Shown: positions 1-64,000 of the stretch, piece by piece | Numbering within the stretch: position 1 is the first letter of the stretch | Layout: each line of letters opens with the position of its first letter | Assembly: GCA_964477445.1 (NCBI GenBank) | Contig: CAYZED010000004.1 | Coordinates: 16,180-80,179, forward strand | From: an uncultured Clostridiaceae bacterium | GTDB lineage: Bacteria; Bacillota; Clostridia; Lutisporales; Lutisporaceae | Direction of reading: 5' to 3' | DNA length: 64,000 nucleotides | Notes under the pieces: model-generated | Databases searched by the model: none | What the model was told of the DNA's origin: nothing | Seen by the model: only the letters and a program-made list of their open reading frames with translations | Position numbers and translations under genes: made by a program

Positions 1-731
1 GCTTTTATATCGTCATATGAATCAATGTAAATTCTTGTTAAAGAAATATATGCCTCAATGGAATCCTTATTGTAACGAAAAACTGATTCTGCTACTTCTT
101 TAGCTTTCTCAAAATATGCCAACTCGCGATATGCCGAAGCTAGATTTAATATAGCGGGTACCATATCTTTCTTGAATTTTAGGATAGTTTCATAAGTGTC
201 CTTAGCTTTAACATAATCATAAGATCTCATGTATGTATTGCCGAGCTCAAAAATTCCTAAATAATCATCCGGAAATTTATCCGTATAATGAATTAAATCC
301 TTAATCAATTCATAAATATTTCCATCTCCATTCTTCTCAAGTATTATCTCAAGCTCATCGCTCACAGTAAGTTCTTTATCAATTTTTTTAAACAAAATTG
401 TGGATTTCTCAACTAAATTCGATGACAACTTCAAAGTAGATATTTTTAGAAGAGCCTTTTTCATATAATCAATTTTTCCATCTAAAAAAGCAGCTTCCGA
501 ATAGTAATACATTAAGTCAGTATTGTTTGGGTATTTTTCTGTTAAAGCTTTGTAATACTTAAAAGCTAACCCGTATGATTTGACTGATTTTTGTCTTTCT
601 CCAAGTGCAACATTCTTCTTAAAATCATTTCTATTAATTAGTCCAACAATAATAAATATTGAACATGTAATCAGCAATAAAATATTTAGCCAAACAAGTA
701 TTCTTTTTATTCTACCGAAAAAATTACCCAT
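1..731 (-). CDS. TPR-repeat protein with N-terminal membrane anchor (C-terminus lies beyond the window edge)
   Basis: Absent from the ORF track because it runs off the window. Minus-strand ATG at 731..729, then an uninterrupted frame to position 1. Translation MGNFFGRIKRILVWLNILLLITCSIFIIVGL (one hydrophobic helix), followed by TPR-like helices (LASAYRELAYFEKAKEVAESVF). Confidence 0.6.
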   Translation of the reverse strand, partial: MGNFFGRIKRILVWLNILLLITCSIFIIVGLINRNDFKKNVALGERQKSVKSYGLAFKYYKALTEKYPNNTDLMYYYSEAAFLDGKIDYMKKALLKISTLKLSSNLVEKSTILFKKIDKELTVSDELEIILEKNGDGNIYELIKDLIHYTDKFPDDYLGIFELGNTYMRSYDYVKAKDTYETILKFKKDMVPAILNLASAYRELAYFEKAKEVAESVFRYNKDSIEAYISLTRIYIDSYDDIK

Positions 732-924
732 TTCAGGACTCCTCTCTCATGATTTTAATTTTTAGTACTGAGTATTATGAATTTTAAAACAATATATTTA
801 CAGTTCAGCGTTATTACTATAAAATTACACTAAACTAGCTTATAATGAATGTATATCTATTATACACTAATATTTTATTCTTACCAATTTGTAAATGCTA
901 AATTATGTCAGTTAGGAGGGTGCT

Positions 925-1353
925 ATGGCTGTAATAAATTGTCCTATTTGCGGACGAATTTTCAATGATAATGATCAATATGCTGTTTGTCTATCCTGTA
1001 TTTTAAAATACCAGGAAGAGTTTTCGCGTGTAAGAGATACTCTTTATGATCACCCAGAGTATAACATTGTTCAAGTTTCAGAAGTTACTGATGTCCCTAT
1101 TTCTAGGCTTAAGCTTTTTCTTAAAGAAGGCCGTTTAATCGCTACAAACAATACATCTAGCTCTCTTCTAGCTTGTGAAGAATGTGGACAAGCTATCCAA
1201 ACTGGTTCTTTATGCTTAGGTTGCGAACAAAAGAAAAACTTAAATACAAAAAAAGGTGTTTATGTTGGCTCAAAACAAAGTACTAAAATGCACTCGCGCG
1301 ATAGCAAACCTTCAGCCACAAAAATTATAACAAATTCAAGGGAAAATAAGTAA
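925..1353 (+). CDS. YvyF/TIGR03826-like zinc-ribbon protein (flagellar-operon protein family)
   Basis: 142 aa. Two Cys pairs at each end (CPICG..CLSC and CEECG..CLGC) flank an HTH-like segment, as in B. subtilis YvyF. SD AGGAGG lies 5 nt upstream of the ATG. Confidence 0.5.
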   Translation: MAVINCPICGRIFNDNDQYAVCLSCILKYQEEFSRVRDTLYDHPEYNIVQVSEVTDVPISRLKLFLKEGRLIATNNTSSSLLACEECGQAIQTGSLCLGCEQKKNLNTKKGVYVGSKQSTKMHSRDSKPSATKIITNSRENK

Positions 1354-1414
1354 CTCAACTTACGAAATTAGTAGATATCTTTACAAAAAAGCATCGTTTT
1401 TTAGAAATCTCTCA

Positions 1415-4400
1415 TCAAACCCAAATCTCATCTGAGTGCCTAAAAAAGTATAAACATTTAGAATCTACCCGCTCTTTTGTAACTTTTTCAACTGCTCTTT
1501 TATACCATTCAAGCTGAACTCTATAACTATTTGCAATTTTTTCAACTGCTCCTTTTTCATAATAGTCTGTTTTGTAATCTAAAAGTATCCATTTCCCTTT
1601 TTCAAAGAACATACAGTCAATTATTCCTTGGAGTAAGGTTTCAGCATTTTTAGGCGAATCTGGATACCCCGCTTCTTTTGCTGGAATCATAATCTTGAAA
1701 GGTGCTTCTCTTAAAACGGTTTGACTATTTCTAATTCTTTTGCAAACATCTGATCTCAAAAAATTCTGAATCCAATCTATGTTTATTTCTTTTAAATCAC
1801 TTTCCTTTATCATTTCTCTTGATACTAAGCTATTGATAAAAGTAATTACGTTTTCTGGATCTGAATTGAAATCTAACATTTGCATAACAAAGTGCATTAA
1901 AGTTCCTTTTTCGGCAGAATTCAATCTTCTCTCAGATGACAAAAAAGTTGGTCTTTGTTCAAATTTCAATATTGGATTAATTGATTTATCTATTTCTAAA
2001 CTATCTTTATAGTTTTCAAATTCTAAAACCGAAGAATCATTTTTTTTCTTCTTTAGAGCTGTTACTGATATTTTCAATGGCCTTATTGTTTCTCCAATTT
2101 CCGGATAACTAAAATCTAATCTTCTGTCCACTTCCGTTTTTAAGAGCTCATAAGTACTAATATTCCCTTTTTCTTTTTCATTCTCATTTTCAATATTTTC
2201 ATTATTTTCTCTGTAAGCATAACTTATTTCATTATTTGCTATTACGTTTGCTTCCTCATGGCTATCATTTTGATTAATTTGCTCATCTCGATCATTTTTT
2301 TCTTCGCTTAAAGCACTTTCAACTTTTTCTATTATTTTGTAATTAGCATTATTATTCGCAACGTAAAGTAATAACCAGTCAAAAAAACTGTTTGAGTTCA
2401 AGCAAGCATATTCTGATATTTTTCCAATTAGTGTTGTTGTAGTGCTTTTTGCAATTTTATCATTAATTTTTTTCCCTGAACCTAAAATTATGAGTTTTTC
2501 TTTTGCTCTAGTAAGTGCTACATACATAATTCGCATTTCTTCAGATAAACTCTCACGTTTTATCTCGTATTTGATACTCTCTTTAACTATAGAGGAGTAT
2601 TTATAATTTTCTTCAATTCTAAATATGTCCGCACCAAATCCTAATTTACCATGAATTAGTAAGTTTGCTAGTGTATCTCGTCTATTGAACCGTTTCGATG
2701 TGTTTGCAAATATCACAATCGGGTATTCGAGCCCCTTACTCTTATGCACGCTCATAACAGAAACAATATTTTGTCCATGTCCACTAAGCTTTGCTTTGTC
2801 AGAGCCAATTTCTTTGTCAATTTGTTTTTCAAGGTATTTTACAAAGTTGAAAAGACCTTTATAACTTGTTTTCTCATAAAGTGCTGCCTTTTCATACATA
2901 AGTCTAAGATTGGCTTGTCTTTGTTTACCTTTTGGCAAAACAGTTGCAAAGTTGTACAAATTTGTCTCTTCATATAGCCACCACAATAACTTGTCCGACG
3001 ACAGATATTTCGATTCGCCTCGCCATTTATCTATTCTTTCTGTAAATTTTAAGCATTTTTCAGCAAGTAAGCTATCTTCATTTAACGATTCTAGGACTAC
3101 TAATTCATAAAAATTCATTTTTGTAATTTTTTGTTTGAATGTTATTGTATCTCGACTACGCAAAAGAACAAGTTCACTATCAGTAAAACCGAAAATAAAA
3201 GATCTCAAAACTGCTAAAATGGGAATGTCCTGAAGTGGATTGTCTAATATTTTTAGAAGTGAAAATACCAAAGATATCTCTAAACTCTCAAAATAACCTC
3301 CATCAACTTCCATATAGAATGGAATATCCTTTTTTATAAAAGATTCTTCCAACCTCTTATTAAACCCGCGTGGCGATCTCATCAGCACCGCAATATCTGA
3401 ATACTTAGCAGGTCTATATGAATTCGACTTATTATCCCAGACAGGGTATCCCTCATTAATTAATTCTGTAATAATCTTTGCAATATATTCGCTCTCTTCG
3501 TTAGTTATATCGTTTTTTTCTTCTATTCCATTTGACTTATTTATTTTATATTCATTACCTATTTCACTTTCTTCACTTTCAGGTTTTTCGCTTTCTATAA
3601 AATGAATTTCAACCCCTGGCTCTTTTTTAACGAATGATTTAGTCGATTTGATCTTCGAATACTCTTTCGGAAAAAGTGGATAATAGTTAGCACCAAATTT
3701 AAGTACCTCATCACCAGAGTAATCTATATCGCCTATTTTTTCGCTCATTATGGCGTTCATTATTGAATTAATTCCTTCAACTACTTCAATTCTACTTCTG
3801 AAGTTTTTGTTCAAAACTATAAGCCTTTCAGGCGCGCTTTCATCTTTACTAAATGACTTCATTTTACCTTTGAAAAGACTTGGATCTGCCTTTCTAAAGG
3901 CATAAATACTCTGTTTTAAATCCCCAACCATAAAAATATTTTGCTCTGGTTTAATCCTTCTAACCCTCGAAACGGATAAAATTACTTCCTCTTGGACAAA
4001 ATTAGAATCTTGATACTCATCAACATAAATCTCCTCGAATTGATTCCTATATTTTTCAGCTGCTAAGTTTTTCGAGCTGTCATAAAAAATCGTCAATGCC
4101 ATGTGTTCCATATCACTGTAATCAATAACGTTTAGATTCTTTTTTTTGTTTGTAAATTTTTTGTAAAAGACTTTTGTTAATTCGACTATATCACAACTAT
4201 GTTTAGCCACTTCATTCATTTCTGAAAAAAGCTCTTCACTGGATGCATAAAAGAAATTTTCGCTAATTGATTTTAGTTCTTTTTTATACAAATTCCTAAT
4301 TTCAACGACTCGTTCTTTAAGGTCGGAAGGAGCATTTTTCACAGGTTTTAGTCGATCAAAACTAATATCTTTTATTAAATCTCTAATATCGTCGAATTTT

Positions 4401-5290
4401 GAATATTCAATTGCTTCCAAAAGTGAAATCACATAATCTTTTTCAATATTAAAGTTAGGCAAATAAGGCTTTAGCGTATCTTCCGAATTAATTATATCAA
4501 TAGCTATTACCATTTCATCAACATTTTGTCTGAGGATAGTGTTGACAATACTTAGAATAGCTTTCCCTTGCTTGGTTTTAGCAAAGTCATCAGTTTCAGT
4601 AACATTTAACTCTAAAACAGCGTTTTCCATCCATTCTAAAGGCCATGCCTCATTCATTATCTGATTATAAACTCTAATCAATAGCTTTTTTAATTCATCA
4701 TCACTTCTGTTCCCTGCATATCTATCTAGTAATCTCATAAAACTCTCAGCTAGTTCGCTTTTTTCATCAAGATCCGGACCTTGATTTTGCCCTTGATCTG
4801 GATTTATGACTTTCTTTTCATCATTGTCTTCTGAATAGTGTTCATCATAGAGTTCATCAAAATACTCTTCTGCAGTTTCTTCTAATAGCATCTCAATTTC
4901 TATACTATCCGCTATTCTAAAAGATGGATCAATATCAATCATGTGAAAATTATCTCTTATGACTTGTAAGCAAAATGAGTGAATCGTCATAATCCAACTA
5001 TTATCAAGGAGAGCTAACTGACGTTTAATTCTTCCCGGAAAGCAACCTTCTTTTTCGAGCTTTCTAAGTTTTATTCCAAGACGCTCTCTCATTTCTGCTG
5101 CTGCCGCATTAGAAAACGTTACAATGAGCATTCTATCAATATCAATAGGGTTTTCTTCGTCAAATATTCTTCCGATTATTCTATCCACAAGTACTGATGT
5201 TTTCCCCGACCCAGCAGCCGCTGATATTAAAAGGCTTGCGTTACGTGAGCCAATTGCTGATTTTTGTTCGTTAGTTAAACTAAAACTCAC
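1415..5290 (-). CDS. addA: ATP-dependent helicase/nuclease subunit A (AddA)
   Basis: 1291 aa. UvrD-type Walker A AAAGSGKT, motifs TIHSF and VDEYQDSN, C-terminal PD-(D/E)xK nuclease LLDYKTD. Directly downstream of addB. Confidence 0.93.
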   Translation of the reverse strand: MSFSLTNEQKSAIGSRNASLLISAAAGSGKTSVLVDRIIGRIFDEENPIDIDRMLIVTFSNAAAAEMRERLGIKLRKLEKEGCFPGRIKRQLALLDNSWIMTIHSFCLQVIRDNFHMIDIDPSFRIADSIEIEMLLEETAEEYFDELYDEHYSEDNDEKKVINPDQGQNQGPDLDEKSELAESFMRLLDRYAGNRSDDELKKLLIRVYNQIMNEAWPLEWMENAVLELNVTETDDFAKTKQGKAILSIVNTILRQNVDEMVIAIDIINSEDTLKPYLPNFNIEKDYVISLLEAIEYSKFDDIRDLIKDISFDRLKPVKNAPSDLKERVVEIRNLYKKELKSISENFFYASSEELFSEMNEVAKHSCDIVELTKVFYKKFTNKKKNLNVIDYSDMEHMALTIFYDSSKNLAAEKYRNQFEEIYVDEYQDSNFVQEEVILSVSRVRRIKPEQNIFMVGDLKQSIYAFRKADPSLFKGKMKSFSKDESAPERLIVLNKNFRSRIEVVEGINSIMNAIMSEKIGDIDYSGDEVLKFGANYYPLFPKEYSKIKSTKSFVKKEPGVEIHFIESEKPESEESEIGNEYKINKSNGIEEKNDITNEESEYIAKIITELINEGYPVWDNKSNSYRPAKYSDIAVLMRSPRGFNKRLEESFIKKDIPFYMEVDGGYFESLEISLVFSLLKILDNPLQDIPILAVLRSFIFGFTDSELVLLRSRDTITFKQKITKMNFYELVVLESLNEDSLLAEKCLKFTERIDKWRGESKYLSSDKLLWWLYEETNLYNFATVLPKGKQRQANLRLMYEKAALYEKTSYKGLFNFVKYLEKQIDKEIGSDKAKLSGHGQNIVSVMSVHKSKGLEYPIVIFANTSKRFNRRDTLANLLIHGKLGFGADIFRIEENYKYSSIVKESIKYEIKRESLSEEMRIMYVALTRAKEKLIILGSGKKINDKIAKSTTTTLIGKISEYACLNSNSFFDWLLLYVANNNANYKIIEKVESALSEEKNDRDEQINQNDSHEEANVIANNEISYAYRENNENIENENEKEKGNISTYELLKTEVDRRLDFSYPEIGETIRPLKISVTALKKKKNDSSVLEFENYKDSLEIDKSINPILKFEQRPTFLSSERRLNSAEKGTLMHFVMQMLDFNSDPENVITFINSLVSREMIKESDLKEINIDWIQNFLRSDVCKRIRNSQTVLREAPFKIMIPAKEAGYPDSPKNAETLLQGIIDCMFFEKGKWILLDYKTDYYEKGAVEKIANSYRVQLEWYKRAVEKVTKERVDSKCLYFFRHSDEIWV

Positions 5291-8200
5291 TTATTCCACC
5301 GTCCCTTTCTCTTTTGGGATTTCTAACATATTCTCAAGCGCTTCTCCTTGAGAAATGGTTTTTAGATAATTATATTCATTTCCCATAATTGATGTGTCAA
5401 ATTTACATATTGATAAATATCCACAATTTGTGCATGCAATATCCTTATCTGCTAATATAGGTTTAGCAGAAATTTCTCCTCGCTTTATTGATTCAACCTC
5501 GCTAATTAGTTTTTCTCTTACAAATTCGCACACCCTATTAAAATCATTTAGTGCTAATGTCCCCTTAACGTCAGTGATATCCATACTTGATTCAGTTTTG
5601 TTTTCAAAATTCTCATCTAGCGCCGATAGAATATCCATATCATCTAAAGCTACTCCAGACATTTTAAGTTTCTTTGTAATTTCTTTTTCAACTTCCTCGA
5701 ATTCTGTAATTTTCCCTAAATTCAAAAGTGGTTCATCTAGTCTAAAATAAAGAGCTGCTCCTGGCTTTATTTCGTCGTTAATTTTTATGCAATCCATATA
5801 TCCAAAAAGTTGCAATTCTGTCCCATAATATACATCTGAGAACTTCATCTCTTTTCTTCCCGTTTTATAATCTACAATCCTCGCATACTTAAATCCATCT
5901 TTTTCATAAATATCAAGCCTGTCAATTCTTCCTCTTATTTTTAGGTGAGTCCCATCCGAAAGTTTCATTGTGGCCTCGCCGAGCTTTGTCCCTGTTCCAA
6001 AATCTAATTCGTTCCCAATATTCTTGAATTTACTGCTCTTAAAATGTTTGTTTATTAACTTTGATGCTCTTTTAGCTACCTTTTTTATTCTTCCAGCTAA
6101 ATACTTATATTTCGATTTTGCGGCTAATATTCCTTCTTCCGAAATTTTATCGCAAATCTTTTCTGTTATTTTAGTTACCTCTTCATCTGATAACTCGCCA
6201 GGTTTTTTGCCCATTTTTATTATTTCGCTCATTGTTACATAAATAATTTCATGCAAAATATTCCCTACGTTTATCATATCTAGTTTAAATACTTCTCTAT
6301 CTTTAGCGCTGAGTGCTGAACTTATAAACCAAGAAAAAGGGCACTTATTATAAGATTCCAATCTGCTAATTGAAGTCAAAAAATCTCCCCCAGACATCAA
6401 TTTCAATGCATCCCCTGAAATACCTAACGAGTTAGTTTTATATTCTGATGCCTCTTCAAGTTCATATAAAACATCCCTATATTTTTCAGACGAGTTAAAC
6501 CACTCTTTAGATAACATAAGTTCAGTGCTAACTACTTTGTCTTTAATTCTAGCGGATATCTTTGATAAGGTAGCTTGTGGAGAAGATATTTCATCAATGT
6601 TTTTTTCGCGCTCATACACTCCACTGGTAAATAATACTTCCGTATTCTCCAATTTCAATTCATTAACTAACTTAGCCGGCCTTTTTCCACTACCATTCAA
6701 ATCTCCAAGCGAATAACTAACAAAAATATTTTCAGATGGCGCATTTATACATTGATAAATGAGAAATTCTCTCTCAAAAGTTCCCGATTTCGAATCGGGT
6801 GCGAGTCTGAAACCTATCTTTTCTAGGAATTCTCTTTCCCTATCGTTTATAAGTCCTGAATCACTAATCGGAGTAGGAAAAACGCCTTCATTTGTACCTA
6901 TGATGAAAAGTGATTTAATTTTGTGATGTCTCGATCTATCTAAATCTCCAACAATTACTTGATCTACTGTGCTAGGTGCCATTCCTGGTGACATCTGCTC
7001 TAAGCCTAGCATTAACAGTTCTCCAAAAAGTTCAAATGAAATTAAATCATCGCCAGATATTAAAACCATTTCATTTACAATCTCTGTGAATGAAACCCAA
7101 ATTTTTTCCTGTAAGGTAGCTAATGAGACTTCTCCCTTCAGATTTAACAGACTAGCTTCTTCCGCCATTTTTTCAGATAGTTTAATCTCATCAACAAAAT
7201 CAAAAAAAACGCTTCCCAAGTCATTACATTTTTTCTCTCCCTTTGAGTACTCGAAAAGTTTTTTTAGTGGCGAAATAACCAATTCTCTAATTCTATTCAT
7301 TTCAGTTATCTCATCTAGGTTCACCTTTTTATTGTAAGATGTTCTTTCTAACCCTTTTTCCCAATATTTATCTTCCGAAAAATAATACCCTGTTAGTCCA
7401 AATTTCAGACAAAAATTCTCAAAAGCATCTAATTCATCGATAGTAATGTCATAATTTTCTGATTCACCTGCTATAAAACCTGATTTTAAATACTTAAAAA
7501 CGCTGTCATAAGACCATTTGCTTTCATATATCTTAAATAAACTCGAAATAATCGAAAGAATAGGGTGTGCCACAATTTTCTTTTTCAAATCGACAAATAC
7601 AGGTATTTCATAAAGCTTAAAAACATTCTCTAAGAATCTAGAGTATGTTTCTAAATCCCCTGTAACTACTGCAATCTCGTTAAATTTATGACTCTCATCT
7701 CTTACTAAGGTGATAATTTTTCTAGCCAACCAATCTAATTCATCCCAAACTTCTCTCGCTTCATAAATTTCTGTTTTTTTCGAGACAGATTTGCTTATTC
7801 CGTCCACTTTTAATATCTCAATTTTTTTTCCATTCATTTCTGAAATATTTTCTAAACGGCAAAACGTTTTTTTCGCTGCAACAAAGGTATCTTCTGGCAA
7901 TATATTGTCGAAATCACATACAAAATCTGTACATAGCGTTACTGTAACATTACACCCCACATTTTCCATCGATTCAATTACTTTAAGTTCTTGAGGCGTA
8001 AAATCTTTGAATCCATCAATCCAGAAAGATGGTTTATCTGAATCTGTATTATTTTCAAATGCTTTAATATAATCGGCTAATCTATTCAAATTATCATCAT
8101 CATCAGTAATTTCAGAAGTGATATACTTATCATATTCTTGAAAAAGTTTGGCTAATTCTAGAGTTCTTTCCTCTATCAAGCCCTCTGCAAAACCCACAGT

Positions 8201-8635
8201 CAGCTCATTTATAAAAGTCTCCACTTTAATATCGTATCGTTTAAACTCTCTAAACGTTTTTTCAACAGAAGATATAAACCCTCTTTTTTCGGAAGCGCCC
8301 TTTAATATGTTAAGTTTTTCAACATTTTTTCTCAAAATTTTGTCGATAATTAATACTCTTCCAACTTCGCTAATAGCCTCTTTGTATCTTCCATTTTTTG
8401 ATTCTCTCAGGCGCTCATAGTACCACTGAAAACTAAACACTTCTACTCCATTGAGCCCTAGTGCGCCAAAATACTCTATCGCTGTCAATTCTGATGACAA
8501 CGAGATTTGATCTGGAACAATATATATCAGACTTTTTGTTGTTTCCCCATACTCATGAAGCTTTAAATTGCCATCTATTTCCTCGAAACACAAGTTTGTT
8601 TTTCCGGTTCCTGCTGTACCTATTATAACTCTCAT
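5291..8635 (-). CDS. addB: ATP-dependent helicase/nuclease subunit B (AddB)
   Basis: 1114 aa. Walker A GTAGTGKT, RecB-like nuclease IVDYKTG, and the Cys set (YNKCPF ... CTNCGYLSIC) typical of the AddB Fe-S nuclease domain. Abuts addA with no gap. Confidence 0.92.
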   Translation of the reverse strand: MRVIIGTAGTGKTNLCFEEIDGNLKLHEYGETTKSLIYIVPDQISLSSELTAIEYFGALGLNGVEVFSFQWYYERLRESKNGRYKEAISEVGRVLIIDKILRKNVEKLNILKGASEKRGFISSVEKTFREFKRYDIKVETFINELTVGFAEGLIEERTLELAKLFQEYDKYITSEITDDDDNLNRLADYIKAFENNTDSDKPSFWIDGFKDFTPQELKVIESMENVGCNVTVTLCTDFVCDFDNILPEDTFVAAKKTFCRLENISEMNGKKIEILKVDGISKSVSKKTEIYEAREVWDELDWLARKIITLVRDESHKFNEIAVVTGDLETYSRFLENVFKLYEIPVFVDLKKKIVAHPILSIISSLFKIYESKWSYDSVFKYLKSGFIAGESENYDITIDELDAFENFCLKFGLTGYYFSEDKYWEKGLERTSYNKKVNLDEITEMNRIRELVISPLKKLFEYSKGEKKCNDLGSVFFDFVDEIKLSEKMAEEASLLNLKGEVSLATLQEKIWVSFTEIVNEMVLISGDDLISFELFGELLMLGLEQMSPGMAPSTVDQVIVGDLDRSRHHKIKSLFIIGTNEGVFPTPISDSGLINDREREFLEKIGFRLAPDSKSGTFEREFLIYQCINAPSENIFVSYSLGDLNGSGKRPAKLVNELKLENTEVLFTSGVYEREKNIDEISSPQATLSKISARIKDKVVSTELMLSKEWFNSSEKYRDVLYELEEASEYKTNSLGISGDALKLMSGGDFLTSISRLESYNKCPFSWFISSALSAKDREVFKLDMINVGNILHEIIYVTMSEIIKMGKKPGELSDEEVTKITEKICDKISEEGILAAKSKYKYLAGRIKKVAKRASKLINKHFKSSKFKNIGNELDFGTGTKLGEATMKLSDGTHLKIRGRIDRLDIYEKDGFKYARIVDYKTGRKEMKFSDVYYGTELQLFGYMDCIKINDEIKPGAALYFRLDEPLLNLGKITEFEEVEKEITKKLKMSGVALDDMDILSALDENFENKTESSMDITDVKGTLALNDFNRVCEFVREKLISEVESIKRGEISAKPILADKDIACTNCGYLSICKFDTSIMGNEYNYLKTISQGEALENMLEIPKEKGTVE

Positions 8636-8865
8636 AATTTACTCCTAGATGGCAGTTCACGCCTGTCTTTTACTTTAATCTCATTTAAATCAATAATCCT
8701 ATTTATTTTTTCTGAATCCTCAAAATTATATTTTATGCATATACCACACGAATTTGAAAATTCCCTTGGAGTTGGAGAAACGATATGGTAAACTCCAGCT
8801 TCATTTAGTCTTTTATCTAAGTGCATAGCTTCATTTGCATTTGGAAAAACGATATAATAATTCAT
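8632..8865 (-). CDS. DUF3343-like small protein
   Basis: 77 aa. The pattern FPNANEAMHLDKRL..GV..IVSPTPREFSNSCGICI resembles DUF3343 (putative S/Se carrier-like fold). Its stop overlaps the addB start by 4 nt (ATGA). Confidence 0.55.
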   Translation of the reverse strand: MNYYIVFPNANEAMHLDKRLNEAGVYHIVSPTPREFSNSCGICIKYNFEDSEKINRIIDLNEIKVKDRRELPSRSKL

Positions 8866-8978
8866 AAAGAACTTTGCTCCCTTATTTTGTTTTTATGTGG
8901 CTATAATCCACTAAAATTATCCCATACTTCAGACTTTTAGGCAATGAAACCGTATCGTAATGGTAGTAAAAGAAAAAC

Positions 8979-9209
8979 ATGAAAACAAAAATCTCGGAAT
9001 TATACTGTAGAAAGGAAAATATGGATTTGAAAACATATCGAAGGCGAGACTACGACGTAGAAATAGACGAAAGCGACAGACTAAAACAAATAGATAAAAA
9101 CTACGAAAAAAATTCGAACTTCACACCAAAAGCGGGAAAAATAAAAATTGAATTTGACTATGAAGAAGATCCATATGAACCAGAGAAGAAAGGAAAAAAA
9201 CAATGTTAA
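8979..9209 (+). CDS. hypothetical charged small protein (start uncertain; alternative ATG at 9021 has the better SD, AAAGGAAAA)
   Basis: ORF track only. Lys/Glu/Asp-rich with no recognisable motif. Overlaps the hflK start by 7 nt. Confidence 0.25.
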   Translation: MKTKISELYCRKENMDLKTYRRRDYDVEIDESDRLKQIDKNYEKNSNFTPKAGKIKIEFDYEEDPYEPEKKGKKQC

Positions 9210-10144
9210 ACAAAATACGAAACTTTGGGCTAAGTGGAATTGCCCTTATTATCCTCCTTGCTTTTTTTATCGCCAGTGGCTTTTACATCGTAAACTCTGG
9301 TGAAGAAGCCGTAATCCTTCGTTTTGGAAAATTTCAAACTGTAATTAGTGAAGCTGGTCCAAAATGGAGAATTCCGTTCATTGAAAAAGTTTATAAGGCA
9401 AACGTTAGTGAAATAAGTAGAATGGAATTCGGTTTTGAAACCAAATCAGAAGGCAGTACTACAAATAACGCAGAATATGTTGAAAAAACTGAAGAAGCAT
9501 TGATGCTTACTGGAGATGAAAGCCTAGCTCTTGTTGAGGTAATTATCCAATACAAAATTATTGATTCGAGAAAATACTTTTTTAATGTAGATGATCCTAT
9601 AGGAACTCTAAGAGTTGTTTCTGAATCTTCTATAAGACGCGCTATTGCAAGTCATAATTTAGATGAAGCCTTAACTGATAACAAATTTGGTATTCAGCAA
9701 GAAATAAAAGAAAATTTACAAAAAATATGTGATAAGTATCAAATAGGTATTGCCATTACTGCAATACAACTCCAAGATGTAAATCCACCATCAGAAGTCG
9801 ATGCTGCTTTTAGAGATGTTGCTAGTGCACTAGAAGATAAGACCAGCGAGATTAATAAAGCGACAAGTTATAGAAATGAAAAAATACCTGCGGCTAGAGG
9901 AAATGCCGCCCAAATGATTAATCAAGCTGAAGGATACAAGGCTTCAAGAATAGATTACGCTAAGGGTGATGTTGCAAATTTTATACAAATTCTTGAAAGA
10001 TACAAACAAGGAAAGCGTGTTACACGAACGCGTATGTATCTTGAAACAATGGAAGAGATTTTACCAGGAATAGAGAAATATATAGTATCTGGAGATGGTG
10101 GAACTCTAAAATTACTTCCCCTAAATGAAGCGTTAACAAAGTAA
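9203..10144 (+). CDS. hflK: FtsH protease modulator HflK (SPFH/band-7)
   Basis: 313 aa. N-terminal TM helix, SPFH core (EEAVILRFGKF...), Ala/Gln-rich coiled C-terminus. Paired with hflC. Confidence 0.85.
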   Translation: MLNKIRNFGLSGIALIILLAFFIASGFYIVNSGEEAVILRFGKFQTVISEAGPKWRIPFIEKVYKANVSEISRMEFGFETKSEGSTTNNAEYVEKTEEALMLTGDESLALVEVIIQYKIIDSRKYFFNVDDPIGTLRVVSESSIRRAIASHNLDEALTDNKFGIQQEIKENLQKICDKYQIGIAITAIQLQDVNPPSEVDAAFRDVASALEDKTSEINKATSYRNEKIPAARGNAAQMINQAEGYKASRIDYAKGDVANFIQILERYKQGKRVTRTRMYLETMEEILPGIEKYIVSGDGGTLKLLPLNEALTK

Positions 10145-10163
10145 AGGAAGGAGTCATTAAAAT

Positions 10164-11204
10164 ATGAATAATAATATCAATGGTAATATAAATATTCCAC
10201 GACAAGCACCAGTGCGACAGAATGTACCTAACTTCAGAAATGGCATTCCTGCTAGTTTTATTACTTTCATGAAATCATTTCTAATCATCGCAGTAGTCAT
10301 TATTCTAGTTTTGCTAATTATAAATTCTTTCTTTTTTACAGTAAGCGAGTATCAACAAGCAATAGTAACGAGATTTGGAGAAATGAGAGAAGTAATATTA
10401 GACAAAAAAGATGCTGCTATTGAAAAAATGATAACCAGCGATTCAAGATTTAAAGGAATAAATATCAAGTACGGAAAAGGACTTTTCCTAAAAACTCCTT
10501 TCGTTGACAGTGTTGAGTTTTATGATAACAGACTCCTAACATATGACACAGACCCTAGAGAGGTGACCACAAAGGATAAAAAGAAACTTATCGTTGATAA
10601 CAATGGTCAATGGAAAATAGTAAACCCACTCCTTTTTAGAATCACTATGACAAATATAGGAAATGCAAATACAAGAATTGACGATATTATTTATTCAAGA
10701 CTTAACGAAAGGATTGGGAAAACTGAAGCCTCTACTCTAATTTCCGATAAGGTTTATGTTAGAAATATGCTAAACGAATTAAATGACACTGTAAACGTCG
10801 ATGTCAAAGGTTATGGAATAGAGATTGTAGATAACCAAATCAGAAAAACTGACCTACCTCAACAAAATACAGAAAACATTTTTAACAGAATGAAAACTGA
10901 GAGAGAACAAAAGGCTAAACAATACCGCTCCGAAGGAAAAGAGGAAGCGCAGCGAATAACATCTGAGTCTGACAAAGAAGCTATGATTATTGAAGCCGAC
11001 GCATATAAGCAATCGCAAATAGTCCGCGGCCAGGGCGACGCTGAAGCCACACGAATTTATAATGCAGCATTCAATCAAGATCCAGACTTTTATGAATTCT
11101 ACCGCACGCTACAAGCTTACAAGGTCACTTTGAAAGACAAAACCAAAATAGTTATCGATTCTAAGTCACCGTTTGCAAAATATTTATACGGCAGCGGTAA
11201 CTAG
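10164..11204 (+). CDS. hflC: FtsH protease modulator HflC (SPFH/band-7)
   Basis: 346 aa. TM helix then SPFH domain (EYQQAIVTRFGE..), C-terminal RSEGKEEAQRI..AEA repeat region. SD GGAAGGAG upstream. Confidence 0.85.
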   Translation: MNNNINGNINIPRQAPVRQNVPNFRNGIPASFITFMKSFLIIAVVIILVLLIINSFFFTVSEYQQAIVTRFGEMREVILDKKDAAIEKMITSDSRFKGINIKYGKGLFLKTPFVDSVEFYDNRLLTYDTDPREVTTKDKKKLIVDNNGQWKIVNPLLFRITMTNIGNANTRIDDIIYSRLNERIGKTEASTLISDKVYVRNMLNELNDTVNVDVKGYGIEIVDNQIRKTDLPQQNTENIFNRMKTEREQKAKQYRSEGKEEAQRITSESDKEAMIIEADAYKQSQIVRGQGDAEATRIYNAAFNQDPDFYEFYRTLQAYKVTLKDKTKIVIDSKSPFAKYLYGSGN

Positions 11205-11215
11205 AATAATCAAAA

Positions 11216-11268
11216 GGGGATGGTCATCAAGTTCAATTCAATGAACTGATGACACCCCCCCTTTTTTT
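11216..11268 (+). terminator. intrinsic terminator after hflC
   Basis: Long imperfect hairpin GGGGATGGTCATCAAGTTCA..TGAACTGATGACACCCC followed by a T7 run. Confidence 0.75.
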
Positions 11269-11410
11269 ACCCTATTAATTCGTCAATTATTTCTTCCCAT
11301 CCGCGTATATGAGTCAATCTTTCAGTACATGAAAAACTTAACTTTTGCATAGCACGAAAAGTCCAAAAGTGTGAAATTCTAACTATAATGGTTATATTAG
11401 CTTTTCCAAA

Positions 11411-11449
11411 ATAAAAACAAAGCGCATCTACCTATAAAAGTAGTGCGCA
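11411..11449 (-). terminator. intrinsic terminator after the OmpA-like gene
   Basis: Minus-strand GCGCACTAC-loop-GTAGATGCGC followed by TTTGTTTTT, immediately after the stop at 11451. Confidence 0.7.
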
Positions 11450-11450
11450 A

Positions 11451-11966
11451 TTACTTTGTCTTTAATAAAACTTCAATCTTTCTAACTTCTTTTTCGTCAT
11501 CGATATTTTCGTTGTTAATCCTCAGAAAATCTAATTCTTTTAACTTCAAAAATATTTTGTTCGAGCTTAGCCCATTATCCACAAAATATTTTTTAACGTT
11601 TTCTTGCCTAGCGGCTGTCAGTTTATACTGAACTTTCACCTTATCTGTAGAAATGCCGTTTTCGACAATTACTTTATACCCTGTTATTTCAATAGAATAA
11701 TCATTTTTCGCCTTTGCGCTTTTAAGAATCATCTCTAGTACTGGAAGATTATCTGGCTTAATTTGAGCTTGTTTATTATCAAAATAAATTATCACTTTAG
11801 GTTTAAATGATGACTCTCCTGAAGCGAATTGATTCGTAATTTTTATAACTTTATCGATATTCCCGATAATAGCTGATGTTGTAAAAATCAGAACAAATAC
11901 CATAAGCAAGACCAAAATAAAGAGCGCTGCCCAACCCTTACGAGTTAGCCTATAACCTTTTAGCAA
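11451..11966 (-). CDS. membrane-anchored protein with degenerate OmpA/MotB-like C-terminal domain
   Basis: 171 aa. One N-terminal TM helix. C-terminal layout is VIIYFDNKQAQIKPDNLPVLEMIL..YSIEITGY..LTAARQENVKKYFVDNGL..RKIEVLL, which follows the OmpA-like pattern with a diverged binding motif. Confidence 0.45.
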   Translation of the reverse strand: MLKGYRLTRKGWAALFILVLLMVFVLIFTTSAIIGNIDKVIKITNQFASGESSFKPKVIIYFDNKQAQIKPDNLPVLEMILKSAKAKNDYSIEITGYKVIVENGISTDKVKVQYKLTAARQENVKKYFVDNGLSSNKIFLKLKELDFLRINNENIDDEKEVRKIEVLLKTK

Positions 11967-11968
11967 AT

Positions 11969-12748
11969 CTACCTATCATTCTTTACGAATCCGATAATGT
12001 TCATCAGCCTTTGAACTTCAAATTCGATTTCGAAATGCTGTGCTTCTTTAAGTGCTAATTTTTCTTCAATATGCTTCTTATGTTTTAATATTTCTTCATT
12101 TAACCTGGCTATTTCTTTTTCAGTATCAGAAACGCTAATTCCGATAGATTCCTCAAATCTGTTTTTATACTCCATTAATGTATTAATTCGTTCATCTCCA
12201 TCACCCATCAATTTCTTCATATCAAGATGCGAGGCTTGCATTAGCGCTACCAAAGATGCTCTTCTAACGTCCTGTGGAAGTGTCGCTGGGAGTGCATTAA
12301 TAAAATTCTCTACCATGTATATAGTTCCAATATCGCTCATATCGATATTCAACGCCTCGTATATTTCTTTAACGGACTTTTTCTCATTGTACTTATCTAT
12401 AACAATTTGCTCCACAGTTGCAATCTCCTCCTTCGGAATTTCCGAATTTATTTTCTCATTACTCAAACTCAACTTTTCATCAATTCCTGCAACACTGGAA
12501 TCAACATTTCTTAGTAGATTTCCAAGTCCAATTTCCTCTGCAGCCTTTTCAGCTCTAAGTAGATTTCCCGCATTTTCGGTGTCAAAATTCGCCTCACTCA
12601 TGCTTTCCTTAATAATCTTTACAGGAGTCTTAGATCCTCTAGTGTCTGGCTCAATCAACCCAAGTCTTTCAATTAGTGGCTTGCGTTTCTGACCATCCAT
12701 GACATGACCAGATTTATTAAAATTATTCTCGTCGTTCTTTTTCAACAT
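11969..12748 (-). CDS. hypothetical protein with coiled-coil C-terminus
   Basis: 259 aa with no recognisable motif. Separated by 2 nt from the downstream OmpA-like gene, so probably one operon. Confidence 0.5.
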   Translation of the reverse strand: MLKKNDENNFNKSGHVMDGQKRKPLIERLGLIEPDTRGSKTPVKIIKESMSEANFDTENAGNLLRAEKAAEEIGLGNLLRNVDSSVAGIDEKLSLSNEKINSEIPKEEIATVEQIVIDKYNEKKSVKEIYEALNIDMSDIGTIYMVENFINALPATLPQDVRRASLVALMQASHLDMKKLMGDGDERINTLMEYKNRFEESIGISVSDTEKEIARLNEEILKHKKHIEEKLALKEAQHFEIEFEVQRLMNIIGFVKNDR

Positions 12749-12893
12749 AGACTTCCTCCCATTAACAGCACAAATTTATATGAATCCATAATAAAACCGA
12801 AATAAATACAAAAACACACTTATCTACATTATATCAGCAAAAAAATTTAGTTCAAATGTTTTTAATGAAATTTCTTAATAAAGTTCATATAAA

Positions 12894-12934
12894 AACCAAA
12901 AAAACGTAACATTATGAAAATGTAACGTTTTTTT
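12894..12934 (-). terminator. intrinsic (bidirectional-looking) terminator after the LuxR-type gene
   Basis: AACGTAACA..TGTAACGTT stem (one mismatch), flanked by an A-run and a T-run. Confidence 0.55.
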
Positions 12935-12963
12935 ATTAAAAACAGCATTGAAATAAAATGATT

Positions 12964-13251
12964 CTATTCATTAATCAATTGAGGCGGGAACTCATAGTTG
13001 TCAACAAATGCTAAAAATTCCTTTTTTCGTCTAACGTTTAGCTTAGAATAAATTCTACTAATATGAGTTTTTACGGTATTTCTAGAAATACCATATTTCG
13101 CTCCTATGGTTTCATAATCGTAGCGTTCATATAGCAAAGATGCAATCATCACTTCCCTGGGTGTCATACGATTTTCTTTAATCATACAATCATTTATTTC
13201 ACATATCCTATTCTTAGCTCTAAAGTTTTCCCTTGCGCTTATGCTGATCAT
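12964..13251 (-). CDS. stand-alone LuxR/GerE-type HTH transcriptional regulator
   Basis: 95 aa. TPREVMIASLL..YETIGAKYGISRNTVKTHISRIYSKLNV matches the LuxR C-terminal HTH pattern. No receiver or ligand domain. Confidence 0.75.
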   Translation of the reverse strand: MISISARENFRAKNRICEINDCMIKENRMTPREVMIASLLYERYDYETIGAKYGISRNTVKTHISRIYSKLNVRRKKEFLAFVDNYEFPPQLINE

Positions 13252-13530
13252 AATGCCCTCCGATGCTTATTATAGTTTAACAGGCATATACAAATATGTG
13301 CTTTATATTTATATTTTACCTTGTTACCAGTATAAATCATCACCCATTATAGAATATTACAAACTATTTTTTTAATTCACGTTTTTTTAAATAGGACTAA
13401 AGAACTATATAAATTTGCTTTTGTTATGTATAAACCGATTGATTAATGTTAAAATAATACTATGAGTAAAGCTGAAAAACATAAATAAAATTATTTAAGA
13501 AATATGGTACAAACCAGAAATGAGGAAGAA

Positions 13531-13848
13531 ATGAATAATTTATCAAAAAATTTCACACGTGTTCCAGGAAGAAAAACTGCTGACTTATTGCTATTTGCAC
13601 TTTCGACTTGTGGTTGGTGTAAAAAAACAAGAGAAATACTCGACCGCGAAGGTGTTGAATATGATTACGTATATGTCGATAACTTCATCGGAAAAGATGG
13701 TGAAGAACTAGATAATCAGGTCAGAAAATGGAATCCACGCGAGAGTTATCCCGTAATAGTCGTAAATAATATCTTTTCAATCATAGGTTATAAAGAAGAT
13801 AAAATACTAAAAGCTATTGAGGAGGGTGAAAATGCAAAAGACTGCTGA
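13531..13848 (+). CDS. glutaredoxin-like protein (CGWC active site)
   Basis: LFALSTCGWCKKTREILDREGVEYDYVYVD has a thioredoxin-fold CxxC. The ORF opens at 13504, but the ATG at 13531 follows SD GAGGAAG. Confidence 0.7.
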   Translation: MNNLSKNFTRVPGRKTADLLLFALSTCGWCKKTREILDREGVEYDYVYVDNFIGKDGEELDNQVRKWNPRESYPVIVVNNIFSIIGYKEDKILKAIEEGENAKDC

Positions 13849-14323
13849 TGATTTGTTAGAGGACCTAAAGAAAAAAACACTATCTAGTGGCTATCTTTTA
13901 TCTAATGACACTGACCTATTATTCACTTTATGTAATGGCTTACTGCTAAACGAAGAACGCTATGGATATCAAGCTTGCCCGTGTAGAAGAGTTAAAGGAA
14001 ATAAAGAAGAAGATTTAGATATAATTTGTCCCTGCGATTATAGAGATGGAGATCTTGAAACTTATGGTTCTTGCTATTGCGGTTTATATGTCTCAAAAGA
14101 AATTTTTTCAGGAGAAATATCCCTAACTTCTATTCCCGAAAGCAGGCCTACTTCCGAAGAGCGAAAACTAAAATTCTCGAAATCTATCCAAACTAATGGA
14201 TTGCCTTTACAGGTATGGAGGTGTAAAGTTTGTGGTTACTTATGCGCTAGAGAAGCGCCTCCTGCAGTATGTCCTATATGTAAGGTAGAAAAAGAACGAT
14301 TCGAGATATTTAGAATAATATAA
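13832..14323 (+). CDS. ferredoxin:thioredoxin-reductase catalytic-subunit-like domain fused to a C-terminal rubredoxin-like domain
   Basis: CPCR-x14-CPC-x12-CYC cysteine pattern (FTR catalytic chain reads CPC..CPC..CHC), then WRCKVCGY...CPICKVEKERF rubredoxin knuckles. ATG at 13832 follows SD GAGGAGGG; the ORF track start at 13817 lacks one. Confidence 0.7.
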   Translation: MQKTADDLLEDLKKKTLSSGYLLSNDTDLLFTLCNGLLLNEERYGYQACPCRRVKGNKEEDLDIICPCDYRDGDLETYGSCYCGLYVSKEIFSGEISLTSIPESRPTSEERKLKFSKSIQTNGLPLQVWRCKVCGYLCAREAPPAVCPICKVEKERFEIFRII

Positions 14324-14365
14324 GTTAATAACAAAGAATCATAGAAATCCAGACATATACTTATA

Positions 14366-16450
14366 TTAATTCATTGTAATAGTTTTCTCGTGTATGCTTT
14401 TTTTTACTATATCTGATGTCAGATATTCTAAGACTTCATTGAAAGGTAATGGGGTGCTGAATAGATATCCTTGCGCAAACCGGCATCCCAATTCTTTTAT
14501 TATCTTTAGCTGTTCGTGTGTTTCCACTCCCTCTGCCACCATAAAATACCTGAATTTTTTTGACATTAAATATACCGCTGCAAGTATAGCCTTATCTTCT
14601 TCAGAATTAACAACATCGTTTGTGAACGATTTATCAATCTTTACACACGAAATAGGCAACGATTTTAAATAACTAAGCGAAGAATAACCTGTTCCAAAAT
14701 CATCTAAAGTAATAGAAATACCAGCATCATTAAATGCTTCAAGCATTTCAATTCTATTCTTTCCATCCTGAAGAGCAACACTTTCTGTCACTTCAATTAT
14801 AAAATTCTTTCTATCAATTTTTCGTTTATCTACAGAATCAAGTACAAAATCCAATAGTTTCCAATTTCCAAATTGCTTAACTGAAAAGTTTACACCTACT
14901 CTAATTTGATCATGTCCATTTTGTGCAAGCTTTTCGAGAGCAATGCATACTTTTTCTATAACAATCTCACCAATCTGAATAATTAAGCCCGTTTCTTCAG
15001 CGAGTGGTATAAATTCCATCGGATTTATTATTTTTCCGTTACTCTTCCATCTGATAAGTGACTCAAGAGCGAATACATTGCCTTTCTTTAAATCAATGAT
15101 TGGCTGAAAATACAACTCAAACTCATCTTGGTCAATTGCTTTTCGGAGACTTAATTCAATCTCAGCTTTTCTAATAATAGCTTCTCTCATTTCATCCCTA
15201 TAAAACTGAAAGCAGTTTCTTCCAGCCTCCTTTGCTTTGTACATAGCCATTTCAGCGCATTTAGATAAATCATTGGCCCTTTTTCCGTCTAAAGGGTACA
15301 TTGCTACTCCAATACTCAGCGTAATATATATTTCCCTGCTATTTATAATAAAAGGCATCAAAAACATTTCCTGAAAATGTATAACACGATCAAGCATATC
15401 GTTACTTCCCATAAGTTCAGTGAAAATTACTTCGAACGTATCTCCGCCCGTTCTACCAATAATTACGTTATCGCTTATCGATTTCTGTGATCTCTTCGCA
15501 ATTTCAACTAAGACCAAATCTCCAAATTCATGCCCATAGCTATCATTGATAACCTTAAAATTATCAATATCAACCAAAGCTAGTCCTATAACCATTTTCG
15601 GGTTATCTATCAAGAGTTTCTTTAATTCTTCTGAAAATCCAAATTTATTAAAAAGTTTTGTTAAATTATCAAAATAAGCAATTTTTTTAATTTCTTCTTC
15701 TTTGTTCTTTCTTTCGCTGATATCACTATGATAACCAATAATTCTTAATATGGAACCTTCTTCGTTAATTATTACCTGACCCCGACTCATCATCCATCTA
15801 TATTTTCCCGTTGAATCTAACAATCTTAATTCTGTATTATATCCACTATTTTTCCCTTTAATAAAATCTATTTTCGCTTGATTAATTTTTTCCCAATCAT
15901 CTGGATGAACTAATGAATCAAATGCTTCAACTCTATTTGCCATAGAATCCATATCATAACCTAGTAACATACGCGTTTTCGGGAACCAAAACTCTCCTGT
16001 TACAACATTCCAATCCCAAATACAGTCATTTGAGCCCTGTATAGCAAGTCGAAATTTTTCATCACTTTCCTGGAGTTCTGTTTCTCTTTTTTTAACTTCA
16101 AAAATTTTTTCCTGCAATTCACTATTTAAAGTCTTTAATTCTACATTAGTTTTTAATACGTTATCTAAATTATTTCTTATACTTTCTTCATTGTCACTCA
16201 ATTCTTTATTTAATGATCTAACCACAACGAATAGCAATATTGTTGTTACAAACATAAAAAACCATCCCTTATATGTTGACCAATTATAGAACTTTTCACT
16301 TTCTTTAACAAAAAAGGACAGTATAAGATCAGATAAATATATCCACAGCGATCCAAAAACTGTATAGATAAGGCAGACAAGCAAAGTCGCCCTTAAATAT
16401 TTGTTTTTGATTTTTAGAAGTTTTTTTTGAGGTGTTTTTTGAGTTCTCAT
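14366..16450 (-). CDS. membrane-anchored PAS-GGDEF-EAL c-di-GMP signalling protein (GGDEF degenerate, EAL apparently intact)
   Basis: 694 aa. N-terminal TM helices, coiled coil, PAS (CIWDWNVVTGEFWF). The GGDEF site reads GGDTF. EAL-domain motifs ESLIRW, DDFGTGYSSLSYL, KIDKSF and AEGVET are present. Confidence 0.85.
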   Translation of the reverse strand: MRTQKTPQKKLLKIKNKYLRATLLVCLIYTVFGSLWIYLSDLILSFFVKESEKFYNWSTYKGWFFMFVTTILLFVVVRSLNKELSDNEESIRNNLDNVLKTNVELKTLNSELQEKIFEVKKRETELQESDEKFRLAIQGSNDCIWDWNVVTGEFWFPKTRMLLGYDMDSMANRVEAFDSLVHPDDWEKINQAKIDFIKGKNSGYNTELRLLDSTGKYRWMMSRGQVIINEEGSILRIIGYHSDISERKNKEEEIKKIAYFDNLTKLFNKFGFSEELKKLLIDNPKMVIGLALVDIDNFKVINDSYGHEFGDLVLVEIAKRSQKSISDNVIIGRTGGDTFEVIFTELMGSNDMLDRVIHFQEMFLMPFIINSREIYITLSIGVAMYPLDGKRANDLSKCAEMAMYKAKEAGRNCFQFYRDEMREAIIRKAEIELSLRKAIDQDEFELYFQPIIDLKKGNVFALESLIRWKSNGKIINPMEFIPLAEETGLIIQIGEIVIEKVCIALEKLAQNGHDQIRVGVNFSVKQFGNWKLLDFVLDSVDKRKIDRKNFIIEVTESVALQDGKNRIEMLEAFNDAGISITLDDFGTGYSSLSYLKSLPISCVKIDKSFTNDVVNSEEDKAILAAVYLMSKKFRYFMVAEGVETHEQLKIIKELGCRFAQGYLFSTPLPFNEVLEYLTSDIVKKSIHEKTITMN

Positions 16451-16478
16451 TCTATCACCCTATTCATAACTTATTTAA

Positions 16479-17243
16479 TCAGTATCCCAGGACACCATTA
16501 ATATAAGCTTCGATATTTGTTCTTATAGGCATAAGATAAATATCTCCATCTATCTCATTGACTTTTTTAATTATTTTCCTAGCTACTTCGATATTGGTAT
16601 TCCAATCAGGTTCGAATCCTCTCGGAAATATTGCTCTATTCTTTACTTCCCAATATCTTAGGCTGTTATGATTCAATATAGGTGTAATTCCCCAGAAAAC
16701 CTTATATCCATCTAGCATTTCTTCATAAAATTCAAGATAGCGTTCATCAAAAAAAGGCTGTGTATAGAATCCTACTGCACCTGCATCCTCTTTTCTTTGG
16801 ACATATTCAAGTTCTGTCCTAACCCCGCTTCTATATTGATCTATGGCTGCATATACTTTTATATTTGGCAACTCTCTTTGAAACTTTCTTATTACGTCCA
16901 CGGAAGTAGATGTATAAATTTTCCTGTTAAAATCCTGTGGTGGATCTCCTGTTAAAACCAGCACCTCTTCTGTTCCATTTTCAATAAGAAATTCAGCCAT
17001 CGGAAGCGGTTTTTTCATATCAATATCCATTGCTCGAATATGTGGAACGGCTGTCTTAAAGTGCTTTTTTGCTTCTGCACACGCTTCCCAACTTCTAATA
17101 TCAAACCTTAATAAATCAGGAATATTTACTGAGTCAAATTCCTTAAATTCTGATTGAATTTTATTAAACTCAACTTTCAATTCACTCCAAGACCTAGGAA
17201 CAAGTTCAACCGACATTCTTCCCATAAGCGCCTCCAATATCAA
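16479..17243 (-). CDS. methylenetetrahydrofolate reductase (MetF)-family protein, short form
   Basis: Collinear with E. coli MetF landmarks: ELVPR / PHIRAMD / VLVLTGDPPQ / KEDAGAVGFYTQPFFD / WGITPI. Confidence 0.6.
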   Translation of the reverse strand: MILEALMGRMSVELVPRSWSELKVEFNKIQSEFKEFDSVNIPDLLRFDIRSWEACAEAKKHFKTAVPHIRAMDIDMKKPLPMAEFLIENGTEEVLVLTGDPPQDFNRKIYTSTSVDVIRKFQRELPNIKVYAAIDQYRSGVRTELEYVQRKEDAGAVGFYTQPFFDERYLEFYEEMLDGYKVFWGITPILNHNSLRYWEVKNRAIFPRGFEPDWNTNIEVARKIIKKVNEIDGDIYLMPIRTNIEAYINGVLGY

Positions 17244-17286
17244 GTTATAATTTCAATTCAAGTCCAATCTGATTTCTTTTCGATTT

Positions 17287-17727
17287 TTATCCGATTTTGA
17301 TTACTTCGACGCCTGCTTCTTTAAGCATTTTTAGACCTAAATCCTCAGGATAGCTTTCCCTCATTACAACTCTGACAATCTCTGCATTTATTATCATTTT
17401 TGCACAAACTACGCAAGGTGAGAGTGTAACATAAATGGAAGCGCCCTTTATAGGGCTCCCAAAAACTGCTGCTTGAATAATTGCATTCTGCTCTGCATGA
17501 AGTCCTCTACAAAGCTCATGTCGCTCTCCTGAAGGGACTTTCATCTGTTCTCTGAGACAACCAACCACCGAACAATGCGCAACTCCTTTAGGGGCACCAT
17601 TATAGCCCGTGCTAAGAATTCTATTATCTTTTACGATTACAGCACCAACGCTTCTTCTCCCACACGTAGATCTCTGTTTAACAACGTCAGCAATAGTCAT
17701 AAAGTATTCTGTCCAATTTTGTCTCAT
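17287..17727 (-). CDS. comEB: deoxycytidylate (dCMP) deaminase, ComEB-like
   Basis: Zinc motifs HAEQNAI and PCVVCAKMI. The second ATG (17727) follows SD GGAGGA; the ORF-track ATG at 17739 lies inside that SD. Confidence 0.85.
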
Positions 17728-17738
17728 ATAATCCTCCA

Positions 17739-18823
<1,085 letters not shown>

Positions 18824-18864
18824 AAATGATCCTCCAATATAACTTCCAAATTTACTTTTTTACT

Positions 18865-18899
18865 GCTTTTTATGGCTTTTTATGGCTTTTTTAAGGCTT
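18865..18899. repeat. 10-bp phased tandem repeat / A-tract array (GCTTTTTATG x2, GCTTTTTTAAG, GCTTA)
   Basis: Direct reading. On the minus strand, A5-6 tracts recur every 10-11 bp between the ywlE stop and the rpiB start. Confidence 0.8.
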
Positions 18900-19356
18900 A
18901 AGTTTTTCTCAGTACTTCCGTCAGTTTAATTAAATACCCCAGTATTTGGTCTCTACAGTATCTATAATCATCAATATCCCCCCCAATTGGGTCAGTCACA
19001 TCTTCTAAAGTCCCAGTTGAGTACTCTGCTAGTGTAAAAGTTTTCAGGGCGGCAATCTCATATGCTTCACCAAGTAAGCTCTTCTGTTCATTTGTCATAG
19101 TAATTACAATATTTGTTTCAAGCAAAATCTCTTTAGAAATTTGTCTTGTTCTATGAGAAGATATATCAACCGATAATTCAGCAGCAACTTTTATTGCGTT
19201 CGCTGAGGCACCAAAATTCGAAAAAACTGATGTTCCCGCTGATTCAATTTCTACACTCTCATTTAGTCCATTCGACTCAAGGAGTTTCTTCATAATCCCT
19301 TCTGCAATTGGACTTCTACAGGTATTTCCTGTGCACACAAATAAAATCTTTTTCAT
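18898..19356 (-). CDS. ywlE: low-molecular-weight protein (arginine/tyrosine) phosphatase
   Basis: CTGNTCRSP P-loop (CX5R) at the N-terminus, DP motif near the C-terminus. The tsaC-ywlE-rpiB order matches B. subtilis. Confidence 0.85.
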   Translation of the reverse strand: MKKILFVCTGNTCRSPIAEGIMKKLLESNGLNESVEIESAGTSVFSNFGASANAIKVAAELSVDISSHRTRQISKEILLETNIVITMTNEQKSLLGEAYEIAALKTFTLAEYSTGTLEDVTDPIGGDIDDYRYCRDQILGYLIKLTEVLRKT

Positions 19357-19369
19357 ATTATTATACCCA

Positions 19370-20494
19370 TTAATCTACAAAACATATCTTATTAGAAGCA
19401 GCTTTTTTCAACCTATTCATTATTGCTACACCAATTCCACTCTCTTCAACTGATTCAGCATATATAATATCAAGTTTCATTTTATCTAAATCTCTTAATG
19501 CACTGAAAATATTCGCTGCCACTTCTTCAAGCTTATCTAACTTGCCAAATCCTATAAAAATATCGGCATTAAAATATTTCCCATGTTCACTATAGGCCAG
19601 AACTCCAACTCTTTTTCCTTTAGATTGTTGCTCTGCCGTTAGCTCATTAATCCTCGAAATGACTTTTTCACTGTCACCTTTAAAGATATACATTGGGGCG
19701 TCAGGCGCATAATGTGCATACTTCATACCTGGAGCCTTAGGCACTTTTTTTTCTGTGCTTAATTGTATTCCATTTGACAAGCCTTCATTTAATGGTCTTT
19801 TCTTTAGCAAAATCTCATTATCTTCCATGCCACCAGAATCAATTAAAACTTCTCCAATTACATCTCTCAATTGTTCTATTGTAATTCCACCTGGCCTAAG
19901 AATCATAGGCGTATCGCCCGTCATATCAAGCACAGTGGATTCTAGCCCAACTCTGCTGTCGTCACCACAAATTATTGCATCAACTCGCCCTACCATCTCA
20001 CTAATAACATGATTGCCTTTAGTCGGACTAGGTTTCCCTGATTTATTTGCACTTGGGGCCGCGATTGGCCTGCCACTCTCTTTTATCAAAGCATAGGCTA
20101 TTGGATGATCTGGCATTCTGACTGCCACAGTGTTAAGTCCTCCAGTCACAGAGTAAGGAACGTTTTTTGATTTTTTAAAAATTAAAGTTAATGGTCCTGG
20201 CCAAAATTTCTCAATAAGCAAATTCGCTTTTTCGCTTAAGTTCTCGTCAATGAGATAAATCAACATATCAAGACTAGAAACATGAATTATTAATGGATTG
20301 TCGGATGGTCTTCCCTTTGCTTTAAATATGCCCAAAGTAGCAATTTCAGAAAGCGCGTCAGCTCCCAGTCCGTAAACTGTTTCTGTCGGAAAAATTACAG
20401 TGCCACCTGAACGAATGATCCCCGCCGCTTCATTAATGAATTTTGGTTCAGGGCTTCCATCTCTCATGTAATATATGTGTGTTTTGAATTCCAT
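19370..20494 (-). CDS. tsaC: L-threonylcarbamoyladenylate synthase (Sua5/YwlC type, with C-terminal Sua5 domain)
   Basis: 374 aa. GGTVIFPTETVYGLGADA, KGRPSDNPLIIHV, SANKSGKPSPT. Confidence 0.9.
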   Translation of the reverse strand: MEFKTHIYYMRDGSPEPKFINEAAGIIRSGGTVIFPTETVYGLGADALSEIATLGIFKAKGRPSDNPLIIHVSSLDMLIYLIDENLSEKANLLIEKFWPGPLTLIFKKSKNVPYSVTGGLNTVAVRMPDHPIAYALIKESGRPIAAPSANKSGKPSPTKGNHVISEMVGRVDAIICGDDSRVGLESTVLDMTGDTPMILRPGGITIEQLRDVIGEVLIDSGGMEDNEILLKKRPLNEGLSNGIQLSTEKKVPKAPGMKYAHYAPDAPMYIFKGDSEKVISRINELTAEQQSKGKRVGVLAYSEHGKYFNADIFIGFGKLDKLEEVAANIFSALRDLDKMKLDIIYAESVEESGIGVAIMNRLKKAASNKICFVD

Positions 20495-20495
20495 T

Positions 20496-21575
20496 TTAAT
20501 CCTCGTCGTCTTCGCTATTTCCTAATTTATCAGCTTGAGCTCCCGAAATAAGCGAATCAAGAATCTGGTCAATATCTCCATCAAGAAATGATGCCAATTG
20601 ATATAAAGTAAGTCCAATCCTGTGGTCTGTTACTCTTCCTTGAGGAAAATTATATGTTCTGATTCTTTCGCTTCTGTCACCTGTTCCAACTTGGCTCTTC
20701 CTGTCTCCAGCAATTTCTGCATTTTTCTTGGCAGTTTCCATCTCTAAAAGCCTTGATTTAAGTACCTTCATCGCTTTTTCTTTGTTTTTTAATTGTGATT
20801 TTTCGTCTTGGCACGTTACTACCAAACCAGAAGGCAAATGTGTAATTCTTACTGCCGAGTCAGTCGTGTTAACACTCTGTCCACCATGTCCTCCAGATCT
20901 AAAAACGTCAATTCTTAAATCATTTTGACTAATATCTACTTCAACATCCTCTGCTTCTGGTAATACTGCTACTGTGGAAGTTGATGTATGTATTCTCCCT
21001 GATGCCTCTGTATCAGGAACTCTTTGAACCCTATGTGCACCAGATTCATATTTAAGTCTACTATATGCACCTCTACCATTTATCTCAAAAATTACTTCTT
21101 TAAACCCACCAATATCTGTCGGACTACTACTCATCATTTCGACTTTCCACCCTTGGCGTTCTGCATATCTAGTGTACATTCTGAACAAATCGCCTGCAAA
21201 CAATGCAGCTTCATCACCACCTGCTGCACCTCTGATTTCGACAATTACATTCTTTTCATCGTTAGGATCTTTAGGTAATAAAAGCACTCTAAGATCTTCT
21301 TCTATCTTTGACTGGTTATCGTTTAATTCATTTAACTCAGCCTTTATCATTTCCTCAAAATCCGAATCGTTAGTTTCATTTAACATGATCTTGGAATCTT
21401 CAATTCCCTTTAAAACTTCTTTGTATTCAACAAGTTTTGTTACTAATGGCTCAAGAGCCGCATGTTCTTTTATTAGTTTTTGCCATAGATTTTGATCAGA
21501 AATCACTGCTGGGTCACTTATTTTATGACTCAACTCTTCGTATTTTTCTCTGATCATCTCGAGTTTATCGAGCAT
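20496..21575 (-). CDS. prfA: peptide chain release factor 1
   Basis: 359 aa. PxT-type region (RVQRVPDTE), GGQ motif [12 protein letters not shown]. Confidence 0.96.
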
Positions 21576-21713
21576 TTATTTCACTCTCCATATCTGTAAT
21601 TATAAGTATTTTTTATTTAAGGTCATTATTAGGCATTTATCATTTAAGTATTTATCTTCGAGATTATAATACTTTCATACATTAGAATTCTCCAACTTGC
21701 AGACGCTCTCACA

Positions 21714-22601
21714 TTATAAATGCGTTCCTATTACACATCTATTCAGACCCGCTAAGTCATTATATATTTCTATTTCAACAAAGCCTTCATGTTCCATAAT
21801 TTCTTTCACATCTTTGGCTTGATTACTACCTATTTCAAATGCTATAATACCACCTTTTTCTAAATGTTTTATTGCGTTTTCTGCGATTTTGTGATAAAAA
21901 TCCAACCCATCAAATCCTCCATCAAGAGCCAAATGAGGTTCAAAATCTTTAACCCCAGCCATCAAACTGTCGATTTCCGAGGTTGGAATATATGGTGGAT
22001 TCGAGGCTATAATATCAAACTTTAAGTCACCTAATTTTGAAAACAGATCGCTTTTAAGAATAGTTGCCCTATCCTTAACGCCCAACCTAATTGCATTTTC
22101 GACTGTAATATTAAATGCATCTTCGGATATATCGAGAAGAACGGCTTTTGAATTTGGTATGAGTTTTAAAAGGGAAATTCCAATTGCTCCTGTTCCGCAA
22201 CAAAGATCTAATATCTTAATTTTGTCTGTTTCTCCGTTATTTCTTCTTTTAATATCAATTAATTCTATTATGCTTTCGACCAGAATTTCTGTATCTGCTC
22301 TAGGCACTAGCACTCCTTGTTTTACGTGAAAAGGAAAACCCATAAACTCTTGTTCACCAACGATGTACTGGACCGGTTTCCCAGATGCCCTCTCGATTGC
22401 ATATTCTAAAAGTTTTTCCTCAACTCCAATGGGAATTTCCATCAAAAGGCCAGCTGAAACTCTTGTTCTGCTAACCATCTGTCCCTTAAACTCCATAGCC
22501 TTTATAAAAAGTAATTCAGCATCAAGTATAGGTGATTCACTGTTACCGTTCTTTATAATCTCAACTGCTTTTTTTAACATTAATTTCGGATCCTGTCTCA
22601 T
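21714..22601 (-). CDS. prmC: release-factor glutamine N5-methyltransferase
   Basis: 295 aa. SAM motif DLCCGTGAIG, catalytic NPPY (IASNPPYIP). Confidence 0.9.
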   Translation of the reverse strand: MRQDPKLMLKKAVEIIKNGNSESPILDAELLFIKAMEFKGQMVSRTRVSAGLLMEIPIGVEEKLLEYAIERASGKPVQYIVGEQEFMGFPFHVKQGVLVPRADTEILVESIIELIDIKRRNNGETDKIKILDLCCGTGAIGISLLKLIPNSKAVLLDISEDAFNITVENAIRLGVKDRATILKSDLFSKLGDLKFDIIASNPPYIPTSEIDSLMAGVKDFEPHLALDGGFDGLDFYHKIAENAIKHLEKGGIIAFEIGSNQAKDVKEIMEHEGFVEIEIYNDLAGLNRCVIGTHL

Positions 22602-22642
22602 ATAGTAACAGCCTCCCGTACTTTAGCTCAATTTGATTTTGA

Positions 22643-23584
22643 TCACCAATTATCAGCTTCAGAATCCACTGTAATAACATTTTTCAAAGCTACTATAGCA
22701 ACTTCAATTTGGCTATCATCTGGCTCTCTAGTGGTTATCATTTGTAACCACATTCCAGGCACAGATACAATTCTTGACAATAGATTGTTTGATCTCCCCG
22801 CCCATTTAATAATTTCATATGAAACTCCAGCTACTACAGGCAAAAAAGCCAACCTGATTAGTGTTCTGTAAAAAATATTTGACCAGCTGAATGCTGAAAA
22901 AATCAATATACTTACAATCATAACTATGAAAAGAAAACTAGTCCCGCATCTAGGATGTAATCGACTATGTTTTTTTACATTTTCTACAGTCAATTCTTCG
23001 CCAAATTCATACGCAAAAATCGCTTTATGTTCTGCGCCATGGTACTCGAAAACTCTTCTGATATCTTTCATTCCTGAAATCAAACTGATATACCCTAAGA
23101 ATATTACAATTCTGACTATGCCTTCAGTAAGATTTTTTGCTAGGTTCCCCTTCACAAATTTACCAACTAGATCTACAGACCAAGTAGGTAATAAGATAAA
23201 AAGCACTGTTGAAAAGAGTAACGAAATTACAACTGAAATAGCTATCAAATTTTTGTTAAAAAACTCTTCAAAAAAGTTCAATTTCTTTTCAGAATTCTTT
23301 ATTTTTTCTTTTTCTGTAATTGGTTCATCATCTTCGACGAATTCAGCTGAAAACATAAGTGCTCTCACTCCAAGGAAAAGAGAGTCCCCAAATGCAAACA
23401 CTCCTCTTAATATCGGAATCTTATTTATTTTTTTTCGACTAAGTTGGACTTTCTCCAATTTTAATTCTATCTCTCCATTAGGCTTTCTGACTACCATCGC
23501 TATATCTTCTGCGCCTTTCATCATTACGCCTTCGATGAGTGCCTGACCGCCAACTGATTTTGCTTTAAACTTTTTTTCAGACAT
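22643..23584 (-). CDS. DUF1385 family membrane protein
   Basis: 313 aa. VGGQALIEGVMMKG ... YHGAEHKAI ... HPRCGTSF motifs. Sits upstream of prmC, as I recall is usual in Clostridia. Confidence 0.8.
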   Translation of the reverse strand: MSEKKFKAKSVGGQALIEGVMMKGAEDIAMVVRKPNGEIELKLEKVQLSRKKINKIPILRGVFAFGDSLFLGVRALMFSAEFVEDDEPITEKEKIKNSEKKLNFFEEFFNKNLIAISVVISLLFSTVLFILLPTWSVDLVGKFVKGNLAKNLTEGIVRIVIFLGYISLISGMKDIRRVFEYHGAEHKAIFAYEFGEELTVENVKKHSRLHPRCGTSFLFIVMIVSILIFSAFSWSNIFYRTLIRLAFLPVVAGVSYEIIKWAGRSNNLLSRIVSVPGMWLQMITTREPDDSQIEVAIVALKNVITVDSEADNW

Positions 23585-23742
23585 ATTTTACCTCTTTCAT
23601 TTTGATTCAATAAATCACTTTATTATATCACTAATCCATTAAGCTTCCAAATAAAAAAACAAAGCGACTTTGCTTCATTTATTACATAAATAAATTTGGC
23701 GAAGGCGCTTTGCCTACATTCATTCAATTAAATAATTCATGT

Positions 23743-24264
23743 CTAGCCAATCTTAGCTTCTACAATGCTTTCTCTACTTATACTTTCATTTATGTCGATA
23801 ATTCTCTGATTATCAGATCCTCTAAATGGTAGCATAGGATTTTTTCTTTTTTCTTCGAATTTCCCATCAACTAATATGTCAGTCGCTCTTAAGAGAGCGC
23901 CCCAGCCTTTATGCACAATTTTTTCTTCCATTATTTTCTCAAAAGTATAGCCTGTATACGTCATAACATTAAGCCCCATTGTTTTTACTTCTTTAGCTAG
24001 TACCGAAAAAGCCTCAGCCTGTTCAAACGGTTCTCCACCCGACAAAGTTATGCCATCAAGTAGTGGATTTCTTTTCATGTCATCTATAATATTTTTAACA
24101 GTAGTCAAAGTTCCCCCATTAAAATCATGTGTATGTTTATTATGACAACCAGGACAATTATGATTACACCCTTGCGCAAAAACAACGTACCTTATTCCTG
24201 GCCCGTCAACTATTGACTCGCTAACTATTCCAGCTGTTCTAATAATAGAATTATTGCTCATCAC
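23743..24264 (-). CDS. nrdG: anaerobic ribonucleoside-triphosphate reductase activating protein (radical SAM)
   Basis: 173 aa. CNHNCPGCHN cluster motif, GITLSGGEP. Overlaps the nrdD stop by 14 nt. Confidence 0.92.
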   Translation of the reverse strand: MMSNNSIIRTAGIVSESIVDGPGIRYVVFAQGCNHNCPGCHNKHTHDFNGGTLTTVKNIIDDMKRNPLLDGITLSGGEPFEQAEAFSVLAKEVKTMGLNVMTYTGYTFEKIMEEKIVHKGWGALLRATDILVDGKFEEKRKNPMLPFRGSDNQRIIDINESISRESIVEAKIG

Positions 24265-26584
24265 AATTTCCTTTCGTGTGTTTTACACGGTCTCTTTCTT
24301 CAGCTTTTTTCGCGTCATTGAATCTATCCAGTGTACCAACTAAGTATCCTGTAATTCTTCGAATTCTTTCGAACTTATCGTCGCCTTCTTCTCTTCCGCA
24401 TGAGGGACAACATTCTCCGATAATTCCTGTGTATCCACAGATTGGGTCACGATCCACCGGGTGATTAATAGACCCATAACCTATTCCTGCATCTTTCATC
24501 GCTCTTACTATTTTCTCAAATGCATTGAGATTATGCAATGGGTCTCCATCAAGTTCGACATAAGTAATATGGCCAGCATTCGTCAATTCATGATAAGGAG
24601 CCTCAATCTTTATTTTCTCAAAAGCGCTAAGCTTGTGATAAACAGGCACATGAAAACTGTTAGTGTAATATTCTCTATCCGTGACCCCAGGTATTTTTCC
24701 AAATTCTTTTTCGTCTATCTTAACAAACCTACCAGCAGTTCCTTCAGCTGGTGTCGCAATAAGTGTATAATTCATGCCAGTTCTTTTTGTCTCATCATCC
24801 ATTCTCTTTCTCATTCTGCCAATAATCTCAAGACCCAGATTCTGAGCTTCTGCAGACTCTCCATGATGTTTACCTGTAAGTGACTTCAGCGCTTCCGCTA
24901 AACCTATAAATCCCATGGTCAGAGTGCCATGCTTTAGTACATCTCTTATTTCATCTTCCCACCCGAGTTTATCTGAATCCATCCAGATACCTTGTCCCAT
25001 AAGAAACGGGAAGTTTTTTACCTTTTTACTAGCTTGTATCTCATATCTCTCAGTAAGTTGATTCGATACTAATGAAATTTTCTGGTCTAATTCTTCAAAA
25101 AATGAATCTATATTTTTATTTGCTCTTAAAGCTATTCTAGGTAAATTAATAGTCGTAAAGCTTAGATTCCCTCTACCAAAAGTATGTTGCCTTTCAGGAT
25201 CATGCGCATTAGCTATAACCCTAGTTCTGCAACCCATATAAGCTATTTCTGTCTCTGGCTTACCTGGTTCATAATATTTAAGATTATAAGGAGCATCTTG
25301 GAAGGAAAAATTCGGAAACAACCTTTTTGCACTGACTTTACAAGCAAGTTTAAATAAATCGTAGTTTGGCTCACCAGAATTATAATTTATGCCTTCTTTA
25401 ACTCTAAAAATATGTATCGGGAATATCGGTGTTTCACCATTTCCCAGTCCTGCCTCTGTCGCTAAAAGCATATTTTTTACTACCATCCTACCTTCAGCTG
25501 AAGTGTCCATACCATAATTAATAGAACTGAAAGGGATTTGAGCTCCGGCTCTACTGTGCATAGTATTCATATTATGCACGAAAGCCTCCATAGATTGGAA
25601 TGTCTTTCTATCTGTTTCTGTTTCTGCACTTAGTCTTGCGAACTGTTGTGCTTTCTTGATGATATCTTCGTCAAGTATAATCCCTTTTAGTATTTCAAAC
25701 TCTTTCAGAATGTAATCACTTGAATTATCTAGCAAAGGTTTCAACCCATGAGTTTCAAATATATCTTTAGCAATACTCTTAGTAACTTCTTCAGCATTTT
25801 CGATTCCTGCAATAAGTAATAGTGCCTTTTCTAAATTCTTTCTATATAGTTTGGCATATGTTTTAACTACGCCAGGAGCCATTGCATAATCAAAGTTTGG
25901 TATACTTTGACCTCCATGTTGATCATTTTGGTTTGACTGAATCGCTATACATCCAAGTGCTGAATAACTACTAATATCATTTGGTTCTCTTAAGAACCCA
26001 TGTCCTGTGCTAAATCCACCATCAAAAAGCCTCTTGATGTCTATTTGGCAGCATGTGGTCGTCAAGGTTAAAAAGTCTAAATCGTGTATGTGTATTTCAC
26101 CTTTTTTATGTGCCAGTGCATGTTCAGGCTTCAATACAAACATTTCATAAAACTGTTTAGCTCCTTCAGAACCATATTTCAACATGGTTCCCATAGCTGT
26201 ATCACCATCAATATTCGCGTTTTCTCTCTTTAAATCATTATCTTTGGCTTCCTTAAAGGTAAGTTCTTCAAAAACTTTCATAAGGCGAGTATTCATCTCT
26301 CTTACTCGTGTTCTTTCAGCTCTATAAAGGATAAATTCTTTAGCTGTTCTGGCGTGCCCAGTTTCTATCAAAATCTTCTCAACTGCATCTTGAATTTCCT
26401 CAACAGTTGGAACTTTTCTATCCAATTTTTTCTCAAGATATTCAATTACCTCTTCAGCGATAGCCATGGATGCTTTATAGTCTTTTCCTCCGCTAGCACT
26501 TGCTGCTTTGAAAATCGCATTTCCTATTTTCTCTATATTGAACGGAACTTCTCTACCATCGCGTTTTCTAATCTTTGTAATCAT
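24251..26584 (-). CDS. nrdD: anaerobic ribonucleoside-triphosphate reductase (class III) with N-terminal ATP-cone
   Basis: ATP-cone KIRKRDGREVPF. C-terminal Zn-ribbon CCPSCG and glycyl-radical motif RRITGYLVG. ATG at 26584 follows SD GAGGA; the ORF track start is 26602. Confidence 0.95.
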   Translation of the reverse strand: MITKIRKRDGREVPFNIEKIGNAIFKAASASGGKDYKASMAIAEEVIEYLEKKLDRKVPTVEEIQDAVEKILIETGHARTAKEFILYRAERTRVREMNTRLMKVFEELTFKEAKDNDLKRENANIDGDTAMGTMLKYGSEGAKQFYEMFVLKPEHALAHKKGEIHIHDLDFLTLTTTCCQIDIKRLFDGGFSTGHGFLREPNDISSYSALGCIAIQSNQNDQHGGQSIPNFDYAMAPGVVKTYAKLYRKNLEKALLLIAGIENAEEVTKSIAKDIFETHGLKPLLDNSSDYILKEFEILKGIILDEDIIKKAQQFARLSAETETDRKTFQSMEAFVHNMNTMHSRAGAQIPFSSINYGMDTSAEGRMVVKNMLLATEAGLGNGETPIFPIHIFRVKEGINYNSGEPNYDLFKLACKVSAKRLFPNFSFQDAPYNLKYYEPGKPETEIAYMGCRTRVIANAHDPERQHTFGRGNLSFTTINLPRIALRANKNIDSFFEELDQKISLVSNQLTERYEIQASKKVKNFPFLMGQGIWMDSDKLGWEDEIRDVLKHGTLTMGFIGLAEALKSLTGKHHGESAEAQNLGLEIIGRMRKRMDDETKRTGMNYTLIATPAEGTAGRFVKIDEKEFGKIPGVTDREYYTNSFHVPVYHKLSAFEKIKIEAPYHELTNAGHITYVELDGDPLHNLNAFEKIVRAMKDAGIGYGSINHPVDRDPICGYTGIIGECCPSCGREEGDDKFERIRRITGYLVGTLDRFNDAKKAEERDRVKHTKGNCDEQ

Positions 26585-26696
26585 TATTTCCCATCCTCGC
26601 ATATTTCTTAATAAGATATTTGGCGAATTAAACAGTTGATTTTCTCTAAGTATATAAAATATATCGTCAATTAAATTTAAAAATTAATATTCATAT

Positions 26697-26747
26697 AAAC
26701 AATATTTAGTTGATATTTATCATATCAAATACTACATATAGTGTCAA
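26697..26747 (-). promoter_or_regulatory. nrdDG promoter (TTGACA-17-TATGAT) overlapped by two candidate NrdR boxes
   Basis: On the minus strand: -35 TTGACA (26747..26742) and -10 TATGAT (26724..26719). Box 1 ACACTATATGTAGTAT (26744..26729) matches 14/16 of the NrdR palindrome acaCwAtATaTwGtgt. Box 2 CAACTAAATATTGTTT (26712..26697) is weaker. The 16-bp gap gives 32-bp centre spacing, as in known tandem NrdR sites. Confidence 0.55.
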
Positions 26748-26922
26748 TTTACAAAATTACTAGTAAATACGACATTATGTTTTTCGCAAAATACTCAACC
26801 TTACTTACAGGCTATAGAGCAAAATCACGTCCTGTGTCAAGTGCGTAAATGACTAATAATATATTTATTTTTGTGTTAATAATAATTGTCATTAAATATT
26901 TATTATTAATTGAGAATAGTTA

Positions 26923-26951
26923 TTGACAAAAGCATTCTCTTGTACTATAAT
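26923..26951 (+). promoter_or_regulatory. perfect consensus sigma-A promoter (TTGACA-17 nt-TATAAT)
   Basis: TTGACA at 26923..26928, exactly 17 nt of spacer, TATAAT at 26946..26951. Faces the small ORF at 27046. Confidence 0.7.
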
Positions 26952-27045
26952 TAAATTACAGAAACAAATAAGTATATGATTTTTATAGAAATAGTAAAAA
27001 TTTCATAGAAAATAAAAACTAGTATAACTTGAAAGGGTGTTTATA

Positions 27046-27183
27046 ATGAGAGAATTTTTAAATAGATTATTTGGCAACAAAAAAGAAACGGCAGAAAAGA
27101 AATTATCAGCTGAAGAATTTTGCTTCAAGAATAGCAATCCTGATGCGGAATATTGCAAAAATGAATTTAGAGTACTAAAATAG
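27046..27183 (+). CDS. candidate 45-aa small protein (MREFLNRLFGNKKETAEKKLSAEEFCFKNSNPDAEYCKNEFRVLK)
   Basis: Below the ORF-track size cut-off. SD AAAGGGTG lies 6 nt upstream. A consensus promoter sits ~95 nt upstream and a strong terminator 15 nt after the TAG. Confidence 0.45.
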   Translation: MREFLNRLFGNKKETAEKKLSAEEFCFKNSNPDAEYCKNEFRVLK

Positions 27184-27198
27184 TAAAATCTAAAATAA

Positions 27199-27228
27199 AA
27201 AAAACCGGAAAATTTCCGGTTTTTTTCT
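27199..27228. terminator. bidirectional intrinsic terminator (small ORF on +, rpmE on -)
   Basis: AAAAAAAACCGGAAAATTTCCGGTTTTTTT: GC-containing stem flanked by an A-run and a T-run. Confidence 0.8.
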
Positions 27229-27236
27229 TATAATTC

Positions 27237-27443
27237 TTAAGAATTAGCTTTTTCAAATCTTTTCTTAAATCTATCAACTCTACCACCAGTATCAATAAGC
27301 TTCTGCTTACCAGTGAAGAAAGGATGGCATTTAGAACAAATTTCTACTTTTATTTCTTTCTTAACGGAACCAGTGGTGAAAGTTTCGCCGCATGCGCATC
27401 TTACACTCGCTTCACCGTACTTTGGATGTATTCCTTCTTTCAT
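27237..27443 (-). CDS. rpmE: 50S ribosomal protein L31 (Zn-ribbon type A)
   Basis: MKEGIHPKY..., CxC ... [10 protein letters not shown]. The ATG at 27443 follows SD GAGGTG; the ORF track start at 27452 adds MND. Confidence 0.93.
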
Positions 27444-27504
27444 ATCATTCACCTCTTTCCCATAAGATATATCAAAAAATCATTATTTGCAAAGTTGCTT
27501 TTAT

Positions 27505-27533
27505 ATTCTAGCATAAAGCCTTGCCTAACGCAA
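27505..27533 (-). promoter_or_regulatory. candidate rpmE promoter (TTGCGT-17-TGcTAGAAT)
   Basis: On the minus strand: -35 TTGCGT (27533..27528), 17-nt spacer, extended -10 TGCTAGAAT (-10 at 27510..27505). Confidence 0.5.
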
Positions 27534-27540
27534 TATTTTT

Positions 27541-29190
27541 TTAAAATAATATCTCTTTATATCTACTCTTTTTTAACAAGGCGAGAAACTCTTCATTTGT
27601 TTTTGTTTGAGTCATCTTACCAATTAAAAATTCAGTAACGTCTGACATAGTACCACTAGATAAAGCTCTTCTTATGTTCATAACTGTACTATATACATCT
27701 TTTTCGAGCAAGAGATCTTCTCTTCTAGTACCTGATTTATTCATATCAATGGCTGGGAAAATTCTTTTTTCACTTAATCGTCTATCGAGATGTATTTCCA
27801 TATTTCCCGTGCCTTTGAACTCTTCATATATTACGTCATCCATTCTACTTCCCGTTTCAACCAAGGCTGTAGCTAAAATAGTCAAACTACCACCTTCTTC
27901 AATATTTCTGGCCGCTCCAAAAAATTTCTTTGGCTTATGAAAAGCACCAGGATCAATCCCACCCGACAAAGTTCTTCCAGACGAACTAATGCTTAAATTA
28001 TACGCCCTAGTCAACCTAGTAATGCTATCTAGTAATATTACAACATCTTTGCCCTGCTCTACTAGACGTTTTGCTCTTTCAAGTACAATCTCCGCTACCT
28101 GTGTGTGATTTTCGGGAAGTTCATCAAAAGTCGAATATATTACATCACCTTTAATCGAGCGTTTCATATCTGTTACTTCTTCTGGACGTTCATCAATTAG
28201 AAGCACAATGAGTTCAACTTCTGGATAGTTTCTCGTAATGGAATTCGCTATTTTCTTTAACAAAATTGTTTTACCGGCTTTTGGCGGCGAAACAATGAGA
28301 CCTCTCTGGCCTTTTCCTATTGGTGCTAATAAATCTATTATTCTAGCCGCTATATCTTCAGGTTGATTCTCTAGAACGATTCTCTCGTCTGGATAAATAG
28401 GTGTTAATGTATCGAAATTCGGTCTTCTTCTTACGCTATCAGGTGAATCCCCATTCACTGTATTCACATAAATTAAAGCCGAAAATTTTTCGCCTTCCTT
28501 AGCGAGTCTAGTTATTCCAGCTACTTTATCTCCGGTTCTTAAATTAAATCTTCTAATCTGCGATGGTGAAATGTAAACATCCTGGCTTCCAGTTTGGTAA
28601 TTGTCTGATCTCAAAAATCCAAATCCATCTTGATGTACTTGTAAAATACCATTAGCAGCGCCTTTTTGATCTTCTGAAAGCTTATTGCCGTTATCTCTGG
28701 AGTTTTCACCTCTTCTGATGGGTGCAGTGCCGACTATTGGTGTCATATCTTCTTCTGGAGAAATAGACAAACCTGATTCTTCCTTAGAATCTAAAGATTT
28801 AAACTTACTATCATTAATGTCAGAATAAATAATATCAGTGACATCAGGGTAATCTTCTTTTGAAGGTTTTTCTAGTATTTCATCTTCTTCGAAAACTTCC
28901 TCTACTGGTTCTGTTTCAACTTCTTCAGCAACTTCATTAAGTTCTATTTCATCAAGTTTAACATGCTTAGCAATTTTATCGTTTTTAGCAATTTTATCGC
29001 TCATATCTTTTTCATCATTTATATCTACTTTAATCACAGAAGTTTTAAGGACTTCGCCTCTCGCTTCTGCAATTTTTGATGAAATTTGTATAACTAGTTC
29101 ATCTTTTTTTAGTTTATACTCGCCCTTGATTCCCATAGCTTTAGCCATTTCTCTGAGCTCTTTAACCGCTAGCTCTTTTAGATCATTCAA
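27541..29190 (-). CDS. rho: transcription termination factor Rho with ~140-aa acidic N-terminal insertion; TTG start
   Basis: 549 aa. Rho N-terminal helix bundle, CSD-like RNA-binding ([21 protein letters not shown]), Walker A PPKAGKT, C-terminal ATPase. Start is TTG at 29190, 6 nt after AGGAG. Confidence 0.95.
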
Positions 29191-29469
29191 AAAATTCTCC
29201 TGCCTTTTCTATAAATTTTATTTTCTAGTTTTTAATATAAAAAGAATTTCACTTATATTTTTTTAATTATCTTAATATTCATAACAATTTTCACTATTAA
29301 AATTTTGTTTGATCTTTGATTTTTGGCTAGAATTGAGTTGTTTTTAGCCTTAGAAAAATAGAATAATCAGAAAAGCATCTACACAAATGCAAATTCGTAT
29401 AAGAAATCTAAAATTATTTTCACCAAATATATATTCTGTAGTATATACTAGTTACTAGATAAAAAACAA

Positions 29470-29478
29470 GGGGGGGGG
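29470..29478 (+). repeat. G9 homopolymer tract forming the ribosome-binding region of the GNAT gene
   Basis: Direct reading: caaGGGGGGGGGtgataattcaATG. Nine consecutive G in an AT-rich genome, ending 10 nt before the start codon. Confidence 0.9.
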
Positions 29479-29488
29479 TGATAATTCA

Positions 29489-30031
29489 ATGTATGATTTT
29501 AGCGTTTTACCAATTTTAGAAACAGATAGATTAATTTTAAGAAAAATGACTTTTGATGATAAAGAAGACCTTTTTGATATGCGCTCAAACCCAATAATGA
29601 GCGAACACAACGACAGTAACACAGAAACAGCTATAACAGAAACAGAGGTATATATTAAAAAAATGTTAAATGGAATAGAAAATGGCCAATGGTTGATTTG
29701 GGCTATTGAAGAAAAAATAAGTAAAAAAGTTATTGGTTCGATTAGCATTTGGAATTTTGGCGAAGATAAATCGTGTGCCGAGCTTGGGTATGGAATAAAC
29801 CCTAAATTTCATCGAAAAGGTTATATGAAAGAGGCTCTAAAATGCGTTTCAATATTCAGCTTTGATGAGCTAAACTTTGAATATCTGGATGCTTTTACTG
29901 AAGAAAAAAATGTCCCATCGCGTTCCCTTTTAGAAAGCTTTGGTTTTAAATATGTTTCTACAGTTATTGATGAAGGTTTTTATTCAGAAAGAAACTTCAA
30001 TATGGTCGAGTATAGATTAGAGCGGCCTTAA
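29489..30031 (+). CDS. GNAT family N-acetyltransferase (RimJ/RimL-like)
   Basis: 180 aa. TDRLILRKMTFDD opening typical of the RimJ/L subgroup, acetyl-CoA motif HRKGYMKEAL. Confidence 0.8.
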   Translation: MYDFSVLPILETDRLILRKMTFDDKEDLFDMRSNPIMSEHNDSNTETAITETEVYIKKMLNGIENGQWLIWAIEEKISKKVIGSISIWNFGEDKSCAELGYGINPKFHRKGYMKEALKCVSIFSFDELNFEYLDAFTEEKNVPSRSLLESFGFKYVSTVIDEGFYSERNFNMVEYRLERP

Positions 30032-30106
30032 TCAAAGACCGCTCTGAAGATAACTTATTTAGAATTATCATTTATTTAAAAATAGTTATTCTATCAAAAT
30101 TATCAC

Positions 30107-30457
30107 TTATTCAAAAATACAAATCTTATCTACGTTTCTTGCAATGCATGGTGACATATCGCTTATACTACGCATCTTACTATTTTTATAATCATAAATT
30201 GTTAGGCGCAAATTACCACTACCATCTGCTTCAAACCACGTCATATATTTGTTGTTTAAGCTAACCAATATCGGAGCAAAATTAACTTCTTTTATTTTTT
30301 TAACAGATTTAGTATTAATATTAAATCCCTCTGCCCAAAACAAATTCCCAGTCACAAGGTCCAGTTCGCTTTCTGGTCCCATTATTTTTATTTCTTTCTG
30401 AGCAATATAGTCGAAACTTCTGTAATATCCTTTTTTTACATATACTATACGTCTCAT
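30107..30457 (-). CDS. hypothetical protein (possibly a fragment of a beta-propeller-type protein)
   Basis: ORF track only. Weak SD, no recognisable motif. Confidence 0.3.
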   Translation of the reverse strand: MRRIVYVKKGYYRSFDYIAQKEIKIMGPESELDLVTGNLFWAEGFNINTKSVKKIKEVNFAPILVSLNNKYMTWFEADGSGNLRLTIYDYKNSKMRSISDMSPCIARNVDKICIFE

Positions 30458-30580
30458 TTTTTAGTATGTTTCACCATAATTTAAAATTATATCATAATAT
30501 TTGAAAATGCAAAAGTGACATCGCTGCATTTCTTCTATAAGTAAATGCGGCAATGCCACCTTCTAATTTTATACTATAAA

Positions 30581-31393
30581 TTACACTATTCCTAATATTT
30601 TTCTGGCTTCTGCCGGTGTCGCAACTTCTCTTCCTGTCTCTCTCGAGATTCTAGCTATTCTTGCAACTAGTTGAGCGTTTGAATCTGCTAGCACCCCCTT
30701 TGAGTACCAAACATTATCCTCAAAACCAACTCTTACGTGTCCTCCCATTACTATCGCCATAACCGCTAAAGGTAGTTCATTTCTACCAATTCCAGCTACG
30801 GTCCATGTGCAATCAGAAGGTATATTATTAACTAAATACACTAAGTCGCTAGGATTACCTGGAATCGCACCTGGAACACCCATCACAAAATCAAAGTGAA
30901 TCGGGAGATTTACCAATCCTTTTTTAACTAGCTTCATGGCGTTATCAATCATTCCACGTTCGAATATCTCGATTTCCGGTTTCACACCGTTTTCTTGCAT
31001 AGTTTTTGCAAAAAACTCCATCAGTTCTTCGGTGTTCATAAAAACATCTGAACCGAAGTTACATGTACCCGTTGAAAGGGATGCCATTTCAGGTTTTAGA
31101 TAAACTGGTTGAATTCTCTCTTCTTTAGTATGCCATACTGCGCCGCCTGTAGATGGCTGAAAAATTACATCACATTTCGAGGCTATTCTCTCTTTTATTT
31201 CTTTATAAACATCTATACTTTGAGTAGGAGTTCCATCATCTTTCCTTGCATGAATGTGCACGATAGAGGCTCCAGCTTTCCATGCTTCATATGCTTCTAA
31301 TGCAATTTCCTCTGGTGTAATCGGCAAATTCGGCTGGGATTCTCGCGTTACCTCAGCTCCAGTTAGACAAGCTGTTATTATTAATTTTTCCAT
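30581..31393 (-). CDS. BKACE-family enzyme (3-keto-5-aminohexanoate cleavage enzyme-like, DUF849)
   Basis: MEKLIITACLTGAEVTR..PITPEEIA..AGASIVHIHAR..DG is the family signature. ATG at 31393 follows SD GAGGGG; the ORF-track start at 31405 is a GTG inside that SD. Confidence 0.8.
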   Translation of the reverse strand: MEKLIITACLTGAEVTRESQPNLPITPEEIALEAYEAWKAGASIVHIHARKDDGTPTQSIDVYKEIKERIASKCDVIFQPSTGGAVWHTKEERIQPVYLKPEMASLSTGTCNFGSDVFMNTEELMEFFAKTMQENGVKPEIEIFERGMIDNAMKLVKKGLVNLPIHFDFVMGVPGAIPGNPSDLVYLVNNIPSDCTWTVAGIGRNELPLAVMAIVMGGHVRVGFEDNVWYSKGVLADSNAQLVARIARISRETGREVATPAEARKILGIV

Positions 31394-31405
31394 TTTTCCC
31401 CTCAC

Positions 31406-32659
31406 TTACACACAAGGATATAAAGCCTTAGCGACTTCAAGTGATTCAGCGATAGCATCTAGCGCATTCTTTAAATCCTCATCAGTGTGTCTATGTGCAA
31501 TATAACCGTGGTGGAAAGGCTGTATGAAAAGTTTTCTTCTAATAGTTTCAGTGTAGAAGGCCACTCTTCGTTCTTTGTATTTATCATCAGCTTTATCAAA
31601 AGTTATAAAAGGCATTGGAGGGATTCCCGATACTTTCGCAGGCACACCAGAATCAGTTACGATTTTGTTCATATCAGCTAAGAATTTTGTGCCACGATCC
31701 CAAATGGAATCAAGAACGTTTTCTCTCTCAAGTATATCTATGCATTTCATAGATGCTGCTATTTCAAGGCTGTTTGGGAAGAATGTTGAACTGACAAAGC
31801 ATTTCGATTCCAAAACCTTCATGAATTCTGCTTTTCCAACACATGCGCTGATGGGATATCCATTTGCCATAGCTTTTCCAAATACTGAAACATCAGGTGT
31901 GACACCATATCTTTCCTGGGCACCGCCGAGCGATACTCTAAATCCTGTTCTGATTTCGTCAAAAATAAGAACTACATTATATTTATCTGCCAGTTCTCTT
32001 ACCCCTTTTAAATATCCTTCTGGTGGTTCTACAACAGGCAATGCCAATGGATGTCCTACAGGAGTGATAATAATACAAGCGGTCTTGTTTTTGTATTTTT
32101 CCAGTGCATTTTCTAAAACACTTAAGTCACCATATGGAAATTCTACTGTTAGCTCTGCTACTTGCTTTGGAACTCCATTATTATTCTCAACGCACCAATC
32201 ATGCCATCCATGATATCCGCATCTTAAAATAACATCTTTGTCGGTGTAACCTCTAGCCACTCTTACTGCAATTCCTGTGACATCCGAGCCAGTCTTAGCT
32301 AATACAACCATTTCAGCTGAAGGTATAAGATCAATTAGCCTTTTTTCAAGTTTGTTCTGGATTTCTTGAACTAATGCGAAACAAAAACCTTTTTCCATTT
32401 GTTCGATGACTGCTTGATTGATTTCAGGTTCGTTATACCCAAGAATAATTGGTCCATAACCGCATAGCATGTCAATGTAATCATTTCCGTCCACATCGAC
32501 GATATGTCCGCCATAACCCCTGTCGATGAATATTGGATATTCACCTTGAATAAAGTTATAAGGTCTTCTGATGCTCATCATTCCGCCTGGTGAAAGAATC
32601 TTTGATTCTTCGTAAAGCGCCATTGACTTAGTGAGATTGAGTTTTTCTTTTCTTTCCAT
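31406..32659 (-). CDS. class-III PLP aminotransferase (glutamate-1-semialdehyde aminomutase-like)
   Basis: 417 aa. GYGPIILGY, DEIRTGFR, PLP-lysine context FGKAMANGYPIS. Confidence 0.8.
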   Translation of the reverse strand: MERKEKLNLTKSMALYEESKILSPGGMMSIRRPYNFIQGEYPIFIDRGYGGHIVDVDGNDYIDMLCGYGPIILGYNEPEINQAVIEQMEKGFCFALVQEIQNKLEKRLIDLIPSAEMVVLAKTGSDVTGIAVRVARGYTDKDVILRCGYHGWHDWCVENNNGVPKQVAELTVEFPYGDLSVLENALEKYKNKTACIIITPVGHPLALPVVEPPEGYLKGVRELADKYNVVLIFDEIRTGFRVSLGGAQERYGVTPDVSVFGKAMANGYPISACVGKAEFMKVLESKCFVSSTFFPNSLEIAASMKCIDILERENVLDSIWDRGTKFLADMNKIVTDSGVPAKVSGIPPMPFITFDKADDKYKERRVAFYTETIRRKLFIQPFHHGYIAHRHTDEDLKNALDAIAESLEVAKALYPCV

Positions 32660-32734
32660 GATTTTCTCCTCTTGTATATAAAAAATTTAAAAAATTGATA
32701 ACAAAGTAATAAGAATTGATTAATTTCGCTAAAT

Positions 32735-34429
32735 TCATCCGACTAAGTTTTTTACATCCTCGCACAAGCAATTATATGCTACTTCGGCTAAATCTCTATC
32801 AACGCCTTTAGCTGACATATAAATCTTTAGTTTTGGCTCTGTGCCTGAAGGTCTTAAGCAGAACCAATTTCCATTTTCCAGAAAAAAGAATAATGCGTTT
32901 TCTTTTGGTAGTTTAATTTTACCCTGATAGTTCATATAATCTCTGAATTCGGCAACTTTCACTCCACCAACAACTTTAGGTGGGTTTTCACGCCAAGTGT
33001 TCATAATATTTTTCATTTTGTCCATGCCCTCAATACCCTTAAATGCAATATTCATTACATTTTCAGATAAAAATCCGAATTTTTCGTATAAGGATGTTAA
33101 AGCATCAAAAAGAGTCTTTCCATTAGCTTTATGATATGCTGCCATTTCGCAAACTAGCATAGCAGTTACAACTGCATCTTTATCTCTGCAGTGTTCTCCT
33201 GCAAGGTAACCAAAGCTTTCTTCATACGCGAAGGCAAATTCGTTTTCACCAGTTTCATTAAATTCATTTATTTTTGCACCAATGTTTTTAAATCCTGTTA
33301 AAACCGTAACCACCTGTGCCCCATAACTCTCTGCAACAATTTGTCCAAGTCTGCTCGATACTATGGTGTCGATTATTGTGGTTTTTTTGTTTAATTCGCC
33401 GCGTCTTTTCATAGAAAGTAACACAAAATCAATAAGAAGTGCTCCCGTTTGATTTCCTGTTAGAACGACATATTCTCCACTTGCATTCTTTACCACAACA
33501 CCTACTCTATCAGCGTCAGGATCAGTCGCAAAAATAATATCTGCGTCAATATCCTTTGACATTTTCATGGCAATTTCAAAAACAGCTTTTTCTTCAGGAT
33601 TTGGGTACTTTACTGTCGGGAAATTACCATCTGGTAATTCTTGTTCTGGCACTACGTAAACTTTTTCGAAACCGAGCTCACTCAAAACTCTACGAACCGG
33701 TATGTTACCAGTTCCATGCAAAGGCGTATAAATTATTTTTAAGTCTTTATGTGTTTTTTTAACTTCTTCATCATTTTGACTTTGTTCCTTTACCTTTTCA
33801 ATATAAACATCGTCAATCTCTTTTCCGATTATTTCTAGCATGCCTTCTTTTTTAAAATCTCTTTCATAATCACATTTAATGGTTCCAAAATCACTAATTG
33901 CATTTGCCTCTGCGATAAGGTCACTAGCACCTGGATCAATCATTTGGCCGCCGTCTTCCCAATAAACTTTGTATCCGTTATATTCCGGTGGATTATGGCT
34001 TGCAGTAATAACAATCCCCGATGTCGCTTTTAAATATCTAACTGCAAAAGAAAGTTCTGGTGTTGGCCTCAAATCTTCAAATAGAAAAACCTTTATTCCA
34101 TTAGAATTTAGAACTCTAGCCGCCTCATTAGAAAATTCTTTCGAAAATCTCCTACTATCAAAGGCAATTACAGTCGAAGGATTTTTAACGCCTTTTTTTA
34201 TTATATAGTTCGCGAGTCCTTGTGTAGCTCTACCAACTGTATACTTATTCATTCTATTCGTGCCCGCGCCGATAATTCCTCTCAGCCCTGCGGTTCCGAA
34301 TTCTAAATCTTTATAAAACCTATCTTCAATTTCTTTATCATTTCCCTCTAAAGCTCTTAATTCGTTTTTAGTACCTTCATCGAACGCGTTTCCATTAAGC
34401 CACTCTTTGTATCTGTCAATATAACTCAT
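32735..34429 (-). CDS. pgcA: phosphoglucomutase / phosphomannomutase (alpha-D-phosphohexomutase)
   Basis: 564 aa. Active-site loop TASHNPPEYNGYK, metal loop DPDADR, GEESFG-like EESFGY. Confidence 0.88.
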   Translation of the reverse strand: MSYIDRYKEWLNGNAFDEGTKNELRALEGNDKEIEDRFYKDLEFGTAGLRGIIGAGTNRMNKYTVGRATQGLANYIIKKGVKNPSTVIAFDSRRFSKEFSNEAARVLNSNGIKVFLFEDLRPTPELSFAVRYLKATSGIVITASHNPPEYNGYKVYWEDGGQMIDPGASDLIAEANAISDFGTIKCDYERDFKKEGMLEIIGKEIDDVYIEKVKEQSQNDEEVKKTHKDLKIIYTPLHGTGNIPVRRVLSELGFEKVYVVPEQELPDGNFPTVKYPNPEEKAVFEIAMKMSKDIDADIIFATDPDADRVGVVVKNASGEYVVLTGNQTGALLIDFVLLSMKRRGELNKKTTIIDTIVSSRLGQIVAESYGAQVVTVLTGFKNIGAKINEFNETGENEFAFAYEESFGYLAGEHCRDKDAVVTAMLVCEMAAYHKANGKTLFDALTSLYEKFGFLSENVMNIAFKGIEGMDKMKNIMNTWRENPPKVVGGVKVAEFRDYMNYQGKIKLPKENALFFFLENGNWFCLRPSGTEPKLKIYMSAKGVDRDLAEVAYNCLCEDVKNLVG

Positions 34430-34863
34430 ACTATTTCCTCCTGTTTTTTTGATTTTTTATCTTTTGGAAGATTTGACACAAATACGAAAACTTTTGAGCC
34501 AGTAAAATTTATTATTAAAGTAAAAATTGTAGCAATTATCTTAGCTTTATATACGTATAAACCCAAATTTTGAACTAATACATAAATAATTATCGACGAA
34601 ACAGTCAAAGCAACAAGGTTTAATGCGAAAAACTTAAGCATTTCTGTCTTATATGGTGTATCTTTTTTAGCAAAAGTCCAATACTTGTTAAATAGAAAGC
34701 TATTCAAAGTCCCACATAAATACGAAATTATTTGAGCATAAGTATAAAATACACCTATTACGCCATTTAAAAAGAAAAAAATCAGCATATCTACACAAGT
34801 GTTAATAACACCCACTATTCCAAATTTAAAAAACTGAACAAATCCTTTGTTGAATTTTATCAC
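34426..34863 (-). CDS. GtrA-family membrane protein (polyprenyl-phosphate-sugar translocation family)
   Basis: 145 aa, four TM helices, FFKFGIVGVINTCVDM opening typical of GtrA. 4-nt overlap with the pgm start. Confidence 0.75.
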   Translation of the reverse strand: MIKFNKGFVQFFKFGIVGVINTCVDMLIFFFLNGVIGVFYTYAQIISYLCGTLNSFLFNKYWTFAKKDTPYKTEMLKFFALNLVALTVSSIIIYVLVQNLGLYVYKAKIIATIFTLIINFTGSKVFVFVSNLPKDKKSKKQEEIV

Positions 34864-34903
34864 AGAAGTCCCCTTCCCACGAAAATTTTAATTATAAAAT
34901 ACA

Positions 34904-37900
34904 CTAGCTGATAAAATACCAGGTCTTCATCCAAATCAAAAATGTCTTAACATATGACGAATCCACAACAAATCCCGAAATAACTGGATAGAACATAATA
35001 AAAAGTAACAAAGCTACGCATATAATTATTCCCATTATGATGTTTTCTGTTATGACCAAAATCTTCCTTTTGTTTTCACCGGAAACTGCTTTTATCACAT
35101 AAACGATACTAAAAATCGAAAATACAGCAGCTCCAAAGTAGTGATAAATAAATAGCAACCTCGGAACAAGCATCCATGGTAAATAAAGTGCACAATACCC
35201 TACAATAACTGAAAACATAGATTTGTCTTTTTTATAAAAACTTATTATCCCAGCAATTACTACTGCAGGCACGCTAAGCCACCAAATTATCGGATTTCCA
35301 AATGCCGAAATGGTAGAAGCTTTTCCCGCTGCCAAATATTCCGACCCAGAGTAATACCAAATCGGCTTAATCATCATAGGCCATTCCCACCACTTTGAGG
35401 AAAACGGATGACTCGCAACAAGCTGACTATGATATTTAAACATCTCGAATTGATATGAAATTATCTCACTGAAAGAATTTACTTTGTTTGCAATTAGCAT
35501 AAACGGATAATATGAGCTTATATATATTATAACAGGTACAACTACGAAGAACAGAGTACTAAATGCAAGGATTTTTATGGTAAACGGTTTGAAATCTCGC
35601 TTTATACCAACAAGTGTCTCGGTTTTTTCTAATGTAATATGATTTTCTAGAACATTTCGTGCATACAAATATTCTTTATATCTGCTATATATTGATGCAA
35701 AATATATGACCGCGAGTCCTAATCCTCCATAAACACAAATCCATTTTGTGGCTATACCGAATCCAAAAAACAATCCAGATAAACCTAGATAGATTAGCGA
35801 TTTTTTTAGACCTAGTTTATAAAAGCCAGAACGAGAATACATGTACATAAAGTAATACATTAACAAGGAGAAGAATACTGTGTACACATCAACAGTGGCA
35901 ATACGCGTTTGAGTGAAATGCATAAAATCAAGTGATAACAAGACGGCCGCGAATAGCGCATATTTTGATCCTGAAAAAATCCTTTTTGCAAAAACATATA
36001 TTGCTGGAATCATTAAAATTCCAAATAATTCTCCTACAATTCTCCATCCAAAAGGATTCATGCCGAAAATCATTATGCCAAAAGAAATTAGTATTTTACC
36101 TAAAGGTGGATGCGTCCATTCATAAGGCTGTAAGTGGTTTATAAATTCATATGCGGTTCTTGCAAAATATATTTCATCAAAGTATGTACTATTAAAATAA
36201 GATGGCGTTCTCGGAACTGTTCTCTGCTCGTCAAAAAGCGCCGATCCGTTTTCTGACACTATTACGGGGCTAATAAGTTCATTTTTCGTGTCAAATATGC
36301 CAAGTTCACTTATAGAAGTATTTTCAGCTTCTGATTTTATTGAAATATATCTGATTTTGTTTTTTACTGTTTTCGAGTTCCAAGAAAACATATATCCAGC
36401 AAAGACATTAGATAACTTCTCTGACTTTCCTAGTTCATTTTCATAAGAAATCTCAAAAGGTCCATTATCGCGGCCTTGAAAATATGATATTTTGCTCACA
36501 TCTTGGAAAGAGCCTAAATCAACAGTAATCACGCTATTAATCTTCTCTGACTTCCAAGGATTATAAGGAGCTAAATTTGATCCTAGATTCACCATAGAAA
36601 CGCCCGCATATACTAGTGTTATTAGAATAACAAAAATATAATCCAACTTCTTAAATTTGTTTTCAATTATTGGACTAAATATGTTTTCCATACTGTTTTT
36701 TGAGTCTAAAAACTTCTTTTTTATTCTATCCGTTACTATTTCGCTTATACTAATTGAAGAAATTTGATTTCTTTCATTCCCATAATCTTTAGAATTGATG
36801 ATGCCGCCATCCCCCGAATGGCCTCTTCCGCTGGCTCTTTTGAATATAAACCTCTTCAAGATGTAATAAACCAAATATGCAAATATTAGCAGATTTATAA
36901 CTGATGTGATTATTAAAATAATATTATTATTTGCTACTTGATATGAATCTTTTAGTGCATATAAATAAACCTGAAAGGTGTTCACAAACTGAGTTAGCGA
37001 TATTGCAAAAAAAGCAAAAAGCATTCTTCTATCATTGAAAATAATACTAACTAGCAGCGACAATACTATCGCTGGAAACATATATCGTTCGTGCATTTTT
37101 GGCACTAAAAGGAAAACCGAAGTTATTAAAAACAATCCAACAATAAAATATTTACCTTTATCTTTAATTTTATATAGAAGAAAAAGTGAAAAAATAGTAA
37201 TTATTGCAATAAAAACTTTCCCTAAATCTGAAATAGTTATAAAAGCAACCTTATAAAGAATGTCTCCCCAATTCATGCCAAATAACGCGTAAATATTATA
37301 TGCATTCAATGTCGCATATGGATATGAGGAAAAAGTTTTAAAGTATAAATTAAAAATCCATATAAAATTCCCTTGATAAATTGAGAATACGAGCGATGCC
37401 AAAAATATTGTAGCAGCTCCTGAAAGTGCTCCTAAAACAAAGGTTTTTAAATTTTTTCGTTCAAAATATGCATATATTAGAAGCGGTGCAAATATTGCGA
37501 TTTGTGGCTTAACTAAAATCCCCAACGCGAAAATGATTGTAGCTTCAATTAGATTATCTTCGGTGAGTTTATTTATAAACAAAATTAATAATAGTGTATA
37601 AAACGAATCAATTTGACCCCAAATCGCTGAATTAAGCAAAATCGCTGGGTTAAATGCATATATTGAAGCCAGAATAAGCGACCACTTTGAAAGATTAAAT
37701 TTCTCTGCCGTTTTATATATGTAATAAGTTATGACAATGTCCGTAATAATGCTTGGAAGCTTAACCAATAACGAAAATAAATTCGAATTATAATCAAATC
37801 TAAAGAAATTTTCTAAAACTCCAATTATGTATAGAACATAAATATACCCCGGTGGGTAATCTGCAAACGAACCAGAACTATAAAACGCTGGCAAGTCCTT

Positions 37901-38041
37901 AGCTGCACTAAGCGCCCACGATTTAAAACAACCTATATCTATCGGATATGATGGAAAAATAAGCGCTGATATTATTCTTGCAACCAAAGCCAATAAGAGA
38001 AGAATAAACAGCGGTTTATGGATTTTTTTTAACAAGTTCAA
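34904..38041 (-). CDS. giant polytopic glycosyltransferase: N-terminal GT-C module (DYPPGY type) + discoidin-like domain + C-terminal PMT/GT39-like GT-C module
   Basis: 1045 aa. Residues ~1-400: many TM helices with FADYPPGYIY. Residues ~490-600: soluble segment ITVDLGSFQDVSKISYFQGRDNGP..ISIKSE..ISELGIFD (F5/8-type-C-like). Residues ~610-1045: YFDEIYFARTAYEF..WTHPPLGK, the DE/HPPLGK signature of protein O-mannosyltransferase-like enzymes. Confidence 0.7.
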   Translation of the reverse strand: MNLLKKIHKPLFILLLLALVARIISALIFPSYPIDIGCFKSWALSAAKDLPAFYSSGSFADYPPGYIYVLYIIGVLENFFRFDYNSNLFSLLVKLPSIITDIVITYYIYKTAEKFNLSKWSLILASIYAFNPAILLNSAIWGQIDSFYTLLLILFINKLTEDNLIEATIIFALGILVKPQIAIFAPLLIYAYFERKNLKTFVLGALSGAATIFLASLVFSIYQGNFIWIFNLYFKTFSSYPYATLNAYNIYALFGMNWGDILYKVAFITISDLGKVFIAIITIFSLFLLYKIKDKGKYFIVGLFLITSVFLLVPKMHERYMFPAIVLSLLVSIIFNDRRMLFAFFAISLTQFVNTFQVYLYALKDSYQVANNNIILIITSVINLLIFAYLVYYILKRFIFKRASGRGHSGDGGIINSKDYGNERNQISSISISEIVTDRIKKKFLDSKNSMENIFSPIIENKFKKLDYIFVILITLVYAGVSMVNLGSNLAPYNPWKSEKINSVITVDLGSFQDVSKISYFQGRDNGPFEISYENELGKSEKLSNVFAGYMFSWNSKTVKNKIRYISIKSEAENTSISELGIFDTKNELISPVIVSENGSALFDEQRTVPRTPSYFNSTYFDEIYFARTAYEFINHLQPYEWTHPPLGKILISFGIMIFGMNPFGWRIVGELFGILMIPAIYVFAKRIFSGSKYALFAAVLLSLDFMHFTQTRIATVDVYTVFFSLLMYYFMYMYSRSGFYKLGLKKSLIYLGLSGLFFGFGIATKWICVYGGLGLAVIYFASIYSRYKEYLYARNVLENHITLEKTETLVGIKRDFKPFTIKILAFSTLFFVVVPVIIYISSYYPFMLIANKVNSFSEIISYQFEMFKYHSQLVASHPFSSKWWEWPMMIKPIWYYSGSEYLAAGKASTISAFGNPIIWWLSVPAVVIAGIISFYKKDKSMFSVIVGYCALYLPWMLVPRLLFIYHYFGAAVFSIFSIVYVIKAVSGENKRKILVITENIIMGIIICVALLLFIMFYPVISGFVVDSSYVKTFLIWMKTWYFIS

Positions 38042-38234
38042 TTACACATCCTTTTCTTTATATCACATTACTAAATGTTATCATTTTGAAAATACCTAGT
38101 CAATCAATACGAACGTTAAAAATTCGAATTCGACAAACGTCTTTTCTCCAAATACGTATATTGTTAGTGTATAATAAAACCTATACAATTAATAGATTTT
38201 TAAAAACGCAGAATAAAAAAGGAGGACAAAATAT

Positions 38235-39527
38235 ATGTCAACACGTACCAGAATTATTATTGCAATAACTGTAGTAATACTAGGAATAGGGCTATTAGGT
38301 CTACAAATAACTTTAGCAAACAATGCAAAAATCAAACCGGTTACATTTGAAACCATAACAAAGAAGAATCTAGTTCAAACAGTCACATCTACAGGTGTAA
38401 TAAGTGCTGGGAAAAGTCAAACTATTACTTTGCCTTTCAGCCAAAAAGTAAAAGATATATTAGTCAAAGAAGGTTATTATATCGTCAAAGGGCAAACTTT
38501 GATTATAATGGATACTACTGATTTGAACTCTCAATTAGCAAAGTTGAAAATTTCAGTAGATATTGCGACTATGAATTTAGCTAATGCCGAAGGTTCTAGT
38601 GGCAAATTCCAAAAACTCACTGCCACAAATGCAGTAAAACAAGCTGAAATATCTTTAAAGAATGCACAAACAAGCTTTGATGACGCTGAATGGAAAGAAA
38701 CTGAATATAAAAAGAAATATGATGCTGGTCAAGTTACTGAAGAAATTTACAGAAGTATTAAAAGTGCTAAAGCAATGGCATCTAATCAGCTCAGCTTAGC
38801 AAAAATTTCTCTATCGAATGCGAACGCTAGTTTAAAATCTAATACTAACACCAGCGAAAACACACTGAAAACTCTCAAATTACAGCTTAGCAGCGCTAAA
38901 TCTGACTATGCTTCATTAGTAAAGAAAATTGCGGATAGTAATGTGAAATCAGGCATATCCGGAAAAGTAATCTCATTAAAAGTTAAGTCTGGCGAGTATC
39001 CCGATCAAACCAATGCTCAGATTATTATTTATGACACTTCTTCTTATAAACTTTCTGTGGCGCTTGACCAAACTGATGCCGTAAATATAAAACTAAACCA
39101 AAAAGCAACAATAAAAATTGCTGGATTGGACAAAAAATATACTGGCCGAGTAAGTTATATAAGCGATAATGCAACATCCTCTCTATCCGCTGGAGGACTT
39201 GAAACAAAACTTAAAGTAGATATTTCTTTAGATTCTGTTGATGAAAATGTCAAACCTGGTTTTGAGGCTGACGCAGATATTATTTTGAAAGAAACAAACA
39301 ACGTCCTGGCAGTAAGTTTTGATGCTATCACTACTGATTCAAATGGTATTAAGTATTTGTTCCTAAATAAGCTAGGTAAAGCAGTTAAAACAATAGTAAC
39401 TACAGGTGCCGAAACAGATTTTGATATTGAAATATTAACTGGAGTCAAAGAGGGTGACGTATATGTCAGCAATCCACCTACAGGATTAATAAATGGAGAT
39501 TCGATTAAGCTCGAGGGGGCAAAATAA
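38235..39527 (+). CDS. efflux transporter periplasmic adaptor (HlyD/MacA family)
   Basis: 430 aa. N-terminal TM helix, lipoyl-like/coiled-coil hairpin/beta-barrel layout. SD AAGGAGGA. Confidence 0.8.
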
Positions 39528-40354
39528 TGAGTGTTATAAGAATAGAGAAACTGACTAAGATTTATGACACTGGTAGTTTTAAAGTTGAGGCATTGAGTGG
39601 TATTGATTTAAAAATTGATGAAAAGGAATATGTAGCCATAATGGGCGCATCCGGCTCAGGAAAATCCACACTAATGAACATTATTGGCTGTCTTGATAAA
39701 ATGACAGAAGGAAAATACTTCCTCAGCGAAGTTGATGTATCTACAATGGATGACGATAAGTTAGCTGCGGTTAGAAATGAGCGAATAGGATTTGTATTTC
39801 AAGCCTTTAATCTCCTTCCACGTCTTGATGCCTTAAAAAACGTTGAATTGCCAATGATTTATGCAGGAATTCATGCGAACGAACGTATGTCACGAGCCTT
39901 ACAAGCGCTCGAACGAGTTGGCCTATCAGATCGTTCACATCATCGTCCTAACGAGCTATCAGGTGGCCAAAAGCAGAGGGTTGCGATTGCCCGAGCACTG
40001 GTTATGAATCCATCGATAATTTTAGCTGACGAACCCACTGGTAATTTAGATACTAAATCGAGTGCAGAAATTATGCAAATTTTTGAGAAACTTAATGAAG
40101 AAGGTGTTACTATCGTGATGGTAACTCATGAAGCTGATATTGCTTCACATTGCCAACGAGCTGTTCATTTTAGAGATGGCAAAATAATAAACGATTACAA
40201 AATTGATAATCGTGTCAAATATTTCGGAGAAAATGGAGTTCCTTTGGATATCATAACTTCAGTCTGTGATGCCCCTCATTTAAGTGGAGAAGAAACTAGC
40301 TTATATACTAAGGAAAAAGAATCAATACCGACCACTATGGGAGGTGATATTTAA
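39527..40354 (+). CDS. ABC transporter ATP-binding protein (MacB/LolD type) with ~50-aa C-terminal extension
   Basis: Walker [10 protein letters not shown], signature LSGGQKQR, Walker B ILADEPTG. The start overlaps the upstream stop (TAATG). Confidence 0.9.
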
Positions 40355-41565
40355 TGAGTTTCTTTGAAAGTCTTAAATCATCTGTTCAGACAATCTTTGC
40401 AAACAAACTTCGTTCTTTTTTAACCATGCTCGGTATAATAATTGGAATATCTTCAGTTATTACCATCTACTCTATCGGACAGGGTGGCAAGCAAGCTATC
40501 ACTGGTGAATTTCAAAATATTGGAACTAACGTTCTCAATGTAAGAGTAAAAAGCATGAGCGGTGATATCGTAAAAAAAGACTACTTTAATCTTAAAGACC
40601 CCTCACTTATAATGAGCAAAATTCCAGAAGTCACCAGTGTTGTTCTTACTACAAACGATGTTGGCCGAATAAAAACGGAAAGAAAGAATAAATTCGCGCT
40701 TATTTATGGAACAAGCTATTCTTATCCTAAACTCAGCTCCACAAAAATGATTACTGGTAGGTTTTTTAACGAAAGTGATGAGTTAAATAAAAGAAATATT
40801 GCAGTAATTGATGAAGTTACCGCAAATAAAATTTTTGGGAATGCTGATAAAGCGCTCGGACAAAAAGTTAAACTTACTTCACAAGACAAAGTACTAAATG
40901 TTAGCATAATTGGTGTTATGGTAGATCCAAATGGAAGTATAGCATCACTCTTTGGTGATAATTACCCTGGAACAGTTATGATTCCTATAAGTTCGAGTGA
41001 TCGAATAATTAGCAACACAAACATTAGTAGCATGTCTCTCCTTTTAACTGATATGAACCAATCTGCAGAAATCTCAAAAAAAGTGGTCAGAATTCTTGAG
41101 AGAGCTCATGAATCCATAGGCAAATATGCCGCTGAAGAAGCGATTAAAGCGTTAGCTTCAATAAATAGCGTTCTAAATATTTTCACTATTGTAATCGGCG
41201 CAATTGCTGGCATTTCGCTTTTAGTTGGTGGAATAGGAGTTATGAATATAATGTTGGTTTCAGTCACAGAAAGAACCCGAGAAATCGGAATAAGAAAAGC
41301 TCTTGGCGCAACTAAAAGAGACATTTTACTTCAATTCTTGACGGAATCACTAATAATATGCGCTTTCGGGGGACTAATAGGTATGACACTTGGTATATTA
41401 CTGGGACTGGCCGCTGGGATGGCAATAAACTTAAAAATTTCAGTATCACCAATGATTGTGCTCATTTCCTTTGGGTTCTCTTCCGCAGTAGGCCTATTCT
41501 TTGGGATATATCCTGCAAATAAAGCGGCAAAGTTGGATCCTATTGAAGCTTTAAGGTATGAGTGA
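40354..41565 (+). CDS. ABC transporter permease (MacB-like, FtsX domain)
   Basis: 403 aa. TM1, large extracytoplasmic domain, three C-terminal TM helices with TREIGIRKALGA motif. Confidence 0.88.
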   Translation: MSFFESLKSSVQTIFANKLRSFLTMLGIIIGISSVITIYSIGQGGKQAITGEFQNIGTNVLNVRVKSMSGDIVKKDYFNLKDPSLIMSKIPEVTSVVLTTNDVGRIKTERKNKFALIYGTSYSYPKLSSTKMITGRFFNESDELNKRNIAVIDEVTANKIFGNADKALGQKVKLTSQDKVLNVSIIGVMVDPNGSIASLFGDNYPGTVMIPISSSDRIISNTNISSMSLLLTDMNQSAEISKKVVRILERAHESIGKYAAEEAIKALASINSVLNIFTIVIGAIAGISLLVGGIGVMNIMLVSVTERTREIGIRKALGATKRDILLQFLTESLIICAFGGLIGMTLGILLGLAAGMAINLKISVSPMIVLISFGFSSAVGLFFGIYPANKAAKLDPIEALRYE

Positions 41566-41596
41566 AGAGTTCGGTGAATCTATTTAACTGAAAGCT

Positions 41597-41626
41597 AAAA
41601 AAAAGAGCCATTCGGCTCTTTTTTCT
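41597..41626. terminator. bidirectional intrinsic terminator (efflux operon on +, fapA-like gene on -)
   Basis: AAAAAAAAGAGCCATTCGGCTCTTTTTT. Confidence 0.8.
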
Positions 41627-41637
41627 TAAACTATATT

Positions 41638-43212
41638 TCACTCTTTAATTAATTCTCCATCCTTAATATATAAAACACCTGATGTGGCTTCTTCGAAGAT
41701 CATGTTTAGGTGTTTTATTACTACGTGGGTCTTTGGATAAACCATTTTCGCTGCTAAAAACTCACCTTCGCCTTTTGTTGAAAGAATACCTAGTAGCTTT
41801 TTTTGTTCATTTTCCATAATTATATTGTTTCTTATATCTTGTTCAAAAACTTCTTTTATTCTAAAATACTCTGGGCTAGATCTTCTATCAGCTTCTGGCA
41901 TTTTGTTTTCTAAAGTTTCAATTTGTATTCTTAGAGCAGCTACTTCCTGCTTGCTTTTTTTATAGTTTTCTACCAAATTGCTTAAAAGTTGAATTACTCT
42001 TGTTCGATCAAATCCCTTAATACTAATAAAAGTAGGCTTTTCGGCTAAATTTCCAACATACGCTGAAACTACTCGCGATTCTGCAAATACGTTGCCACCA
42101 ATTATTCTTCCATGTGATTGATCTAATAGTACGTTTTGAGCTGTTAAGTTGCTGTATAGCGAGTAAAATCCAATGTTTATATTCCCTTTTGTTTCCACAT
42201 CGACTTCATTGCAATGCTTAACGAAAATATCCTTATCTGCTTTAATCTTAGAGATATACTTACCAAATATTCCGCCCTTAATATAAATGCATCCATGATT
42301 TGATACAATCTCATGAACCGCACCAACTCCCAAAGGACTATTAATAGAAATATCGCCGTCCGCAATTACAGAAAATCCGTCTTGGATGGTTCCCTGTACC
42401 GTTACTGATCCTTTAAAATGAATGTTACCCGTTATATAATTAACATCACCTTTGATCATTAAATGATTATCAATATATACTTTCCCGTTCTCAATTCTAA
42501 CCGAACCATCCACTAATGCCCTAATTACAGATACGCCATTTTCTTCACGTTCCGTTACTGATTTACTATCATATAAAAGTTTTTTTATTTTCCCAGGCTT
42601 TGGCAAAATGGCATCGCCAGTAACTGTTTTTCCTGGAGTGCCTTCAGTTGGTTTGCTCATTTCTCCTAGCCAAGCACCTTTTTCTACACTTTCAATCAAA
42701 CTAAGTTCGTAATGATTAACCTTACCATCACCCTCAATAATTGGTTTTTTATCATGAATTTGATATAGATTTATTTCGCTATCTAATCCATTAATTGCAG
42801 GCGTTCCTCTTGCTACAAGTATTTCTCTTTGCACCGCAAACGGTTTATCATATACGTTAGCAAGTCCATAAGTAACATTGTGTTCTTTCAATACTTCAAC
42901 TAGTTTAGCGACATAGAAATTTTTGTTATCCTCAAAACTTTTAGCACCAATGTTCATAATGGCTTTAGCTTCCATTTTATCCGCTGAAATAATCACTTCA
43001 ATATCTGGTTTAATTACTCCAATAGTAATTTCTTGTTCTTTTACAATGTGAAGTGCATCCTTAAGCGCAACAAAATTTGTAACATGAAAAGTAGGGTTGT
43101 TAAGAGTGATTTTGTTTAGTTCTTTTAGATCAAATCCGACTTTTTTCGTCTTAATTTTAAGCATATCAAAATCTGATATCAAATAGAAATAGTCATTTTC
43201 AAAAACTATCAA
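41638..43212 (-). CDS. FapA-family (DUF342) protein; TTG start
   Basis: 524 aa. Beta-helix-like repeats (GDVNYITGNIHFKGSVTVQGTIQDGFSVIADGDISI), C-terminal coiled coil. TTG start 6 nt after GGGAGGG. Confidence 0.7.
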   Translation of the reverse strand: MIVFENDYFYLISDFDMLKIKTKKVGFDLKELNKITLNNPTFHVTNFVALKDALHIVKEQEITIGVIKPDIEVIISADKMEAKAIMNIGAKSFEDNKNFYVAKLVEVLKEHNVTYGLANVYDKPFAVQREILVARGTPAINGLDSEINLYQIHDKKPIIEGDGKVNHYELSLIESVEKGAWLGEMSKPTEGTPGKTVTGDAILPKPGKIKKLLYDSKSVTEREENGVSVIRALVDGSVRIENGKVYIDNHLMIKGDVNYITGNIHFKGSVTVQGTIQDGFSVIADGDISINSPLGVGAVHEIVSNHGCIYIKGGIFGKYISKIKADKDIFVKHCNEVDVETKGNINIGFYSLYSNLTAQNVLLDQSHGRIIGGNVFAESRVVSAYVGNLAEKPTFISIKGFDRTRVIQLLSNLVENYKKSKQEVAALRIQIETLENKMPEADRRSSPEYFRIKEVFEQDIRNNIIMENEQKKLLGILSTKGEGEFLAAKMVYPKTHVVIKHLNMIFEEATSGVLYIKDGELIKE

Positions 43213-43320
43213 AACAATCCCTCCCTTCAGAGTTCAAAGGTGTCTTCGACTCACACGTTCCATAAGTCGATGCGGCGATTTCTATAAAACTTGAATTCAT
43301 TCATAACCAATCATGTTCTA

Positions 43321-44478
43321 CTATGAAATTGTATAAACTATTTTCCCGTCGATTATTGTTTTTTCTACATTCGCCTGAAGATCAAAGGGATGTCTATCCC
43401 ATATAACCAAGTCAGCGTCTTTTCCCACTTCTAGACTTCCAATTCTATCGCTAACACCAAGTATTTCAGCCGCATTTATCGTTATGCATTTAAGAGCTTC
43501 CATTTCTTCGAGTCCTGATTTAAATGATAGCGCGGCACACATTGCAAGATATTCCAGCGGAATTACAGGACTGTCTGTCATTATGGCTATTTTAACGCCT
43601 GCATCAAATAATACTTTAGGCGTTTTGAATGTTTTATTATTTAACTCAAATTTTGACTTGCTTCCAAAACTCGGTCCAACTATCGCAGGCAACCCTTCTT
43701 TTGATATTTGATCTGCTATTAGATGTCCTTCTGTACAATGATCAAGTGTTAGTTTTACACCAAATTCTTTCGCTATTCTTATCGAAGTGAAAATATCATC
43801 AGTTCTATGAGCATGCGCCTTCAATGGAATTTCTTTATTAATGACTGGCAACATTGCTTCAAGTTTCATATCCCATGCAGGTAGTTTCGTTGCATCATCG
43901 CCTGCAGCATTGATTTTGTTTTTATATTCAATGGTTTTTGATAATAATTCTCTTAATTTCGAAGCTGTTCCCATTCTAGTGCTTGGCATCTGTTTTTTTT
44001 CATTATAACAACGCTTTGGATTTTCCCCAAATGCGCATTTCATTGCTGAATCATTCTTTATAATCATATCGTCGACACGATTCCCAAAAAGTTTAATTAT
44101 TGAAAACGTTCCACCTACTACATTAGCACTTCCAGGCCCTGTGCAAGCTGTCGTAACGCCTCCGGCCAATGCTAAAGCAAATGCTTCGTCGCGAGGATTT
44201 ACCCCGTCAATCCCCCTTAAGTGAGGAGTAATAGGGTCTGTAATTTCATTAACATCATTACCTTCGAAACCAATACCTTCTTCCATCATACCAATATGAC
44301 AATGAGCATCTATAAATCCCGGAAAAACAAATTTACCCTCAGCATCAATGACCTCAACATTCAAAGGTTGAATTAAATCATTCCCAATTTCTTTGATTTT
44401 GCCATTTTCAATCAAAATACTTCCGTTTTCAATAATCCTGTCTGCCATTGTGTAAATTTTTGCGTTTTTTATAAACAT
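43321..44478 (-). CDS. metal-dependent amidohydrolase family protein
   Basis: 385 aa. PGFIDAHCHIGM HxH motif, later H and D ligands (DHCTEG, GKDADLVIWD). Confidence 0.8.
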   Translation of the reverse strand: MFIKNAKIYTMADRIIENGSILIENGKIKEIGNDLIQPLNVEVIDAEGKFVFPGFIDAHCHIGMMEEGIGFEGNDVNEITDPITPHLRGIDGVNPRDEAFALALAGGVTTACTGPGSANVVGGTFSIIKLFGNRVDDMIIKNDSAMKCAFGENPKRCYNEKKQMPSTRMGTASKLRELLSKTIEYKNKINAAGDDATKLPAWDMKLEAMLPVINKEIPLKAHAHRTDDIFTSIRIAKEFGVKLTLDHCTEGHLIADQISKEGLPAIVGPSFGSKSKFELNNKTFKTPKVLFDAGVKIAIMTDSPVIPLEYLAMCAALSFKSGLEEMEALKCITINAAEILGVSDRIGSLEVGKDADLVIWDRHPFDLQANVEKTIIDGKIVYTIS

Positions 44479-44570
44479 ACCATTTCTCCTCCAAAAAATT
44501 AAATAAATTAATACGATTACTATAATATTCTTACCAAAATAATTATATCATACATATACAATTACAATAT

Positions 44571-44599
44571 AAAAAAACCACCGACAAAACTATCGGTGG
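44571..44599 (-). terminator. intrinsic terminator after corA
   Basis: Minus strand CCACCGA-loop-TCGGTGG followed by T7. Confidence 0.75.
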
Positions 44600-44618
44600 A
44601 ATAATGAATATATTTGAT

Positions 44619-45599
44619 CTAGAACCACTTGTTTTTCTTTATGAATAGCATTACACCTATTATCGAAGTCGGTATAAATATCATCCCAAAAACTATCCAA
44701 AAGGCTTGCGGATAAGTATGCATCGGAATGCCCTGTACATTCATAGAAAAAAGGCCACTTACCAATATCATAGGCAAAATTGTTACCTGTATAATTGTAA
44801 ATGTTCTCATCAATCCATTCATTGTGTGGTTTGTAAGAGAAGTAAAAGTATTATCAGCTGATTCAATGACTTCTTTGTAATTCTCGAGCATATCCCAAAT
44901 CTTTTCTATTCTATCTGTTATATCATCAAAATATATATCCATATCTTCAGGCAAATATTTTTTTATTATACGTTCAAGCATTAATATAACTGGCCTCAGC
45001 GGCTTAATTACGCTGCGATAATTAATAATCTGCATTTTCGCTCGAGAAATCGTTTCAAGCATTTTTTTTGATCTGTCCGAGAAAACTTGCTTATTTATGT
45101 CATTAACTATATAGCCGATTTTGTCAATAATTGGGAAGCAATAGTCAAACAATGATTTAGTGATTTCATAAAGTAGCAGAGCCGATCCATTTTCCATGTA
45201 TTCTTTTCTTGCTTCTTCATCTGTATAGCAAAGTTTTGCAAGTTCAGTGATTGGCTTAAGTTCGCCCTCATGGAGAGTAACAAGATAGTCTGGCCCAATA
45301 AATATATCTATTTCTTCCGTATCTAATCTCACAAGTTCTTTTCTGTACCGAGGTAAGTGTAGGACGATAAAGCTATAATCTTCATAAGAATCGACTTTGG
45401 ATCTCTGATGTTCTGTCATACAGTCTTCCAGAAGTAGATCATGAAAATCATACATGTCCTTCAACATCTTGATTTCTTTATTTGTTGGCTTAATAATGTC
45501 AATCCACTTCAGTCCATTAAATTCAATAATCTTGACATCTCCGGTAATTTTTTTTATCTTACCGAAGTATTTCTTTTCATTTCCGAATGGCAATACCAT
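44619..45599 (-). CDS. corA: CorA-family divalent-cation (Mg2+/Co2+) channel with SMN in place of the GMN signature
   Basis: 326 aa. Cytoplasmic funnel domain plus two C-terminal TM helices. The TM1 end reads GLFSMNVQGIP (codons TCT ATG AAT at 44747..44739). KKNKWF C-terminus. M-box riboswitch upstream. Confidence 0.85.
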   Translation of the reverse strand: MVLPFGNEKKYFGKIKKITGDVKIIEFNGLKWIDIIKPTNKEIKMLKDMYDFHDLLLEDCMTEHQRSKVDSYEDYSFIVLHLPRYRKELVRLDTEEIDIFIGPDYLVTLHEGELKPITELAKLCYTDEEARKEYMENGSALLLYEITKSLFDYCFPIIDKIGYIVNDINKQVFSDRSKKMLETISRAKMQIINYRSVIKPLRPVILMLERIIKKYLPEDMDIYFDDITDRIEKIWDMLENYKEVIESADNTFTSLTNHTMNGLMRTFTIIQVTILPMILVSGLFSMNVQGIPMHTYPQAFWIVFGMIFIPTSIIGVMLFIKKNKWF

Positions 45600-45604
45600 A
45601 AATA

Positions 45605-45629
45605 TTCCTCCTTTTTTTCAAGGAGAACC
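45605..45629 (-). promoter_or_regulatory. SD-sequestering hairpin at the corA start
   Basis: Minus-strand UUCUCCUU-GAAAAA-AAGGAGGA: 8 bp including one G-U, covering the whole corA SD (AGGAGG). The ATG is 7 nt further on. Confidence 0.5.
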
Positions 45630-45721
45630 TATATTGAAGAAAATCTACAATAGAAAATGGTCTCCCTGAGTAATATTAATTTTTTTATACAATATGAGTT
45701 TGGGTAGGGGTCACTGTCCAT
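45629..45721 (-). CDS. candidate 30-codon leader ORF (MDSDPYPNSYCIKKLILLRETIFYCRFSSI)
   Basis: Below the ORF-track cut-off. SD AAGGAGG lies 9 nt upstream of the ATG (45721..45719). The TAG stop (45631..45629) abuts the 5' arm of the corA SD-sequestering hairpin. Confidence 0.4.
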   Translation of the reverse strand: MDSDPYPNSYCIKKLILLRETIFYCRFSSI

Positions 45722-45753
45722 TGAGATTCGCCTCCTTAATTTAAGAATTTGCT

Positions 45754-45789
45754 TATTCAGACAAATAGATATATCCTTTTGTCTGAATA
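45754..45789 (-). other. perfect 12-bp inverted repeat (TATTCAGACAAA / TTTGTCTGAATA) with 12-nt loop
   Basis: Direct reading. Lies in the corA leader between the tandem repeats and the leader-ORF SD. Confidence 0.85.
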
Positions 45790-45802
45790 GAATCGAAACT
45801 AC

Positions 45803-45990
45803 GTCACTCCGACAACAAAAAACCCGGTTATTTTGTCACTCTGACAATAAAAAACCCGGTTATCGTCACGTTGACAACAAAAAACCGGTTATTTTATTGT
45901 TCGTGAACAATAAAAAACCTGGTTATTTTTGTCGATATAAACGACAAAAAAACCTGGTTATTTTTGTCGATATAAACGACAAAAAAACCT
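45803..45990 (-). repeat. ~5.7 tandem 30-35 bp hairpin-forming repeats in the corA leader
   Basis: Units at 45803-45834, 45835-45864, 45865-45895, 45896-45930, 45931-45965 and 45966-~45990. Conserved core AAAAAACC(N)GGTTATTTT plus a variable palindromic core. The last two units are identical. Confidence 0.9.
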
Positions 45991-46018
45991 GCATCAAAAA
46001 CATGAACTTGATGAAGGT
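45981..46018 (-). terminator. M-box expression-platform intrinsic terminator
   Basis: Minus strand CCUUCAUCAA-loop-UUGAUGCAGG (9/10 paired) followed by U7, starting 16 nt after the aptamer P1 3' strand. Confidence 0.7.
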
Positions 46019-46033
46019 ATTATTACAATACTT

Positions 46034-46179
46034 TCTCGTTCAAGTTTTGACTCTGCAAGGCAATGAAGTTGCATTAGGTTAAACCTTCTTTGTTCGGTAA
46101 AACCTGCTGACCAGTTCAGAATGTTTCCATTCTTTTACGGCAGCAACCCGTATCCTTGTAGTAATCTCACCTACCGAGA
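46034..46179 (-). promoter_or_regulatory. M-box (ykoK-leader) Mg2+ riboswitch aptamer
   Basis: The minus strand reads UCUCGGUAGGUGAG..GGAUACGGGUUGCUGCCGUAAAAG..CUGGUCAGCAGG..AAGGUUUAACCUAAUGCAACU..GAGUCAAAACUUGAACGAGA. This is collinear with the B. subtilis mgtE M-box landmarks (GUUAGGUGAG, UACG, CUGCUGCC, GGUCAACAG, UAAUGCAGCU, GCUAAAGCUCUACGA). P1 is UCUCG/CGAGA. Confidence 0.85.
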
Positions 46180-46204
46180 TATTTTAAATTTTATTTCACT
46201 TCCC

Positions 46205-46233
46205 ATGCTACTAGCATTCTTCATATATGTCAA
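46205..46233 (-). promoter_or_regulatory. candidate promoter for the M-box/corA transcript (TTGACA-17-TAGCAT)
   Basis: On the minus strand: -35 TTGACA (46233..46228), 17-nt spacer, -10 TAGCAT (46210..46205). Lies ~25 nt upstream of the aptamer. Confidence 0.4.
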
Positions 46234-46245
46234 ATGGTTTTTTGA

Positions 46246-46536
46246 CTACTCGAGTGATTTAATTTGCAAATAATAATTCGTCATTCTTTTGAAGGATTCC
46301 GTTTTTGATGAAATTCCATCAATCGTCTGGCTAATGTTTTTTACTTCGCGAGTTGTAATCTCAATTATGTTTTGTTTCGCTTCAGAAAGAAGCGTATTTT
46401 TAGTCTTAATTGCAATATATCCAGTAACCGAAAAATACATAATTAAAAGTGTTACTTCAATTATAAGAATAGGTAATAACGCTGCACGGATATATTCACT
46501 GTAAACAATATCCTTCAAGGATTTTAACTTCTTCAT
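46246..46536 (-). pseudogene. 96-codon ORF resembling only the N-terminal TM/Cache-like start of a membrane sensor (kinase/MCP/GGDEF); probable truncated remnant
   Basis: MKKLKSLKDIVYSEYIRAALLPILIIEVTLLIMYF...LLSEAKQNIIEITTREVKNISQTI looks like the first ~95 residues of 500-700-aa sensors. The frame stops 67 nt before the M-box, with no output domain. Confidence 0.3.
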
Positions 46537-46581
46537 GTCACACTTCTTACCCTGCAGTTTTTTTCTCTATATCAATATTTT

Positions 46582-46615
46582 AAAACAAAAGCTCGCCAAT
46601 TTTCACTGGCGAGCT
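46582..46615 (-). terminator. intrinsic terminator after the racemase gene
   Basis: Minus strand AGCUCGCCA-loop-UGGCGAGCU (9 bp) followed by UUUUGUUUU. Confidence 0.8.
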
Positions 46616-46641
46616 AAAACTTAAAGATTTTTTGTTCAAAT

Positions 46642-47352
46642 TCATTGTTTTCCCAACTCCACACATTTTTTTGCTAATATCATCGTTGGGTCAACGAAAT
46701 TTCCTTTTGCATTAATGAGCTCTGCAATAAGAGGAATTTCTGTGCATCCTAGAATTACTGGCATTTGTAATGGTCCTGAAGATACTGACATCTCTGTTTT
46801 TTCATAAGAATATACTTCTATTAATTTCTCGAATTCTTCTTTTTTAACTGACGATTTTCCACTCTTATAATCATAAATCCACTTCATAACGATTTCTTTG
46901 TCAAGGTTACTTGGTTCAATAATTTCAAGTCCGTGTACTTCAAAAACTTTTTTGTAAATTCCCGAATTATAGGTTCCAGTGGTGGCAAGAAGTAAAAGCT
47001 TAAAACAATCGGGGTATTCTGATCTAATAGTTTTTGCGGTTTCTGCAATCATATTAATTATGTTAATATTTGTGCATTTCTTTAAGTCGTCATAAAAATA
47101 GTGTGCCGTATTACAAGGTATAGCAACATATTTAGCTCCAGCTACCTCTAATCTAAGAAGCGATTTTATCATTTCAGGTCTCGGATCTTCTCCATTCCCA
47201 TTTATATATGCCGATCTATCTGGAATACTTGTATTACTATCAATAAAAACGTGTATATGATCTTGATCTTTTTTTGCGTCTGTATTCTTAATAATTTTTT
47301 TGTATAAATCATTAGTTGCCTCAGGCCCCATTCCCCCTAATATACCTATCAA
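46642..47352 (-). CDS. aspartate/glutamate-family amino-acid racemase (aspartate racemase-like)
   Basis: 236 aa. GILGGMGPEAT opening and both catalytic Cys contexts (AIPCNTAH, LGCTEIP). Confidence 0.8.
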   Translation of the reverse strand: MIGILGGMGPEATNDLYKKIIKNTDAKKDQDHIHVFIDSNTSIPDRSAYINGNGEDPRPEMIKSLLRLEVAGAKYVAIPCNTAHYFYDDLKKCTNINIINMIAETAKTIRSEYPDCFKLLLLATTGTYNSGIYKKVFEVHGLEIIEPSNLDKEIVMKWIYDYKSGKSSVKKEEFEKLIEVYSYEKTEMSVSSGPLQMPVILGCTEIPLIAELINAKGNFVDPTMILAKKCVELGKQ

Positions 47353-47379
47353 AATCTCTTCCCCCTGTTAAAAATTTTT

Positions 47380-47919
47380 CTATAAAGCCTTTGAGCTTCT
47401 GACTTTCTCAATGGCCTTCATAACCGCAACCGTGATTAATGCCCCAGCAAATGCTGTTGGAATTTGAAGAATTCCGAGTGCTGCTCTAAGTGGTGCCGCA
47501 AGTGTTACACCAAATAGAGAAATCGAGATTTCAATGCCAAAGAAGATGACAAGAAACTTTAAAATTACTGGAATAGTAACAATTCCTATAACTCTTTTTA
47601 AATCAAGTTTAGATTCTTTTCTATTTTCAATCTTTCCTGCAATAAATCCAACTGCTGCAGAAAAGGCTGCATTGCCTAACATAATTACTGGGATAACAGG
47701 GATTAATGCTGCAGGATGAACTCCAATTATTAGTGCTAGTATCGGAGTCAAAAGGCCAATTCCAGCCCCCCAAAGCCATCCACATTCAATAGCACAAACA
47801 GCTAAAGCTACGTTTACTCCCACTCCTGTTATCAACTGAACTCTCACAAACTGAAAAGCTATTGCAAGTGCCAACATCATAGCTGCCATAACCAATTTTC
47901 GCACATTTGTATTCTTCAT
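47380..47919 (-). CDS. small polytopic membrane protein, ECF-transporter S-component-like
   Basis: 179 aa, 5-6 TM helices. The N-terminus VRKLVMAAMMLALAIAFQF is typical of ECF S components. No ECF A/T genes in the window. Confidence 0.45.
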   Translation of the reverse strand: MKNTNVRKLVMAAMMLALAIAFQFVRVQLITGVGVNVALAVCAIECGWLWGAGIGLLTPILALIIGVHPAALIPVIPVIMLGNAAFSAAVGFIAGKIENRKESKLDLKRVIGIVTIPVILKFLVIFFGIEISISLFGVTLAAPLRAALGILQIPTAFAGALITVAVMKAIEKVRSSKAL

Positions 47920-47972
47920 AATTTTTTCCTCTTTCTAAATAAATAATTCGCTTTTTTTTATTTTTTCTTTGT

Positions 47973-48995
47973 TTACATATTTATCACTTCAGGATTCAAA
48001 CAATTTTTTGGTGTTTCTCCATTTAATACACTCACAATACTATTCGCTGACAACAATGCCATTTTTATTCTTGTTTCATATGTTCCAGATGCAATATGGG
48101 GCGTTAAAACTACATTGTCAAGGCCAAGCAAATCCGCTTCTATTTCTGGTTCGTTTTCGTATACATCGAGTCCAGCCGCCCATATAGTACGTTCCTTAAG
48201 TGCCTTAACCAATGCTTTCTCATCCACAACGGGCCCTCTAGAAGTATTTATGAGTATAGCCGTTTTTTTCATAATGTTTAGTTCTTTCTCTCCAATTAAA
48301 TGCCTGGTCTTTTCCGTTAGTGGTACATGAAGAGAAACAAAATCTGATTCAGCTAAAAGTTCATTAAAATCAGTAAACAGTGCCCCAGTATCATTTTCAA
48401 AATCTAAATCTCTATTCTTTTTATTATATAAAACTTTCATATCAAATGCATTTGCTTTCCGTGCAAAATTTCCACCGATTCGACCAGTACCAATGACCCC
48501 GAGTGTCTTCCCCGTTATGTCCATTCCTAGTAATCTAATCGGATCCCAACCTTTAAATTTCCCTGCTCTGGTATATTCGTCACTTTCAACTACTCTTCTT
48601 GCTGCTGCAAAAAGTAGTGCCCACGCCAAATCGGCAGTCGCATTACTCAAAACATCAGGAGTATTAGTTATTGCGATTCCAAGTTCTGTAGCTTTTTTTA
48701 TATCAATATTATTATAACCTACTGCGTAATTGGCGAATACTTTACACTGCGTCCCTGCAGTTTGAATCACTTCCGCATCAATAACATCACTTAGCATACA
48801 CAAAACCCCGTCTTTGCCTTTTACACCATTTAACAATTCTTCTCTGGTCAATTCTCTGTCATCAGGGTTCACTTCCACCACAAAATATTCTCTTAATAAT
48901 TCAATTCCCTCTTCTGGTATTTTTCTAGTTACAAAAATCTTTCTCGTTTTCTCTGTTCTTATTACTTCAGCTATTTCAGTTTCTTTTCTCTCCAT
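47973..48995 (-). CDS. D-isomer-specific 2-hydroxyacid dehydrogenase (glyoxylate/hydroxypyruvate reductase-like)
   Basis: 340 aa. NAD motif GVIGTGRIG, catalytic R/E/H contexts (NTSRGPVVDE, VLTPHIASGT). Confidence 0.85.
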   Translation of the reverse strand: MERKETEIAEVIRTEKTRKIFVTRKIPEEGIELLREYFVVEVNPDDRELTREELLNGVKGKDGVLCMLSDVIDAEVIQTAGTQCKVFANYAVGYNNIDIKKATELGIAITNTPDVLSNATADLAWALLFAAARRVVESDEYTRAGKFKGWDPIRLLGMDITGKTLGVIGTGRIGGNFARKANAFDMKVLYNKKNRDLDFENDTGALFTDFNELLAESDFVSLHVPLTEKTRHLIGEKELNIMKKTAILINTSRGPVVDEKALVKALKERTIWAAGLDVYENEPEIEADLLGLDNVVLTPHIASGTYETRIKMALLSANSIVSVLNGETPKNCLNPEVINM

Positions 48996-49178
48996 ATTAG
49001 CTCCTCCATGTCTAAATCTTTTATATTATTCTATCAAATATCTCCCCTTAATTATATAAGCAATTGATTAGTATTAGTTAATGTGCGATAATTTTTGTGA
49101 CTAATTCAATAAAACAAAAAATCCGCACAAACGCCGTGCATAATGTGTCAAATTTAACCAGCGAGAGGTAGAATTAAT

Positions 49179-51236
49179 ATGAATAAAATCCGAAAAAAAA
49201 TCGCTATTATTACAGGCACAGAATCAACAAAAACGCACGTTTTGGAACAACTTTATCCTCTTCTCTCAGGCTTAGTAGATATTGAAAGCTACGCCACAGA
49301 TAGTAAAAATATGCCGATGCTAAATGTTGATTTAGCGATAATTACTTCACCATTAGTTAAAGACGAAGCCATACCGTTTATTAACAAAAATTGTACTGTT
49401 CTTTTTGCAAGAAGAGCATTAGATTTCTCTTCCCTAGAAAAATTATTTTCAATCCCTGAAAAATCTGAAGTTTTACTAGTAAACGATGAGAAAGAAACTG
49501 CATACGAAGTAATCGAGTTGCTCAAAGAATCCGGAATAGATCATTTTAACCTCACTCCATTTTACCCAGGCGCAATAATAGAAAAAAAGTTTGAAATTGC
49601 TATAACCCCTGGCGAGTCAGCATTCGCTCCAGAAGGTATATTTCAAACAATCGATATTGGCCCGAGACTAATTGATTTAACTACCGTCGTTGAGATTCTC
49701 CAAAAACTTGATTTAATGGACGAAAAGGCTCACTATGTTTCTGCGAAATACTTTGAAACCATTGTTCGACTAGGGAAACAACTATATCAATCAAACAAAG
49801 AATACACCCGTGCAAATGAAAATCTGAATAAAATTCTCAATAGGATTAATGATGGAATAATCGCCTTTACAAAAAATGGAAAAATCACAGTTTTTAATCA
49901 AAAAAGCGAAGAAATTTTTATGATTCCCTACAAATCCGCCATCGGCAAGAATATTAGCAAAGTTATAAAAGATCCAGAGTTAATTAATTACTTGGTTGAT
50001 AAATCCTCCGAATACGATCATTTGTACACTATTGGGGATATCAAATATGCTATTACTCGATTCTTCTCGGACAGACTAGATGCTTATGTCGTAACTATTA
50101 AAAGTTCTGAAGATATAGCTGTTCTCGAAACAAAAATGCGTAGAAATTTGATACAAAGAGGACATATTGCGAAATATAGTTTCAACGATATCATTTATAA
50201 ATCAGAAGCTATGAAGAACACCGTTGAAATAGCAAAAAAAATCGCTCGAACTGAATTATCAACTCTAATATATGGAGAAAGCGGAACGGGAAAGGAACTT
50301 TTTGCTAGTTCAATACATAATTTCTCTCATAGGGCTGGCGGGCCTTTTCTTGCAGTAAATTTCAGTGCATTGCCAGAATCTTTGGTTGAGAGTGAATTAT
50401 TCGGCTATGAAGATGGCGCCTTTACTGGAGCTAGAAAAGGTGGTCACATAGGGTTGTTTGAGCAAGCTAATGGCGGAACTATATTTTTAGATGAAATTGG
50501 CGATACCTCTCCAAAAATTCAAGCTCGACTTCTTAGAGTTCTGCAAGAAAAGGAGATTATGAAGGTCGGCGGTTCAAAAATAATTCCGGTAAATGTGAGG
50601 GTTATCGCTGCTACTAATAAAAATTTAGTTGAAATGTGTAAGGCCGGCTCCTTCCGCGAAGATCTTTATTACCGATTGAAAAAGCTTTATTTAGCTACTC
50701 CAACCCTCCGAAATAGAAAAAACGATATTCCAGAGTTGATAAAATACTTCCTTCAGTTAAATAATTCTTCTCAATATGATTTAAGTCAAAATGTTCTGAA
50801 TGCTTTAGCATCTTATGAATGGCCAGGAAATGTTCGAGAACTTGAAAACACTGTTGAATACATGCTAGCTGTTTGTGATGGATGTGAAATAAATATCGAT
50901 CACCTTCCTCAAGACATTTGTTGCTCAAAAGAAGCTTCAAATGAACCAAATTCGATATATATCGAATTGTGCAACAAAGGCAACATCGACGAATATTTGT
51001 TCATATTAAACGCTATTGAGGCAAGACAAAAAAGCGGGCTTTCTATTGGTCGAAAAACACTAAGTGACATTACTTCTGCATTTCATTACAAGTTATCAGA
51101 AGAACAAATCAGATCCCGAACCGATACTTTATTAGCGATGGATCTAATCTCTAAAAATCGCGGACGTGGCGGCATGAATATTACAAAAAAAGGCTCAAAT
51201 TTTTTGTTTTCATTGGTTACGTGTTCAACCAATTAA
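49179..51236 (+). CDS. sigma-54-dependent transcriptional activator (bEBP) with PAS sensor region and atypical winged-helix-like C-terminus
   Basis: 685 aa. AAA+ Walker A GESGTGKE, sigma-54 contact loop GAFTGA, Walker B IFLDEIG, PAS-like DGIIAFTKNGKITVFN. No receiver domain. Confidence 0.88.
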   Translation: MNKIRKKIAIITGTESTKTHVLEQLYPLLSGLVDIESYATDSKNMPMLNVDLAIITSPLVKDEAIPFINKNCTVLFARRALDFSSLEKLFSIPEKSEVLLVNDEKETAYEVIELLKESGIDHFNLTPFYPGAIIEKKFEIAITPGESAFAPEGIFQTIDIGPRLIDLTTVVEILQKLDLMDEKAHYVSAKYFETIVRLGKQLYQSNKEYTRANENLNKILNRINDGIIAFTKNGKITVFNQKSEEIFMIPYKSAIGKNISKVIKDPELINYLVDKSSEYDHLYTIGDIKYAITRFFSDRLDAYVVTIKSSEDIAVLETKMRRNLIQRGHIAKYSFNDIIYKSEAMKNTVEIAKKIARTELSTLIYGESGTGKELFASSIHNFSHRAGGPFLAVNFSALPESLVESELFGYEDGAFTGARKGGHIGLFEQANGGTIFLDEIGDTSPKIQARLLRVLQEKEIMKVGGSKIIPVNVRVIAATNKNLVEMCKAGSFREDLYYRLKKLYLATPTLRNRKNDIPELIKYFLQLNNSSQYDLSQNVLNALASYEWPGNVRELENTVEYMLAVCDGCEINIDHLPQDICCSKEASNEPNSIYIELCNKGNIDEYLFILNAIEARQKSGLSIGRKTLSDITSAFHYKLSEEQIRSRTDTLLAMDLISKNRGRGGMNITKKGSNFLFSLVTCSTN

Positions 51237-51389
51237 TCACCCATATGCACCCATAAAATGATGTGATATTAGTTGCAAAATTGATTTGGATTGTGCACAA
51301 TCTCAAAAAAGAGTCATTCACCAATTCAAGCGGTGGGTGACTCTTGAATTTGTGTTCTATTATTGATCAAAGCGGTCCGTATAGTCTTT

Positions 51390-51865
51390 CCTTATGGCGC
51401 TATCCAGTATTAATTTTTGTTCAAATTTATTTAAATATCTAATATAACAAAAATTCGTACATATTAATGTGACTCTATCGGTGCATTACATCGACTTTTA
51501 AAGCTACTATGGCAGCTTTTTTGAGAAAGAAACAATATAGTATACCTTACCTTATGACGCTATCTAGTACTAATTTTTGTTCAAATTTATTTAAATATCT
51601 AATATAACAAAAATTCGTACAGATTAATGTGACTCTATCATTGACTTTTAAAGCTACTATGGCAGCTTTAACGAGAAAGAAACAGTATACTTAAGCTTAC
51701 CTTATGGCGCTATCCAGTACTAATTTTTGTTCAAATTTATTTAAATATCTAATACAACAAAAATTCGTACAGATTAATGTGACTCTATCATTGACTTTTA
51801 AAGCTACTATGGCAGCTTTAACGTCAAAAGAAACAGTGTAATTAAGCTTGCCTTATGACGCTATT
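51390..51865 (+). repeat. 3 full + 1 partial tandem copies of a ~150-160 bp non-coding module
   Basis: Units begin at CCTTATG(G/A)CGCTAT at 51390, 51550, 51700 and 51851, giving periods of 160, 150 and 151 bp. Copy 1 carries a 13-bp insertion (GGTGCATTACATC). By eye, only scattered substitutions separate the copies. Confidence 0.92.
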
Positions 51866-51959
51866 CGCATTAATAGTGTTTCTATGTTCATGGATAGTCA
51901 GCTTCTCTCCTCGGCTCCGCCGAGTTCCAGCTGATAGAAACACTAAAATTAATGCGAAT
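51863..51959. repeat. 97-bp long inverted repeat (23-bp arms) with nested GC hairpin, abutting the sigma-54 promoter
   Basis: Arms ATTCGCATTAATAGTGTTTCTAT (51863-51885) and ATAGAAACACT-aaa-ATTAATGCGAAT (51934-51959): 23/23 complementary with a 3-nt bulge. Inner TCAGCT/AGCTGA and CTCGGC-tcc-GCCGAG. Confidence 0.9.
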
Positions 51960-51964
51960 GCTCT

Positions 51965-51980
51965 TGGCATGCTTCTTGCT
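51965..51980 (+). promoter_or_regulatory. sigma-54 (-24/-12) promoter TGGCAT-N5-TTGCT
   Basis: GG at 51966-7 and GC at 51978-9, with the canonical 12-nt G-to-G spacing. Lies 40 nt upstream of the yfcC-like ATG and downstream of a bEBP gene. Confidence 0.8.
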
Positions 51981-52019
51981 TAATATTAAGTTAATAAATA
52001 TTAAGGAGGGGTTAAACTT

Positions 52020-53741
52020 ATGTCGGAACAAATTAAAAAGAACCGCGAAATCAAAATGCCTCATACCTACGTTATCATTTTTGGTGTTATCCTATTCTGT
52101 TGGCTTCTGACGTTCTTACTACCACTCGGAAAATTTGATGTCCACAAAATTACTTACACAGATGCCAGTGGAAAAGAGAAAACAAAAACCGTTCTTATTA
52201 CTACTTCTTTCCGTTACCAGTATGCTCTTGACAATGCAAAGCTTAGTTCAGCGTTATCAACAATCGCTGCTGACGAAGCTAAACTTACAGGCGCGGGTCT
52301 AGACAAAACCGCTATTGAAGATTTACTAAAAACCGACCAAACTACTTGGACTAACTCAAGTCTAGAAGAAATCGGTCTTACTGAAACTGTCATATATGAT
52401 TTGTTTAAAGAAACTGTATATGACACCTCTAAAAAACTTAAACACAGCCCTGGAATTTGGGGAACTGATGATTTTTATGGCTTCGGTATTCTGAATTATG
52501 TTTTCGAAGGACTCGTTACTGGGGATAAATGGGGCTCAGCTGTCGGAATTGTAGCTTTTATTCTCGTAATTGGTGGTGCTTTCGGAATAATTATGAGAAC
52601 TGGTGCTATAGATGCTGGTATTTATAGCTTTATTGGAAAAATTAAAGGATATGAATCGCTTTCGATTCCTCTACTCTTTATTCTTTTCTCACTTGGAGGT
52701 GCTATCTTTGGGATGTCAGAAGAGACAATTCCTTTTGCAATGATAATTATTCCTTTTGTTATTGCGATTGGCTATGACTCGCTGACAGGTATTGCCGTTA
52801 CTTTCGTGGCAACTCAAGTGGGAAATGCTGCTTCTTGGATGAATCCTTTCGGTGTCGCAATTGCTCAAGGTATTGCAGGAGTTCCAGTTCTATCAGGGGC
52901 ACCTTTTAGAATGGTTATGTGGGTAGTATTCACTGGCGCTGCTGTTACTTATTTAATGTTTTATTGCAAAAAAATCAAGAAAAATCCAGAAGCTTCTCCG
53001 GTCTATAACACTGATAATTACTGGAGAACAATGCATCAATCAAAAGAAGGCGAAAAAATCCAACTTAAACTTGGTCATATATTAGTACTTCTCTCACTCC
53101 TTGCAGGTATTATATGGGTTGTTTGGGGCGTTACAGAAAAGGGCTATTATATCCCAGAAATCGCTTCACAATTCTTCACTATGGGTCTCGTAGCAGGTAT
53201 AATTGCTGTAATATTTAAAATTGGCGACATGACACTAAACGATATTGCTTCTTCCTTCTCAAAAGGTGCAGGCGATTTAGTTGGAGCAGCAGTTGTTGTT
53301 GGTATGGCAAAAGGAGTTTTGCTTGTTCTAGGCGGTTCAGATGCAAGTACTCCTACAGTTTTGAATACCATCCTTAATGCTACAGGAAACGCACTAAAAG
53401 GCTTACCATCAACTATTGTGGCAGTTTTAATGTACGCTTTCCAAAGCGTATTCAATTTCTTCGTTACATCGAACTCAGGACAAGCAGCCCTTACAATGCC
53501 TATTCTCGCACCATTATCTGATTTAGTTGGTGTAACAAGACAGGTAGCAGTTCTTGCTTATCAAATGGGTTCTGGTTTCGCAGATGCTATAGTTCCAACA
53601 TCCGCAAGTCTTATGGGTGTTCTTGGTGTAGCTAGAGTTGAATGGGGAACTTGGGCAAAATGGCAAATCAAAATGCAAGGATTCTTCTTTGTACTTGGTA
53701 CAATATTCATAGTAGTAGCTGTTCTAATTAATTTTAGTTAG
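52020..53741 (+). CDS. YfcC-family (DcuC/AbgT-like fold) anaerobic transporter
   Basis: 573 aa. ~12 TM helices with a soluble insert after TM1. MPHTYVIIFGVI opening and FGMSEETIPF motif are typical of YfcC family. SD AAGGAGGGG. Confidence 0.7.
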   Translation: MSEQIKKNREIKMPHTYVIIFGVILFCWLLTFLLPLGKFDVHKITYTDASGKEKTKTVLITTSFRYQYALDNAKLSSALSTIAADEAKLTGAGLDKTAIEDLLKTDQTTWTNSSLEEIGLTETVIYDLFKETVYDTSKKLKHSPGIWGTDDFYGFGILNYVFEGLVTGDKWGSAVGIVAFILVIGGAFGIIMRTGAIDAGIYSFIGKIKGYESLSIPLLFILFSLGGAIFGMSEETIPFAMIIIPFVIAIGYDSLTGIAVTFVATQVGNAASWMNPFGVAIAQGIAGVPVLSGAPFRMVMWVVFTGAAVTYLMFYCKKIKKNPEASPVYNTDNYWRTMHQSKEGEKIQLKLGHILVLLSLLAGIIWVVWGVTEKGYYIPEIASQFFTMGLVAGIIAVIFKIGDMTLNDIASSFSKGAGDLVGAAVVVGMAKGVLLVLGGSDASTPTVLNTILNATGNALKGLPSTIVAVLMYAFQSVFNFFVTSNSGQAALTMPILAPLSDLVGVTRQVAVLAYQMGSGFADAIVPTSASLMGVLGVARVEWGTWAKWQIKMQGFFFVLGTIFIVVAVLINFS

Positions 53742-53811
53742 TAGTAATAAATAGAATCATTTTCATAGTTCTTATACCTGTAATTTATAGTATACAAATA
53801 AGGAGAGTCAC

Positions 53812-55005
53812 ATGATGAAGTTGATTAAAAATGCAGAACTTTACGCTCCGGAATACCAAGGTAAAAAAGATATACTCATTGCTGGAGGTAAAATTATAGA
53901 AGTTTCTGACTGTATAGATATCGAAATAAAAAAAGGAGCTTCAATTGAATTAATCGATGCAACCGGTAAAATAGTTACGCCAGGATTCATTGACTCTCAT
54001 GTCCATATACTAGGTGGAGGCGGCGAAGGCGGCTTTAAGAGTCGCACTCCAGAAATCTCCCTCTCCGATATCACCAGTGCCGGAATTACTACGATAGTCG
54101 GCTGTTTAGGAACTGACGGAGTAACTCGAGATCCACTAAGTTTATTAGCAAAGGCACGATCCCTTGAAGAAGAAGGTGTTTCTACTTTTATTTATACTGG
54201 ATCTTATCGTTTGCCATTAAGGACCATTACTAAGGATCTTATGAATGACATTATTATTATTGACAAAGTAATTGGTGCCGGAGAAGTTGCGATTTCTGAC
54301 CACAGATCCTCGCAACCCACTTTAAACGAACTAAAAAGACTCGTAGCTGATGTCCGAGTCGCTGGAATGTTATCTGGAAAAGCTGGAATTGTTAATATCC
54401 ATCTTGGAGACAGTATAGAAATGCTAAATCCAATTATTCAGATTGTTAAAGAAACTGGCATTCCTGCTAAACAATTCATCCCGACTCATGTAAACAGAAA
54501 TAAAAAGCTTTTTACTCAGGGCCGCGAGTATGCGAAAAATGGTGGCTATATTGACTTTACTACCAGTTCTGACCCTTCCTTCTGGGAAGGAGAAAACGGC
54601 GAAACACGTGGCAGTATTGCACTGAAAATTTGTCTTGAAGAAGGAGTACCGATTCAAAACATAACTTTTTCTTCTGACGGACAGGGAAGTCTTCCATTAT
54701 TTAATGAAAAGAACGAACTGATTGGTCTATGTCTCGGTAGTGTTAAATCCCTCTATGATGAAGTAATTGATGCTGTGATAAATCACAATGTGCCTTTTGA
54801 GAATGCACTAATGACAATAACCATAAATCCAGCTACAGCATTGAAGCTTCATAAAAAAGGAAGAGTCTCTTCTGGTTGCGATGCAGATATTTGCATAATT
54901 AACAAAGAAACTCTAGTATTAGACACAGTTATCGCAAAAGGTCAAGTTATGGTAGAAGGCGGATTAATCAAAGTTTATGGGACTTTCGAAACACACAGAG
55001 CTTGA
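53812..55005 (+). CDS. iadA: isoaspartyl (beta-aspartyl) dipeptidase
   Basis: 397 aa, collinear with E. coli IadA: PGFIDSHVHILGGGGEGG, VGCLGTDG, AISDHRSS, IPTHVNRN, SSDGQGS, C-terminal GTFET. Confidence 0.88.
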   Translation: MMKLIKNAELYAPEYQGKKDILIAGGKIIEVSDCIDIEIKKGASIELIDATGKIVTPGFIDSHVHILGGGGEGGFKSRTPEISLSDITSAGITTIVGCLGTDGVTRDPLSLLAKARSLEEEGVSTFIYTGSYRLPLRTITKDLMNDIIIIDKVIGAGEVAISDHRSSQPTLNELKRLVADVRVAGMLSGKAGIVNIHLGDSIEMLNPIIQIVKETGIPAKQFIPTHVNRNKKLFTQGREYAKNGGYIDFTTSSDPSFWEGENGETRGSIALKICLEEGVPIQNITFSSDGQGSLPLFNEKNELIGLCLGSVKSLYDEVIDAVINHNVPFENALMTITINPATALKLHKKGRVSSGCDADICIINKETLVLDTVIAKGQVMVEGGLIKVYGTFETHRA

Positions 55006-55030
55006 AGCTTTTAATTAAATGATGTATCAT

Positions 55031-55076
55031 AAAAAAGGTGTCAACGAAAAATTTAATGATTCGTGACACCTTTTTT
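55031..55076 (+). terminator. intrinsic terminator after iadA
   Basis: AAGGTGTCAACGAA-loop-TTCGTGACACCTT (13 bp, one bulge) followed by T6. Confidence 0.8.
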
Positions 55077-55115
55077 GATGCAAATAGCAATATCAGCTTA
55101 TTTTGGGGGAAAATT

Positions 55116-56039
55116 ATGAAAAAAAAATTAAATACAAAAGCCATTTCAAGCAGAAATATATATATGTTAAACACAAACGCAAAGAATTTATTGATTGATT
55201 TAATAACTTTATCAATTGCTGTTTTTCTTATTTGTTTTTCAATCAGCACAATTTTGGTTCCAAACGGTCTAGTTACTGGAGGCCTGGCAGGTTCATCAAT
55301 TTTAATTAGCAAGTTAACCGGAATAAATTATACATATGTTAACTATTTTCTATCTCTTTTGATTTTGTTATCATCATGGATTTTTACAGGGCGTAAAGAA
55401 ACATTTAAAATTATAGCTCTTTCGATTATCGTCCCTACAACACTTCTAATAATGGAAAAAACACATTATGTCTTTATAAAAAACGATATGATGTTAGCTT
55501 CTATCTATTTTGGGATTGTTCTTGGACTTGGATGCGGTTTGATTTTAAAACGCGGATATTCAATGGGTGGATCTGATACTATCGCAAAAATTCTACACAA
55601 AAAAGTTTTCACTTTTATCGGGATAAGCGAGATTTTGCTTGTAATAGATGGCATTGTAATAATCTCCTCTATGTTTATCTTAAACAAAAACGTAGCATTA
55701 TACGCGATATTATCACAAATAATTTTTGTGCTTGTAATCGACATGGTCATGTATGGATTCGGATCAAAAATGGTGAAAATTGAAATCATGAGCGAAAAAA
55801 CCAACGAAATAAACGATTTTGTAATTAATGAAATCACTAGAGGCACTACTTCGTATGATGTACGCGGTGGATATATGAATCAATTGCGAAAAAAAATAGT
55901 AACTGTATGCTCACCGAGAGAATGCGCTAAGATCAGAAAATTCATTTCAGAAATTGACCCTAACGCATTTATTACAATTACTACTTTATCTTCAGTTTTA
56001 GGAAAAGGTGTGGGATTTGATAGTCTCTCTGGAGATTAA
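55116..56039 (+). CDS. YitT-family membrane protein (DUF161 + C-terminal DUF2179)
   Basis: TM repeats with GLVTGGLAGSS / GGSDTIAKIL, C-terminal soluble TVCSPRECAKIRKFI..DPNAFITI. The ATG at 55116 follows GGGGGA; the ORF-track start at 55038 lies inside the iadA terminator. Confidence 0.8.
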   Translation: MKKKLNTKAISSRNIYMLNTNAKNLLIDLITLSIAVFLICFSISTILVPNGLVTGGLAGSSILISKLTGINYTYVNYFLSLLILLSSWIFTGRKETFKIIALSIIVPTTLLIMEKTHYVFIKNDMMLASIYFGIVLGLGCGLILKRGYSMGGSDTIAKILHKKVFTFIGISEILLVIDGIVIISSMFILNKNVALYAILSQIIFVLVIDMVMYGFGSKMVKIEIMSEKTNEINDFVINEITRGTTSYDVRGGYMNQLRKKIVTVCSPRECAKIRKFISEIDPNAFITITTLSSVLGKGVGFDSLSGD

Positions 56040-56111
56040 GGCTTCGGAAAACACTATCTCTTTGATTACTGATTTCGTGAAAATTAACCAATCACTCGAT
56101 AATCCCCTTAA

Positions 56112-57626
56112 TTATGCATAAATCAAAATATCTTTATTAAAGAATTTCTTAAAAGAATAGCTATTTAACATAGCTGACTCAATATCAAGGCCAGGGTATT
56201 CTTTCGACTCGAGTTTAACAAAAACTTTATCACCCTTAATCTCCACTTTTAGATCTGATACATTTCCTACTTCTGACCTATCAAGCTGTTCTGCAAGTTG
56301 AAGAAATATTCCCAATTTTTGAAGTCTAGTCAATTCATCTTTTGAGAAAAAACCTTCAAATATTCTAAATCTGTCCTTAATGACGCCACCTCGATGAATC
56401 GCTACTAAGTATGATACCTTCATTTGTTCAAGATAGGTAAGCCCATCAATTCTTCCATTAAGAATAAGATACATACCATGAAGATTATGATTATTATATT
56501 CTACATGCACTCCTATATCGTGGAGAAGCGCCGCGACACTAAGTACTTTTTTTTCATTTAACCCAAAATCATGAAGTTCAGATGTACTATCAAAAAGGCT
56601 AAGGGTTAGTTCCTCAACTTTATGGTGGTGTGCAGGATTGGAGGTGAATCTTCTCATAATGTTTATGGTGCTATGCTTTAATACATTGTCAACTACAATC
56701 GGTATTCCTTTTTTCTCAAAATACTTTTCATAAAAGTAGCCATCCTTTAACCCATCAGCACTAATAATCAATTCGTGCGACCCCATAATATCCATCATTA
56801 CTTTAAGAGGCATTATTCCTACTGGCATAATATCTGCTCTTTTTTTATTAATTCCATCAACTTTTTCAAGTTCCGACGGTTCTAATCCATGAATTAAGCT
56901 GATAATTTCTTCAACCACATCTTTTTTCATATGGTAATTATGCAAATTATTTAAGGGTAACTGATTTTTTGCAATATCTATTTTTGCGACAGATCTATTA
57001 ATCCCACCAAGCCCTATTATCGGCAGACCCTTTGCCTCATTAACCCATGTTGTTTTTTCCAATTCCTTAATTAGAAAGCTTTCGACAGCTTCAAACCGTT
57101 TTTTTCGGCTCTTAATACTTAAAAAGTGCTCTGTCAAAGTAACCGAACCATAAGGCAAACAGACCGAGCTCATTAGCTTTCGATTTTTTATCCAGCCAAT
57201 CTCGATACTTGCTCCACCAACATCCAGCAAAATTGCGTTATCAATAGAAATTGTATTTATTACTCCTAAATAATCATAATATGTTTCTTGTTCACCTGTT
57301 AACACTGTAAATTCAAGAGCGGTATCACTTTTAACCTTTTCTAGGAACTGACTCTGATTCTTCGCAATTCTAACCGCTGCAGTACTTAGAGCATAAATTT
57401 CTTCAACATTGTTAATATCTATCAAGCTTTTGAAATGTTTTAATGCACTAAGAGTTCTCTTTATGGGTTCCGGCTTCAAAAATTGGTCAGAATCCAAACC
57501 TTCGCTGAGTCTTACCATTTGTTTGGCTTGATCAAATATTCCATATCCACCTTTATCGCTTATTCCATAAATATTCATTCTTACTGAGTTAGATCCTAAA
57601 TCAATAACTGCAACCTTTCTCTTCAA
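56112..57626 (-). CDS. ppx: Ppx/GppA-family exopolyphosphatase (copy 2, canonical HD)
   Basis: 504 aa. Actin-like ATPase fold VIDLGSNSVRMNIY, DVGGASIE. C-terminal HD module ALLHDIGVHV. Confidence 0.85.
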   Translation of the reverse strand: MKRKVAVIDLGSNSVRMNIYGISDKGGYGIFDQAKQMVRLSEGLDSDQFLKPEPIKRTLSALKHFKSLIDINNVEEIYALSTAAVRIAKNQSQFLEKVKSDTALEFTVLTGEQETYYDYLGVINTISIDNAILLDVGGASIEIGWIKNRKLMSSVCLPYGSVTLTEHFLSIKSRKKRFEAVESFLIKELEKTTWVNEAKGLPIIGLGGINRSVAKIDIAKNQLPLNNLHNYHMKKDVVEEIISLIHGLEPSELEKVDGINKKRADIMPVGIMPLKVMMDIMGSHELIISADGLKDGYFYEKYFEKKGIPIVVDNVLKHSTINIMRRFTSNPAHHHKVEELTLSLFDSTSELHDFGLNEKKVLSVAALLHDIGVHVEYNNHNLHGMYLILNGRIDGLTYLEQMKVSYLVAIHRGGVIKDRFRIFEGFFSKDELTRLQKLGIFLQLAEQLDRSEVGNVSDLKVEIKGDKVFVKLESKEYPGLDIESAMLNSYSFKKFFNKDILIYA

Positions 57627-57630
57627 GTCA

Positions 57631-59682
57631 TCACATTCTTTCCGTCAATTTATTTATAAACTCATTATCATCATTGTACTGCAATGACTTCAAAATTTCA
57701 TGTGCTGAAATATCTTTCTTTGAGATTTCTTTGATTCTTTCATATAACCCGTCCTCTTTAAGTAACCACGACTTTTGATTATCTTTAAGATAGAGTTCAA
57801 GAGTTAATATAATTCTTTTCTTCATGAGTTCTTCTTCTATTGGAAACATTAATTCGATTCGTCTATCAAGGTTTCGCGTCATCCAATCTGCACTTGAGAG
57901 AAAAACTTTCGGCTTACCGTCATTGTTAAAAGTATAAATTCTTGAATGTTCTAAAAATTCTCCAATTATACTAACAACCCTAATATTTTCGCTTAACCCT
58001 TTTCTTCCAGGCACAAGACAACATATGCCTCTGATAATTAAATCAATTTTAACCCCTGCAATAGAGGCTTCATAGAGTTTTTCAATTATTCCTTTGTCTG
58101 CTAGTGAATTCAGCTTCGCCGTTATTCTGGCTTCACGACCCGATTTAGCAATTTTTATTTCATGGTCAATTAATTCATAAAAGCTACTTCTTAAGTTATA
58201 CGGTGAAATTCTTAGAACGTGAGTATTAATCTCGTCAGAGAATCCCGATATCATATTAAAAAACATAGATGCTTCAGATCCATAACTCTCTTTTGCTGTA
58301 ATTAGACTCATGTCCGTATATAGTTTTGCAGTTTGGTCATTATAATTTCCGGTGCCGAGATGAACATATCTCTTAATTTTGTGTTTTTCTTGACGCACTA
58401 TCAATGTAATTTTTGAATGAGTTTTCAGACCAAAAAGTCCGTAAATAACATGCGCGCCTTTCTGTTCTAGCTGTTTAGCCCAACCAATATTATTTTCTTC
58501 GTCAAATCTTGCCATTAACTCAAGAAGAACAGTAACTTGTTTTCCTTTTTCCGCAGCTTCTACCAGTGCTTTTACTATTTCAGAGTTGCCACTTACTCTA
58601 TACAGTGTTTGTTTAATAGCAAGAACATGTGGATCTTGACTTGCGGTTCTAATCAAGTCAATTACAGTGTCAAAACTTTCATATGGATGATGTAAAAAAA
58701 CATCTTTCTCTTTAATTGCTTTAAAAATACTTTTCTTTTCAAAATTCGGTATTTTCTTCGGAATATATGCCGCCTTCGAAAGTCCCGAAATATTTTTTGG
58801 TGCTTTAAACTTAAACCAAAGTTTTTTGTCCATAACTCCTGAAATTTTATATACTTGTCTATGTTCCATATGAAAAGCTGCCATCAGTGTATTCTCAAAC
58901 CAAGCGTCAGCATCGTCAGAAAGTTCAAGACGGATGGCTTCTCCCCATTTTCTTAACTTAACTGCTTCCTCAATTACATTAAGGAGCGCGTCAGCCTCAT
59001 CTTGAAGTAAATTTAAATCTCCGTTTCTAGTTATTCTGAATTGACATGTAGAAAGCACTTCATTCCCAACAAAAAGCTTCTCGATAAATGTTTCAATAAT
59101 ATCCTCGAGCAATAAATATGCATTTTTCTTTTTAACAATCTTTAAAGGAATAAGCCGTTCCAATACACTGGGAACCTCGACTAATGCAAGTCGTTCAACT
59201 TCTCTAACAAGCAATTTAACTGCAATATATAAACTGCCGTTAGAAATTAATGGAAAAGGTCTGCTGAAATCTACTGCCATAGGTGTAAGTACTGGAAAAA
59301 TATCTACTTGAAACATAGTTTGTAATTCTTCCAAAATTTCTTCATCATAAGAATTTTTTCTAATCAAAATTATCGATTTTTCTTCTAGTTTTTTTATGAG
59401 TTCCTCGCAAATTTTTGCTTGTCTCTTCATTAAAGCAGCGATTTGAGAATAAATATCGTTAAAAACTTGGTCCGGAGTAAAACCGGATTGATCTCTGTCG
59501 GTGATTCCAAGATTCATCTCATCTTTAACCGAAGCAACTCTTATCATGAAAAACTCATCTAAATTAGACGAGAAAATTGCATTGAATTTTATTCTTTCTA
59601 ACACCGGCAAAGAATCATCTTCAGCTTGATATAAGACTCTTTCATTAAATTTTAGCCAGCTTAATTCCCTATTAAAATACAT
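57631..59682 (-). CDS. ppk1: polyphosphate kinase 1
   Basis: FNRELSWLKFNERVL opening, autophosphorylated-His context GLKTHSKITLIV, two PLD-like C-terminal domains. The ATG at 59682 follows SD GGGAGG, 1 nt after the upstream stop. Confidence 0.93.
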   Translation of the reverse strand: MYFNRELSWLKFNERVLYQAEDDSLPVLERIKFNAIFSSNLDEFFMIRVASVKDEMNLGITDRDQSGFTPDQVFNDIYSQIAALMKRQAKICEELIKKLEEKSIILIRKNSYDEEILEELQTMFQVDIFPVLTPMAVDFSRPFPLISNGSLYIAVKLLVREVERLALVEVPSVLERLIPLKIVKKKNAYLLLEDIIETFIEKLFVGNEVLSTCQFRITRNGDLNLLQDEADALLNVIEEAVKLRKWGEAIRLELSDDADAWFENTLMAAFHMEHRQVYKISGVMDKKLWFKFKAPKNISGLSKAAYIPKKIPNFEKKSIFKAIKEKDVFLHHPYESFDTVIDLIRTASQDPHVLAIKQTLYRVSGNSEIVKALVEAAEKGKQVTVLLELMARFDEENNIGWAKQLEQKGAHVIYGLFGLKTHSKITLIVRQEKHKIKRYVHLGTGNYNDQTAKLYTDMSLITAKESYGSEASMFFNMISGFSDEINTHVLRISPYNLRSSFYELIDHEIKIAKSGREARITAKLNSLADKGIIEKLYEASIAGVKIDLIIRGICCLVPGRKGLSENIRVVSIIGEFLEHSRIYTFNNDGKPKVFLSSADWMTRNLDRRIELMFPIEEELMKKRIILTLELYLKDNQKSWLLKEDGLYERIKEISKKDISAHEILKSLQYNDDNEFINKLTERM

Positions 59683-59683
59683 A

Positions 59684-61186
59684 CTAAGCCTCCCTGAGTA
59701 AAAGATTAATGCCAAAAGTTCTTACAAAGTTCTCCCTAGCAAACTCGAAACTCATTTCCTCTAATGTAATATCTTGTTTTCTGATATAAAAAATCGTCAG
59801 GTTGTCTTCGTCTAGTTCAACTGACTGAATCACAATCTTTTGTTTTTTACTTTTATCTAGTGCGTCACAAACAGACAAAATAGAAGAAAGTTTAAAGACA
59901 CTACTATAACTTTCTTCAGGAACTCCGTCTAGTTCAAGCTCTAATTGTTTTGTTTCTGAACTTGAAATGAATTTGCACGCATGTGCAACTGTCATAATTT
60001 CAGCCCTTGTAACTCCGAGAATATTCAAGTTGCTAATTTTGTCATAAGAAGTTATTAAATAATCTTTAATACGAGTATATTTACCAATTTCATGGAGTAT
60101 TGCGCTAAGTCTTAATAACATTTTATCTCTGTCTGAAAATGAGAATTCCGTCTGAAGCGCCTCAAAAATAGTAATACCATTTTTTTCAATACTTTTTAAA
60201 TGTGCCTCTGAACTTTTATAACGTCGGCTAATTTCCCATGCCAAACTATAAATATCTTGATTAAACACATTATATTTCTTTAGTTTATAATCTTTCTCGA
60301 TGAGTTCTGCCAATATTCCATCTCTTAAAGATATATCTGGTATAAGAACATATTTTGCTTCAGTAATCTGAAAAAATACCGAATAAACTATTATGCTAGG
60401 CACAAATTCGTACCAGTCGATTTCTTCGGATTCAATTTCTGTCCTTAGCTTCATATGATCTTCAATAATGCGATTATATAGCTCTAAAAATGATTTTTTG
60501 TCTATTTTCTCTTCACCTTTAAAAAAATGTCTTATTTTTTTTGCATCGCCACCCAAAGCAATAAAATGCTGTATTTTCTTATTATTTATAGTTTGCCTTA
60601 TATGAGAAGTTCTAGTTTCTATTAATTCTTTCATGATATTTGGGTAATCCACAGAACGACATTCAAGATCCTTAAGATCCCATTTCAAAATCTTTGTTCC
60701 CATTCGAATTTCGTCATTCTTTACCATTCGATTTGCAATATACATACTTATATCGCATCCGCCAGAGTTAATTTCAACTATTAACGAGCTTTTCCTAATC
60801 TCTTTAAAGTCCTGAACATTATCTCGAATAGATTTATATGTAAGAAATTTCTCAATGGTATCTTCTATTATCTCAAGCTTTAATCCGGTCCTCATTTTAA
60901 CTAGCTCTACTACGCTTCTGCCGTTACTGGCCTCTCTCATAGCGCTCGTGCCAACAGCTCTATAGTTTTGGACCTTATATTCATCCATAAGTTTCTTAAA
61001 AAATTTAAAAATTCCAATAATCTCTTTAACTGTTTCATTTTTAATATAAAGATGTTCATATACATCGTCTCCAAGCGAAATATCTTTAGTTATATCCTCC
61101 AATATTTCTATCTTACTTTGAGTATACTGAACAACCTTAAACCTAATGGCATTTGATCCCAAATCGATAGCGGCGTATAGATGCAT
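59684..61186 (-). CDS. Ppx/GppA-family phosphatase (copy 1, HD motif reads HE)
   Basis: 500 aa. AIDLGSNAIRFKVV, EINSGGCDIS. The C-terminal module reads AILHEIGKY where copy 2 has LHDIG. Confidence 0.8.
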   Translation of the reverse strand: MHLYAAIDLGSNAIRFKVVQYTQSKIEILEDITKDISLGDDVYEHLYIKNETVKEIIGIFKFFKKLMDEYKVQNYRAVGTSAMREASNGRSVVELVKMRTGLKLEIIEDTIEKFLTYKSIRDNVQDFKEIRKSSLIVEINSGGCDISMYIANRMVKNDEIRMGTKILKWDLKDLECRSVDYPNIMKELIETRTSHIRQTINNKKIQHFIALGGDAKKIRHFFKGEEKIDKKSFLELYNRIIEDHMKLRTEIESEEIDWYEFVPSIIVYSVFFQITEAKYVLIPDISLRDGILAELIEKDYKLKKYNVFNQDIYSLAWEISRRYKSSEAHLKSIEKNGITIFEALQTEFSFSDRDKMLLRLSAILHEIGKYTRIKDYLITSYDKISNLNILGVTRAEIMTVAHACKFISSSETKQLELELDGVPEESYSSVFKLSSILSVCDALDKSKKQKIVIQSVELDEDNLTIFYIRKQDITLEEMSFEFARENFVRTFGINLLLREA

Positions 61187-61266
61187 AAAGAAACCTCATT
61201 TCTTATTAATCAAACAAATTCTAATTAGCATTATGCCAATTGTTGCTATACTTTTATAAATTCTAA

Positions 61267-61434
61267 TTACTCTACGTCTTTAATCTTTTTTGGCTTGCAA
61301 AGACTATCTTCGTCATTTGAGACTCTACCACATTTTTTGCAGATATATTTCGCATCTTTAATTAATTCTATATACTCTTTTATATTTTCTTCTAAATAAT
61401 CATCTTTAACTAACTTACATAAAGTTTTTCCCAT
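61267..61434 (-). CDS. candidate 55-aa Cys4 miniprotein (MGKTLCKLVKDDYLEENIKEYIELIKDAKYICKKCGRVSNDEDSLCKPKKIKDVE)
   Basis: Below the ORF-track cut-off. SD GGAGGA lies 6 nt upstream. Fills the gap between the HD-CHAD gene and ppx. C6, CxxC (32/35) and C46 could bind one zinc. Confidence 0.5.
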   Translation of the reverse strand: MGKTLCKLVKDDYLEENIKEYIELIKDAKYICKKCGRVSNDEDSLCKPKKIKDVE

Positions 61435-61461
61435 ACCAAATCCTCCGTATTTTAATACTTT

Positions 61462-62853
61462 TCACGAAAGTCTCTTTTCCATCATGAATAACAAAATTCC
61501 CAATTCAGCTCTAACCGTCTCATATTCATCAGATTCTCTACCTTTGTATCGCATAGCTAGTTCTTCATTTGACTTAAAAGGCTCATGGCTCTTCAAATAT
61601 TCCCAACTTTCCTTAATATCATTTAAATCTCCAAGTGTATCATGCAATCTTAATAAAAGCGTATAATCTTTATCGTTTACAAATTCAAAAATCCCATCCT
61701 CAATAAAATACTTTAACTTCTTTCCTATGATTCTTAGTTGATGCAAATTTTTAGATTTTTTTTTCTGTTTCTTCTGTTCTGCCTTAGAATAATTAATAGC
61801 TGCAATAAATATTTTTTTATATTTTATAAGAAATTTATACGGACTAATTTTTAAGCCACTTAATGCAACAGAAATCGATTCAACCGTCTCATCAATTTCA
61901 GCGAAAGCATCCAAATCAAATTCCTTTTTCAAATTATCAATTGCCATTTCCCTTAAATATACATCTTCATGTTCGATAATATCTTTAACCATTTCGTATG
62001 CTTCGAACTTTTTAACATATTTCTTCACAACGCTAATCTTTCTTGTTTTCTCTAAATTTAGAAAAGTGAGTTTTAAAATCTTTTCAATCCACATTATTTT
62101 TTTCTCAATGCCAGTTATTTCAATTCCTTTAACCTTTTTCTTAAGCAAACCTAATATAGTTCTCATCTTCCTTAGTGATATTCTTAGCTCTTTGATTTCT
62201 CTGCTATCTTCTGTTTCAAATGGTTCCAAAGAATTTGAGATATCTTTAAAGTAATCGCTATCCGATTTTTTGTCTTTTTCTGATAGTTTCATGAGTTTAT
62301 TCTTTAGATTTAACCACGAATTCCGTAGAACTTGTGAAAAATCAGTCTCACTTATTAAAAAAAGTTCAGCTGGTGGTATCAAAGCGTTTTCAGCTCTAAA
62401 GAGTTCAAATGGTCTATCTGATAAATCCATTCCTTCTTTAAGGTGAGCCATACTATCAGCATCTTTCAATGCCTCCGAATACTTGTCATGAATTTTCTCT
62501 TTCTTGCTGTGGTTCTTTATAGTCGCTTGAACTTTACCAATAATTTTTTTATTAACATTTAATTTCTTAAGAATATTTTTTGCTAAATCTGCACCCTTTT
62601 CTCCATGTTTTTTTCCATTAAAATTAAGATAATATCTCCCTGAATCATGTAAATATGCAGAATAAAGCGCAACATCCATATTTAAGTCGCGTTCTTTCGC
62701 TATTTTCGAAATAAAAAAAACTACATTTCTCATGTGTTCCAATTCAAAATCTGGAGAATTTGATACAATAGCACTACCCTCCGACCAACCACTTAGCCAA
62801 GCCAGTTTTAAGCGATTAGATTTTCTTTTGAAATTTTCTTTATAAATATTCAT
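61462..62853 (-). CDS. HD-domain / CHAD-domain fusion protein
   Basis: 463 aa. N-terminal HD phosphohydrolase motifs (H..YLHDSGRY, KNHSK). C-terminal two-lobed helical CHAD pattern (ELRISLRKMRTILG and LHQLRIIGKKLKYFIE). Confidence 0.7.
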   Translation of the reverse strand: MNIYKENFKRKSNRLKLAWLSGWSEGSAIVSNSPDFELEHMRNVVFFISKIAKERDLNMDVALYSAYLHDSGRYYLNFNGKKHGEKGADLAKNILKKLNVNKKIIGKVQATIKNHSKKEKIHDKYSEALKDADSMAHLKEGMDLSDRPFELFRAENALIPPAELFLISETDFSQVLRNSWLNLKNKLMKLSEKDKKSDSDYFKDISNSLEPFETEDSREIKELRISLRKMRTILGLLKKKVKGIEITGIEKKIMWIEKILKLTFLNLEKTRKISVVKKYVKKFEAYEMVKDIIEHEDVYLREMAIDNLKKEFDLDAFAEIDETVESISVALSGLKISPYKFLIKYKKIFIAAINYSKAEQKKQKKKSKNLHQLRIIGKKLKYFIEDGIFEFVNDKDYTLLLRLHDTLGDLNDIKESWEYLKSHEPFKSNEELAMRYKGRESDEYETVRAELGILLFMMEKRLS

Positions 62854-62985
62854 ATATTCCCTTTCACAAGTAGTATTAATTTGTGTCTAATCTTATCGTA
62901 ATTTTCAGAGAAAAAGTAAATTAATTAACAAAAACTTATATAAAACATCACTTTGCACAAATATGCATGCATATATATATAACAT

Positions 62986-62994
62986 ATTATAGCA
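62986..62994 (-). promoter_or_regulatory. candidate extended -10 promoter (TGcTATAAT) of the polyphosphate operon
   Basis: Minus strand AAATGCTATAATATG. No good -35. A perfect 14-bp palindrome ATATGCATGCATAT (62961-62974) lies just downstream. Confidence 0.4.
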
Positions 62995-63053
62995 TTTATT
63001 TGTTAAGAAAATATTAATAGCTTCAATGTTTCAATCATTTTCAGTAATTTCTC

Positions 63054-63086
63054 AAACGAAAAACCGCCAGATTCGGCGGTTTTTTG
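63054..63086 (-). terminator. intrinsic (bidirectional-looking) terminator after the D-aminoacylase gene
   Basis: AACCGCC-agattc-GGCGGTT flanked by an A-run and a T-run. Confidence 0.8.
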
Positions 63087-63145
63087 CTTAACTTATTCCT
63101 TAATTACTTCAGCATAATTTCGTGCGAAATTACTTCAACTATTCC

Positions 63146-64000
63146 TTAGCTTCTTCTTATAAGTTTTCCAGCTAAAGTACCATTATATAAATTATTTTCT
63201 ACCGCAATCTGCCCATTTACTATTACATAATCTATACCTTCATTTTTTAGTGCATAATCAGCAAAGTCGGCTCTATCAATTATAACTTCCGGATCAAATA
63301 CTGTAATATCAGCATCAAAACCTTCTTTTATTAATCCTTTGTTTTTTAAACCAGCCACAGAAGCTGGAAGTGAAGTCATCTTTCTTATAGCTTCTTCTAA
63401 ACCTAATACTTTGCGCTCTCTTACATATCTTCCGAGTATTCTTGGGCATGTGCCAGTTGATCTCGGCACGTTCCCTATCCCTGGCAAAACCGCCATTCCA
63501 TCAGTCCCCATCATTGTGAGCGGATTGCTCATAATTCTCTCAACATCGCCCTCGTCCATTGAAAAATAAGCCGCAAAAGTTTCAAGTTCATCTTTAACCA
63601 ATATATCAAAGAAAACTTCAAATTCATCTTTGCCAGTTTCCTTTGCAATTTCCGAAATACGCTTACCTTTATATTCTCCACATTTCGGTGATTCAATTAT
63701 CAAAATACCTGTAAATCCAACACACGCTTTAAATTGGCTAGATGGATCTTCCGCCGCGGCAATATCAGCCTTAATTTCAGCTCTACCTTCTTTTGTACTA
63801 ATTAGAGCTATGAGCCCAGAAGTACCTAATTCATGCCATTTTGGCGGAATTGTAGTTTTTAATGTGGTAGCTCCAGCAATGTAAGGATACTGATCAAAAA
63901 CTATTGAAGCTCCCCTAGCATTGGCTTCTTCGACAAGTTTAATAGTTTCTACAGATTTACCCCAATTAACTTTTCCTGCTATTTTATGATGAGAAATTAC
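63146..64000 (-). CDS. N-acyl-D-amino-acid deacylase (D-aminoacylase) family amidohydrolase, N-terminus beyond window
   Basis: The frame stays open from 63703 to the window edge (VISHHKIAGKVNWGKS..DQYPYIAGATTLKTTIPPKW..). The C-terminal part contains GFDADITVFD. The ORF track lists only the part from an internal Met. Confidence 0.8.
   Translation of the reverse strand, partial: VISHHKIAGKVNWGKSVETIKLVEEANARGASIVFDQYPYIAGATTLKTTIPPKWHELGTSGLIALISTKEGRAEIKADIAAAEDPSSQFKACVGFTGILIIESPKCGEYKGKRISEIAKETGKDEFEVFFDILVKDELETFAAYFSMDEGDVERIMSNPLTMMGTDGMAVLPGIGNVPRSTGTCPRILGRYVRERKVLGLEEAIRKMTSLPASVAGLKNKGLIKEGFDADITVFDPEVIIDRADFADYALKNEGIDYVIVNGQIAVENNLYNGTLAGKLIRRS

Follow-up and report, generated by a model that had tools for sequence, protein, structure and literature searches.

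The corA gene in a 64,000-nucleotide stretch of DNA from an uncultured Clostridiaceae bacterium, in the following called the window, is preceded by a leader ORF (uORF) of 30 codons. From its conservation and from the RNA folds predicted around it, we conclude that a translated, conserved uORF switch very probably controls corA. As its mode of action we propose, with moderate confidence, translational attenuation of corA in the style of ermC in response to a Mg2+-linked signal. Firmicutes are thought to depend on the M-box riboswitch, and to our knowledge leader-peptide sensing of Mg2+, i.e., by MgtL and CorL, is documented only in Enterobacteria, where it proceeds via Rho. The putative switch described here is unannotated and conserved before corA in at least two Bacillota families, where it sometimes replaces and sometimes follows the M-box. 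If it works as proposed, ribosome-based Mg2+ sensing would be a general, convergent strategy rather than an enterobacterial peculiarity.

Arrangement of the corA leader

A first-pass annotation of this DNA had described a 30-codon ORF with the Shine-Dalgarno (SD) sequence AAGGAGG in the corA leader, downstream of a riboswitch and of repeats. We found ORF and SD on the minus strand exactly where it had located them, with the M-box riboswitch and the repeat array both upstream. The leader and its surroundings comprise the following parts, given in the direction of transcription.

46233-46205, minus strand: promoter-like TTGACA-17-TAGCAT, ahead of the M-box
46185-46028, minus strand: M-box (Mg2+) riboswitch aptamer, Rfam RF00380, full length, 112.3 bits compared with a gathering score of 44, E=1.4e-25
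Between M-box and tandem repeats, minus strand: weak terminator-like stem
45991-45803, minus strand: tandem hairpin array of 5-6 units, TRF periods 32 and 35
Between tandem repeats and leader SD, minus strand: hairpin, from fold prediction
45737-45731, minus strand: SD of the leader ORF, AAGGAGG, 9 nt 5' of the ATG; relatives usually have AAGGUGGUGA
45734-45702, minus strand: 5' strand of helix P1, covering codons 1-4 with the start codon, some of the leader SD and the CC of the Pro codons
45721-45629, minus strand: leader ORF (uORF), 30 codons and TAG, MDSDPYPNSYCIKKLILLRETIFYCRFSSI, from translation and homologues
45718-45701, minus strand: codons 2-7, Asp/Pro-rich motif D-S-D-P-Y-P, proposed pause or drop-off site, with codon 4 and both Pro codons partly paired in P1
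45669-45659, minus strand: element 1, UCAGGGAGACC, an SD-like anti-anti-SD inside codons 18-21
45666-45636, minus strand: 3' strand of P1, which takes in GGGAG of element 1
45631-45629, minus strand: TAG stop of the leader ORF, adjoining GGUUCUCCUU
45629-45618, minus strand: element 2, the anti-SD, GGUUCUCCUUGA, with the core UUCUCCUU at 45627-45620
45613-45606, minus strand: element 3, the corA SD, AAGGAGGA, predicted to pair with the core of element 2 in the OFF state
45599-44619, minus strand: gene for a corA-family divalent-cation channel, 326 aa, Pfam PF01544
44599-44578, minus strand: corA terminator

The direct contact between the TAG and GGUUCUCCUU, to which the first-pass annotation had pointed, was verified in the sequence; the first base of the anti-SD is the last base of the stop codon. 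The M-box would act upstream of all this as a first control layer in the window. The tandem hairpin array folds strongly (z = -8.1), and within the window its unit is almost confined to the array. No such array was found in other leaders, e.g., that of locus L010. The array is context and lies outside the conserved module.

The corA product scored 193.7 bits with the Pfam CorA model PF01544 (cut-off 27) and 171.7 bits with TIGR00383, which is under the equivalog cut-off of 200.75. Its signature reads S-M-N and not G-M-N, as in both paralogs of locus L001. Because of this signature and of the score under the CorA equivalog cut-off, the cargo expected for the CorA clade is not certain. The closest CorA proteins among the matches listed came from Clostridium and Clostridiaceae genomes and were 81-82% identical.

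The leader ORF is conserved upstream of corA

We searched genomes, one per species, with the CorA protein and obtained at least 41 loci, of which 32 were corA orthologues with usable upstream sequence. Among these matches, 21 of 32 loci carried a homologous leader ORF upstream of corA. A metagenome search with the SD-start pattern gave at least 20 matches; 13 of the 20 listed were true leaders, and all eleven leaders with readable downstream sequence preceded corA. The remaining seven were GC-rich chance matches and were dropped. Wherever downstream sequence was readable, in genomes or metagenomes, the regulated gene was corA. Among the loci examined, no leader module stood before another gene, and matches of the covariance model elsewhere were weak (E>2). 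Hosts are Clostridium estertheticum, C. frigoriphilum, C. paridis, Clostridium sp. LS, Ruminiclostridium sufflavum and many Bacillota MAGs.

The leader ORFs vary in length between 24 and 37 codons, those of the genome loci between 24 and 33. All have a strong SD 6-9 nt 5' of a GUG, AUG or UUG start. An ORF as long as that of the window stays open in about 11% of dinucleotide shuffles, and the window ORF alone is therefore not significant. It is conservation that decides the matter. Throughout 865 codons in 30 copies the reading frame holds no stop; the two alternative frames contain 73 and 88. Judged by this comparison, the leader ORF is beyond chance and selection for an open, translated frame is strong. 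The first-pass annotation had also considered the opposite outcome, loss of frame or start from a retained nucleotide sequence. We found instead that start, SD and open frame persist despite changes in nucleotides, in length and even in the frame of the 3' half. L057 and L050, for instance, differ by a 1-nt indel that shifts the frame of the 3' half, and the ORF nonetheless stays open, spans element 1 and ends at the anti-SD.

Ten leader peptides were looked up by exact match in a collection of 15 billion proteins, and none was present in it. The leader ORFs would make up an unannotated, easily recognised family of small ORFs that gene callers miss.

Two alternative folds predicted for the leader RNA

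The first-pass annotation had described a hairpin between UUCUCCUU and AAGGAGGA that occludes the corA SD. Our analysis bears this out: 45627-45620 pairs with 45613-45606 in 8 bp, one of them U.G, around the loop GAAAAA, with a predicted energy of -10.0 kcal/mol. In all leaders, the corA SD is preceded at a distance of 6-12 nt by a CCUCC-type motif. The annotation had further let the same element pair with GGAGACC in the leader ORF over 7 bp. Such a helix exists and is longer, i.e., 11 bp with a one-base bulge between UCAGGGAGACC (45669-45659) and GG-U-UCUCCUUGA (45629-45618). The anti-SD can hence pair either with the corA SD or with the SD-like element inside the ORF, as had been suggested, and the second helix covaries.

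This picture of two helices is correct as far as it goes and incomplete, since the predicted switch has four segments instead of three and is OFF by default. Full-length minimum free energy folds contained both P1 and the anti-SD:SD hairpin in essentially all 30 leaders. In the window, this OFF fold is predicted at -34.2 kcal/mol, compared with -17.0 kcal/mol for the ON fold. P1 joins the 3' half of the ORF, which includes element 1 and a conserved ACUCA, to a 5' strand that carries the start-codon region, codons 1-3 and the CC of the Pro codons. RNAalifold recovered the P1 fold with seven compensatory pairs from an alignment of the Clostridium clade made with MAFFT only.

The covariation was scored on covariance-model alignments, which are fitted to the structures tested and contain related sequences, with these results.

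OFF fold (P1 and SD hairpin): 92.5% of cells paired; 13/22 pairs double-changed; score 0.392; shuffles 0/500; slid maximum 0.121
ON helix (element 1:anti-SD): 82.8% of cells paired; 10/11 pairs double-changed; score 0.390; shuffles 0/500; slid maximum 0.145
Anti-SD:SD hairpin (29 sequences): 91.9% of cells paired; 1/6 pairs double-changed; score 0.142; shuffles 335/500; slid maximum 0.142

The start-codon stem of P1 has compensatory changes in 9 of its 13 pairs, e.g., UA/CG/AU, and GC/AU at the base of the stem. Between the Pro codons and element 1, most pairs are invariant C-G, so that only conservation speaks for them. Because the SD is constrained, the anti-SD:SD hairpin lacks covariation. 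From the predicted structures we conclude that both alternative folds, which show covariation, are mutually exclusive.

Two earlier versions of the analysis were discarded. A model with three elements and ON as the default was built from folding only the sequence after codon 10, in which element 1 pairs with the anti-SD and the SD is free; it was dropped because full-length folds pair the 5' half of the ORF with element 1. An alignment of the 3' sub-region from all clades (MAFFT and RNAalifold) gave only four pairs because the anti-SD was misaligned by 1-3 columns, and was replaced by the covariance-model alignments. A further, outer helix would join the leader SD to the start region of corA; it is pairable to 86% and G.U-rich, with hardly any covariation.

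In the Ruminiclostridium-like clade, U5-U8 follows the SD hairpin, and the OFF state may there also terminate transcription. The hairpin in L019, a 7-bp stem followed by U7, was flagged as terminator-like, and that of L025 was not. The SD hairpin of the window was flagged as well; its tail is weak (ATATTTATGG).

Predicted effect of ribosome position on the corA SD

We propose that four RNA segments around the translated 30-codon leader ORF constitute the switch. In naked mRNA, the 5' part and the 3' part of the leader would form P1, and the anti-SD would pair with the corA SD and leave corA untranslated (OFF). Sequestration of the corA SD would be the default because P1 holds element 1. A ribosome lingering on the first approximately eight codons (M-D-S-D-P-Y-P-N) would occupy the 5' strand of P1, and the freed GGGAG could then capture the anti-SD and make the corA SD accessible (ON). 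When a ribosome runs over GGGAG, the anti-SD:SD hairpin would re-form. ON would be favoured by a pause or by an early drop-off, which spares the leader the 'reset' by a ribosome crossing element 1. The translation of corA would thus report the dwell time of ribosomes, or the frequency with which they abort, on the Asp/Glu/Pro-rich N-terminus. We infer the pausing or drop-off at this motif, the direction of regulation and the Mg2+ signal.

We modelled a ribosome with a 30-nt footprint walking along 30 leaders, using a thermodynamic partition function without kinetics. For naked RNA the median predicted probability that the corA SD is unpaired was 0.00. It was 0.18-0.41 with the P-site on codons 1-8, about 0 on codons 12-24, and back up to 0.2-0.3 on the last codons, with 0.21 at the stop. 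The window leader gave 0.03 when naked, up to 0.55 at codons 2-4, 0.03 in the middle of the ORF and 0.54-0.74 at the stop. For six sequences, little opening of the SD was predicted. The idea that ribosome position sets access to the corA SD, put forward in the first-pass annotation for the ORF at large, is hence reproduced by the model for a P-site on codons 1-8 and not for any position on the ORF. The interval of predicted opening matches that of the Asp/Glu/Pro-rich codons. A ribosome paused at codon 7 would not reach element 1, which is at least 50 nt away from the start.

Another explanation is simple positive translational coupling, in which ribosomes that initiate on the leader and terminate beside the anti-SD would melt inhibitory structures, corA would track an initiation on the leader that is masked by P1, and the peptide would be irrelevant. 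Coupling is compatible with the position of the stop, 0-26 nt 5' of the anti-SD or just past it in L001, L057 and L052, and with the SD opening that the model assigns to a ribosome there (up to 0.74 in the window). The start codon is buried in P1, where covariation is strong, and selection on the peptide is weak; both would also fit. We nevertheless consider coupling distinctly unlikely. It would not need element 1, yet the helix of element 1 with the anti-SD covaries strongly, and the Asp/Glu/Pro composition is kept across three types of motif. In many loci, moreover, 14-26 nt separate the stop from the anti-SD, and in the model the SD does not open during termination. In the window and a few other loci, a terminating ribosome is predicted to open the SD as well, because the stop adjoins or passes the anti-SD. 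In the model, this blurs the OFF effect of complete translation in these loci. We retain attenuation by a ribosome on the first codons as the preferred mechanism.

The N-terminal motif as peptide and as RNA

The first-pass annotation had noted an Asp/Pro-rich N-terminus and had likened it to the start MEPDPTP of the enterobacterial leader peptide MgtL. In agreement with this, the literature gives MEPDPT, with EPDP as the destabilising motif (bioRxiv 10.1101/2021.02.02.429294). The N-terminus proved Asp/Glu/Pro-rich in 31 of 31 leader peptides. These residues make up a fraction of 0.36 in positions 2-10, compared with 0.04 in the remaining peptide and 13% in positions 2-10 of 43 long ORFs of the window. 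Positions 2-7 hold on average 2.84 of them (0.79 in the 43 long window ORFs) and at least two in each of the 31 leaders, as in MDSDPYP of the window. Pro5 is present in 28 of 31 peptides and missing in L008, L040 and the first copy in L001. Three motif types of equal composition occur, i.e., xxDPY[PH], xxxP[DEV][PL] and D[DGA]Y[PSL][AS]Q.

Codons 4-7 of the D-P-Y-P clade change almost solely at third positions (entropy 0.00/0.20/0.78, 12 unique sequences), and the Tyr6 codon, which is unpaired in the fold, shows synonymous variation only. For codons 2-10, pN/pS was 0.44, 0.51 and 0.60 in frame and 0.51-1.95 in shifted frames, i.e., lowest or tied lowest in the real frame, with the tie in one clade. 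Selection on the N-terminal peptide is hence plausible, and by the same comparison purifying selection on the peptide appears only modest.

Other features of the ORF follow the RNA. Since element 1 pairs with the CC of the Pro codons and the covarying stem contains the purine-rich codons 2-3, the Asp/Glu/Pro richness could partly be a by-product of RNA constraint. The GGGAGG element occurs in different codon phases among clades and is therefore an RNA element. In the C-terminal half the amino acids are not conserved, the frame differs between close relatives, and length varies; conservation there tracks RNA pairing. Codons and RNA pairing would thus be superimposed, with Pro codons doubling as one strand of the switch.

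The extent of this pairing raises the question of an RNA-only switch, i.e., a thermosensor, a direct metal sensor or an RNA bound by a protein or sRNA, in which the open frame would be incidental or tolerated. Base pairing in P1 and the two alternative helices does account for most conserved positions, and the window leader folded alone reaches only z = -1.7. We regard such a switch as very improbable, given that the frame is open in all copies despite stop-rich other frames and frameshifting indels, that the leaders have kept AUG/GUG/UUG starts and, correctly spaced from them, a strong SD, and that variation in the unpaired Tyr6 codon is confined to synonymous changes. At the other extreme, the ORF might encode a functional micropeptide, e.g., a CorA regulator in the membrane comparable to MgtR or MgtS. 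A size of 24-37 aa is typical for these, and some copies have a somewhat hydrophobic C-terminal half. That half is not conserved, though, its frame switches between close relatives, and its conservation follows RNA pairing, which makes a micropeptide hardly credible. A translated leader in which ribosome progress sets the RNA fold remains the reading that we prefer.

With Pro codons that are base-paired and only modest selection on the peptide, MgtL-like chemistry is an analogy. Bulky residues are reported to counteract ribosome destabilisation (bioRxiv 10.1101/2021.02.02.429294). The motif found here includes the bulky Tyr, a point against the drop-off reading. Pausing at proline is at least as likely as drop-off.

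Relation to Mg2+ and the M-box

An M-box directly upstream of the leader is found in the window and in L009, L010, L012, L045, L046 and L047. In L010 the order is promoter, M-box, intrinsic terminator, uORF and corA. The leader occurs without an M-box in 14 of the 21 genome leader loci among the matches listed, and two orthologous loci, L005 and L031, have an M-box without the uORF. The uORF module is therefore autonomous. It seems functionally interchangeable with the Mg2+ riboswitch or additive to it. The two-layer design of M-box and leader, which the first-pass annotation had proposed, thus holds for the window and these six loci; with 14 of 21 leader loci lacking the M-box, it belongs to particular lineages rather than to the module itself. 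Where the module stands behind the transcriptional riboswitch, as in the window and the C. estertheticum-like lineage, corA expression would pass two serial checks.

The signal could also be something other than Mg2+, with the same attenuator reading out charging of Pro or Asp tRNA, activity of EF-P or an ABC-F protein, or general translation stress. The modelled mechanism needs only a ribosome that occupies codons 1-8, MgtL responds to EttA as well and its proline codons matter, and 14 of the 21 genome leader loci have no M-box. On the whole we think such a signal somewhat unlikely. The leader is tied exclusively to corA where downstream sequence is readable, the Mg2+-specific M-box repeatedly accompanies it in the same leader or takes its place, and genes of amino-acid biosynthesis or transport are not linked to it. 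For a Mg2+-linked attenuator, low cytoplasmic Mg2+ would by analogy with enterobacterial MgtL most likely be the signal.

One may go further and see in the leader a MgtL-like device that evolved independently in Clostridia and relatives. The acidic and proline-rich leader peptide would make use of the Mg2+ dependence of the ribosome to gate CorA translation, by unmasking an SD instead of via Rho, and in some lineages in series with an M-box. We put this forward as a tentative possibility.

Comparison with known leaders

In the mgtA leader of Salmonella and E. coli, the EPDP at the N-terminus of MgtL causes translation to abort, which happens more at low Mg2+ and switches the leader (bioRxiv 10.1101/2021.02.02.429294; PMC11282234). 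Translation of the corL uORF is inversely related to corA expression, responds to intracellular Mg2+ and involves Rho-dependent control (PMC11552253). The 'corA motif' is restricted to Gammaproteobacteria (Stav et al. 2019). In the open-access literature, we found no description of a corA leader peptide in Firmicutes.

Like the mgtA leader, the leader described here has a short uORF before the gene of a Mg2+ importer, acidic residues and prolines among the first seven (MEPDPTP compared with MDSDPYP), and mutually exclusive RNA structures between which the progress of the ribosome would choose. The expected logic is also the same, i.e., poor elongation on the uORF would turn the transporter ON. 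In contrast, MgtL acts through Rho-dependent termination, whereas here SD sequestration is predicted, possibly with an intrinsic terminator in one clade. The uORF of MgtL has 17 codons and those found here 24-37; our leader belongs to Bacillota, and its Pro codons contribute to the switch helix. We scanned 44000-47000 against Rfam (E<=1) and found only the M-box and chance matches, none of them in 45600-45760, and hence no homology to the mgtA leader or Mg_sensor. The corL/corA leader of Enterobacteria likewise has a uORF before corA; it differs in being Rho-dependent, in having few acidic or Pro residues and in its unrelated sequence.

The predicted RNA rearrangement is that of ermC, ermB and cat attenuation. 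These leaders also consist of four segments, with a leader ORF that has its own SD directly upstream of the regulated gene. The SD of that gene is sequestered in naked RNA, as predicted here, and a ribosome on segment 1 leaves segment 2 available for segment 3, whereupon the SD is exposed, as in our model. They differ in that their inducer is an antibiotic-bound ribosome, whereas no drug is implied here and the regulated gene encodes an ion channel. Moreover, the presumed determinant of the pause is here the N-terminal Asp/Glu/Pro motif. By analogy, the corA leader would work like MgtL and CorL in its signal logic and like ermC in its RNA mechanics. It is a member of neither group because homology was not found, the 'corA motif' is confined to Gammaproteobacteria and the output differs. 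The leader could serve as a test of whether destabilisation or pausing at an acidic, proline-rich N-terminus senses Mg2+ in general.

The M-box (RF00380), like the putative switch, controls Mg2+ transporter genes in Firmicutes. It differs in that its aptamer senses Mg2+ directly and acts on transcription, and the uORF module is separate from RF00380. Where both occur together, they would form a natural tandem of riboswitch and uORF for control in two stages, at transcription and then at translation.

Constraint on the leader ORF and its SD-like element

Two of the compared loci, L050 (890-1033) and L057 (1850-1992), differ by a single base in the A-run 5' of the GGGAGG element. This difference shifts the reading frame in the 3' half of the uORF, and the shifted ORF terminates past the anti-SD, not ahead of it. 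The comparison shows that the constraint on the uORF is openness rather than the C-terminal peptide, because the ORF is still open despite the frame shift.

Element 1, the SD-like segment within the uORF, is in the leaders generally often followed at 4-8 nt by an AUG or GUG codon, whether in frame or not, e.g., in loci L003 (2849-3000) and L021 (2851-3006). It therefore resembles a decoy initiation site. This look may simply arise from the complementarity of the same anti-SD flank to the corA SD region as well as to element 1.

Additional candidate pairings and hairpins in the corA leaders

The region around the uORF's own SD reads AAGGUGGUGA in most relatives, and it can pair via G·U pairs with the U-rich corA start region:

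Window 45729-45737 with 45594-45605, minus strand (alignment A10, columns 2-12 with 279-289): candidate pairing of leader SD and corA start

This pairing is 86% pairable, with covariation almost nil. Alternatively, having GGUGG where GGAGG would be usual may be a means of escaping capture by the anti-SD.

In the Ruminiclostridium-like clade, the hairpin formed by anti-SD and corA SD has a GC-rich stem of 7-8 bp followed by U5-U8, with the corA start codon immediately after. One such hairpin was flagged by the terminator scan:

L019, 2969-2990: anti-SD:SD hairpin

Equivalent hairpins were found by eye in L020, L021, L025 and L032; the scan did not flag that of L025. The OFF structure may be an intrinsic terminator in this clade in addition to trapping the SD.

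The interval between M-box and uORF in the window holds a further structured region:

45803-45991, minus strand: tandem hairpin array, five to six units of 32-35 nt

Each unit reads GGUUUUUU[A/G]UUGUC...GACAAAAUAACC and is followed by GGGUUUUUU, which the next unit uses as its 5' arm. The region has a fold z of -8.1, and within the window the unit is almost restricted to it; the array was absent from related leaders. The array has the look of weak, terminator-like hairpins strung one after another.

CorA signature and tandem corA copies

Close to its C-terminal transmembrane helices, the window CorA (44619-45599) carries F-S-M-N-V in place of Y-G-M-N-F. It scored 171.7 against the NCBIfam CorA equivalog, i.e., under the cut-off of 200.75, and matched ZntB weakly. 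The cation carried by this CorA clade is therefore not certain. The F-S-M-N-V signature is also present in both CorA paralogs of L001, a Clostridium sp. bin.369 locus:

L001, 642-1744 and 2876-3978: two tandem corA paralogs
L001, 1965-2121: M-box

Each paralog has a separate leader uORF, the first of which (MDDYLAQDY...) has Leu instead of Pro5. Short ORFs 3' of the M-box are apparently remnants of an mgtA pseudogene, as their translations, inspected by eye, resemble a P-type Mg2+ ATPase at its C-terminus.

Follow-up and report, generated by a model that had tools for sequence, protein, structure and literature searches.

The described elements closest to the repeat array in the corA leader are the bacterial intergenic minisatellites (VNTRs), which have units of 10-100 bp and are attributed to slipped-strand mispairing. 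The array resembles them in its direct repeats, which at 30-35 bp fall within this range, in having newest copies that are identical and older ones beside them that have diverged, and in being confined to one locus and one lineage. It differs in that each unit is an extended palindrome, and in that the first unit overlaps a riboswitch terminator. Imperfect palindromes of 30-40 bp in transcribed extragenic DNA are also found in the REP clusters and BIMEs of enterobacteria and pseudomonads, which fold into hairpins in the mRNA and can stabilise transcripts. REPs, however, occur as tens to hundreds of scattered copies, and successive REPs of a BIME point in alternating directions, whereas the units of the array all share one orientation. 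Moreover, no second copy of the array was found in the window (the whole 64-kb stretch of DNA that was analysed) or in relatives, and no RAYT-type transposase was seen.

The array lies downstream of an M-box riboswitch. The expression platform of this riboswitch is canonical (ykoK/mgtE-type) in the aptamer, the antiterminator/terminator pairing and the U-tract. Described M-box platforms extend no further than the terminator. Here the array is added on, and the orthologous leader of Clostridium estertheticum lacks it. The preliminary description knew of no M-box platform with such an array; our literature search also found none, and Rfam has no family for the array. A looser parallel is provided by the Salmonella mgtCBR and mgtA leaders with their short ORFs (PMC3641672), in which two devices act in series, corresponding here to a riboswitch terminator followed by an upstream ORF (uORF). 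This likeness is one of M-box and uORF modules and not of the repeat array, and the Clostridium uORF has no evident sequence similarity to mgtL, mgtP or mgtM. Finally, template-switch mutagenesis at quasipalindromes (PMC8794818, PMC7202029) offers a selection-free route to perfect stems like those of units h4 to h6 (listed below). This is a mutational process rather than a class of element, and by itself it leaves the tandem duplication unexplained.

Layout of the corA leader and extent of the array

The features of the leader are listed below in the order of transcription. All of them are on the minus strand, and the units of the array are numbered h6 to h1 away from the terminator.

46205-46233 (-): candidate sigma-70-like promoter, TTGACA-17-TAGCAT, 5' of the M-box; a pattern match only, 10/12 in a consensus scan
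46028-46185 (-): M-box (Mg2+) riboswitch aptamer, RF00380; 112.3 bits (gathering score 44), matched over the whole model (1-169)
46005-46046 (-): antiterminator alternative, in which the 3' strand of aptamer P1 (46046-46027) pairs with 46024-46005; inverted repeat I5
46017-45988 (-): intrinsic terminator, CCUUCAUCAA-GUUCAUGUUU-UUGAUGCAGG, followed by U7 at 45987-45981; fold -11.1 kcal/mol
45956-45989 (-): unit h6, 13-bp hairpin, -11.8 kcal/mol; nhmmer match; adjoins the terminator
45921-45954 (-): unit h5, 13 bp, -11.8 kcal/mol; nhmmer match; 100% identical to h6
45887-45919 (-): unit h4, head UUGUUC-AC-GAACAA, 14 bp, -9.3 kcal/mol
45858-45886 (-): unit h3, with an A-run ~4 nt shorter; 9 bp, 2 G.U, -7.0 kcal/mol
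45826-45856 (-): unit h2, 6 + 4 bp interrupted by an internal loop, -5.9 kcal/mol
45795-45824 (-): unit h1, a decayed terminal unit; 3 bp, -1.9 kcal/mol, equal to the shuffle level; nhmmer E 0.0085
45754-45789 (-): 36-nt palindrome TATTCAGACAAA-N12-TTTGTCTGAATA, located 3' of the array and 5' of the uORF leader; inverted repeat I4
45629-45721 (-): small upstream ORF of 30 aa, MDSDPYPNSYCIKKLILLRETIFYCRFSSI; RBS AAGGAGG at 45737-45731; homologs of 27-29 aa in seven other species
45606-45627 (-): anti-SD:SD hairpin TTCTCCTT-GAAAAAA-AGGAGGA, predicted to sequester the corA ribosome-binding site
44619-45599 (-): corA, 326 aa; PF01544, E 5.5e-57

The elements of an M-box platform are all in place: the aptamer scores above the threshold, the terminator, with a stem of 10 bp and one mismatch, carries a U-tract, and a mutually exclusive antiterminator uses the 3' strand of P1. 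The arms of the antiterminator inverted repeat are 20 nt long and 70% complementary, and the segment folds with an energy of -9.4 kcal/mol; the partner segment (46024-46005) includes the 5' arm of the terminator. A consensus scan combined with reading of the sequence revealed no further convincing promoter on the minus strand from the array to corA. The spacer from the terminator to the uORF measures ~260 nt, of which the array accounts for ~190 nt. The palindrome at 45754-45789, with its perfect 12-bp arms, is unique in the window, where none would be expected by chance. It sits where the orthologs carry a 5' stem-loop, ahead of the uORF RBS.

The ORF upstream of the promoter (46246-46536, minus strand, 96 aa) matches only residues 1 to ~80 of proteins of 700-1200 aa, the best match being 69% identical to a 757-aa protein, and tblastn found no remainder of this gene in the window. 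Judged from these matches, the ORF is a truncated gene, with a rearrangement breakpoint near 46300, just 5' of the M-box promoter. A rearrangement at this point is compatible with a recombination-prone region, and the array is explicable without it.

The array itself consists of about six head-to-tail units of 30-35 bp at 45795-45989, on the transcribed (minus) strand upstream of corA. About 5.7 such units had been described in the corA leader, which agrees with the output of Tandem Repeats Finder, with the presence of six cores and with a shuffle test. Tandem Repeats Finder reported one repeat at 45803-45964 (period 32, 5.0 copies, 73% matches, score 139) and another at 45912-45991 (period 35, 2.3 copies, 100% matches, score 160). 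Six copies of the 10-mer AAAAAACCNG are present in register, at spacings of 32, 30, 33, 35 and 35 bp. When up to three mismatches were allowed, the core AAAAAACCNGGTTATTTT had 10 matches in the window, eight of them in the array; the mean in shuffled sequences was 1.3, and none of 100 shuffles reached 10. The units are all direct repeats in one orientation and one register, with the consensus GG-U6/7-(R)UUGUC-loop-GAC(A/G)A-A-run-UAACC on the transcribed strand, and the core is an inverted repeat with 9-bp arms (I8). The palindromic heads previously listed were all found. The first unit reads GTCActcCGAC, which is imperfect on the plus strand and forms a G.U pair on the minus strand. The 100%-identical repeat, 80 bp in all, covers the U-tract and also takes in the final 4 nt (CAGG) of the terminator stem; the 5' arm of h6 consists of the GG of this stem and the terminator U-tract. 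The array does merge into the terminator as proposed, its first unit being common to the terminator 3' end and U-tract.

Searching the array against Rfam at permissive thresholds returned only noise (miRNA or Plasmodium RUF1-type low-complexity matches). A CRISPR array was considered and rejected: the conserved core is only ~15-19 bp long, and the “spacers”, at 11-16 bp, are mutually related and palindromic. CsrA-type GGA loops and Rex/LexA-type operators were also weighed from the sequence, and neither fits.

Folding and divergence of the units

Most units fold on the minus strand, where about five abutting hairpins had been proposed. Only four to five are formed, as h1 is at chance level. 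When the whole array was folded, h6 and h5 stayed separate, while h4 to h1 merged into one nested structure. As previously suggested, the units can also fold in a second register, with the A-run of one unit paired to the U-run of the unit that follows; at every junction, however, this register is weaker (-7.5, -1.7, -5.4, -6.0 and -3.4). Pairing in this register would be expected to form later in transcription than the unit hairpins. When the entire leader of 609 nt was folded, most pairing of the array was internal to a unit or between neighbouring units, and outer helices joined parts of the array to the aptamer region, although a fold of that length is unreliable. A terminator scan detected no terminator-like sites inside 45795-45980. 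The U-run of each unit begins 2-3 nt after the stem, and the stems are mostly A-U; the units are therefore poor intrinsic terminators, and the array does not constitute a set of tandem ones.

The units diverge with distance from the terminator. Identity is 100% between h5 and h6, falls to 72-81% between adjacent older units, and is down to 54% between h1 and h6. The h4 unit is 71% identical to h5/h6 and 79% identical to h2. Concomitantly, the hairpin energy weakens away from the terminator (-11.8, -11.8, -9.3, -7.0, -5.9 and -1.9 kcal/mol), and the outer stems formed by the U-run and A-run are broken in h3, h2 and h1. The inner parts of the heads are better preserved: the inner 5 bp are paired in 30/30 cells (3 G.U) across the six units on the transcribed strand, compared to 27/30 on the other strand. 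These counts were made with arms registered by hand in a script; a MAFFT alignment of the six units misplaced h5/h6. The loop-closing pair varies between G-C, C-G, A-U and G.U, and the second head pair changes from C-G to U-A in h4. Changes on both sides of a stem that preserve the pair occur at two stem positions only, among five distinct units that are related by duplication.

The self-complementarity of the variable heads had previously been taken for compensatory change, and thus for selection on structure. Compared to shuffled sequences, the array fold had a z-score of -6.52 on the minus strand and -6.08 on the plus strand. We considered the possibility that the raw energies (-63.0 kcal/mol on the minus and -52.9 kcal/mol on the plus strand) revealed a strand asymmetry indicative of selection at the RNA level. 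However, the shuffled means differ as well (-37.1 and -28.9 kcal/mol, respectively) and the z-scores are equal, so this was rejected. The excess of folding is equal on both strands and thus reflects the palindromes in the DNA rather than either strand by itself. One unit, h3, folds better on the minus strand (-7.0 kcal/mol) than on the plus strand (-2.3 kcal/mol).

Template switching during replication makes and keeps perfect hairpins at quasipalindromes, mimicking compensatory substitution in a selection-free manner (PMC8794818, PMC7202029). Because of this mimicry, selection on structure is not demonstrated by the pattern in the heads. The intact inner heads and the variety of closing pairs are a hint of constraint at the RNA level, amounting to about two or three events in five duplication-related sequences, a number of independent sequences too small to settle covariation. 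The earlier claim fares poorly against the strand-equal fold excess, the decay of the outer stems and the chance-level folding of h1; the two-sided changes are limited to two positions, for which template switching could suffice (PMC8794818). More generally, palindromic tandem repeats call for caution, since they mimic “structure-conserving” RNA evolution: duplication passes on the potential to form hairpins, and template switching can restore them.

Orthologous corA leaders and the upstream ORF

The CorA protein of the window was present in a single NCBI genome (P0001), and its closest relatives are Clostridium proteins with 81-84% identity. Eight loci from five of these relatives had neither an M-box nor the repeat unit. 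In three strains of C. estertheticum (loci L193-L195), whose CorA is 72% identical, the leader starts with a promoter and an M-box of 141-144 bits and continues with a terminator and the uORF leader, up to corA. There is no repeat unit in this M-box-uORF-corA leader, and the spacer is only ~55 nt long. Thus, the composite of M-box and uORF leader works without the array and predates it. We had initially read the M-box together with the array as a recent insertion, from the eight loci lacking the M-box and the truncated upstream gene. This reading was dropped for the M-box when C. estertheticum proved to have the same composite leader; only the array is novel. The M-box is present in the window and in C. 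estertheticum but absent in six closer CorA relatives (L001, L123, L124, L127, L191 and L196), and it must therefore have been gained or lost within the clade. In these six relatives, a TTGAAT-17-TATACT-type promoter and a 5' hairpin take the place of the M-box, directly before the leader. The unit profile found nothing significant with nhmmer in 14 orthologous corA loci, the best match (E 0.8) being located downstream of corA in L124.

A leader of ~130 nt is conserved in the window, in four of the first five relatives (L001, L123, L124 and L127) and in two of three further ones (L191 and L196). It comprises an RBS, an ORF of 27-30 aa and an anti-anti-SD/anti-SD/SD arrangement. Including C. 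estertheticum, the uORF of 27-30 aa is found in the corA leader of eight Clostridium species, at equal distance from corA (for example MDDYSAQNYYKNLILKKGGLSCTTHFN, compared to MDSDPYPNSYCIKKLILLRETIFYCRFSSI in the window). The carriers are the window (45737-45600, minus strand), L001, L123, L124, L127, L191, L193-195 and L196, with the uORF ~130 nt upstream of corA in each case. The uORF spans the anti-anti-SD element and is followed by the anti-SD and then by the SD of corA; it often has Pro codons near its start, and the copy in the window contains an in-frame insertion of 6 nt. A search of Rfam gave no family match for this leader. By analogy, it looks like a translation-coupled leader, loosely similar to the short ORFs in the Salmonella mgt leaders. 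From the arrangement of its SD elements, it appears to gate translation by SD sequestration and not transcription. This conserved leader may be the more interesting by-product of the analysis. A corA clade in which a uORF and an SD-sequestering switch occur with the M-box present or absent is a natural system for the combination and loss of two Mg2+-related controls.

The gene neighbourhood of corA differs in every relative examined. A 5S rRNA gene is located at 270-386 in L123, ~390 nt upstream of corA, and a group II intron domain (RF02004, 172 bits) is found at 3512-3721 in L124, a metagenomic relative, downstream of corA.

Origin of the array and competing explanations

Taken together, the array is probably a young, lineage-specific palindromic minisatellite that is transcribed by read-through, folds into mostly self-contained hairpins and is tolerated by the flanking modules. 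It would thus be a known kind of element, an intergenic palindromic minisatellite, and the most ordinary of the alternatives fits best. The preliminary description had kept a slippage-generated minisatellite as its fallback, and this is the reading best supported by the identity gradient, the decay of distal units and the absence of the array from the ortholog and from the searches described below. The fold excess, being equal on both strands, is as expected for a palindrome at the DNA level. On the other hand, the better folding of h3 on the transcribed strand and the count of paired inner heads stand against a minisatellite, and weak selection on an RNA hairpin would also be expected to produce intact inner heads and variants of the closing pair.

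We infer that a palindromic unit of 30-35 bp, including the last bases of the terminator stem and the U-tract, was duplicated repeatedly in the manner of a VNTR. The expansion would have taken place in what was a short spacer, flanked by the M-box terminator on one side and by the older uORF/SD-sequestering leader on the other. The latest growth was presumably at the terminator-proximal end, while the older distal units have been decaying. Slipped-strand mispairing or unequal exchange between units is the likely mechanism. The hairpin-forming arms would favour such slippage or exchange, and they may homogenise themselves by intrastrand template switching. The array would be transcribed only upon read-through of the riboswitch, at low Mg2+, and would then fold co-transcriptionally into mostly self-contained hairpins of the first register. 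It would thereby add ~190 nt to the 5' UTR with no obvious disturbance of either regulatory module. Its effect is probably close to neutral; at most, the array would modify the stability or elongation of the read-through transcript.

The foremost alternative, which we consider unlikely, gives the array a function as an RNA module in the read-through leader. It would tune corA output after the M-box decision, either through serial pause sites or leaky back-up terminators, made of hairpins with a U6-7 run 2-3 nt further on, or through structured barriers that shield the long untranslated leader from RNases or Rho. The transcribed strand has four to five stable hairpins, with an array z-score of -6.5 relative to shuffles; no unit has lost its inner head stem, G.U pairs are confined to the sense strand, and the closing pairs form a series of G-C, G.U and A-U. 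The untranslated stretch from terminator to uORF is long, about 260 nt, and every unit has a T6-7 run in the non-template strand. Such runs fit TTNTTT, the motif associated with NusG-dependent pausing in Bacillus subtilis. Pausing at units that combine a hairpin with a T-run is conceivable, given NusA/NusG-dependent pausing. However, T-runs are common in this A+T-rich genome, the fold excess is equal on the non-transcribed strand, the distal units are decayed, and the terminator scan found no site in the array, with its U-runs 2-3 nt past A/U-rich stems. The module is also absent from the orthologous C. estertheticum leader. If the array does alter pausing, termination or stability, it would mean that riboswitch leaders can gain tunable modules that vary in copy number.

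In a more specific version, which seems to us distinctly improbable, the array would be a functional extension of the M-box platform that evolves by duplication of units, has heads selected at the RNA level, and sets the read-through to the uORF-gated corA. The heads are the part of the array for which RNA-level constraint was hinted at above. The earlier assumption that the array belongs to the M-box expression platform finds no support in C. estertheticum, whose orthologous leader lacks it.

We give still less credence to an origin from a dispersed palindromic element, either REP/BIME-like or MITE-like, of which a local cluster would have landed beside the terminator, with other copies elsewhere in the genome. 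The units are imperfect palindromes of 30-35 bp in a transcribed extragenic region, like those in REP clusters, and the locus is rearranged, with a truncated upstream ORF (46536-46246). Against this stands the lack of further copies. A profile search of the 64-kb window (nhmmer --max) found the six array units only, and at up to three mismatches nothing else in the window outside the array was a convincing core, while a density like that of REPs in E. coli would give several copies. The unit is also lacking from the 14 loci of the relatives, and a scan of a genome collection with the 18-nt core gave at least 120 matches, those listed being single, unrelated, spread over many phyla and chance-like. 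No similar array was found in metagenome and viral contigs, in which a two-core tandem pattern gave 58 and 4 matches, respectively, all unrelated. Plasmid and phage collections likewise contained no array; in a BLAST search with the leader, only the aptamer was matched, on Cetobacterium plasmids. The units are direct repeats, without the alternating orientation of BIMEs. The occurrence of the unit in many unrelated intergenic regions, which had been suggested as a sign of a generic REP, was thus not observed in the 64-kb window or the 14 orthologous loci, and a dense REP-type family is unlikely, though one of low copy number is conceivable.

Least probable of all, and in our view very doubtful, is an array acting at the DNA level on transcription through the leader. 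Its five operator-like sites (AAAAAACC-N-GGTTATTTT), separated by about three turns of the helix, would be bound by a dimeric protein or would form phased A-tract curvature. The core is indeed an inverted repeat (9-bp arms), the units are spaced 30-35 bp apart and the palindromic signal is strand-symmetric, but that spacing is irregular (30 to 35 bp), the site occurs nowhere else in the window, no regulator gene adjoins the locus, the sites are located downstream of the promoter and terminator and not at the promoter, and they are missing from the ortholog.

A second tandem repeat is present in the window at ~51400-51864, with a period of 150 bp, at least 2.5 copies and 91% identity. It is located in a 780-bp intergenic region between the ORFs at 49179-51236 and 52020-53741, and a further partial copy appears to begin before the coordinates given by Tandem Repeats Finder.

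Follow-up and report, generated by a model that had tools for sequence, protein, structure and literature searches.

We found that the non-coding segment 51390-51864 of the window (the whole stretch of DNA analysed, 64 kb in length) is a tandem array of three full head-to-tail units of 160, 150 and 151 bp, followed by the first 14 bp of a fourth. The array lies between the gene of a sigma-54 enhancer-binding activator and the sigma-54 promoter of the dipeptide-utilisation operon downstream of it. Our best reading is that of an old minisatellite, whose copies are 89-95% identical and which consists, as a minisatellite does, of head-to-tail copies of a non-coding unit. We consider it probable, if by no means certain, that this minisatellite is lineage-specific, that it belongs to an unconstrained enhancer-promoter spacer and was seeded beside a long palindrome, and that the palindromes and TGGCAG hexamers inside the units are passengers. 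The features of the locus are as follows, with (a) and (b) denoting the two hairpin-forming elements of the unit:

49179-51236, plus strand: sigma-54 enhancer-binding activator gene, 685 aa, with an N-terminal sensor region, a PAS domain, an AAA+ sigma-54 interaction domain and, at about residues 620-685, a C-terminal DNA-binding domain
51212-51258, unstranded: candidate upstream activating sequence (UAS), with one forward half-site (TTGGTT) and three reverse ones (AACCAA, ACCCAT, ACCCAT) spaced by about 10-14 bp and straddling the activator stop codon
51309-51345, plus strand: terminator-like hairpin, an inverted repeat with a 13-bp stem and a U-rich tail (RNA fold -28.1 kcal/mol, z = -4.5)
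51390-51549, 160 bp: repeat unit 1, with a 10-nt extra segment GGTGCATTAC at about 51479-51488 and palindrome (b) shortened to AAAGCT/AGCTTT
51550-51699, 150 bp: repeat unit 2, with hairpin (a) at 51567-51620, palindrome (b) at 51648-51671 and TGGCAG at 51660
51700-51850, 151 bp: repeat unit 3, with hairpin (a) at 51717-51770, palindrome (b) at 51798-51821 and TGGCAG at 51810
51851-51864: partial fourth unit, CCTTATGACGCTAT, which at its 3' end shares a few bases with the long palindrome, at the outermost part of its left arm
51860-51961, unstranded: long promoter-proximal palindrome of about 100 bp, two inverted repeats with the arms ATTCGCATTAAT-AGTGTTTCTAT and ATAGAAACACT-AAA-ATTAATGCGAAT
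51965-51980, plus strand: sigma-54 promoter TGGCAT-GCTTC-TTGCT (TGGCATGCTTCTTGCT)
52020-55005, plus strand: target operon, comprising a YfcC-like (DcuC family) transporter gene (52020-53741) and an isoaspartyl dipeptidase gene (53812-55005)

An earlier note on this DNA had described tandem units of about 150 bp that begin at 51390, 51550, 51700 and, for the partial copy, 51851. The same starts were obtained with a direct-repeat search and blastn; unit 2 as query found unit 3 with E = 1e-63 and unit 1 with E = 3e-51. Tandem Repeats Finder called 51489-51864 with a period of 150, 2.5 copies, 91% matches and a score of 624. The alignment of the copies that the earlier note had suggested gave identities of 91.3% between units 1 and 2, 94.7% between units 2 and 3 and 89.3% between units 1 and 3, with a 10-nt indel in unit 1 and a 1-nt indel in unit 3. 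Since the copies differ by 5-11%, the amplification proposed there did take place, but it was not recent. The sequence directly 5' of unit 1 (51366-51389) bears a weak likeness to the 3' end of the unit, and the array therefore has a length of about 3.2 units.

The array was also found in a JGI metagenome contig of the same organism (L033), which was reached via a member of a 90% cluster and encodes an activator 99.9% identical to that of the window. Over 574 bp from the activator stop codon the two sequences are 100% identical, and the contig ends, at its position 7632, inside copy 3, as is typical of assemblies, which tend to break in repeats. The presence of the array in two separate assemblies speaks against an assembly error confined to either one. 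The contig end in copy 3 also illustrates that short-read assemblies fall apart at repeats of this sort, so that the number of copies stays hidden. Scans of genome representatives and metagenomes yielded no relative closer than 57-59% identity, and exact-protein look-ups with the activator and the transporter of the window gave no match. A dispersed repeat, which the earlier note had named as an outcome contrary to its proposal, is not what we found, as no further copy of the unit is present in the 64-kb window or in plasmid, phage and viral (IMG/VR) collections. A mobile-element origin was rejected on the same lack of unit matches in plasmids, phages and IMG/VR.

The product of 49179-51236, described earlier as the activator encoded immediately upstream, matches Pfam PF00158 at 5.5e-67 and also AAA_lid_14 and PAS, while its best NCBIfam match is PrdR-like and lies under the cutoff. 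The transporter matches Pfam DcuC at 1.4e-120 and NCBIfam NF008611 with 684 bits, and the isoaspartyl dipeptidase matches TIGR01975 with 532 bits, both NCBIfam scores being above cutoff. A ribosome-binding site, AAGGAGG, precedes the transporter gene at 52003-52009. We accepted as a sigma-54 promoter only a GG and a GC spaced 10 nt apart within TGGCAY-N5-TTGCW, and 51965-51980 alone has this arrangement. Together with T51964 it is an exact match to the Clostridiales consensus TTGGCATNNNNNTTGCT (PMC6615313). The promoter pattern occurs three times in the window against 0.36 expected, and the match at 51965 alone is intergenic; on both strands of the 784-bp intergenic region (51237-52019) it is also the sole GG-N10-GC, so that the consensus promoter of the earlier note stands.

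The pair of activator and transporter genes is common to the orthologous loci L030, L031, L034-L038, L042-L044, L046-L048 and L001; in L032, the contig stops just inside the gene after the activator. The dipeptidase gene comes next wherever the contig is long enough, with the exception of L042 and L048, where an M20 peptidase is found instead. We did not encounter this module of activator, YfcC and isoaspartyl dipeptidase in the regulons that a study of Clostridiales sigma-54 regulation gives in its text and supplement, and no mention in the supplement matched the transporter/dipeptidase pair (PMC6615313). When the full-text literature was searched for tandem repeats in sigma-54 upstream regions, the only papers retrieved were unrelated ones on yeast and fungi.

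A dyad or cluster of half-sites at the activator stop codon is the only upstream element that is conserved among the roughly 12 orthologous activator/transporter loci, whose intergenic regions are otherwise unalignable. The block WTGGKT..AACCA..CACCCATATGCAMCC is kept in all five of the closest sequences, representing four lineages (alignment A2: window, L030, L034, L031 and L032; activators 64-68% identical). More distant orthologues carry a dyad of WTGGKT-type half-sites centred 25-36 bp past the stop codon, with arms of 18-23 bp, a spacer of 7-12 bp and half-sites spaced by 10 bp; its consensus is about AATTGGTG-TTAATGGTT / AACCATTAA-CACCAATT, as exemplified by AATTGGTGCTTAATGGTT-N9-AACCATTAAGCACCAATT in L042. 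Altogether, a cis-element at the stop codon was seen in the window and in L001, L030-L032, L034-L038, L042, L046 and L048, the dyad of L038 having a different motif. Because the motif is conserved while the strength of the hairpin varies, we read it as an activator binding site and not merely as a terminator. The segment 51212-51258, about 710-750 bp upstream of the promoter, is thus a candidate for the true enhancer of this operon, to which the activator would be expected to bind. Between 51260 and 52020 there is not a single WTGGKT/AMCCAW half-site, hence none in the array, and no orthologous intergenic region contains a counterpart of the array or any similarity to it. The conservation upstream of orthologous target operons that is expected of a UAS is therefore absent from the array.

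The terminator-like hairpin at 51309-51345 is probably the end of the activator transcript. A simple terminator scan did not call it, perhaps because its loop is longer than the scan allows. Since the hairpin separates the candidate enhancer from the array, the latter is probably untranscribed spacer outside the activator mRNA. A perfect 14-bp palindrome, GATTGTGCACAATC, is located at 51289-51302 between the candidate enhancer and this hairpin and is a possible site of another regulator.

The main functional consequence of the array is, in our reading, a changed distance between the activator-site end of the region and the promoter. The -24 element is 729 bp away from the activator stop codon in the window, and 634 and 523 bp away in the two other array-bearing loci, L030 and L034, compared with 137-273 bp in ten orthologous loci that are free of arrays. 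With NtrC-type activators and DNA looping, activation is still possible at such enhancer-promoter distances, and at a separation of about 500 bp looping depends least on bending or phasing.

The 3' edge of the array points to how it may have arisen. The palindrome at 51860-51961, into which the fourth copy runs, has its centre about 55 bp upstream of the -24 element, includes an inner GC-rich mini-hairpin (CTCGGC/GCCGAG) and folds as DNA with -28.7 kcal/mol (z = -7.4; none of 200 shuffles was as good). L030 and L034, which form one species-level cluster, a sister lineage with activators 64% identical to that of the window, have a palindrome of the same architecture but different sequence at the same position, its centre about 57 bp upstream of the -24 element (8571-8655 in L030). 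Their long intergenic region holds a tandem array as well, made of a 28-bp unit, GGTTTCTAACCTTGCTGAGTTAATTGGC, that is unrelated to the unit of the window. It comprises 9.4 nearly identical copies in L030 (8314-8577) and 5.4 more diverged copies in L034 (about 4484-4636), and its last, partial copy makes up the outermost 13 nt of the palindrome's left arm. In both lineages, then, the 3' edge of the array runs into the outer left arm of a palindrome of about 100 bp with its centre 55-58 bp upstream of the -24 element. L030 has in addition a direct repeat, CCTGCTTCGCGGCGTGGTTTATG, in two copies 53 bp apart (8211-8233 and 8264-8286) upstream of the 28-bp array, and we take this as more evidence of a spacer that accumulates duplications.

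Palindromes near the promoter are common in the orthologous loci. Shorter ones adjoin or overlap the -24 element in L032 (3184-3229), L036 (5626-5674) and L037 (5694-5723), where no arrays are present; the hairpin of L032 includes the -24 TGGCAT itself, and the T-run at the -12 element follows the hairpin like a terminator tail. The palindromes adjacent to the -24 element of several orthologous promoters are strong, and their sequence is not conserved. Insulation against read-through, the binding of a second regulator and cruciform formation are possibilities for their role.

We propose that a piece of spacer of about 150 bp, between the site at 51212-51258 and the promoter at 51965, was tandemly duplicated twice. 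The duplications may have occurred by replication slippage or template switching, while the polymerase was held up at the base of the palindrome hairpin; an array edge at the palindrome foot in two lineages is the geometry that would be expected of such events at a hairpin-stalled fork. The palindromes and the TGGCAG of the unit would have been copied along with it as passengers. The array presumably persists because enhancer looping is insensitive to distance: looping would tolerate a long enhancer-promoter separation and, at about 500-700 bp, may even favour it. Some points can be raised against the minisatellite reading. Copies that have diverged by 5-11% have not been collapsed by recombination, and their number could have been kept by selection. 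Likewise, independent arrays are present at one orthologous position in two of about 12 lineages, and this could be due to a selective advantage of long spacers and not to a hot spot of mutation.

The main alternative, which we regard as rather unlikely, is that the arrays are a selected device for spacer length. They would set a looping distance of about 500-700 bp that requires neither a bending protein nor helical phasing, and changes in copy number would act as slow tuning or as a contingency switch for the dipeptide operon. Arrays of unrelated sequence at the same position in two lineages, the persistence of diverged copies, the copy numbers of 9.4 and 5.4 in two assemblies of one lineage and the range of 523-729 bp with arrays versus 137-273 bp otherwise all argue for it. 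However, short spacers serve the ten array-free orthologous loci well, and slippage should be rare among 150-bp units with an identity of 89-95%. For the array of the window no copy-number variant was seen, the sole other assembly (L033) ending in copy 3. In its widest form, the idea is that a long palindrome together with an expandable array is a recurrent, selected means of setting and re-setting the enhancer-promoter distance of sigma-54 operons in bacteria without a dedicated bending protein, which evolved independently in two lineages from unrelated sequence and tunes the isoaspartyl-dipeptide operon through copy changes. This extended claim we hold to be improbable.

A second array in an unrelated leader nearby also argues for a general mutational tendency and against a selected device. 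It is situated 6 kb from the main array in a minus-strand leader (45803-45991), between an M-box riboswitch (46028-46185; Rfam) and a CorA gene (44619-45599), and consists of about five units of 32-35 bp, in each of which a hairpin UUUUUGUCG...CGACAAAAA leads into a U-run. It was called by Tandem Repeats Finder, and its RNA fold has a z of -7.1. The units repeat a terminator-like module within the expression platform of the magnesium riboswitch, and their presence suggests that the genome has a general tendency to create or tolerate arrays in leaders.

The earlier note had put forward another explanation, in which each unit is an extra enhancer or pseudo-promoter whose palindromes bind and multimerise the activator, or whose TGGCAG binds and titrates the sigma-54 holoenzyme. 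The elements on which it was built are all present where they had been placed. Element (a), AATTTTTGTT-N24-AACAAAAATT, occurs in all three units, with arms that reach 15-17 nt if one or two mismatches are allowed; element (b), TTAAAGCT-N8-AGCTTTAA, occurs at 51648-51671 and 51798-51821 and in a shorter form in copy 1; and element (c), TGGCAG, is found at 51510, 51660 and 51810. The palindromes are real and identical in the copies. Moreover, the last 50 nt or so of the unit carry substitutions more densely than the first 100 nt or so, in which hairpin (a) and the greater part of palindrome (b) are located; this distribution is compatible with constraint on both elements. The distance from palindrome (b) of copy 3 to the promoter downstream is about 155 bp and falls inside the usual range, as UAS sites of Clostridiales are mostly found 100-250 bp upstream of the promoter and many of their sigma-54 operons have multiple UAS sites (PMC6615313).

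Nevertheless, we judge this explanation to be improbable. The units lack the half-site that is conserved at all close orthologous promoters, and the unit sequence is found in no orthologue, so that the proposed reiterated enhancer modules are not supported. The array unit of the sister lineage is a completely different 28 bp. Apart from one match to (a) with two mismatches at 45961, in the array of the M-box leader, the search, at the settings used, gave no further occurrence of palindrome (a) or (b) in the 64-kb window. The position of palindrome (b) of copy 3 at about 155 bp is no independent evidence, because it is a consequence of the 150-bp period, and the threefold occurrence of palindromes and TGGCAG does not represent three independent events, because it stems from one duplication history. 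As for the pseudo-promoters, the sequences at the TGGCAG elements are TGGCAG-CTTTT-TTGA and TGGCAG-CTTTA-ACGA/ACGT. The decayed -12 that had been noted beside them is thereby borne out, and it counts against promoter function: in no unit is the obligatory GC at -12 present at the correct spacing from the GG at -24, and no GG-N10-GC occurs in the units. TGGCAG itself is a common hexamer, with 25 occurrences in the window against 16.4 expected. The stretch in (a) that had been called IHF-like likewise found no support, since the IHF core consensus WATCAANNNNTTR has no match on either strand of 51237-52019. The motif TGT-N10-12-ACA, typical of PrdR-like activators, was not found in the intergenic region either.

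It is very improbable that the hairpin-rich units act structurally as RNA or DNA, whether as a small RNA or as insulators or terminators that keep transcription of the activator gene from running on into the tightly controlled sigma-54 operon. Although each unit has two hairpins, hairpin (b) of copy 1 is followed by TTTTTTG, and long hairpins beside the -24 element are common in orthologues (that of L032 overlapping the promoter ahead of a T-run), the fold of a single unit is only marginally better than that of shuffled sequences (z = -2.5, equalled by 3 of 200 shuffles). A U-tract is missing from copies 2 and 3, the terminator scan made no call in the units, Rfam gave no match, and a much stronger terminator-like hairpin already stands upstream at 51309-51345.

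Several further candidates were rejected. A MAFFT alignment hinted that the unit might be a diverged version of the promoter-proximal palindrome and promoter. The local alignment score of 19 compares with a shuffle mean of 16.8 +/- 2.4 and was reached by 99 of 500 shuffles, and beyond the 14 nt at 51851-51864 there is no significant homology between the unit and the promoter-proximal DNA. Intrinsic curvature was dismissed because AA/TT has no periodicity of 10-11 bp within the unit (p about 0.49); AA/TT peaks over the array as a whole can apparently be put down to harmonics of the 150-bp period (150/14 = 10.7 and 150/13 = 11.5). The array has no significant match to a known RNA family in Rfam, the best one being a microRNA model with E = 0.34. 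Its open reading frames are short (21-58 aa) and have no obvious ribosome-binding site, and with units of 160, 150 and 151 bp any reading frame is broken across the array. Inside the array, one sigma-70 promoter-like site was found against 4.9 expected, and no terminator.

Among known systems, the array is likely to be of the same kind as bacterial intergenic VNTRs, that is, an ordinary minisatellite in tolerant spacer DNA. Such VNTRs consist of head-to-tail non-coding units of tens to more than 100 bp with slightly diverged copies, and they differ in copy number between related strains, as was seen here for the 28-bp array of the sister lineage. The MIRU-VNTRs of Mycobacterium tuberculosis are bacterial intergenic minisatellites that form a dispersed family at tens of loci. 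In contrast, the 150-bp unit of the window was found at one locus only (64-kb window and phage, plasmid and viral collections), with the polymorphism known here coming from the 28-bp array alone.

Repeats which alter the spacing between a regulator and its promoter include the TAAA tract of nadA in Neisseria meningitidis and the 7-bp repeats of hmw in Haemophilus influenzae. Their units of 4-7 bp are identical, and high-frequency slippage leads to phase variation. Our array resembles them in being placed between an upstream regulatory site and the core promoter, with copy number altering the geometry. Unlike those tracts, it is made of 150-bp units that are 89-95% identical, and changes in its copy number would therefore be rare.

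In E. coli model systems, slippage or template switching during replication leads to duplication between short direct repeats, and palindromes or hairpins stimulate this process. The coincidence of the array 3' edge with the outer base of a hairpin-forming palindrome, in two independent lineages, is similar to this, with the difference that here the mechanism is read from geometry only. Repeated upstream elements, a TTGGCAT-N5-TTGCT promoter and an adjacent activator gene are shared with sigma-54 systems that have multiple UAS, such as NtrC at glnAp2 and PrdR at prd, the latter having multiple PrdR sites upstream in C. difficile (PMC6615313). Genuine multiple UAS repeat a short recognition motif, whereas the repeats of the window are 150 bp of otherwise unconserved DNA that lacks the motif of the orthologues.

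Overall, our data make the cis-regulatory layout of this activator family readable as a dyad of WTGGKT half-sites at the stop codon, a spacer and the promoter TTGGCAT-N5-TTGCT, which is a testable prediction. They also call for caution, in that palindromes and -24-like hexamers within a repeat are copied passengers and not independent evidence of function. If arrays beside long palindromes are indeed selected, they would constitute a natural experiment on the reach and flexibility of the sigma-54 enhancer in Clostridia.
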